DNA of 31,801 nucleotides from an archaeon (GTDB lineage Archaea > Iainarchaeota > Iainarchaeia > Iainarchaeales > 1-14-0-10-31-34): contig JBDRFE010000067.1 in NCBI GenBank assembly GCA_043819075.1, forward strand, positions 1 through 31,801. The letters are read 5' to 3'. Position 1 is the stretch's first letter, and each line of letters begins with the position of its first letter. The notes beneath the pieces were generated by a model. That model was not told where the DNA came from, searched no databases, and saw only the letters and a list, made by a program, of their open reading frames with translations. The position numbers and the translations under genes are program-made. Below, in pieces: positions 1 to 31,801 of this stretch.

Positions 1-161
1 ACGTCAATTGTAAATCTCCTGATGATTTTTTTTTCACTTAAATCAGAGATTCTTTTCCTTACAGTTCCTTCTGAAGTCTTTATTTTTGCAGCTATTTCAG
101 TGTTTGAAGCCCTTGAATTTTTTTCAAGCAGCCTTAAAATCTTTAAGTCTGTTTCATCCAT
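1..161 (-). CDS. Lrp/AsnC family transcriptional regulator (N-terminal HTH; continues beyond window start)
   Basis: Hand translation from ATG at 161: MDETDLKILRLLEKNSRASNTEIAAKIKTSEGTVRKRISDLSEKKIIRRFTID, a typical AsnC-type HTH. Not in the ORF track because it is truncated. Confidence 0.9.
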   Translation of the reverse strand, partial: MDETDLKILRLLEKNSRASNTEIAAKIKTSEGTVRKRISDLSEKKIIRRFTID

Positions 162-194
162 ATCGTAATAATACCGGGAAGGTTATTTAATTCT

Positions 195-209
195 TTACGT
201 TTTTCGTAA
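195..209. promoter_or_regulatory. Palindromic Lrp-type operator TTACG-TTTTT-CGTAA
   Basis: Perfect inverted repeat with a 5-nt AT core between the divergent lrp and peptide/PqqD promoters; same ACG-N5-CGT layout as Methanocaldococcus Ptr1/Ptr2 sites. Confidence 0.6.
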
Positions 210-304
210 CACTGTTTTCTTTTTTGCCCAAATATTTAAAAATATTCTACTAAATTAGTATTTATGTTGTATTTTTATTGATTTTTTTTATGGGGGTGCA
301 TCAA

Positions 305-367
305 ATGAATTCACAGCTATTGCTTGAAGAAATAGGAAGAATCGATTTTGTTCATTTTATGGGCTGA
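305..367 (+). CDS. Putative RiPP precursor peptide, 20 aa (MNSQLLLEEIGRIDFVHFMG)
   Basis: ATG at 305, TGA at 365-367. Strong SD-like GGGGGTG at 292-298 in otherwise AT-rich DNA, TATA-like TATTTAAA at about 233-240, and position directly upstream of the PqqD and radical SAM genes. Confidence 0.7.
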   Translation: MNSQLLLEEIGRIDFVHFMG

Positions 368-395
368 AGCCCATAAACCTGTTTTTTATTTTTTG
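356..395 (+). terminator. Hairpin TTTATGGGC-TGAA-GCCCATAAA followed by a T-rich tract
   Basis: Perfect 9-bp stem (356-364/369-377) with the peptide stop codon in the loop, followed by GTTTTTTATTTTTTG. Confidence 0.55.
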
Positions 396-448
396 TTAAA
401 TTTTTTTTAAGTTTTATTAAATGTTTTTTTGCCTTAAAGTGTTGAATT

Positions 449-712
449 ATGTTTTTACTGAAAAGCCCTGAAGTTTTCTGGGTAAAAAAAGGAAAGGATT
501 TTGAGTTATTCAACGCAAAAACCAAAACAATTTTCAGGGCAACAAAAACTGCAGTTGACCTGGTTAAATTATGCAACGGGAAAAGACGCATTGAAAAAAT
601 TTTTGAGTTAATGCAGGAAAAAAAAGATTTTAATGGAAGCAAAAAAGACTTAACTGAATTTATTTCCCTTCTCAAAGAAAAAAATATTTTAGGTGAAAAA
701 AGTGGGGCTTGA
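449..712 (+). CDS. PqqD family protein / stand-alone RiPP recognition element (RRE)
   Basis: 87 aa; beta-rich N-terminus then TAVDLVKLCNGKRRIEKIFELM...DLTEFISLLKEKNIL, matching the PqqD pattern (TA..I..LCDG..TVEEI...L...DV..FL..L...GLI). Confidence 0.8.
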   Translation: MFLLKSPEVFWVKKGKDFELFNAKTKTIFRATKTAVDLVKLCNGKRRIEKIFELMQEKKDFNGSKKDLTEFISLLKEKNILGEKSGA

Positions 713-1988
713 AAGGGAAAAAAGCAGGTTCTATAATTATCCTCCTTTTCTTCCTTCAGTGAATCATTCAGAGTTATTGAATGCATTGCAGGAATCATCC
801 GGCAAAAAAGAAGCCGGCTTATACATTCACATTCCTTTCTGCAAAAAACTCTGTTTTTTCTGCCCTTACACTAAATACGTGAAAGAAAGTTCAGTGCATG
901 AAGCCTATGTTGAGGCATTAAAAAAAGAAATCCTTCTGGTTTCCTCTTTTCCTTCAGTCAAAAATACAACAATTACTTCAGTTTTTTTTGGCGGTGGAAC
1001 GCCTACAATGCTTTCCACTCAACAGTTATCTGAACTGCTTTCTTTTTGCAGGAAAAACTTTTCTTTTGCAGAAAACATTCAGGTTTCAGTTGAAGCAAAC
1101 CCTGCCACAACAGAAGAAAAAACTTTTCTTGAATTAAAGAAAGCCGGCTTTAACAGAATAAGCTTTGGAGTACAGTCTTTTGACAACAAAACCCTGAAAC
1201 TGCTTGGCACAGCCCATTCATCTGAACAGGCTGTTAAAGCAGTTAATTCGGCTAAAAAGTTTTTTTCTGAAATAAACATTGACTTAATGTACAGGCTTCC
1301 GGGGCAGACTGTTTTTGCATGGAAAAAAGATTTGCTGAAAGCAGTTTCTCTTAATGTATCTCATATTACGACTTATGCCCTTGATTTAGTTCAGGGGACA
1401 ACGCTTTTTATTTTGAATAAAAAAAATGCTTTGCAAAAAATTCCTTCTTTTGATGAAGAAAAAAAAATGATGGTTTTGGCTGACAGGCTTCTTTCAAAAA
1501 AAGGCTTCAAAAGGTATTTGGTTGACCAGTTTGCTTTGAATGGAAAAGAAAACAAGTATGCGATTCAGACTCTTTTAGGGAACGTACTTGGATTAGGCTG
1601 TGGGGCTTTCTCGCATTTTAATGTATTTGAGTTCAAGAATTTTTCTGTTCTTGAAAAATACTTTGAAGCAACAGGAAAAGGCTTTCTTCCGGCTGAATCA
1701 GGGAAAAAGCTTTCAGAAAAAGAACTTATGGAGCGCTTTATGATAAAACATTCAATGCTGTTGGAATTCAGTGCAGATGAATTCAAAAAACAGTTCGGGA
1801 AAAGCGTGTTCAAAGTTTTCGGCAGGCAGTTAAAAAAACTGAAGGCACTTAAGTTAATCTCGGTAAAAGGAAATAAAATCAGGGTTACTTCAAAAGGAAG
1901 AATGTATATCTATAACATCCACAGAAGCTTTTACCCAAAAGAATTCAATCAGGTAATACAAGGCTTTGAAAAGGCAGGAAGTGGTTAA
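693..1988 (+). CDS. HemN-like (class C) radical SAM enzyme; probable start GTG at 702
   Basis: LYIHIPFCKKLCFFCPY (CxxxCxxC), FFGGGTPT, EANP, RISFGVQSF, NIDLMYRLPGQT and a HemN_C-like C-terminus. GGTGA SD at 692-696 precedes the in-frame GTG at 702; overlaps the PqqD stop. Confidence 0.9.
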   Translation: MKKVGLEREKSRFYNYPPFLPSVNHSELLNALQESSGKKEAGLYIHIPFCKKLCFFCPYTKYVKESSVHEAYVEALKKEILLVSSFPSVKNTTITSVFFGGGTPTMLSTQQLSELLSFCRKNFSFAENIQVSVEANPATTEEKTFLELKKAGFNRISFGVQSFDNKTLKLLGTAHSSEQAVKAVNSAKKFFSEINIDLMYRLPGQTVFAWKKDLLKAVSLNVSHITTYALDLVQGTTLFILNKKNALQKIPSFDEEKKMMVLADRLLSKKGFKRYLVDQFALNGKENKYAIQTLLGNVLGLGCGAFSHFNVFEFKNFSVLEKYFEATGKGFLPAESGKKLSEKELMERFMIKHSMLLEFSADEFKKQFGKSVFKVFGRQLKKLKALKLISVKGNKIRVTSKGRMYIYNIHRSFYPKEFNQVIQGFEKAGSG

Positions 1989-2054
1989 ACCCGTGCATTG
2001 CCTTTGCAGGCGGAAAGTGAAAGTTTTATTAAGGGGAAAAGCATTTTATTAGCT

Positions 2055-3668
2055 ATGAAAAAAATAATTTTGTTGCTTGCATTGGTTTTGTTTTTTTCAT
2101 GTTTTGCTTCTGCTGTAATGGTTCCAATCGGGGCTCCAAAAAAAACTTTGACTGAAGAAGACAGGTGGAATTTAGGCGGAGGGTATAGTTTGGCGGTTAT
2201 GGATATAACCATAGAGGAAGTAGACAAGGTTTGGATTAGTTTTTTTAAAGACAGCACATTACTTGATGATGAAGTCTTAGGCGAAGGAGATGTTTATTCT
2301 TATGAAGATATTTTCGCTACTAAACTTGATGTGGTTTTTGCCGGAGCAATTAGTAATCTGGCTCAATTTACTGACAGTTCAATTAGTTCTGAAGTTATTG
2401 GTTCAGAAGAAACCCCTTTAATGGTTTCAATTAACACTCCAAAAAAAGTTTTGGGGGTGGGAGAAAAATGGAATGTTGGAGGGTATTACGTTGTTTTTGT
2501 TAAGGAAATAGATACAACAACAAATCCAATGCAGGCATGGGTTATATTTATGTCTGGGTGCAGCAAACTGGATGATGCAGTGGTAGCTTTAGGAGGAATT
2601 TATTCTTTTGGGGATATTTCTGGGGAAATTTTTACTACTACAATTGATTCAATTTTTAATGGAATGAACAATGATTTTGTTCAGTTTAAAAACAGTTCAA
2701 TCACAGATTCTGCAAGCGTGGTTCATACTTCATATATTTCAGAAGAATGGATTTGTGCTGAATGGGGTTTATGCATTAATGGAGAACAGTCAAGGGAATG
2801 CACTAATTCAAGTCCTGCATGTGCAACCAATTCTTTTATCAAGCCTGCAGTAATCCAGGACTGTGTTGGCTCATGCACTGAAAACTGGAGTTGCTCGGCT
2901 TGGTCAGCCTGTACTGGCGGAAAACAAACTAGAACCTGCACTGATTCAAGTGGGTGCGGCACTGCATTGGATAAGCCTTCAACAGAAAAAGATTGTTCTG
3001 TATGCAAAGAAGATTGGTCTTGCAGTGAATGGGCTGAATGCATTAACGGAGTGCAAACAAGGGAATGCAGTGACTTGAGTTCCTGCGGCACAGAAATAAG
3101 AAAACCTGAAACAGAACAAGCCTGTGGAATAGAAGAATGTGAAGAAAAATGGTTTTGCAGTGAATGGAGTTCATGCATTAACGAAAAACAAACCAGGACA
3201 TGCGAGGATTCAGCCAAGTGCAAGACTTTTAACCAAAAACCTTCTCTGACAAAAAAATGCACTGAAGAAAAACCAAAAACTTTTATTGAAAGAAATGAAG
3301 CAAAAACAGAAAAAAACTCAAATAATACTTTCACTTTAAAAGTTGAAGATGTTTCAGTTGAATCGCTTTCTGAACTGATTGAAAAATCAGGGAAGATTTT
3401 TGTTGTCACTTCAAAAGGAAGCAATGAAATCAAAGTTCTTCCATCAACTGCGTTAATCAAGGCAAATTTTACAGGCAAAGCAGACAAAATCCATATAGAA
3501 GAAGCATATGATGGGAAAGCATTGTATGTTGTTTCAGGAAAAAAGAACGGATTGTTTTTGCTGATTTTTCCTGTTGAAGCAGAAATAAAAGTAAGCATTG
3601 ACGTTGAATCAGGGGAAATTGTTTCCACAGAAAAGCCATGGTGGAGCTTTCTTGCATGGGGAATATAA
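2055..3668 (+). CDS. Secreted/surface protein: two S-layer-duplication-like domains, four Cys/Trp-rich repeats, C-terminal KPWWSFL domain
   Basis: Signal peptide MKKIILLLALVLFFSCFASA from ATG 2055; tandem repeats PKKTL..RWNLGGGYSL..VWISFFKD...LDDEV and PKKVL..KWNVGGYYVV..AWVIF...LDDAV; four W.C..W..C....Q.R.C repeats. Confidence 0.75.
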   Translation: MKKIILLLALVLFFSCFASAVMVPIGAPKKTLTEEDRWNLGGGYSLAVMDITIEEVDKVWISFFKDSTLLDDEVLGEGDVYSYEDIFATKLDVVFAGAISNLAQFTDSSISSEVIGSEETPLMVSINTPKKVLGVGEKWNVGGYYVVFVKEIDTTTNPMQAWVIFMSGCSKLDDAVVALGGIYSFGDISGEIFTTTIDSIFNGMNNDFVQFKNSSITDSASVVHTSYISEEWICAEWGLCINGEQSRECTNSSPACATNSFIKPAVIQDCVGSCTENWSCSAWSACTGGKQTRTCTDSSGCGTALDKPSTEKDCSVCKEDWSCSEWAECINGVQTRECSDLSSCGTEIRKPETEQACGIEECEEKWFCSEWSSCINEKQTRTCEDSAKCKTFNQKPSLTKKCTEEKPKTFIERNEAKTEKNSNNTFTLKVEDVSVESLSELIEKSGKIFVVTSKGSNEIKVLPSTALIKANFTGKADKIHIEEAYDGKALYVVSGKKNGLFLLIFPVEAEIKVSIDVESGEIVSTEKPWWSFLAWGI

Positions 3669-3702
3669 TCATTCATACTCATCAAAAACCTTTTTAAACA
3701 TT
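3666..3702 (+). repeat. 37-bp direct repeat copy 1 (contains BRE/TATA-like CAAAAAC-TTTTTAAA)
   Basis: TAATCATTCATACTCATCAAAAACCTTTTTAAACATT; 34/37 identical to 4903..4939 by manual comparison. Confidence 0.85.
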
Positions 3703-3707
3703 AATTA

Positions 3708-3734
3708 GTTATAATCGGTTATAATCGTTATAGC
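3708..3734 (+). promoter_or_regulatory. Tandem GTTATAATCG repeats, candidate TA operator
   Basis: GTTATAATCG twice (3708-3717, 3718-3727) plus partial TTATAGC, just downstream of the TATA box and upstream of the toxin gene. Confidence 0.45.
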
Positions 3735-3785
3735 TTTTATATTCCAACTACTTTTTCACTACAAAACAGCGTGTTTAAATAATGG

Positions 3786-4100
3786 TTGTCCTTTATGTTT
3801 TGTAGTGATTTTGTAGTGAATGTTTTTTGGACTCAGCATGCGTTGGAAAGGTTTCTTGAAAGGGCCCTGCTTTACGGCTTTTCCAGAACTGACTTGGAGC
3901 AGGTTATAAAGAAACAGGAAGTCAGAATCAGTAAAGGCTTTGACAAAAAATACAATAAAAACAAGTTTGAGACAGTTGGAATGCTGTTCAACAAGTTTTT
4001 TACTGTCCAGAAAGCTGAAGACAAGAAAAACATTGTTGTTATTACTTTATGGGAATCAAGCAAAAACGAGGTGGATTTATGGTTTTCAAAACAAAAATAA
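3786..4100 (+). CDS. DUF4258 / RelE-superfamily toxin-like protein (start may be 3795 or 3816)
   Basis: VFWTQHALERFLER...DLEQVI...IVVITLW, the HA.ER pattern of DUF4258-type toxins; overlaps the downstream Zn-finger gene. Confidence 0.65.
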   Translation: MSFMFCSDFVVNVFWTQHALERFLERALLYGFSRTDLEQVIKKQEVRISKGFDKKYNKNKFETVGMLFNKFFTVQKAEDKKNIVVITLWESSKNEVDLWFSKQK

Positions 4101-4417
4101 AATGCCCTGTTTGTTCAGGTGATGCTGTTCTTTCAAAAGAGAATTTAGAACTGTTTGACGGCTTAATTAAGTTGAAAAACAATCCAATGTACAAATGCAA
4201 TAAATGCAGGGAATCTTTTGCTAATGGAAAAATGGCTGATGAAACCCTAAGCAAGGCAGGAAAAGAATTTAATTTTTCAAGGCAGATTGTTTCAACTGGA
4301 GGCAGTCTGGCAATAACCCTTCCAAGCGATTTGACTAAATTTTATAAGCTAAGGAAAGGCGGGAAAATAAAACTCGTTCCAGAAGGCACACGCTCGCTTA
4401 AAGTGGAAATCTGCTGA
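4079..4417 (+). CDS. Antitoxin-like protein: YgiT/MqsA-type zinc finger fused to an AbrB/MazE DNA-binding domain
   Basis: SD GAGGTGG before ATG 4079; CPVC...YKCNKCRESF zinc ribbon followed by RQIVSTGGSLAITLPSDLTKFYKLRKGGKIKL (AbrB motif). Confidence 0.75.
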   Translation: MVFKTKIKCPVCSGDAVLSKENLELFDGLIKLKNNPMYKCNKCRESFANGKMADETLSKAGKEFNFSRQIVSTGGSLAITLPSDLTKFYKLRKGGKIKLVPEGTRSLKVEIC

Positions 4418-4459
4418 GGAGGAAGTTTTATTAATGAGATAACAGATAAATTGATTAGA

Positions 4460-4897
4460 ATGAAAATAAAATTCAAAAGAAAAAGATACTCTGGTGGGCT
4501 TGAATCAGATTCAAAAAAGGCTTTAGGTAATGTACTGCGTGATAGGAAATATAGGAGGAATCAATTAATTTATCACGGAGCTGCGGGCGGGATGATTGGA
4601 GGATTCGCTCTTTTTTCTGGAGCAAAACCTTTATCTTTTTTGTATCCTCCGGCTATTACTCTTAGTTATGCTTATTCAAAGGGTTCAAAATGGGTTAGGG
4701 AATCGACAAGGTATTTGAAAAAAAAACTAAAAGAAGAGGTTAGAGCCAATGCTGAACTAAAGACTTTTTTAAAAGATTATAAATATGTTTTTGTTGATAA
4801 AAAAGGAAGGCTTGCAGGAACTAATTTTCCCAGAATAGCAGGGGTTTTGGGCATTGGCAGGATTAGAATCAAGACAAAAGACATTGTTGAAAGCTGA
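4460..4897 (+). CDS. Hypothetical basic protein with a central hydrophobic Gly-rich segment
   Basis: K/R-rich ORF with HGAAGGMIGGFALFSG; TTTATTAA about 26 nt upstream of ATG 4460. Confidence 0.6.
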   Translation: MKIKFKRKRYSGGLESDSKKALGNVLRDRKYRRNQLIYHGAAGGMIGGFALFSGAKPLSFLYPPAITLSYAYSKGSKWVRESTRYLKKKLKEEVRANAELKTFLKDYKYVFVDKKGRLAGTNFPRIAGVLGIGRIRIKTKDIVES

Positions 4898-4902
4898 TTT
4901 AG

Positions 4903-4951
4903 TAATCATTCATATCCATCAAAAACATTTTTAAACATTTATATCCATCAA
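4903..4951 (+). promoter_or_regulatory. Thermosome promoter; 37-bp repeat copy 2; ATATCCATCAA direct repeat flanking the TATA box
   Basis: TAATCATTCATATCCATCAAAAACATTTTTAAACATT at 4903-4939; ATATCCATCAA at 4912-4922 and 4941-4951. Confidence 0.65.
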
Positions 4952-4999
4952 TCTTTATGTACTATTTTTATGCTAGAATTGAATTAAGGAGATGATTTT

Positions 5000-6646
5000 A
5001 TGGCACAAACAGATAATATGAACCAGCAAGTCGTCTTTCTTTCAGATGGCTCAAGAAGAACCAAAGGAAGAGACGCACAAAGAATTAATATTTTGATTGC
5101 AAAAGCAGTTGCAAACGCAGTCAAGTCTACTTTAGGACCAAAAGGAATGGATAAAATGATTGTAGACGATTTAGGCGATGTAACTGTTTCAAACGACGGG
5201 GCAACAATTTTAAGCGAAATGAGCATTGACCATCCAATCGGAAAAATGTTAGTTGAAGTCGCAAAAACACAGGACACTGAAGTAGGAGACGGCACAACAA
5301 CAGTTGTTGTTTTAGCCGGAGGATTGTTAGGCAAAGCAGAAAAACTGCTTGACGACGATATCCACTCTTCTATTATAATTAACGGCTACAGAATGGCAGC
5401 AAAAAAAGCAAAAGAATTATACGAAGACATTGCAGACCCAGTAAGCTTAAAAGACTTAAAAACATTAAAAGACATTGCTGTTACCTCAATGACAGGAAAA
5501 GCTGCAGAGGCTTCAATGGAATTAGCTGACTTGGTTGTAGATGCAATCAAAACTGTTTCAGAAGAAAACGAAGGCAAGATAACAGTTGACAGGGAAAGAA
5601 TTAAAGTTGAAAAAAAAGGCGGGGCAGGATTAGCTGACTCCCAGTTAATCAAAGGAGTTGTAATTGACAAAGAAATAGTTAACGAAGGAATGCCAGATAA
5701 AATGAATAAAGCAAAAATTGCCTTAATTGATTCTGCTTTAGAAATAAAGGAAACCGAAACAGACGCAAAAATCCAGATAACTTCTCCAGACCAGTTACAG
5801 GCTTTTTTGGACCAAGAAGAATCAATGCTGAAAAATATGGTTGACAAAATAAAGCAATCTGGAGCAAACATTGTTTTCTGTCAGAAAGGAATAGATGATT
5901 TAGCCCAGCATTTTCTTGCAAAAGAAAACATTATGGCTGTAAGAAGAGTCAAAAAATCTGACATGGGCTTACTATCAAAATCAACCGGAGCAAAAATTAT
6001 TACAAGAATAAGTGACTTGAATTCAAAAGACTTGGGCTTTGCTGAAACCATTACATCCAGAAAAGTTGCAAACGAGGATATGGTTTTCGTTGAAGGATGC
6101 AAGAACCCAAAAGCAGTAACAATTTTAGTTAGAGGCGGTTCAGACCACATAATGGATGAAGCAGAAAGAGCCTTAAACGACGCTTTAGGTGCAGTAATTT
6201 CTGCAATTAAAGTCGGAAAAATTGTTGCAGGCGGGGGAAGCAGTGAAATAGAGGTTGCAGTAAAGCTAAGAGAATACGCTAAAACAATCGGCGGAAGAGA
6301 ACAATTAGCAATTGACGCTTTTGCTGAAACCCTGGAAATTATTCCAAGAACTTTAGCTGAAACAGCTGGAATGGATCCAATTGACACTTTAGTTGGCTTA
6401 AGGTCAAAGCACGCTAAAAGTGCAGGAAAATACATTGGAGTTGACGTCTATAAATCTGAATTAACTGACATGAAAGCAAAAAAAGTTATAGAGCCTTTAA
6501 GCGTTAAAACCCAGGCAATCACTTCAGCTTCAGAAGTAACTGAAATGATTCTAAGAATAGACGACATCATTGCAGGCTCAAGCAAGCCTTCAGGGCCTCC
6601 AATGCCTCCAGGCGGAATGGGTGGCATGGGCGGAATGGATTACTAA
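5000..6646 (+). CDS. ths: Thermosome subunit (group II chaperonin)
   Basis: [44 protein letters not shown] and a GGM-repeat tail; SD AGGAGA. Confidence 0.98.
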
Positions 6647-6648
6647 AC

Positions 6649-6798
6649 CAACTGCCACTGTCAGCTTGACACCAGTGCAGGACATTCGCTGTGCTCAGTC
6701 CAGCTGACAAGCCATTGTCTTTGAAAGTTGTGGCACGGCGTAAAGCCGTGCTATCACCACTTTATGTGGTGCCTCGCACCCAACAGCCGAAACTGTTG
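6649..6798. repeat. GC-rich cluster of hairpins (REP-like) between convergent genes
   Basis: Stems TGTCAGCT/AGCTGACA (6659-6666/6702-6709), GCACGGC-GTAAA-GCCGTGC (6733-6751), CACCAC-TTTAT-GTGGTG (6755-6771), CAACAG-CCGAAA-CTGTTG (6781-6798). 6753-6776 is the exact reverse complement of 12760-12783. Confidence 0.7.
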
Positions 6799-6800
6799 TT

Positions 6801-7244
6801 TTAAAAATCGAGTTCTTGTATTGCTTTTTGGATTGCAGGCTTTTCAAAGCCTTTTTGATTTAATTCAACTTCAATGAATGCTTTAATTTTTTCTGGGGCT
6901 TCAAGTAAAACCCCCCGTTCATCTAATCTTTCAAGATACCAATCCCTTTTTTTCACTCTTTTAATTGCCTGTTCTATTATGCTTTCCATTAATTTTCCGG
7001 TAGGCCTTCTTGTGCGGTCTGGGATTTCTGCTTTAAATTTGTTCACTATTCTTCTGTCAGTTCCTGTTGGCTTTTTTCCAGTTAAACTTTTTGCAGTGCT
7101 TCTTCTTATCGCTTTTTTTTGGCCTTTCAGCTGGTTGTATAAAGCTCTTTCCTGTTTTCCTGCATTTCCGTGCAGTGCACGCACTTTTTTTGTCGCTAAT
7201 TTTCCTGCAACTTTTCTTGTTATTGGTCTTGGCAGTTTTGGCAT
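6801..7244 (-). CDS. Hypothetical highly basic protein
   Basis: 147-aa ORF starting MPKLPRP, K/R-rich; SD-like GGAAGTGA upstream. Confidence 0.65.
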   Translation of the reverse strand: MPKLPRPITRKVAGKLATKKVRALHGNAGKQERALYNQLKGQKKAIRRSTAKSLTGKKPTGTDRRIVNKFKAEIPDRTRRPTGKLMESIIEQAIKRVKKRDWYLERLDERGVLLEAPEKIKAFIEVELNQKGFEKPAIQKAIQELDF

Positions 7245-7406
7245 TAAGTCACTTCCTTTAATTTAACTTAAAAAGATATTAGCCTTGGTTTTATTTAAGC
7301 TTTACTTTTTCTTTCTTGTTTTTTTTAAATCTGTTACATAATATTTTGGGCTAAACCAGAAAAAAAAGCAATAGATATTTATATAACCTTTGTCTTAAAT
7401 TTAGTC

Positions 7407-9194
7407 ATGAAAATTAAAAAATTATCAGTCATTTTGATCTTTTTAGCACTGCTGGTTATTCTGACAGGATGCATGGAATTTCCAATTGGCGGTACAAGCA
7501 AGGCGCCTCCAAAGAATCAGTCCATTCAATGCCAAGACAACATAGACAATGATTCAGACGGGTTTTGCGATTACAGAGGCTGCACTATAGGCAAGGGAAA
7601 AGACAGGCAGGCTCTGCCGATGGACCCTGACTGCACTGGTTCAAATGACAACAGCGAATTCTGCAGGGATTCAATTGAAATTTGCAATGGTCTTGACGAT
7701 AACTGCAACGGCCAAACAGATGAAAATGCTTGTAATATAACTTATTATTGTGATTCTGACAGAGACGGATATTTTTCCAGCACAGCAGACGGTGTATGTT
7801 ATTCCTTTAATTGTGCTCCGGCAGGTTGCCAGACCACTGCAGGCAACGACTGCGATGATAATGCAGCAGACATGAATCCAGGCGCCGCTGAAAACTGCAC
7901 TGACAACAAGGATAACGATTGCGATGGAATTGTGGATGAATGCGATACATGCGCAAATGGAGTATTGGATGGAAGCGAAACAGATATTGATTGCGGCGGC
8001 ACATGCGCATTATGCGATGAAGGAAAGAATTGCGATACCAATTCTGACTGCCTTACTTTGAACTGCACGCAAAACACTTGCACGCAGTCATCTTTTTCTT
8101 TGGATCCGCTGTGCAAGCCATTAAAGTTTGACGGCTCTTTTGACAGCAGGATAACCATTATATTTGTGCCTTCTAATTTCAATGGCGATATGGAGAACTT
8201 CAGGCAAAAGGCAGAATGGGTTACAAGTGTTTTCAATAATTATGACCCATTAAAGAGCACGAACTCAAGGCTCAACGTAATGTATGTGCCTGAAGAAAAA
8301 GGAAGTTATTGTTATTTCAACTGCGGCGGCATAGCCCGCCTTCTCTGCTGTAACGGAGACCTTGCAGTGGGTACTTCCAGCCGCTGCACTGAAGGCCCCA
8401 GGCAGACTGTTGTAATTCATAATGATGAAACCTATGGCGGAGCTGGCTCTTTTTGGGGCGGGCTGTCCACAACTTCTGTGCATCCTTCTGCACCAAGAAT
8501 TGCTGTGCATGAACTTGGCCACAGCTTATTTGGTTTGGGTGACGAGTACAACTACCAAGGACATTCAAGCCCGTTAAATTCGCCAAATTGTGATTATGCT
8601 GGCTGCTCAAAATGGGCTGAACTGCTAGGTGTAAATGGAGTCAACTGTAAGGCTAACAGCTGTGGCAATGGCGCCTACTATACAAGCGAAAACACTATTA
8701 TGTACAGCCTTTCTTACAATTTTGAGGAGATAAATCTTAGGAGCACATGCTGTACATATGCAAGGGAAACCGGCATTTACCCTCAATATTGCAGCCAGTT
8801 TTCAAATCTTGATTCTTATTGTGGGATAACCCTACAATCTCCTTCTGCAGGTGCTGTGCCTTTTGTTCAGCCATTTGAATACAGATTTATCAAAACTGCA
8901 GAAGGTGCATGGAAACTTGAAAGCATAACGCCAAAGAGAGCTGGCAGTTATGCAAACAAGATCGCTGGCGTAGGCGCGAAATATTCTTCAACTCTAAAAA
9001 TTGTCCGTGCAAACGGCAAACAGGAAATAATAAATATTGCATCTGAAGAGGATATGGAGTTTCCCGGAGAAAATGATTCTCTCGGAGGTTACCTAAAAAT
9101 GCCTCTCACATCGTTTTCGATAATCATTGAGCATCTAAAAGGGCCTGTGAAGGATTTGGAAATCGACGGCAAGCCGGTTAAAAAGAAAGAGTGA
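7407..9194 (+). CDS. Lipoprotein-like Cys/Asp-rich protein with an M64-family-like zinc metallopeptidase domain
   Basis: Lipobox-like LVILTGC; putative metal-binding repeats EICNGLDDNCNGQTDE and DCDD...NPGAAENC.DNKDNDCDGIVDE; YGGAG...AVHELGHSLFGLGDEY (HExxH...DEY). Confidence 0.8.
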   Translation: MKIKKLSVILIFLALLVILTGCMEFPIGGTSKAPPKNQSIQCQDNIDNDSDGFCDYRGCTIGKGKDRQALPMDPDCTGSNDNSEFCRDSIEICNGLDDNCNGQTDENACNITYYCDSDRDGYFSSTADGVCYSFNCAPAGCQTTAGNDCDDNAADMNPGAAENCTDNKDNDCDGIVDECDTCANGVLDGSETDIDCGGTCALCDEGKNCDTNSDCLTLNCTQNTCTQSSFSLDPLCKPLKFDGSFDSRITIIFVPSNFNGDMENFRQKAEWVTSVFNNYDPLKSTNSRLNVMYVPEEKGSYCYFNCGGIARLLCCNGDLAVGTSSRCTEGPRQTVVIHNDETYGGAGSFWGGLSTTSVHPSAPRIAVHELGHSLFGLGDEYNYQGHSSPLNSPNCDYAGCSKWAELLGVNGVNCKANSCGNGAYYTSENTIMYSLSYNFEEINLRSTCCTYARETGIYPQYCSQFSNLDSYCGITLQSPSAGAVPFVQPFEYRFIKTAEGAWKLESITPKRAGSYANKIAGVGAKYSSTLKIVRANGKQEIINIASEEDMEFPGENDSLGGYLKMPLTSFSIIIEHLKGPVKDLEIDGKPVKKKE

Positions 9195-9346
9195 ATAAAG
9201 AAAGCAATCTTTAGCTTTTTTTTCAGTTCTGACAGGCGGACAAACCTAAAATGAACTGCAGCCAACAGAAGGCTTAACAGAAGAAGAATAAGCTAAGAAA
9301 GACTTTTATTCTATTTCAAACTTTCTCTTTTTCTATCAAATAGTTT

Positions 9347-9623
9347 CTAACGGTTTTGAAGTTCCTGCCTAATTTCTCTTAAGATTTTTTTCCAGTTGGC
9401 ATTTATTATTGTAGCATTACTTAATTTACTTTTTCCTTTTATTGTTTGAATAACTTTTCTTGAAATTCTTATTATATGTGCTTCTGGAATCCTAAGCTCA
9501 AAAGCCATTATTTTTATGCCAATGGATAATTGCTTTTCAGCTGATGGTTTAACTGAAACAGAAGGCTTGCTCCTGATTTTTCTTTTCCACTTTTTATATC
9601 TAAAATATGGTTTTTTTAGGCAT
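9347..9623 (-). pseudogene. Frameshifted basic protein (about 91 aa if one A is removed from the A7 run)
   Basis: ATG CCT AAA AAA A|CC hits TAG at codon 8; the adjacent frame is open from the A-run to TAG at 9347 (PYFRYKKWKRKIRSKPS...REIRQELQNR). Confidence 0.6.
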
Positions 9624-9676
9624 TAAATAAATAATGTGTTTTTTTGTATTTAAACTTTTTCTTTCATTTGTATTTC

Positions 9677-10210
9677 ATGAAACAAGTTCTAGTTTTACTT
9701 GGAAAAGCCCGTTCAGGCAAAGACACTGTAGCAGACTTTATAGTAAAAGAATTCGGCTACACAAAATTTGTTTTTTCTTCTGTATTAGAAGAAGAACTTA
9801 AAAGGCAGGGAAAAACTGTTTCAAAGCAGGCAATGGCTTTGCTTGGAGACGAATTAAGAGAAAAACATGGAATGGATTTTATTGCGGTAAAGCTTTTGGA
9901 AAAAGTGAAAAACGAAAAAAAAATTGTTTTTGTGGGTGCAAGGTCAGTTGAAGAAGTTCTTTTAATCAAAAAAAAGTTTCCTCAGGCAAAACTGGTTTTA
10001 GTTGAAGCAGATGAAAGCAATAGATTTGGCAGAAGAACTTCAACTGAATCTGATTCTTTTGAAGGCTTTCTTGAAAGAGACAAAATAGATGAACAAAAAA
10101 AGGGAATGAAAAAGCTTTTTGTTTTAGCTGACTTTAAGCTGGAAAACAATGGTTCAGTCGAGGAATTATCCAAAAAAACAAGGCAATTAATGTATAACAT
10201 TTTTAAATAG
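9677..10210 (+). CDS. P-loop nucleotide kinase (dephospho-CoA kinase-like / UPF0200 family)
   Basis: MKQVLVLLGKARSGKDTVA Walker A; GDELR...G; GARSVEE; ADFKLENNGSVEEL. Confidence 0.8.
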   Translation: MKQVLVLLGKARSGKDTVADFIVKEFGYTKFVFSSVLEEELKRQGKTVSKQAMALLGDELREKHGMDFIAVKLLEKVKNEKKIVFVGARSVEEVLLIKKKFPQAKLVLVEADESNRFGRRTSTESDSFEGFLERDKIDEQKKGMKKLFVLADFKLENNGSVEELSKKTRQLMYNIFK

Positions 10211-10240
10211 TAAAGACTGATTATTTAAGGTGATTTATTT

Positions 10241-10924
10241 ATGGTTGGTGAAGGAGCAATAGACTTTTTTGGCCTGATAGGGCAAGGAGTTTATCAGTCA
10301 ATTAACGCATTATTCCAGAAATGCATTGAAGTGCTTCCTGGCTTGGCTATTGCAGTCATTCTTTTGGCAATAGGTTATGTTGTTGCTTTAGTGTTGAAAA
10401 GCGTTGCAGTTGAAATTATTAAATATCTTAAAATTGACCATTTTCTTGAAGCCCATGAACTGCCACAGGCAATTGGCGGAATCTCTTTTTCTATTCTTTT
10501 AGGGGAATTAGTTAAATGGTATGTCATTATCCTGTTTTTAGCTCAGGCAGCAGGTTTTTTGTCACTGAACGTAATAGCAGACTTCATTAATGTTTTAGTG
10601 CAAAAAGTGCCGGTTGTATTAGGTGCAGTGTTATTGCTTGCATTAGGATTTTATCTGGCAAGATATGCAAGGAATACAGTTAACAAAACCAATTACCCGA
10701 AAAAAGATATTGCAGGAGCTTTAACTGAAGTAGTGATAATGTATCTTGTAATTGTAATGGCTTTAACCCAGATTGGCTTTGAAACCCAGATTCTGATTGA
10801 AGCTTTTAGGATTGCATTCACTGTTTTAGTGATAATTATTGCAATAATTTTTGGGATAGCTTTTGGATTGTCTTTCAGAAAAGACATCAAAAACTTTATT
10901 ATGGAAATAAGGAAAGGAATGTAA
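10241..10924 (+). CDS. Membrane protein with MscS-associated TM-helix repeats (CmpX-like)
   Basis: LPGLAIAVILLAIGYVVA and VPVVLGAVLLLALGFYLA repeats, C-terminal GIAFGL; SD AGGTGA. Confidence 0.75.
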   Translation: MVGEGAIDFFGLIGQGVYQSINALFQKCIEVLPGLAIAVILLAIGYVVALVLKSVAVEIIKYLKIDHFLEAHELPQAIGGISFSILLGELVKWYVIILFLAQAAGFLSLNVIADFINVLVQKVPVVLGAVLLLALGFYLARYARNTVNKTNYPKKDIAGALTEVVIMYLVIVMALTQIGFETQILIEAFRIAFTVLVIIIAIIFGIAFGLSFRKDIKNFIMEIRKGM

Positions 10925-10936
10925 TTTTTTTTCCCG

Positions 10937-10972
10937 GCACAGGCTAAAACCTGTGCAACCCCTCTTTTTTTT
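10937..10972 (+). terminator. Hairpin GCACAGG-CTAAAA-CCTGTGC plus T-tract
   Basis: Perfect 7-bp stem just after the stop at 10924, followed by poly-T. Confidence 0.55.
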
Positions 10973-11097
10973 AGTTTTTTAGTGTTTTAAGCCTGGCTGA
11001 ACGATTTTTAAAGGTTTTTTCTGACAGTTTATTATCAAACGATTAGGTATGCTATTTTTTAGTTTACTGTTTCGTTGATTTACCGGAGGATTAACAC

Positions 11098-11619
11098 ATG
11101 GATAAAATAGGCGAATTAAGGCCCTTTCAGAAAAGGGTTGAATTAACTGTAAAAGTTCTTGAAAAAAACGAGGTAAGAGAAGTTACTTCAAAGCTTGATA
11201 ATTCAAGCCATAAAGTAACTGAAGTCTTAATCGGAGACGAGTCAGGCACAATCTTATTGACTTTATGGGATGACATGATAGAAAAAGTCGAATTAGAGAA
11301 ATCCTATAAAATAGCCAATGGATACACTTCTTTGTTCAAGAACAGCCTGAGAATGAACATAGGCAGATACGGCGAATTAAATGACTCTGAAGAAGAAGTT
11401 GCTGACATTAAAAAAGACAACAATGTTTCAGACAAAGAATTCGAGCAAAGGCCTAGAAGGTTCGGCGACAGAGGTGGCGGAGGAAACAGAGGCGGAGGCT
11501 TTAACAGAAGAGGCTCTTTTGACAGGCCGAGAAAAAGCTTTGATTCACAGGACTCTAACGCAGGCTCTGATGACTCTGACGCAGGTTCATCTGACGACAG
11601 CTTTGACTCAGATGAATAA
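11098..11619 (+). CDS. ssb: Single-OB-fold single-stranded DNA-binding protein with RGG-rich and acidic tail
   Basis: KVLEK..VREV...VTEVLIGDESGTILLTLWD...KIANGYTSLFKNSLRMNIGRYG; SD GGAGGA. Confidence 0.85.
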   Translation: MDKIGELRPFQKRVELTVKVLEKNEVREVTSKLDNSSHKVTEVLIGDESGTILLTLWDDMIEKVELEKSYKIANGYTSLFKNSLRMNIGRYGELNDSEEEVADIKKDNNVSDKEFEQRPRRFGDRGGGGNRGGGFNRRGSFDRPRKSFDSQDSNAGSDDSDAGSSDDSFDSDE

Positions 11620-11732
11620 AATCCAATTAAAAGAAAAAGGACTCTAAAAACCCTTTTTTTTCTCTTTCTTTTTATTTTTCAGGTTACTTACCAACAGAAA
11701 CAATTTTATTTAACTTAAGGTATTTGTTTTGC

Positions 11733-12413
11733 ATGGCATCAGGTTACAGTTTGATTGATTCAATCAGAAATGATTCTACTGCAATGGTTTTGCTTTTATC
11801 TAACTTGATTACAATTGTTTTGGCTGTTGTTTTCAGCTGGAGTTTAATGATTATTTTGTGGAGTTACTGGCTGCAAAGCATTATCATCGGCTTTTTTAAT
11901 TTTTTAAAGATTTTAACTTTAAAAGAATCTTCAAGCCAAGGCATGACAGTTAACGGAAAGCCTGCTTCCCCCAGTGCATTTAATGGAATAAAAATCTTTA
12001 TTGCATTCTTTTTTGCCTTTCATTATGGCGGATTCCACATATGTTATGCATTTTTTTTGGCAATGTTCACTGTTTTTTCGTTTGTTTCCCATTCGGCTTC
12101 TTTTTCCGATATTGGATTTATTTTCCTGAGCGGAATAATTTTTTTCTTCAACCACTTGTATTCTTTTTTGCATTACAGGAATAAGCCCGTGCAGAGGAGC
12201 ATTGGAACATTGATGTTTTTTCCTTATGCCAGAATTTTTCCAATGCATTTAACCATTATTTTTGGTGGCATGTTCTTGTTTTCAAAAACAGGATCTGTTT
12301 TTGTTTTAGTGCTGTTTTTGGTGCTGAAAGCAATTGCAGACTTAATCATGCATTCAATTGAACACAAGGAACAGATTAAAATATATATTTCTGGTGAACA
12401 GATCAGTATGTGA
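11733..12413 (+). CDS. DUF6498-like polytopic membrane protein
   Basis: YWLQSIIIGFFNFLK, FFAFHYGGFH, PYARIFPMHLTIIFG and LKAIADLIMH motifs. Confidence 0.7.
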   Translation: MASGYSLIDSIRNDSTAMVLLLSNLITIVLAVVFSWSLMIILWSYWLQSIIIGFFNFLKILTLKESSSQGMTVNGKPASPSAFNGIKIFIAFFFAFHYGGFHICYAFFLAMFTVFSFVSHSASFSDIGFIFLSGIIFFFNHLYSFLHYRNKPVQRSIGTLMFFPYARIFPMHLTIIFGGMFLFSKTGSVFVLVLFLVLKAIADLIMHSIEHKEQIKIYISGEQISM

Positions 12414-12613
12414 TGCAATAAAAGTATTTCTTTATTTTTAGTGGAATGGAACACAAAGAGCAACTTGAATAACACTTACCTTTAAAAACAATTTACAGCA
12501 GTTTTTTGTATGATATTAATGAGAAGGGATTTACAAATACGCCAGACCTTTTTTTTCTTGTTTAATTAATTATTTAAATACTCTTGGATTATATTTTGTA
12601 TTCAATTGTTTTC

Positions 12614-12687
12614 GGGCGCGTAGCTCAGCCTGGCAGAGCATTGGTCTTATACGCCAAGTGTCGGGGGTTCAAATCCTCCCGTGCCCA
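12614..12687 (+). tRNA. tRNA-Ile(UAU), intronless, CCA not encoded
   Basis: Cloverleaf: acceptor GGGCGCG/CGTGCCC, D-arm GCTC/GAGC, anticodon stem TTGGT/GCCAA with loop CT-TAT-AC (anticodon 12648-12650), T-arm GGGGG-TTCAAAT-CCTCC, discriminator A; TATTTAAATA upstream at 12571-12580. Confidence 0.92.
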
Positions 12688-12694
12688 ATCGCGA

Positions 12695-12783
12695 TTTCGC
12701 TCGCGAGCAACGAAATACGGCATAAAGCCGTATATGCTTCGCTTTTCGCTTGCGAGCAACGAGGCACCACATAAAGTGGTGAT
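12695..12783 (+). repeat. Mosaic palindromic repeat (A-B-A-B' arrangement)
   Basis: A = TTTCGCTYGCGAGCAACGA at 12695-12713 and 12744-12762; B = ATACGGC-ATAAA-GCCGTAT (12715-12733); B' = CACCAC-ATAAA-GTGGTG (12765-12781). Confidence 0.75.
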
Positions 12784-12804
12784 GCAATAGTTAAGGTTTT
12801 TTTT

Positions 12805-15654
12805 ATGACTTCATTGGAAAATTTTTCCCTGCAAAAAGAAGAAGAAATCAGAGAATACTGGAAAAAAAATAAAGTGCAGGAAAAAGCGCGAAAGCAGAGT
12901 GCAAAACAAAAAAAATACTTTTATTTCATGGACGGTCCGCCGTATGCAACAGGCCACATCCATATGGGAACAGCCTTAAACAAAATATTGAAAGACACTG
13001 CAATGCGGTTCAAGAGAATGAAAGGCTTTAATGTTTTTGACAGGCCGGGCTATGACACTCATGGAACCCCAATTGAATTCCAGGTTGAAAAAGAAATTGG
13101 CACAAAAAACAAGCAAGACATACAAAAATTTGGAGTAGAAAATTTCATTAAAAAATGCAGGGCTTATGCAACAGAATTCATTGAACAGCAAAACAATGAA
13201 TTTGAAAACCTCGGAGTATGGATGGACTGGAACAATCCATACATTACCCTGAAAAACGAGTACATTGAAAGCATCTGGTGGGCTTTCAAGAAAGCAGAAG
13301 AAAAAAATTTACTTTATTTAGGCGAATATTCAGTTCATGTTTGCCCCAGATGCGAGACAGCGGTTTCATTCAATGAAATTGAATACGTAAAACAAACAGA
13401 CAACTCAGTTTATGTCAAATTTCCGTTAAAAGAAAAAGAAAACACTTTTTTATTAATTTGGACTACAACCCCTTGGACTCTGCCGGCAAACACCGGGGTA
13501 ATGGTTCATCCAGATTTTGATTACTCTGAAATAGAATTAAGTTCAGGGGAAAAATGGATTATTGCAAAAGAATTAGTGCAAAAGGTAATGGCAGCAGTTG
13601 AAGCAGGCTTTACAGAAAAAAAAATCTGGAAAGGAAAAGAATTAGCTGGATTAAAATACGAGAACCCTTTATTCAAGAATTTGAAACTGCCTGACATGAG
13701 CAAAGGATACAGGATAGTTTTAAGTTCAAGGTATGTTAATTTAGAAGACGGAACTGGCTTAGTTCATTGTGCGCCAGGGCATGGAAGAGAAGACTTTGAA
13801 GTAGGAAAAGAAAATAATTTGCCTTCACTTTCTCCTGTGAAATTAAACGGCGAAATGACTGAACAGGCAGGAAAATACGAGGGAAAAAAAGCAAGGGTTG
13901 TGGACAAAGAAATTGTTGAAGACCTTGAAAAAATGAATGCATTGGTGTTCAAGCATGCTTTTACCCATGATTATCCTGTGTGCTGGAGATGCAAAACTCC
14001 TTTGTTAATGCTTTCTGTCCCTCAATGGTTTTTTAAAATCAGTTCAATTCGAAAAAGAATGCTTGAATTGAATTCAGAAAACAACTGGGTTCCTTCTTGG
14101 ATGAATGACAGGATGAAAAACTGGATTGAATCTTTGAGTGACTGGCCGATTTCAAGGGCAAGATACTGGGGCACTCCATTGCCTATATGGGTTTGCAGTA
14201 AATGCGAGAAAAGAAAAGTTTTTGGTTCAATAAAAGAATTAAAGAAATCAGCTAAAGTTCCGGAAAAAATTGATTTGCATAAGCCTGAAATAGATGAAAT
14301 TAAATTCAAGTGCGATTGCGGCGGAGAATACAGCAGAGTTCAGGAAGTATTAGATGTATGGTTTGATGCAGGAGTTTCTTCCTGGGCTGCATTAAATTTT
14401 CCTTCAGAAAAAAAGTTGTTTGAAAAATTCTGGCCAGCAGACTTAAACATTGAGGCAACAGAACAGGTTAGAGGCTGGTGGAACTCGCAGTTAATTACTT
14501 CAACGATTTGCTTTGACAAAACACCATACAAAAACATCATGGTTCACGGAATGGTATTAGATTTAGACAAGAAAAAAATGTCTAAATCCAAAGGAAATGC
14601 AATCCAGCCACAAGAAGTAATCCAAAAATATAACAGGGATTTTTTGAGATATTATTTTTGTTCTTTGTCTAAAGGAGAAGACATTGTTTTTGACTGGAAT
14701 GCTTTCAGGGAAATAAACAAGTTTTTCAGCGTGTTCTTTAATTCATATAATTACCTGAATTTGTATTTAGAAAAAAATCCTTTGGTTGGAGAAAAAGACT
14801 TAAAAAAACTTCGTGCAGAAGACAAATGGATTTTATCCAAGCTGAATTCTTTAATCAAAGAAGTTGATTCCTGTTATGAAAAATTTTTGTATCCAAAAGC
14901 AATTTCTTCTTTGAACTGGTTTGTAGTAGAGGAATTCAGCAGGACTTACATTAAATTAATAAGAAACAGGAAAGACAAAAATGCATCAAATACAATGAAT
15001 TTTGTTTTAATGAATTTATTGAAGTTAATGGCTCCGATTCTGCCTCATTTAACTGAATTCATTTACTTAAACTTTTCCGAAAAGTTTAATCAAAAACTGC
15101 CTGAATCAATTCATTTGCTGGAGTTTTCTTCATTTAACGAAAAATTAATTGATTTGGAGTTAGAAAAAGAATTTGATTTAATTAAAGAGATTTCTCAGGC
15201 AGTTCTTTCTTTAAGGGAAAAAGAAAAACTCAGATTAAGATGGGAGTTAAAGGAATTGGCAATTGAATCAGAAAAGCTTTCTTTTAAGGAAACAAAAGAA
15301 ATTCTTGCTTCAATGGTTAATGTGCAAAAAGTTGTTGTTGTAAAATCAACTCCTGAAGGAAAATTTGTTTCATCAGAGATTGCTGGCTTGAAAATTCATT
15401 TGAATACTGAAGCAGACAATGAACTTAAAGCCAAATGGGAGTTAGCTGAACTTACAAGGTTAATCCAGTCTGAGAGAAAAAACAAGGGCTTTAATCCGAA
15501 TGAAATAGTTGAAATGAAATTTGATTGCTCTGATAAAAAGTTTGAAGAAAAATTTAAATCAGAAATAGAGAAAGCAACCAACACAAAACTTGTTTCAGGC
15601 AAAGGCGAGAAAAAGAAACTGCTTGAAAGAGAATTCTTTTTTGAGTTCAACTGA
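12805..15654 (+). CDS. ileS: Isoleucine--tRNA ligase (archaeal type)
   Basis: DGPPYATGHIHMGT (HIGH variant), WTTTPWTLP and GTGLVHCAPGHG (editing domain), DWPISRARYWGTPLP, KMSKS. Confidence 0.97.
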   Translation: MTSLENFSLQKEEEIREYWKKNKVQEKARKQSAKQKKYFYFMDGPPYATGHIHMGTALNKILKDTAMRFKRMKGFNVFDRPGYDTHGTPIEFQVEKEIGTKNKQDIQKFGVENFIKKCRAYATEFIEQQNNEFENLGVWMDWNNPYITLKNEYIESIWWAFKKAEEKNLLYLGEYSVHVCPRCETAVSFNEIEYVKQTDNSVYVKFPLKEKENTFLLIWTTTPWTLPANTGVMVHPDFDYSEIELSSGEKWIIAKELVQKVMAAVEAGFTEKKIWKGKELAGLKYENPLFKNLKLPDMSKGYRIVLSSRYVNLEDGTGLVHCAPGHGREDFEVGKENNLPSLSPVKLNGEMTEQAGKYEGKKARVVDKEIVEDLEKMNALVFKHAFTHDYPVCWRCKTPLLMLSVPQWFFKISSIRKRMLELNSENNWVPSWMNDRMKNWIESLSDWPISRARYWGTPLPIWVCSKCEKRKVFGSIKELKKSAKVPEKIDLHKPEIDEIKFKCDCGGEYSRVQEVLDVWFDAGVSSWAALNFPSEKKLFEKFWPADLNIEATEQVRGWWNSQLITSTICFDKTPYKNIMVHGMVLDLDKKKMSKSKGNAIQPQEVIQKYNRDFLRYYFCSLSKGEDIVFDWNAFREINKFFSVFFNSYNYLNLYLEKNPLVGEKDLKKLRAEDKWILSKLNSLIKEVDSCYEKFLYPKAISSLNWFVVEEFSRTYIKLIRNRKDKNASNTMNFVLMNLLKLMAPILPHLTEFIYLNFSEKFNQKLPESIHLLEFSSFNEKLIDLELEKEFDLIKEISQAVLSLREKEKLRLRWELKELAIESEKLSFKETKEILASMVNVQKVVVVKSTPEGKFVSSEIAGLKIHLNTEADNELKAKWELAELTRLIQSERKNKGFNPNEIVEMKFDCSDKKFEEKFKSEIEKATNTKLVSGKGEKKKLLEREFFFEFN

Positions 15655-15657
15655 AAT

Positions 15658-16146
15658 TTATTTCGGTCTGTGGCTTATGATAATAATTCTTGTTCCCCGT
15701 ATTTTCTTTGGTTTTTTTTCTTTTGGAATCATATGAGGAAATAATCCTGCTTGTTTTTTTATTTGCCTTATTAGCTTAAACCTTGAAATTCCGATTCTTT
15801 GTTTTTTTCTTATCCTGCTTATTTCTTGTCTTGCTTTTTCCTGTTTTTGCATTAATTCATTTGCCTTTCTTTGTGTCTGGATTTTTGCTGTTTTAGTGCA
15901 TAAACCTGATAATTCTTTTTTTATTTTCCTGTCAAAGTCAAAGTAAACAGGGTATTTGCAGGATTCAGTTATTCTTTCTGAAACTTTTAATGCCTGCCTG
16001 AAGGCAACGTTCATTACAGATAAAAGCTTTTTTAGTTTTGTTTCATCAGGATTTGTTTTCTGTTTTTCTTTTGAAAGTTCTTCCTGTTTTTCCCTGTAAA
16101 CGCTTAAAAACCGTTCAATTTTTTGCCTGTCTTCTTTCCATGCCAT
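15658..16146 (-). CDS. Hypothetical basic, helical protein
   Basis: 162-aa ORF, K/R-rich C-terminus; ATTAATA TATA-like element about 25 nt upstream. Confidence 0.6.
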   Translation of the reverse strand: MAWKEDRQKIERFLSVYREKQEELSKEKQKTNPDETKLKKLLSVMNVAFRQALKVSERITESCKYPVYFDFDRKIKKELSGLCTKTAKIQTQRKANELMQKQEKARQEISRIRKKQRIGISRFKLIRQIKKQAGLFPHMIPKEKKPKKIRGTRIIIISHRPK

Positions 16147-16191
16147 AAAAATAGTTTGTTTTTTTGTATTAATATCCTTTTCGGGTTTTTT

Positions 16192-16620
16192 TTACCTGAA
16201 AATTCTGCTGATTTTTCTGCCAGTACTTTTAACTTTTATCCTTATTCTTCTTGCAGCCTTTTCATGCATCCCGGGAATTCTTCTGAGTTTTGGCTTAATT
16301 TTATGGTGTCCTGCGCTGTGCATTTTCCGTTCTGCCTGCATTACTCGTTTATAAGTGTCTTTTGCCCTTCTCTGCAAATGCCTGTTTAATACTCTTAAAT
16401 CAATGAGTCTTTTGAGTTGTTTTGCATGGTTTACTGCTGCACTCAAATTCGCTGAAGCACTTTCCATAAAAGCTTGTTTAAGATGAGGGTTTGAATGGCT
16501 TGCCACAGAAGTTGAACTAAAATGCATTTCTCCTTGCATGGCAGTTAGATTTCCTGTAATTGAATTCATTAATGTTTCAGCGCGTTGCTGTACTATGTTT
16601 TTTTTATGTTTTTCCGGCAT
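16192..16620 (-). CDS. Hypothetical basic protein
   Basis: 142-aa ORF starting MPEKHKK with an R/K/H-rich C-half. Confidence 0.6.
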   Translation of the reverse strand: MPEKHKKNIVQQRAETLMNSITGNLTAMQGEMHFSSTSVASHSNPHLKQAFMESASANLSAAVNHAKQLKRLIDLRVLNRHLQRRAKDTYKRVMQAERKMHSAGHHKIKPKLRRIPGMHEKAARRIRIKVKSTGRKISRIFR

Positions 16621-16659
16621 AAAATAAGTTATGTGTTCCTTAAATAAAAAGTTTTGCTT

Positions 16660-17163
16660 TTATTTCATTTCTTCTATTATATTTTTTCTTGCTTTTATTT
16701 CGCCTTTTTCTGCCGGATAGCCTACTGCAATAGCACAGATTACGTCAAGGTTTTCAGGCAGTTTCAGGATTTTTTTTGTTTCCTCTAAATTGACTTTTCC
16801 AATCCAACAGCTTCCTAACTCTAATTCAACTGCCTGTAACATCAAGTTTTCAATGCTTGCAGCAACATCAATCGGATTATACCTTGAATGAGAGCCTTCA
16901 CCGAATTTTTCGTTAATTGCTTTTTTGTCCCCGCATGCAATAATTATTAACTGAACTTTTTTCACCCAGTCCTGGTGGAATGCAGGCAAAATTTTTTCTT
17001 TTGCTTTTCCTGTTAAAAAAAAGAATTTTCTTGCCTGAACATTTCCTGCGCTCGGCGCCCAAATTAAAGCCTGCTTTAATAATTCAATTTTTTCTTGTTC
17101 AATTTCTTTGTCTTTGTATTCTCTTATGCTGCGCCTGCTCAAAATTGCTTCTTTTACATGCAT
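16660..17163 (-). CDS. Nitroreductase family protein
   Basis: AILSRRSIREY, APSAGNVQ, DVAASIENLMLQAVELELGSCWIG, AVGYP. Confidence 0.93.
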   Translation of the reverse strand: MHVKEAILSRRSIREYKDKEIEQEKIELLKQALIWAPSAGNVQARKFFFLTGKAKEKILPAFHQDWVKKVQLIIIACGDKKAINEKFGEGSHSRYNPIDVAASIENLMLQAVELELGSCWIGKVNLEETKKILKLPENLDVICAIAVGYPAEKGEIKARKNIIEEMK

Positions 17164-17201
17164 TTTTTGGCCTCAATTTATTTTAAGGTGTTTCAGTTGT
17201 T

Positions 17202-17843
17202 CTATTCTGAAACTTCCTTTGATTTTTTTCTGTTTCCCCATTTTTTGCCTGTGAATTTTTTCAGGGCTTTCCATCTTCTTCCAGTCCATTTCATTAAAAT
17301 CTGCCTTGGTTTCTTGAATCCAACTGGAATTGCAACAGCGCTTGCAATAATGTAATGCGGCCAGCCTAAATACATTCCAATTGGTGAAAGAATTGTTTTC
17401 CAGATTCTTATTGTTCCCTGCTTTAAATTGGCTTTTCTTCCAAAATAGTCAGCGGTTTTTGCTGCCACAAACCCGCCTGCGCCTGCCCCGACAATATTCC
17501 ATTTTTTTGCAAATACTGAATCAGCCACGTTTGATAAAAACTCTGATGGAATCTGAATCAAAATTTTTTCCCCTTGCTGGAGTACTGCCTGCCTGAGTTC
17601 TGGTGCATACTGCTGTAACAAGTAATCCGCTCCTGCTGCAGCAACCAGTGTTCCAGCAGTAATCAATCCTGTCCTGACAATCATTCCAAATTTTGTTCTG
17701 CCCTGCCTGTTAACTTTTCTTATTTCAGCTTTTTTCTTGCGTAATGCAAGTTTTTGTTTTGCTTTATTGAGTTTTTGTGTTGCTATCTGTTCTCTTGTAA
17801 TCTTTTTTGGGGCAGTTGTTGGTGCTCTTTTCTTTGGCGGCAT
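17202..17843 (-). CDS. Hypothetical basic membrane-associated protein
   Basis: MPPKKRAP start, K/R-rich termini, hydrophobic Gly/Ala-rich segments. Confidence 0.65.
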   Translation of the reverse strand: MPPKKRAPTTAPKKITREQIATQKLNKAKQKLALRKKKAEIRKVNRQGRTKFGMIVRTGLITAGTLVAAAGADYLLQQYAPELRQAVLQQGEKILIQIPSEFLSNVADSVFAKKWNIVGAGAGGFVAAKTADYFGRKANLKQGTIRIWKTILSPIGMYLGWPHYIIASAVAIPVGFKKPRQILMKWTGRRWKALKKFTGKKWGNRKKSKEVSE

Positions 17844-17973
17844 ACAAGTAATTTGTAGTTTTTTATTAATAAACTTATTTGTTTTTTATTTTCAGTTTAC
17901 CCAAAGCTTTAAATAGAAAAAACCTTTATATTGTTCTATCGTGCAATTATATAATAGAGTTCGAGGGATTTAA

Positions 17974-18570
17974 TTGAATAAACTTTATGTCATTGCAGGA
18001 GCAGCAATTCTTGTTATTGCATTGTATGCGGTTTTTTTTGCCCAAAAAGAATTTTCTTTTGATTCAGGTCTGGCTGAAATTAATTTAATCTGGGAAAAAC
18101 AGGGTTTAAAACCAGCAGACCTTGTGAATCCTTTAATGGTTTATGCAACAGAACAGTCAAATTTAGCTGAATTAAAGTCTGGTTTAACTTCTTACAGAAA
18201 CTCTGTTCAGGCAATGCCTGAATCAGATGACAGAGAAAAAATTGATTTATTGCTTGAAACAGAATTAAGCCTTGTGGACAATGCTTTATTGCAGAAAAAA
18301 AACTTTGATTTAATTGATTTCTTTGATTCAAGCGGCTATGATTATAGTGTTTTATGTAATTCAATTAGCAAAGCTGAATCCCTGCAGGAAAGCCTTGTGT
18401 TGCAGAAAAACTCTGCTGAATCTTTTAATGAAAAATTAATGGCTTTCCTTGAATCTTATCCGGCTGAAGCAGAGAAAGCAGGAATTGGTTCGCTTAATCT
18501 TGAAGTGAATTCAGATGAAAAACTTTCTGAATTTGAAAGCATTGTTTCTGCCTTAAAGGTGGTTTGCTGA
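17974..18570 (+). CDS. N-terminally anchored acidic helical protein (paralog of 19769..20380)
   Basis: TTG start after GAGGG; N-terminal TM; FSFDSGLAEINLIWEK; internal LC and terminal C. Confidence 0.75.
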   Translation: MNKLYVIAGAAILVIALYAVFFAQKEFSFDSGLAEINLIWEKQGLKPADLVNPLMVYATEQSNLAELKSGLTSYRNSVQAMPESDDREKIDLLLETELSLVDNALLQKKNFDLIDFFDSSGYDYSVLCNSISKAESLQESLVLQKNSAESFNEKLMAFLESYPAEAEKAGIGSLNLEVNSDEKLSEFESIVSALKVVC

Positions 18571-19772
18571 TGAAAAAAATGCTTCTGCTAATTGCATTAA
18601 TCTGTTTTTTGTCTTTTGTCCATTCAGAGGAACTTAAAGAAATAACCTGTTCAGGCTCTGGGAACAATTATTCAGGGGTTTTTGCTTCAAACTCTTACTG
18701 TGATATTCCTTTGGCTCAAGGCTATTTAAATGAATCAAAAATCAGGGTTGAATTTGAGGAAAATGATTACCAAAGCCAGGATGAGTTTTCTTTTGATATC
18801 AGGGTTTATTTAATGGTTTCAGGAACAGATTTATTCGGCAAAGACAAAATACAGTTAGACTGCAGTTCAATTCCATTCAAGGAAACTTTATCTATCAGCC
18901 CCGCAGACTTTCACCCGTGGTTTAGCTTAAGCGATGAAGTAATACCTTATTCCAAAAACTGCGCTGACGATTTGGTTGAACTTAATATTAAAAGACCGTC
19001 AAAAAATCAGGTTTCTTTTAAACCTGAATCAAATATTCAAGTCAAGATTGTGAATGACTTAATAACGAAATATTTTGTTGCAAAGTTTAAATACCTTGGA
19101 AAAGCCCTTTCAGGTAATCCTTCCTATGATTTTTTTGTTATAGTTGATGAAACGCCAAAAAAAATTGGCCCAGAAGAAATGATTCCCGGGACAAAAATTA
19201 AATTAACTTTGGAATCTCTTAAGAGTGAAGCAAAAAAAGCAGAATTTAAGTTAATTGATTCTAAAGACCAGACAGCCCCCTGTTTAATTGAATCAGTTCT
19301 TGGCAAAGAACCGGGTTTTGTTTCATGTGAATGGGGTTTAATAAAAATTTCCTGGAAAAGTTCAACCGGACTGCCAGAAGAAGATGAATCTGGAAAACTA
19401 AAACTTTATTTTAATCTTGAATTCAAGCCAGAAGACTCAAAAGTAGTTGAAGAAACACCCAGCTGTGAAGAAGGGGCGACAAGAGACTGCACTACTTCAG
19501 AGAATTGTTCAGGAATTCAAACTTGTGAAAACAAAAAATGGAGTTCTTGTGTTGATGTTCCAGGAGACAACTGCCCTGCAGGAAATGGCAATGGTTCAGG
19601 GGAACAGGAAATAGAATTAAATGATTCTGTGCTGATTTATTATTACGGAGACATTTTTGGTTTGGGAAAAGGCCAGGTAAAAGGATTTGAGTCAAGGGAT
19701 TTCTTTCAGGAGTACTGTGAACTGAATCCAAACATTGACAGATGCAAAATTGTTTTAGGTGGAACAAAATGA
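18570..19772 (+). CDS. Secreted protein with a C-terminal Cys-rich module
   Basis: TGATG coupling to the previous gene, SD AGGTGG, signal peptide MKKMLLLIALICFLSFVHS, CEEGATRDC...C.G.QTC....WSSC. Confidence 0.75.
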   Translation: MKKMLLLIALICFLSFVHSEELKEITCSGSGNNYSGVFASNSYCDIPLAQGYLNESKIRVEFEENDYQSQDEFSFDIRVYLMVSGTDLFGKDKIQLDCSSIPFKETLSISPADFHPWFSLSDEVIPYSKNCADDLVELNIKRPSKNQVSFKPESNIQVKIVNDLITKYFVAKFKYLGKALSGNPSYDFFVIVDETPKKIGPEEMIPGTKIKLTLESLKSEAKKAEFKLIDSKDQTAPCLIESVLGKEPGFVSCEWGLIKISWKSSTGLPEEDESGKLKLYFNLEFKPEDSKVVEETPSCEEGATRDCTTSENCSGIQTCENKKWSSCVDVPGDNCPAGNGNGSGEQEIELNDSVLIYYYGDIFGLGKGQVKGFESRDFFQEYCELNPNIDRCKIVLGGTK

Positions 19773-20380
19773 ATACAAAAGTTATTGCATTAATTGTGGC
19801 AGTTGTTTTAGTCGGCGTTTTATGGATTGTTTTTGGACAGGGACAGGAAAAAAAAGAAATAACTTTTTCTGATGGAGTAAAAGAAATCAATTCTTTGTGG
19901 GAAAAAAATAAAGTTGATTCAAGTTTTTTGGTTTCAAGTTCAGCTGCAATTTCTTTTTCTTCTTCTGACTTAGAGGCATTAAAAAATGATTTAACCGCAT
20001 TCCAGAATTCTTTGAATGATTTTAAGCAGTCAGATGAAACTGAAACCTTAAAAGATTTCACTGAAATCCATTTAATTCTGGTTGATGAAATGGAATTGGC
20101 TTTGCAGTTAAAGGAAGCAAACGACAGGCTTTCAGCAAAAGAAATCACTGGAGCAAATTTATGTTCAAATAAAACTGATTTGCAGTTTGTAGGCACAAAC
20201 ACTATTTTGTTGAATGAAAAAATGCATTCAGTGAATGAATTAATTTATGCTTTCAATGAAGTTCATCCCGGCTTAGAAGAAGAAGCAAACCTTGCTTCTT
20301 TCATTGCAGATGAAACATTTTTTTCCCAGGCAAAACTTGAGAACGAAACAGTGTTAAGCGAACTAGAGAGGTTGTGTTAA
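19769..20380 (+). CDS. N-terminally anchored acidic helical protein (paralog of 17974..18570)
   Basis: ATGA overlap, SD AGGTGG; ITFSDGVKEINSLWEK; internal LC and terminal C. Confidence 0.75.
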   Translation: MNTKVIALIVAVVLVGVLWIVFGQGQEKKEITFSDGVKEINSLWEKNKVDSSFLVSSSAAISFSSSDLEALKNDLTAFQNSLNDFKQSDETETLKDFTEIHLILVDEMELALQLKEANDRLSAKEITGANLCSNKTDLQFVGTNTILLNEKMHSVNELIYAFNEVHPGLEEEANLASFIADETFFSQAKLENETVLSELERLC

Positions 20381-20381
20381 A

Positions 20382-23300
20382 ATGAAGAAATCACTTGCAT
20401 TAATTTTTTTGGTTTTGTTTTTCGCTTCAACTGTTTTTTCAGAGAATTACAGTTACGATGATTCAGGAAAAGTTGTAGTTGACCCGAATTATTCTGCCCA
20501 GCTGATTTCATCTGTTTTAACCGGCAATGCCTTGAGTTCACTGGATTCAAGTTCATCCCAGACAGCATTGTCTTATTCATATTTCTGGGATTCTTCTACA
20601 GAAAAAACTGTTTTAGTCGGATTAAGAAAAGGCAGTGCTTACAGGATAATAAGAAACAGTGCTTACAGGATAATAAGAAATCCAGAAGAATTTTCTTCTT
20701 ACTGGATTAAAGTAAATGATATTTCTGAAGACGAAGTAGAGGTTTCAATCGGAATTCTTCCGCTTCTTGCAAACAAAACCGAGAATGCTTCAATTTACAG
20801 TTTCCTTGAATTTGACTGCGATGAAGATTTGATGGCAGACAATGCAATGGAAATTCCAGTTAAAGGAAAGAAAACCTGTTCTTCGGCTGAACTTGGAGGC
20901 GGAACAATTACAGTTGAAGTTACATCTGTTTCAACTGCTTTTAATGGTGTTGCATCACTTGAAGTTGAATTCATTGAAGGAACTGAAGGCAAGAGAATGG
21001 CTGAAACAGGAAAAGAAGAGTTTCTGACAAATAAATCTGAAGCTGGCTTTTTTATTGACAAAAAAATAAAGCTTGAAGGATATCCGTTTTACAGGGTTCC
21101 AGGCTACGGTGACCCATTAGTTATTCCAAACCCTGAAGCATTTGATAAACCCGACAGGGTTTTTTTCAGGATTTCTGGTTCAATGCTCAGTGCTTACATT
21201 GATGCAGAGCAGAAGCCGTTTGTTAACACAGCTTTGCCTGCATCAAAAGAAACAGTTGTTTTAAGGGTTTTGTTGAGTTCTGAACTCTGGAGCCTTGTTT
21301 CAGAAGGAAAAATACAGGCAAAACTTTTTGACAGCCAGGGAAAAGAATTTTCTCTTGACTTAATAAGTGTTGCAGGAAAGTATTTAACGCAAAAAGTCCC
21401 AAAAAATACTTATTTTTTGAAGATTATTCCTGTCAGCCCTTTATACAAGGAATGGACTTCAGGAGAATTTAAAGTTTCATCAAACCCGTCGGACATAATG
21501 ATTCTGAAAGGAACTGCGGATGCAATAAAAAAGGATTCAGTTGAAGTTACAGTTAAAATGTCTGACTCTGTTGTTAATGCATTGGATTCAGTTGGAGTTG
21601 TTCCAGAAGTAACTGATAGTTCAGGACAGGAAATGGCTGTTAATTTAACTTTTGAAAAAAAGCTTGGCTCAAATTATCTGGTAATCCCGACTCCATTTGG
21701 AACTCCTATAACAATAAGCCTCCCTGAAACAACTGCAACAAAATCTTATAAAGAAAAAATTGATGCATTCAATGTCCAGCCTTATACAACAATAACAATC
21801 CCTGATACAATAATCAAGCAAGGAGCAGTAATTGAGCCAACAGAAACTTTTCAGGTTAGTTTTTTGGTTAACGAAAAACAGTTTGAATTGCTTGAAAAAA
21901 ATGGCTTGAGTTCAGTCAGGTTCAGGTTGTTTGAAAAACAAGGCGACAATTACATAATTTCTGACAAAGAATTTTACTCAAAAGTTTATTTTGAAGAAAA
22001 GGTAACAGATAGCTTTTTTGCTAACCTCCCAAGAGGCGCAGAATACAATTTAATCATTAAAGGCTCATTGAATTCAATGTATTATAATTATTATTCCAAG
22101 ACAGGGAAAACAATTGTTGTTCCGGATTCAGTTGTTCCTCTTCCGATTGTAGTTGACTTAACAAAAGAATTTTTCGGGGAAAGCGATTCACTGCTTGTAG
22201 ACAATCCTGTTTTAGAAGGAAAGAAAGCAGAAATGCAGGCAGCAGCTTCAACAACAGGAAAATTCTCTAATTTGCAGGTAAAGTCAGTTAACGGACAAAC
22301 CTGCAATAAAGTCTGTGGCACCAATCCAGAAGAAAACATTCCATATCATATTGTTTACTTAGATAAAGGGGTTTCACAGGTTTTAATTTCACTTGAAAAC
22401 TTTGAAACAGGAAAGCCGGTTTTCTTTTCAATAGGAGAAAAAGGCAAAACAGTTCAGGCAAAAATAGTTGACCTGAATTCAACTTTAGAGTACCCGATTA
22501 AATCAGGTGCACTTGAATTTGATTTTTCTCAAGTAAAATCCGGATTAAAGTTTTCTGTTTTATCTTATTCAGGGCAAGAAATAAAGATTACAGGATGGGA
22601 TGGCACTCCAATAGAATTTTATGCCTGCCAGGACAAGACAGGAAACGGAAAATGCGATTTAACAGGATATAATTCTGATGGAACAGAAAAATTTGGGGCA
22701 ACATATGTTGAACCCAATTATGAAGCAGCTTCAATTGAAGTGCAGGAAGCAAAAGAGGTTGCGCAAGGCAAAGCAGAGGTTTCAATGGTAATTGAATACA
22801 ATTTAGACATTAAATGCAATATTCCAGAGCCAGTTGGAGAAGAACCTGATTACTGCCCTGAATTAGTAGATGCTGCAGGACCAAAAGCTTTGGAGAAAGC
22901 AAAACAAATAATTGAAGAAACAACTTCAGGGGAAACAACTTTCATTGGGCCAGACAAAATAGTTATTGTAATCAACAAAAGCACAGGCACAATTAACATA
23001 GGCAATATTACAATTGAAGGAGACACTTATGTATTTAATTTTGCTCCGGACAACGCAGTTGATTTAAGCAGGGAAAAACAGGAAATCAAGTTAACTGTAA
23101 CTGTTCAGGATAAAGGAGAAAAAATTCTTGTGTATGAAAGGTTTGGCGAGCAAAATCAGGATTGTGTTATTGCAATGCAGAGTGCTTACAAGTTTGACAA
23201 AGAAATTGAAAGCAATGCAGAATTGTTTTCAGTTAATCCAAATCTTTTAAGGGCAATGATTTATTCTGAAAGCTCTTTTAATAAAGACTTAAAGCATGAA

Positions 23301-23828
23301 GACGGAGCAGATTATTCTTATGGCTTAATGCAGTTGTATGGATTAAATGAAAGCACATGGAAAGACATTCTTGGCTCTGACTGGAAAACAACTGAAAGCT
23401 GGAAGAACCCTGAATTAAACATTAAAGCAGGAACAAGGTTTTTTGTTAAAGTAGTAAAAGAAGTTGAAGGATTAAACTGCAATAATTTTTCAAAAATATT
23501 GACTGCTACGGGAATTGCTCAAGCAACCTGGAAGGATGCATTAAGTGTTGCAGCATACAACAGCGGGTTAGGCGGGGTTTCCTGCACTGAAATCAAGGCA
23601 AACAGCACAAGAAAAACCCATGTGCCTAGAGTGCTTGCATGGTACAGGACTTTTGAAGAAAATTACGGAAAAGAAGTTGAATTAGGCAGTGATTACTGTA
23701 AGCCAACTTTTGCAACAGAAACACCAGTTATTTCAGTGCCAGAAGCATGTAAAACATGTAATACAATAATGGAATGCCTTGCCTGCATGGATTACAAGTT
23801 TGTTTCAGGAGTATTCACTTCTTCTTGA
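20382..23828 (+). CDS. Large secreted protein with a C-terminal soluble lytic transglycosylase (SLT/GH23) domain
   Basis: Signal peptide; VNPNLLRAMIYSESSFN (catalytic Glu codon 23268-23270), SYGLMQL, NPELNIKAGTRF, AAYNSG, HVPRVL. Confidence 0.85.
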   Translation: MKKSLALIFLVLFFASTVFSENYSYDDSGKVVVDPNYSAQLISSVLTGNALSSLDSSSSQTALSYSYFWDSSTEKTVLVGLRKGSAYRIIRNSAYRIIRNPEEFSSYWIKVNDISEDEVEVSIGILPLLANKTENASIYSFLEFDCDEDLMADNAMEIPVKGKKTCSSAELGGGTITVEVTSVSTAFNGVASLEVEFIEGTEGKRMAETGKEEFLTNKSEAGFFIDKKIKLEGYPFYRVPGYGDPLVIPNPEAFDKPDRVFFRISGSMLSAYIDAEQKPFVNTALPASKETVVLRVLLSSELWSLVSEGKIQAKLFDSQGKEFSLDLISVAGKYLTQKVPKNTYFLKIIPVSPLYKEWTSGEFKVSSNPSDIMILKGTADAIKKDSVEVTVKMSDSVVNALDSVGVVPEVTDSSGQEMAVNLTFEKKLGSNYLVIPTPFGTPITISLPETTATKSYKEKIDAFNVQPYTTITIPDTIIKQGAVIEPTETFQVSFLVNEKQFELLEKNGLSSVRFRLFEKQGDNYIISDKEFYSKVYFEEKVTDSFFANLPRGAEYNLIIKGSLNSMYYNYYSKTGKTIVVPDSVVPLPIVVDLTKEFFGESDSLLVDNPVLEGKKAEMQAAASTTGKFSNLQVKSVNGQTCNKVCGTNPEENIPYHIVYLDKGVSQVLISLENFETGKPVFFSIGEKGKTVQAKIVDLNSTLEYPIKSGALEFDFSQVKSGLKFSVLSYSGQEIKITGWDGTPIEFYACQDKTGNGKCDLTGYNSDGTEKFGATYVEPNYEAASIEVQEAKEVAQGKAEVSMVIEYNLDIKCNIPEPVGEEPDYCPELVDAAGPKALEKAKQIIEETTSGETTFIGPDKIVIVINKSTGTINIGNITIEGDTYVFNFAPDNAVDLSREKQEIKLTVTVQDKGEKILVYERFGEQNQDCVIAMQSAYKFDKEIESNAELFSVNPNLLRAMIYSESSFNKDLKHEDGADYSYGLMQLYGLNESTWKDILGSDWKTTESWKNPELNIKAGTRFFVKVVKEVEGLNCNNFSKILTATGIAQATWKDALSVAAYNSGLGGVSCTEIKANSTRKTHVPRVLAWYRTFEENYGKEVELGSDYCKPTFATETPVISVPEACKTCNTIMECLACMDYKFVSGVFTSS
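20633..20680 (+). repeat. Perfect in-frame 24-bp tandem duplication
   Basis: CAGTGCTTACAGGATAATAAGAAA twice, giving SAYRIIRN-SAYRIIRN. Confidence 0.95.
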
Positions 23829-23914
23829 ACTTAAACAAAACGCAAAGACTAAACAGAAAAGAATTTAAATCAAAACAGCTTAATCTATCTAATTGTGTTT
23901 TTGGTGGGTTTTGG

Positions 23915-24634
23915 TTGAGCGAATTAACTGCTTTGTTGAAGAGAATTGGATTAAATGAATATGAGTCAAGGGTTTACTCTGTTTTAAATTCTGCTTCAAG
24001 CATGACTGCATCAGATATCAGCAGAAAAGGCGCTATTCCAAGGGCAAGAGTCTATGATGTTTTACTCTCTTTGGAAAAAAAAGGCTTTGTAATGGTGTCA
24101 GTCGGCAGGCCTGTTTCTTTTAAGCCGGTTGAGCCTGAAAAAGCTTTAATGAATTTTGAGAAACAAAAAAGACAGTTGTTTGAAAATGAATTAAAGGAAA
24201 TGAATTCCTTGAAAGAAATCCTGAAAAAAAATTTCAGCCAGAAAAACCCTTCAGAAGAAGACTTTTCAGGGGCATGGAGTATTTCAGGTAACCAGATAAA
24301 CCACATAATAGAATCATCGTTAAAGAATGCAAAGGAAAGCGTTGTAATTTCCACTTCAGAGGCTAATGCATTAAAGAAAATAGAGGCATTTGATTCAAAA
24401 TTCAGGGCTTTAAAGGCAAGGGATGTTAAGCTAAAATTCCTTTTATCTTCTGTTTCAGGGAAAATCGGCAAAGAGTTAAGTGATTTCACTGCAATAAAGT
24501 CAAAGAGCAACTTAAGGTTTATGGTGTTTGATGAAAAAAAAGTTTTGTTGTTTTTGAATGAAAGAAAAGAAGAAAATGAAAGGGCTTTATTGCTTGAAAA
24601 CCCTTTTATTGCAAAATATTTAAGCCAGCTTTAG
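23915..24634 (+). CDS. TrmB family transcriptional regulator
   Basis: TTG start after GGTGG; LKRIGLNEYESRVY...IPRARVYDVLLSLEKKGFV..GRP; C-terminal PLD-like sensor domain. Confidence 0.9.
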   Translation: MSELTALLKRIGLNEYESRVYSVLNSASSMTASDISRKGAIPRARVYDVLLSLEKKGFVMVSVGRPVSFKPVEPEKALMNFEKQKRQLFENELKEMNSLKEILKKNFSQKNPSEEDFSGAWSISGNQINHIIESSLKNAKESVVISTSEANALKKIEAFDSKFRALKARDVKLKFLLSSVSGKIGKELSDFTAIKSKSNLRFMVFDEKKVLLFLNERKEENERALLLENPFIAKYLSQL

Positions 24635-24694
24635 GATTAAAGTAGTTTGCTGAATTCTTCTACAATTAAGTTTATATGCATTTTGATTGCTATT

Positions 24695-24712
24695 AGATAT
24701 TAGTTGATATCT
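24695..24712. promoter_or_regulatory. Inverted repeat AGATAT-N6-ATATCT, candidate operator
   Basis: Lies between the TATA-like TTTATAT (24671-24677) and the start of a small winged-helix gene. Confidence 0.45.
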
Positions 24713-24725
24713 TTTAGTGATTTTT

Positions 24726-24998
24726 ATGTTAAAGCAAGTTCAGAAATTTAGGCATTCCCCCACTTTAAATACTGTTCTTATGGTTGAGAATGTTTTAAAG
24801 AATATGAATGAAAGTGTTGTTTCTATTGCAGAGCTTAAAAGAAAACTTCCTAGCCAAGTTAATCATAATACTTTAATGGTTGTTCTTGAGTATCTGGAAG
24901 AAAGCAACAAAATTGCTGTTTCTTTGAAAGGGATTACCTGGATTCATAACTCTAATCCTATTTTGAGGAAAGTTGTTTCCAGAGGCCTTGAATTATGA
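24726..24998 (+). CDS. Small winged-helix-like protein, putative antitoxin
   Basis: SPTLNTVLMVE...SIAELKRKLP..VNHNTL..VLEYLEESNKI...GITWI; ATGA overlap with the next gene. Confidence 0.6.
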   Translation: MLKQVQKFRHSPTLNTVLMVENVLKNMNESVVSIAELKRKLPSQVNHNTLMVVLEYLEESNKIAVSLKGITWIHNSNPILRKVVSRGLEL

Positions 24999-25210
24999 AA
25001 ACTGTTAAAGTTATTCTTTCTCCTGAAGCAGAAGAAGTTTATAATTATTTGAATAAGGAGTCTGTTTTGTTCAGGGTTGAACTTCCAAGTTATTGGAGAA
25101 TGCTTTATTCTCTTACTGACGGAGAAACTAAAATTGAAATAATTGCTTTTGTTTTGGATTTAATTGACCATCCAACTTACAATAAAAAATTCGGCTACAA
25201 GAAAAGATAA
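24995..25210 (+). CDS. RelE-like toxin homolog, apparently shortened internally
   Basis: VKVILSPEAEEVY joined directly to LFRVELPSYWRMLYSL...IIAFVLDLIDHPTYNKKFGY. Confidence 0.55.
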   Translation: MKTVKVILSPEAEEVYNYLNKESVLFRVELPSYWRMLYSLTDGETKIEIIAFVLDLIDHPTYNKKFGYKKR

Positions 25211-25246
25211 CACATTTTTCTTCTTTTCATATGCAAAAAAGAGAAA

Positions 25247-27730
25247 TTACTTTTTTCTCTTTTTTGCTTTCTTCCCTGCTTTTGGCTTAGGTTTTTTTGT
25301 AATTAATTCTTTCATTTCCTGCTGGAAGTCTTTTCCTTTTGAGTCAGAGTAATCAATTACTGTTTCATTACTTGCATCTTCTTTGTCTGACCTGACTGCA
25401 GCCATTATAATTAAAATTATTACAATGACTACTAAAATGACTAAAATGTATTGGTCTTCGCCGAACAAAACAAAGCCTGTTTCACTGCCATCTGATTCCT
25501 TTTCTGTTGTTTCAGTTGTTTCAGGCAGTGTTACAACCTTATAGAATGTTCCTTTATCTGAAACTATTTCAATCGGCACTTCTAACCCAGATAAATCAAG
25601 TTTTTCGCTTGCAGTGAATTTCAGGATGATTTCTCCTTTGCCTGCTTTTTTTATTACAGGGTCTTCAATGAAATAGCTTGTTTCAGGGTAATTTGATTTA
25701 ACGTCAAGGATTTTCATGCTTGTTGCAGTGTTGTTTGCAACCTCAATTTTTATTTCAATAACGTTTTGGTTGGTGTCTTTTGCTTCAATTCCGGTTGAGT
25801 TAACCTTAATGTCTTCCGGGTTAATGGTTAACACAATGCTTCCGCCTGAAACATTTACTTCAACTTTTTTTTCTGCTGTAAAGCCAAAATCTGTCTGGGC
25901 TTTAACTGTTACAACAGCTGTTTCTTCTGAGAAATCAAATGGCGGGTTAAAGTAAACATAAACTTCTTTTGTTTCTCCTTTATCTAAATTGAATTCTTTT
26001 GGGTTAAAGTAAACCCAGTCATTTTCTTTGACTGAAAAACTTATTTTTTGAATTGTTAACCCGTTGTTTGTCACTTTAATTGTGTTTATTGTCCCTTCTC
26101 CTGCGTTAACGTCAACAGAATTCTTTAAGTTAGTCATTGTTATTCCAAAACAGGTTGTGTTGTTTAAAAAAGTTATTTTTGCTTTTCTTGTATTCTGTGC
26201 GTTATCTGTTTTTGCTGTAACAGAGTAAACTGTTTCAGCTGAATTTTTTTGCGGAATAATTTCAAGCTCTATTTTTTTTTCTTCCCCGCCGTTTAATTCA
26301 AATGAACCTGTTTTTGGCTGGACCCAGCTTACATCAGATGCAACTGAAAACAATTCTTTTTTTGTTCCGGTGTTTTTCACTGAAATAAACTGGCCTGTTA
26401 ATGGAACGCCTTTGCAGACTTCAATTGAAGGCGCTAAAGAAGAAATTCCATAGCATTTTTCTGCTGTAATTCCTGCTTCAAATGACTTGGTGTAGTTCTC
26501 TGAGTCAGCAATCAAAACAAATTTTATTTCTCCGACAGCTGAAACAGCACTAAAGTCAATTACTGCTTTTGCTTCAATGCTTTGCCCTGGCAGTAATATA
26601 ACAGAGTTTTTTTCCAGCTGTGCCTGCACTCCCTGAATGCTTAACTGTAAAGCAGTTTCTTTTGAGCCGTTATTTTTTATTATATAAGATACTTCTGGCT
26701 TTGATTCAAGGCAGGCTGTTTCATTCCATGCAGCTTTTTCAATGCTTAATTCAAAGCAGTTTTGCAGTTCAATTGAAAACTGTTTTGAGTAAACCTGGCT
26801 GAATTTTTCCGAAACAGCATTTAATACAATAGAATGATTTTTTGTTTCAGCGTTAGTCTGATTGAATTCTATTTCAACTTGTTTTGTTTCTCCCGGCTGC
26901 AATACAAGTTTTGGCTGTTTGACTGAAACCCAGTCAGGGCCCTGAATCTGCAGTAAAATTTCGTCTTCTAACAAGCCGTTGTTTTTGACTGAAATAAATG
27001 CATTTGATTTAAGGTCATTGCATGCAGTGAAAGCCTTGTTTTCTAAAAGAATTTCTTGTGCGTTTTCAACCTTTAATGAAAGACTTGATTTTTTTATTAT
27101 TCCGGTGTTCTTTAATTCTGTTGCCAAAGAGAATTCATAGTTTTTTGTTTCCTGATTGCATGGAATCAAGACACTTAATTCAATGTTTCTTGCAGAATTT
27201 TTTGGCAAAAGAATTTCTTCAGAGCTTAACTCAAACCAGTTCTCGTTTAATCCTTTAACTGAAATTAAAGCTCTTTCATCAAATATTCCTGTGTTTTTCA
27301 ACTCGAATTCAAATACTTGTTTTTTGCATTGGGTTGAATTAATTGACTGGTTTAATGCATTAACAATTATTTTGTGCCCTTGTGCTACAGTTAAATAAAA
27401 AGTTTTTGTTGTAATGCTGTTGTCGCTTATGGCTGAAAGATTTATTTCATAGTTTCCTGCCTGAGCAAAAGGATTCGGGGTTGTAAAAGCATAAACTTCT
27501 TCGCAGGAGTTTCCTGCAAGATAAACGCTTAAAGGCCTTACCTGCATCCAAGAGTTATCTGAAGTTAAATGAAAGTTTGTGCTTGAATCTGATGAATTGC
27601 ATAAATAAAAGACACTCGGGACTGTTTCTCCCTGAAAAGTTAATCCGCTAAAATTTCCTTCAAGCGAATGCCCGCATGCTATTGCAGCAAAAAAAATTAT
27701 TGTTATTGCAGTTAAAACCTTTGAATTCAA
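25247..27730 (-). CDS. Surface protein with repeated Ig-like (COG1361/COG1470-like) domains and a C-terminal TM anchor
   Basis: Signal peptide; repeated (V/L)KN.G...E...W......L.PGE.K.V units; TM YILVILVVIVIILIIMAAV; Lys-rich tail. Confidence 0.8.
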   Translation of the reverse strand: MNSKVLTAITIIFFAAIACGHSLEGNFSGLTFQGETVPSVFYLCNSSDSSTNFHLTSDNSWMQVRPLSVYLAGNSCEEVYAFTTPNPFAQAGNYEINLSAISDNSITTKTFYLTVAQGHKIIVNALNQSINSTQCKKQVFEFELKNTGIFDERALISVKGLNENWFELSSEEILLPKNSARNIELSVLIPCNQETKNYEFSLATELKNTGIIKKSSLSLKVENAQEILLENKAFTACNDLKSNAFISVKNNGLLEDEILLQIQGPDWVSVKQPKLVLQPGETKQVEIEFNQTNAETKNHSIVLNAVSEKFSQVYSKQFSIELQNCFELSIEKAAWNETACLESKPEVSYIIKNNGSKETALQLSIQGVQAQLEKNSVILLPGQSIEAKAVIDFSAVSAVGEIKFVLIADSENYTKSFEAGITAEKCYGISSLAPSIEVCKGVPLTGQFISVKNTGTKKELFSVASDVSWVQPKTGSFELNGGEEKKIELEIIPQKNSAETVYSVTAKTDNAQNTRKAKITFLNNTTCFGITMTNLKNSVDVNAGEGTINTIKVTNNGLTIQKISFSVKENDWVYFNPKEFNLDKGETKEVYVYFNPPFDFSEETAVVTVKAQTDFGFTAEKKVEVNVSGGSIVLTINPEDIKVNSTGIEAKDTNQNVIEIKIEVANNTATSMKILDVKSNYPETSYFIEDPVIKKAGKGEIILKFTASEKLDLSGLEVPIEIVSDKGTFYKVVTLPETTETTEKESDGSETGFVLFGEDQYILVILVVIVIILIIMAAVRSDKEDASNETVIDYSDSKGKDFQQEMKELITKKPKPKAGKKAKKRKK

Positions 27731-27752
27731 TTTTTATTCCCCCTTTTTTTTC

Positions 27753-29510
27753 CTATTTATTTTTTCCCGGATTCACCAGCAGAATTAACACAATCAAAGC
27801 AATTACAATTAATCCGATTGTTTCAGCTGAACCCAAAGAAATTAATCCTGAAATAAAATCTCCTGTATTTGTTTCATCTTTGTTTCCTGTTGCAGGCTGT
27901 TCTTTTGTTATAACCAAGTCAATGGTTTTTTTCTGCCTGAACCTGCTGTTTTCAAACACCAGTGTAATAGGATAAGTTGCATTTAATTTTTCATCCAAGT
28001 CAAGGAAAATTGTTCCTTCAACTGTTTTTGTTTTTCCGTCTTCAAGTTCTTTTGTTATATTTGATTCAAAGGCTGTTCCATCCGGCAGCCCTTCAATCCA
28101 GAACACCATGTCTTCAATTTTTTCCCCTGAAATGTTTTTAATTACAACCTTTATTTTGGTTGAATAATCCATTAAAGTGATTTTTTCCGGAATTGAAAGG
28201 AATTCAATTACTCCAGAAGTAATCAAAGGCTGTTTTTCTTCTGTTACAGTGAATTCAATTAAAATTTCTTTTCCGCCAGCATCCAGTGAAATTTCTTTTT
28301 TCCCAAGCTCTGACAAAACAGTCGGGTTGACTGAGACAAAGATTTTTTTTTCGCTTTTGCTGTCAAGCAAAACGCTTTCCTCTGATAAATGCACGTTAAT
28401 GTTTTCTGTTTCTTCTGCGTTAATCCTTATTCTTTCAGAAAAGTCTCCGGTGTTTTCTAAAAGCAAAGAAAATATTTCTGAATGCCCTCTTTTAATTTCA
28501 ATGTTGTTGTTAAGCAAGACTGCATTGATTTCATGCATTCCCCTTACATTAACAAAAAAAGTTTTTCTTGTTTCATTGAATGCATTAAAAGCATATAATT
28601 CAATTTTATGCTCTCCTGTTTCAGCTGTTTTTTGCGGGGTTACTTCAACCCAGTATCTTCTGGTTTCATTTGGTGCTAAAACGGTTTTTGCCTGCTGTAA
28701 TTCTGTTTCAAGGTCTGATTTTACTGCAAACTCTATTTCGTTGTCGTTGTCAGCCAAATTCCTTACAGTAAAATAAATTCTCTGAGTTTCTTCTTTCCTT
28801 AAATTAGAGTAATTGTCTTCTACTGAAAGCTTAAAATTGTTTTTTGTTTCAATGCATTCCACTAAATCAAAGAAAATTTCTCTTGAAGTAATTGAATCAT
28901 TTGTTTCAAGGAAAACATTCACTGAATACTCGTCTAATGCAAAAGAATTGTTTGAATAAAGCTCTAATTCAACGAATTTTTCTTCCCCTGAACTTAAATC
29001 AATTAATTCAGGTTTTATTGTCGGCAGGAATAATTCTGAGTCAGCGCTTAACCTGATTTTCTGCAGTATTCCAGTGTCATTTTTAACCCAAAAACTCAGC
29101 TTGTCCAGCTGGTTTGCGCAGATGTTCTGCCTGTAATACCTTAAATTAATCTGGCCGGAATAATTTCCTGTTGTTACATTAACTTCAGAGTATTCTGTTC
29201 TGGAATTATATTCCAGCTTTAATTCAATATAATATGTTCTAGGGTAAGTTGACTGGCTTAAGTTCAGTGCAATAACTGTTTTTTCTCCTGGGTTCAGGTA
29301 AAAGTCGTTTGCAGAAAATTCTGCTTCAACCGGGCCTGACGCTGTTAAATGCATTAAAGCTTTTTCGCCTGAAGTATTCTGTATTTTTACAGGCAGGGAA
29401 AAGCTTTCTGTTGCAGAAACAGATACCTCGGTTTTTTCAGGCTGGATTAAAGCATTAACTCCTGAAAGCAGTGCAATCAAAACAATTATTAACAAAAAAA
29501 TTTTTTTCAT
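27753..29510 (-). CDS. Surface protein with repeated Ig-like domains and a C-terminal TM anchor
   Basis: Signal peptide; repeated N..G...L.PGE units; C-terminal IGLIVIALIVLILLV. Confidence 0.8.
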   Translation of the reverse strand: MKKIFLLIIVLIALLSGVNALIQPEKTEVSVSATESFSLPVKIQNTSGEKALMHLTASGPVEAEFSANDFYLNPGEKTVIALNLSQSTYPRTYYIELKLEYNSRTEYSEVNVTTGNYSGQINLRYYRQNICANQLDKLSFWVKNDTGILQKIRLSADSELFLPTIKPELIDLSSGEEKFVELELYSNNSFALDEYSVNVFLETNDSITSREIFFDLVECIETKNNFKLSVEDNYSNLRKEETQRIYFTVRNLADNDNEIEFAVKSDLETELQQAKTVLAPNETRRYWVEVTPQKTAETGEHKIELYAFNAFNETRKTFFVNVRGMHEINAVLLNNNIEIKRGHSEIFSLLLENTGDFSERIRINAEETENINVHLSEESVLLDSKSEKKIFVSVNPTVLSELGKKEISLDAGGKEILIEFTVTEEKQPLITSGVIEFLSIPEKITLMDYSTKIKVVIKNISGEKIEDMVFWIEGLPDGTAFESNITKELEDGKTKTVEGTIFLDLDEKLNATYPITLVFENSRFRQKKTIDLVITKEQPATGNKDETNTGDFISGLISLGSAETIGLIVIALIVLILLVNPGKNK

Positions 29511-30058
29511 TTTTCCCCCTCATTAAGCCTTTTAACAAGCCTTGAAACAAACAAAAACAGCAGAAGTGCTGCAATAATAATTAAAACAACATTAACCGGG
29601 TCAAGGATTTCGCCGAAGCCTGCAAGAAAAACATTTCCTGTAACCGCAATTGAGTCAAAAACATTTTTTTCAGATTCAGCTTCAGCTGGTTCTTCTTTGT
29701 TTGATTTATAAAAATTTAATGCGATTTTTTTTTCAGTTTTTTCCCTTCCTAATTCAATCAAAACAGTTGCTTCATACTTTGAGTTAATTAATTCTTTTCT
29801 CGGAAAAAAAGTTATTTTAATTTCAGTTTTTTCCCCGTTTTCAAGTGCATTTTTTTTTCCGTTTATTTCATATCCTGTTGGAGAAAAAACGCTTATTTTG
29901 AGTTCCTGAACTGAACCAGAGTTGTTTTCAACTTCAAAACTGATTGTTTTGGGTTCTTCAAAAAAAGTTAAAGTCTTCTGAAAATCAGATACTGATGCGT
30001 CAGCATTTACTGCAATAACGAAAAAAATCACGGCCAAAGCCAAGTAAGCAATTTTCAT
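29507..30058 (-). CDS. Small surface protein with one Ig-like domain and a C-terminal TM anchor
   Basis: MKIAYLALAVIFFVIAVNA signal from ATG 30058; TM VVLIIIAALLLFLFV; ATGA coupling to the next gene. Confidence 0.75.
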   Translation of the reverse strand: MKIAYLALAVIFFVIAVNADASVSDFQKTLTFFEEPKTISFEVENNSGSVQELKISVFSPTGYEINGKKNALENGEKTEIKITFFPRKELINSKYEATVLIELGREKTEKKIALNFYKSNKEEPAEAESEKNVFDSIAVTGNVFLAGFGEILDPVNVVLIIIAALLLFLFVSRLVKRLNEGEK

Positions 30059-30171
30059 TTTGGATTCCACGCCAAACCAACACAATTTATGTAGATTTGT
30101 TATTACTTTTGAGTTGAAACAAATATTTAAATATAACTGCTTTCAGTTAAAGCCGTTTTATTGCTTTTTTT

Positions 30172-30717
30172 TCACCTGATTGTCTTTATCAGGTTTGTTC
30201 TGGTGATTATCCCTGTTATTTTGTCTTTTTCTTTGACTAATACAGCAGGATAATGCTTTAATAAAGCTGAAACAGCGTCTATTCCTGAGTTTACTTCTAT
30301 TATCGGCATGCAGTCTTCCATTAAATCTGAAACCATGCTGGCTGAATTGATTTTTCCTGCCCCAATTCTTTCAACCAGTGTTTTTTCTGTTACTGTTCCA
30401 ATGGGAATGTTTTTTTTCATTACAGGCAGCTGGCTTATTCCGTGCCTGTTCATTAAAGAAATTGCTTTTGAAACCTTTTCTTTTTCTTTCACTGAAATAA
30501 CTGTTTTTTTCATAATGCTTCTTGCAGTATGCTTTTTTCTTGTTTCAGAGCTTAATGCATCAAAAACTTTTTTAGCGCTTTCATATGAAGGGGAAACAGT
30601 ATTAGTCTCTATTTTTGCTATAACTGACTGCGGGACACCGCTTAATTCTGAAAGCTCTTTTTGTGTAATATTCAGCTCTTTTCTTTTTGTTTTTATTTCA
30701 TTCAATTCCGGAAGCAA
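30172..30717 (-). CDS. XRE-HTH plus CBS-pair transcriptional regulator (COG3620-like)
   Basis: RKELNITQKELSELSGVPQSVIAKIE...PSY; CBS motifs GISQLPV and GIITRTNL; SD GGAGG. Confidence 0.9.
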   Translation of the reverse strand: MLPELNEIKTKRKELNITQKELSELSGVPQSVIAKIETNTVSPSYESAKKVFDALSSETRKKHTARSIMKKTVISVKEKEKVSKAISLMNRHGISQLPVMKKNIPIGTVTEKTLVERIGAGKINSASMVSDLMEDCMPIIEVNSGIDAVSALLKHYPAVLVKEKDKITGIITRTNLIKTIR

Positions 30718-30734
30718 AAAAACCGCCCTCCTGT

Positions 30735-30754
30735 AATATTCTTTCTGGAATATT
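30735..30754. promoter_or_regulatory. Inverted repeat AATATTC-N6-GAATATT in the divergent HTH-CBS/metK promoter
   Basis: Perfect 7-bp arms at 30735-30741 and 30748-30754. Confidence 0.45.
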
Positions 30755-30842
30755 TTATTCCCTGATTATTCTTTTAATAATATCTTTCCTTTCTTCCATA
30801 TCTTTTTTATAATTAAACTTTGAGGTATTAATAGGTGGTATT

Positions 30843-31801
30843 ATGGCTGAAAAAATTTTATTGTCTTCAGAGTCTGTTACTGAAGGCCATCCGGACAAAT
30901 TATGCGACAAGATTTCTGATGCAATTCTTGATGCAATGCTTGAACAGGACCCTGACTCCAGGGTTGCATGCGAGACTTCTGCTAAAAACGGCGGAGTAAA
31001 TGTTTTCGGCGAAATCACGACAAAAGCTTATGTGGATATTCCTTTGGTTGTAAGGAACACTATTCGAGACATTGGTTACACTAAATCTGAGTATGGAATT
31101 GAATTCCAGACTTGTTCTGTGTGGACTCAGATTACAGAGCAGAGCCCTGACATTGACCAAGGCGTTACTGCAGAGAAAGCCCAGTTCAAGGAACAAGGCG
31201 CTGGAGACCAGGGTTTAATGTATGGTTTTGCCTGCAATGAAACCCCTGAATTAATGCCTTTAACTATTGTTTTAGCTCACAAGCTTTGCATGAAATTAGC
31301 TGATTCAAGGAAAAACAATGAAATTTCTTTTTTAAGGCCTGACGGAAAAAGCCAGGTTACAGTTGAATATGACTCTAATGGAAAGCCTTTGAGAGTTGAT
31401 GCTGTTGTTGTTTCAACCCAGCATGATGAAGGAATAGACTATGAAGAACTAAAAAAAATTGTTATTGAAAAAATTATTAAGCCTGTTTGCGGGAAATGGG
31501 TTGACGATAAAACAAGGTTTTTTGTTAATCCAACTGGAGCTTTTGTTCGCGGGGGACCGTATGCTGATGCCGGGCTAACCGGAAGAAAAATTATTGTTGA
31601 CACTTATGGCGGCATTGGAAGGCATGGCGGAGGAGCTTTTTCCGGCAAGGACCCGAGTAAAGTGGATAGAAGCGCTACTTATATGGCTCGTTATATTGCT
31701 AAAAACATTGTTGCCGCTGGCCTGGCAGATAAATGTGAATTGCAGTTAGCTTATGCTATTGGCTATCCTGAGCCGATTTCAGTTAACGTTGATTGTTTTG
31801 G
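30843..31801 (+). CDS. metK: S-adenosylmethionine synthetase, bacterial/eukaryotic type (runs off window end)
   Basis: Hand translation: [31 protein letters not shown]...[10 protein letters not shown]...[12 protein letters not shown]...[41 protein letters not shown]. Confidence 0.97.

Follow-up and report, generated by a model that had tools for sequence, protein, structure and literature searches.

A candidate minimal RiPP cassette pairing a stand-alone RRE with a HemN-like radical SAM enzyme in a DPANN archaeon

Near one end of a 31,801-nt archaeal contig (the window), a 20-codon frame lies directly ahead of a PqqD-like gene and a radical SAM gene, which raises the question of whether the short frame encodes the substrate of a peptide-modifying system. 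Read from the letters, the locus holds an ORF with its Shine–Dalgarno (SD) site, an invariant core, an RRE, a HemN-like enzyme, a co-travelling Lrp regulator and recognisable cassette limits. We favour the view that it probably encodes an RRE-assisted RiPP whose sole maturase is a class C (two-SAM) enzyme adding one carbon to an aromatic core, probably at His. It is likewise likely, in our judgement, that the locus is a self-contained, patchily distributed cassette for a minimal RiPP, with an Lrp gene diverging from peptide, RRE and enzyme genes in that order.

The candidate precursor gene (305..367, + strand; 20 aa, MNSQLLLEEIGRIDFVHFMG) is preceded, 6 nt before its ATG, by the SD site GGGGGTG (292..298, + strand). 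This site fits the anti-SD of the genome's own 16S 3′ end, GATCACCTCCT, and G[GA]GGTG stands before 16 long-ORF starts in the same genome, against 0, 1 and 2 for three control motifs; GGGGGTG can therefore be taken as a working SD in the source genome. Three of the genome's 65 SD-plus-start sites open an ORF of 15–40 aa outside long ORFs; two of them seem, by look, to lie inside RNA genes, and the third is 305..367. The hidden ORF and strong SD put forward by the sequence-only reading are thus correctly placed and genuine, on the evidence of the 16S 3′ end and of SD usage. Neither the 20-aa nor the 29-aa reading of the frame is present in the protein collection searched; NCBIfam and Pfam searches gave no match to the peptide, which has no PqqA or MftA motif, and all four matches of an Rfam scan fall far under their gathering scores. 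In sequencing run X6, one contig (record 25) covers 104–594 with none of the six listed indels inside the peptide ORF, a weak indication; runs X2, X3 and X5 yielded no long pieces over it. A second X6 contig (record 24) resembles the form found in genome G001 (Lrp, core motif and enzyme, with the RRE skipped) and is not counted as independent.

In G001, from a second species of the genus, the same position is taken by a 19-codon ORF that ends in an identical DFVHFMG-stop. Its SD (GGAGGTG) occupies the same place, and SD, start and frame are common to both genomes despite a 3-nt indel. The invariant core DFVHFMG (344..367, + strand; codons 14–20 plus stop) is identical at 23 of 24 nt, compared with 86/132, 22/36 and 37/55 nt in neighbouring stretches and about 65% in the flanking intergenic DNA. 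The predicted RRE-recognition stretch LLLEEI (317..334, + strand; codons 5–10), delimited by co-fold contacts and by this comparison, has VVKKL as its G001 counterpart, with the same hydrophobic spacing and opposite charges. A small ORF conserved upstream of a homologous enzyme had been proposed as a check, and G001 supplies one with the same core; the suggested division into an LLLEEIG leader and a DFVHFMG core holds as well, since the core is invariant and the leader variable. Such an arrangement, with a short precursor ORF next to the enzyme gene and a core that is conserved while the leader varies, is present in two genomes only, both of one genus. Among 215 genomes of the phylum, the core motif pattern occurs in two (reversed control, none), and core motif and close enzyme occur together in the same two, neither being found apart. 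None of 24 other HemN-like loci screened in the phylum showed a small ORF with the core, the core motif was not found in viral contigs, and a peptide profile search of the Nitrospirae genome G268 gave no match at E ≤ 5. Taken over all 24-nt windows, the chance bound for the conserved block is 0.02–0.56 at background identities of 0.60–0.70; at the predicted place only, it is 4.5e-4 at 0.65. We give hardly any credence to the idea that the frame is open by chance, in AT-rich intergenic DNA inherited from a common ancestor: the restriction to two genomes and the similarity of the flanking DNA itself would suit it, but none of SD, start, reading frame and stop has been lost, this is the sole SD-led ORF of 15–40 aa outside long ORFs and apparent RNA genes, and the co-fold prediction speaks for a real peptide.

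Because the core holds a single synonymous change between the two genomes, constraint on the peptide is not separated from constraint on the nucleotides. Leader peptides of the TnaC type are stalling peptides whose conserved C-terminus lies at the stop codon. The short frame could be a regulatory leader of this sort, a translated upstream ORF, or could end in a 3′ RNA or DNA element, which together with a hairpin and Lrp would tune an enzyme acting on something else. Conservation limited to the last seven codons and the stop, and near-complete at the nucleotide level, agrees with this, as do the regulator's membership of the unit, the G001 locus without an RRE and, in the window, a terminator-like 9-bp hairpin over the peptide stop codon followed by a T run (356..386, + strand). 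The hairpin, however, is not conserved in G001, the RREs beside or fused to three members of the enzyme's clade would be left without a role, and the co-fold predicts a canonical leader–RRE pose; we consider a regulatory leader unlikely. Whole-region folding was no better than in shuffles (z −0.35). For a precursor peptide, the hairpin may instead give a high peptide:enzyme transcript ratio.

The stand-alone PqqD/RRE protein (449..712, + strand; 87 aa) matches PF05402 (PqqD) at 23.9 bits, over the cut-off of 23.4, so the HMM check upholds the identity first read by eye; against the PqqD equivalog it scores 20.5, far under the cut-off of 46. It has homologues at 86% and 74% identity. Its model (pLDDT 65) shows the β3–α3 order; the top eight Foldseek rows are all RRE-bearing chains, each at E > 0.1, and a VIA-align search with this low-confidence model as query reached a best Z of 4.5, an uninformative result. 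The protein is related to the N-terminal domain of a fused protein, P0010, and to a Nitrospirae RRE; a profile search for longer proteins with the RRE found P0010 alone, itself part of the query. A match in genome G058 was rejected, having two internal stops and an E of 0.1 with the profile.

Co-folding of the peptide with this protein, the second check proposed, placed the predicted leader on RRE β3 with a score of 0.68 against 0.02 for the best of three controls; among solved complexes 116 of 157 attain the mark that it passes, and among mismatched pairs 2 of 215, in a calibration set without chains under 30 residues, so that the peptide lies beyond the tool's calibration. In the model, residues 5–10 (LLLEEI) run along β3 strand 27–32, Leu7 packs against helices 1 and 3, and the lowest-error contacts join LLLEEI to RRE residues 27–35, 71, 74 and 75. 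At least 80% of contacts agree between runs, partner pLDDT is at least 64, and core residues 16–20 are left unplaced. Replacement of the enzyme brought the score down to 0.02, though the confident contacts are with the RRE. The model suggests that the leader stretch binds the RRE as a strand beside β3; the pass may stem from likeness to solved RRE–leader complexes.

The RRE gene does overlap the radical SAM gene, as had been described, but the enzyme start then given, 693, gives way to the likelier GTG at 702, which has an SD (AGGTGA) at 691–696. From GTG 702 the HemN-like (class C-type) radical SAM enzyme (702..1988, + strand) has 428 aa, the form on record as P0004, and from 693 it has 431. 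Its domains are Radical_SAM and HemN_C only, with no SPASM/twitch domain, its fold is like that of HemN (TM 0.79) and the closest solved sequences are HemN and NocN, all in agreement with the HemN-like identity originally assigned. CxxxCxxC is kept in 11 of 11 members of its clade, as are the equivalents of the two-SAM residues Tyr34, Arg153 and Asp196 of NocN; NocN Arg171, which holds the SAM-I carboxylate, corresponds to Thr in the window enzyme and to Arg in 3 of 11 members, these positions having been placed by eye from a sequence alignment.

Relatives carry the automatic names HemW or coproporphyrinogen oxidase, and the enzyme passes the HemW model TIGR00539 (225.4 bits, cut-off 205.4), as would be expected if it were simply a HemW heme chaperone or a HemN that happens to lie beside the PqqD gene and small ORF. 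Against this stand the HemW motif HNxxYW (PMC10114718), which reads ENKYAI in the window enzyme and is absent in all 11 clade members, the separation of the clade from HemW-sized proteins in the tree, and the co-occurrence of peptide motif and enzyme. Moreover, a search that was positive in 11 of 14 control genomes detected neither ALAD nor porphobilinogen deaminase in G000 (91% complete) or G001 (81% complete). Such a housekeeping role is very improbable. Scores against TIGR00538 (HemN; 207.7 bits, cut-off 324.95) and the HutW model (210, cut-off 400) both fall short.

The clade comprises 11 proteins (support 99; FastTree, 153 rows), within which the window and G001 enzymes are 58–59% identical. 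Three members are tied to RREs, which are stand-alone in the window, fused in P0010 and stand-alone in Nitrospirae (G268:C224). Leave-one-out profiles cross-detect the three RREs at 24.0, 29.5 and 16.1 bits, and found none at 197 out-of-clade HemN-like loci (1.56 Mb). The Nitrospirae enzyme belongs to a multi-radical-SAM cluster, where its neighbours are a SPASM enzyme, a B12 enzyme and the stand-alone PqqD-like protein; a precursor ORF is not visible for this cluster, whose contig begins inside the first gene. These associations bear on a further possibility, that the peptide binds the RRE or enzyme as an adaptor, inhibitor or detached active-site lid, like the N-terminal 'trip-wire' of HemN, while the enzyme methylates a small molecule or host protein. 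The loose trip-wire of HemN, the unplaced core in the model and the unkept Arg171 would fit, as would the substrates of known class C enzymes, which are mostly small molecules or scaffolds modified beforehand. Nevertheless, an invariant aromatic C-terminus after a variable leader is the pattern of a precursor, the Nitrospirae relative sits among peptide-type maturases, and RRE-bound peptides are as a rule substrates of the partner enzyme (PMC8326336, PMC12710340). We regard a non-substrate role as quite unlikely and retain the peptide as the probable substrate.

How far does the cassette extend? The peptide, RRE and enzyme genes of the three-gene system first described are all there, but the unit is larger, as a divergent Lrp gene travels along. 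This Lrp/AsnC-family gene (3..161, − strand; PF13404, 58 bits), cut by the contig start to its N-terminal HTH part, is divergent from the peptide gene. An orthologue at 68% was found only in G001 and G000; among four other genus genomes tested, three have paralogues at 29–32% and one has none at E ≤ 1e-10. In G001, a cleanly bounded insertion of 1.9 kb carries Lrp, peptide and enzyme, and the locus is free of any RRE, protease or transporter; the RRE is thus not obligatory in cis, and the cassette is indeed without an adjacent protease or transporter, as had been remarked. A presenilin-like protease beside the G001 cassette was rejected as a leader peptidase: it is a flanking housekeeping gene, on another contig than the cassette in G000. 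A 15-bp palindrome, TTACG-N5-CGTAA (195..209, no strand), is a candidate Lrp operator; it is the sole match in the window, where 0.12 are expected and 10 of 100 shuffles had one, and its inner TACG-N5-CGTA is kept in G001. A TATA-box-like T/A run picked by eye (235..242, + strand), whose TTTAAAA is also kept in G001, is a candidate archaeal promoter for the peptide–RRE–enzyme transcript.

Class C chemistry provides the basis for a two-SAM mechanism (PMC10114718, PMC12871812), by which the enzyme would bind two SAM molecules. A 5′-deoxyadenosyl radical from the first would generate a methylene radical on the second, which would add to an sp2 carbon of the core. If the peptide is the substrate, we tentatively place the acceptor at the imidazole of His17, with confidence just short of even, because it comes closest to the thiazole, indole and pyrrole rings that known substrates offer; a Phe ring is a doubtful second choice, and a somewhat more doubtful third is an oxidative decarboxylation like that of HemN, at either Asp14 or the C-terminal Gly. 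The result would be methylation of a core carbon (+14 Da) or, as with NosN, a methylene group bridging the core to a carboxylate close by (+12 Da). Since the cassette has no protease or exporter, we tentatively expect host proteases to trim the product, which would then stay in the cell and act like a cofactor or as a signal, perhaps one that Lrp senses. In G001, where the locus has no RRE, its part may fall to the C-terminal domain of the enzyme itself or to the other PqqD encoded in the genome.

Among known systems, mycofactocin (MftA/MftB/MftC) uses a short precursor, a stand-alone RRE in trans and one radical SAM enzyme, and PQQ (PqqA/PqqD/PqqE) shares the same likeness to the cassette. 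PqqD acts as a trans-RRE (PMC8326336). In contrast to both, the cassette enzyme has HemN_C in place of SPASM/twitch, there is no downstream oxidase, peptidase or creatininase, the RRE lies far under the PqqD equivalog and the peptide has neither precursor motif. The thiopeptide class C methylases (TbtI, NosN/NocN, TpdI/L/U, PbtM2/3) resemble the cassette enzyme in being HemN-like two-domain enzymes, three of the four two-SAM residues of NocN having equivalents in it, and they act on a ribosomal peptide; unlike it, they perform late tailoring on thiazole- or indolyl-bearing intermediates within large clusters, and NocN/NosN work without a leader where the cassette would use a dedicated RRE. With no YcaO, dehydratase or further maturase in the cassette, the RRE would bring the enzyme a peptide still free of modification; features of thiopeptide or azole RiPPs are missing, the core having no Cys, Ser or Thr and the G001 cassette consisting of Lrp, peptide and enzyme only. 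HemW and HemN share the fold, and the HemW cut-off is passed, whereas the cassette enzyme lies in a separate clade, lacks HNxxYW, and stands under the HemN cut-off in genomes (G000, G001) where early heme-pathway genes were not found. C10P/YtkT, Jaw5, ChuW/HutW and MenK/MqnK share HemN-like C1-transfer chemistry on sp2 carbons; their substrates, unlike that proposed here, are non-peptide, and the cassette has no partner methyltransferase, PKS or heme-uptake genes and an enzyme under the HutW cut-off.

In the literature reviewed, peptide pathways use class C radical SAM enzymes for the late tailoring of thiazole- or indole-bearing scaffolds, and stand-alone RREs serve SPASM enzymes; our search, with partial coverage of subscription papers, found no paper on an RRE and a HemN-like enzyme as sole maturase. 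The pairing of both with a bare 19–20-residue peptide would be new. We see the balance as even on whether this amounts to a new RiPP class, with a class C enzyme as the class-defining, RRE-guided maturase of an unmodified peptide. On this reading, an unactivated His or Phe ring of DFVHFMG would receive a carbon from SAM, possibly with closure of a methylene-bridged macrocycle, and the product would serve inside the cells of a DPANN archaeon as a signal or cofactor that the cassette Lrp senses. If so, peptide chemistry would gain something new, either radical C1 transfer to an ordinary aromatic side chain or a ring closed by a methylene bridge; a 1.7-kb, three-gene system would be easy to reconstitute and could become a peptide-methylation tool. 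Proteins auto-annotated as HemW would then hide peptide maturases, and reduced-genome DPANN archaea would keep regulated peptide-modification modules with precursors below gene-calling limits.

HemN-like genes in 22 further genomes of the phylum belong to other clades (best 358 bits, against 612–614). Scans with the enzyme alignment gave generic HemW-type genes and no clade locus among at least 80 loci listed from metagenome contigs and, again, among at least 80 from genome contigs, the best segments being 27–40% identical among the matches listed. Viral contigs hold 13 distant HemN-like loci, and 428 plasmid records are all under 60% identity to the enzyme (best 33%). A 351-genome sample of another bacterial phylum, a set without a positive control, had no clade member at E ≤ 1e-105, and a search of the class Thermodesulfovibrionia gave a match in 1 of 390 genomes. 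The name Ca. Diapherotrites archaeon, carried by one member of the cluster that holds a close homologue, supports the DPANN placement.

The cassette at the start of the window is real and rare; support for its peptide comes from two genomes, and its chemistry is one that we infer. All three ORFs claimed by the sequence-only reading are present where it placed them, and the smallest, a 20-codon ORF at 305–367(+), is served by GGGGGTG 6 nt 5′ of its ATG. The genome's 16S rRNA has the 3′ end GATCACCTCCT, and in this genome G[GA]GGTG precedes 16 long-ORF starts versus 0, 1 and 2 for three rearranged control motifs. Just three of 65 sites pairing a Shine–Dalgarno (SD) motif with a start codon open a 15–40-residue ORF outside long ORFs: the peptide ORF and two others that resemble pieces of RNA genes. 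A close enzyme (59%) occurs in one of 101 relatives, a second species of the same genus (G001), where the 247-bp gap between a divergent Lrp gene and the enzyme gene contains GGAGGTG, a GTG immediately after a stop, and a 19-codon ORF encoding (M)NPNNVVKKLKADFVHFMG. A conserved small ORF upstream of a homologous enzyme, the check proposed with the original claim, is thus found there: the two species share the final seven residues and the stop exactly, and the leader keeps its hydrophobic spacing with its charge reversed (LLEEI in the window, VVKKL in G001). Of 215 genomes of the phylum, 2 contain the back-translated core pattern (DFVHFMG), the same two that carry the close enzyme (612–614 bits; next 358); the reversed control occurs in none.

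At the nucleotide level the core block is identical at 23 of 24 positions between the two species, in surroundings of about 65% identity (p = 4.5e-4 at the predicted place with a background identity of 0.65; over all windows, the bound is 0.02–0.56). Because the block holds just one synonymous change, constraint on the peptide and on the nucleotides are inseparable here; the main rival, that the small ORF is a regulatory leader ORF, we consider rather improbable. Conservation of the peptide is weakly supported by the indel pattern of a low-depth contig (run X6, record 25; 499 bp, depth 3.3), which covers 104–594 with 44 substitutions and six listed indels, at 289, 302, 369, 374, 387 and 424, none within the peptide ORF. 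An in-frame TTG at 278 would lengthen the peptide to 29 residues (278–367); we rejected this start, as it lies 5′ of the SD and G001 has no equivalent, its own start codon being preceded by a stop.

The three-gene unit originally described holds for peptide, RRE and enzyme, and is extended by a fourth part, an Lrp gene at 3–161(−) with 68% identity to that of G001; among four other genomes of the genus, three carry only 29–32% Lrp paralogues and one has none at threshold. Two putative control elements between Lrp and peptide, a palindrome of 15 bp and a TATA-like run, are retained in both species; in the window only, the peptide stop is covered by a 9-bp hairpin followed by a T run. In G001 the enzyme, peptide and Lrp genes (C15:5300–7223), with no RRE, protease or transporter among them, are flanked by genes that we take from motifs to be presenilin-like and VTT-type. 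Orthologues of both flanks adjoin stop to stop on contig C29 of the window's genome (G000), and the window cassette precedes an S-layer-domain gene, a gene order which argues that the cassette is a discrete module occupying two different sites. That downstream gene (2055–3668), unlinked to the cassette in G001, encodes a secreted protein with four Cys-rich WxCxxWxxC repeats; it is followed at 3786–4417 by a DUF4258-like gene and a zinc-ribbon/AbrB-like gene, every match under cut-off, possibly a toxin–antitoxin-type pair. Elsewhere (L230:166–3849 and G000:C29:22538–32336), the MCM gene of G001 contains a large insert, intein-like by eye, which is absent from its G000 orthologue, and the G000 topoisomerase VI B match is split by about 1.5 kb.

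The large ORF, which probably starts at GTG 702 and ends at 1988(+), has Radical_SAM and HemN_C domains; its model (pLDDT 93) aligns to HemN with a TM-score of 0.79, and among solved sequences it is nearest to HemN and to NocN, the nocathiacin enzyme. The DPANN placement first proposed is supported by the cluster of a close homologue, which includes a record named Ca. Diapherotrites archaeon. In a FastTree analysis of 153 HemN-like proteins, made after removal of cluster duplicates and retaining only 12 HemW-sized proteins, the enzyme groups with homologues P0005–P0010, P0137, P0143, P0027 and P0139 (11 rows, support 99), separate from the HemW-sized group. The enzyme exceeds the HemW HMM cut-off; nevertheless, HemW identity appears unlikely, since the HemW motif HNxxYW (PMC10114718) is missing from all 11 clade members, and ALAD and porphobilinogen deaminase, detected in 11 of 14 control genomes, were not found in G000 (91% complete) or G001 (81%). 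Equivalents of the SAM-II residues of NocN, Tyr34, Arg153 and Asp196 (PMC12871812), are present in 11/11; the SAM-I residue Arg171 is Thr in the window enzyme and Arg in three members.

The 87-residue ORF at 449–712(+) gives the PqqD match that the sequence-only reading predicted, barely above cut-off (23.9 versus 23.4 bits). Its model (pLDDT 65) has three strands, then three helices; lasso-peptide B1, CteB and TigE chains fill its eight top Foldseek rows, each with E > 0.1. An ATG at 421 (421–449), where homologue P0124 begins, is one base off the RRE frame. A related contig is one T shorter at 424, and the start of the RRE therefore shifts with slippage in the T run. Co-folding of peptide, RRE, enzyme and two SAM scored 0.68 (0.68, 0.66, 0.71), against 0.02 for the best of three controls, passing a mark that 116 of 157 solved complexes attained, as did 2 of the 215 mismatched pairs, in a calibration without chains under 30 residues; with the enzyme replaced, the score was 0.02. 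The runs share at least 80% of contacts, with partner pLDDT at least 64. In the lowest-error contacts, peptide residues 5–10 lie along RRE residues 27–32 (the third strand) and Leu7 packs on 35, 71, 74 and 75; this predicted pose matches the beta-3/alpha-3 cleft described as the leader site in PMC12710340 and PMC8326336. Resemblance to RRE complexes already solved may account for the pass, and core residues 16–20 are unplaced.

Across the clade, homology points to an association with RREs, found at two of the three loci with DNA, G001 being the exception. P0010 carries 80 additional N-terminal residues similar to the window RRE (pairwise E 3e-5), for which a Pfam search gave no match. P0027, in one of 390 genomes of its class, lies on a Nitrospirae contig (G268:C224) downstream of radical SAM/SPASM, B12 radical SAM, stand-alone PqqD-like (20.4 bits, below cut-off) and flavin-reductase-like genes; no precursor is visible because the contig begins inside the first gene. 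Leave-one-out profiles recover each omitted RRE (G268, 24.0 bits; window, 29.5; P0010, 16.1) and, across 197 HemN-like loci outside the clade (1.56 Mb), give no match at E < 0.1; such narrow profiles could miss unrelated RREs. The Nitrospirae locus (L231, 1–5250) brings enzymes of three radical SAM classes together in what looks like a single operon, its precursor off-contig; the B12 enzyme (624 aa) has a C-terminal tail that looks RRE-like by eye, and the SPASM gene is cut by the contig start. A second PqqD, in another cassette, occurs in G001 and six more family genomes including G000. In G000 (C39:1–2088, L221) and G001 (C26, L222) this PqqD (61 bits) is flanked by a P-loop ORF on one side and a radical SAM/twitch gene on the other, with another ORF upstream (the P-loop ORF kinase-like and the upstream ORF nucleotidyltransferase-like, by eye), an arrangement resembling a SynChlorMet-type cassette; similar proteins occur in G002, G003, G005, G006 and G007.

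The cassette shares a tiny precursor, a trans-acting RRE and a single radical SAM enzyme with the PqqA/D/E core, but is not a member because its enzyme lacks a SPASM domain. TbtI and NosN are of the same enzyme class, but tailor pre-modified thiopeptides, and NocN/NosN act without a leader. We found no RRE-paired HemN-like sole maturase in the literature, where subscription papers and supplementary tables could hold one: HemN does not occur in PMC7470986 (RRE-Finder) or in the main text and one supplement available of PMC12710340 (RRE-Finder), and the accessible portions of PMC9062424 and PMC11002830 describe no such maturase. Class C enzymes use two SAM, the methylene radical of the second adding to an sp2 carbon, to give methyl, methylene-ester or cyclopropane products, according to PMC10114718. 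In the core, His17 and both Phe residues could serve as sp2 acceptors, and either Asp14 or the C-terminus could act as the nucleophile; we envision that the enzyme would transfer a C1 unit onto the core, most likely to His. As the cassette has no exporter or protease, an intracellular cofactor-like or signalling product would be likelier than a secreted antibiotic.

Other HemN-like loci show different arrangements. In the same archaeal order, a different clade (family f20 and neighbours; L004–L009, L198–L213) forms a recurrent unit in which no small ORF is obvious; its neighbours, named by eye, are a U32-peptidase-like gene pair head to head with the HemN-like gene and an NHL-repeat-like protein tail to tail with it. 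Fusions to DNA-alkylation-repair, CMD, NUDIX and PLD-like domains and one apparent tandem duplication were also seen (P0159, P0195, P0167, P0201, P0140). A Cutibacterium cluster (L140:3135–12252) combines two tandem HemN-like enzymes with, by eye, a B12-type radical SAM-like gene and genes for a cupin, a cyclase, a hydrolase, an MFS transporter and a luciferase-like protein, and Myxococcus too has an apparent tandem HemN-like pair on one contig (P0024/P0036).
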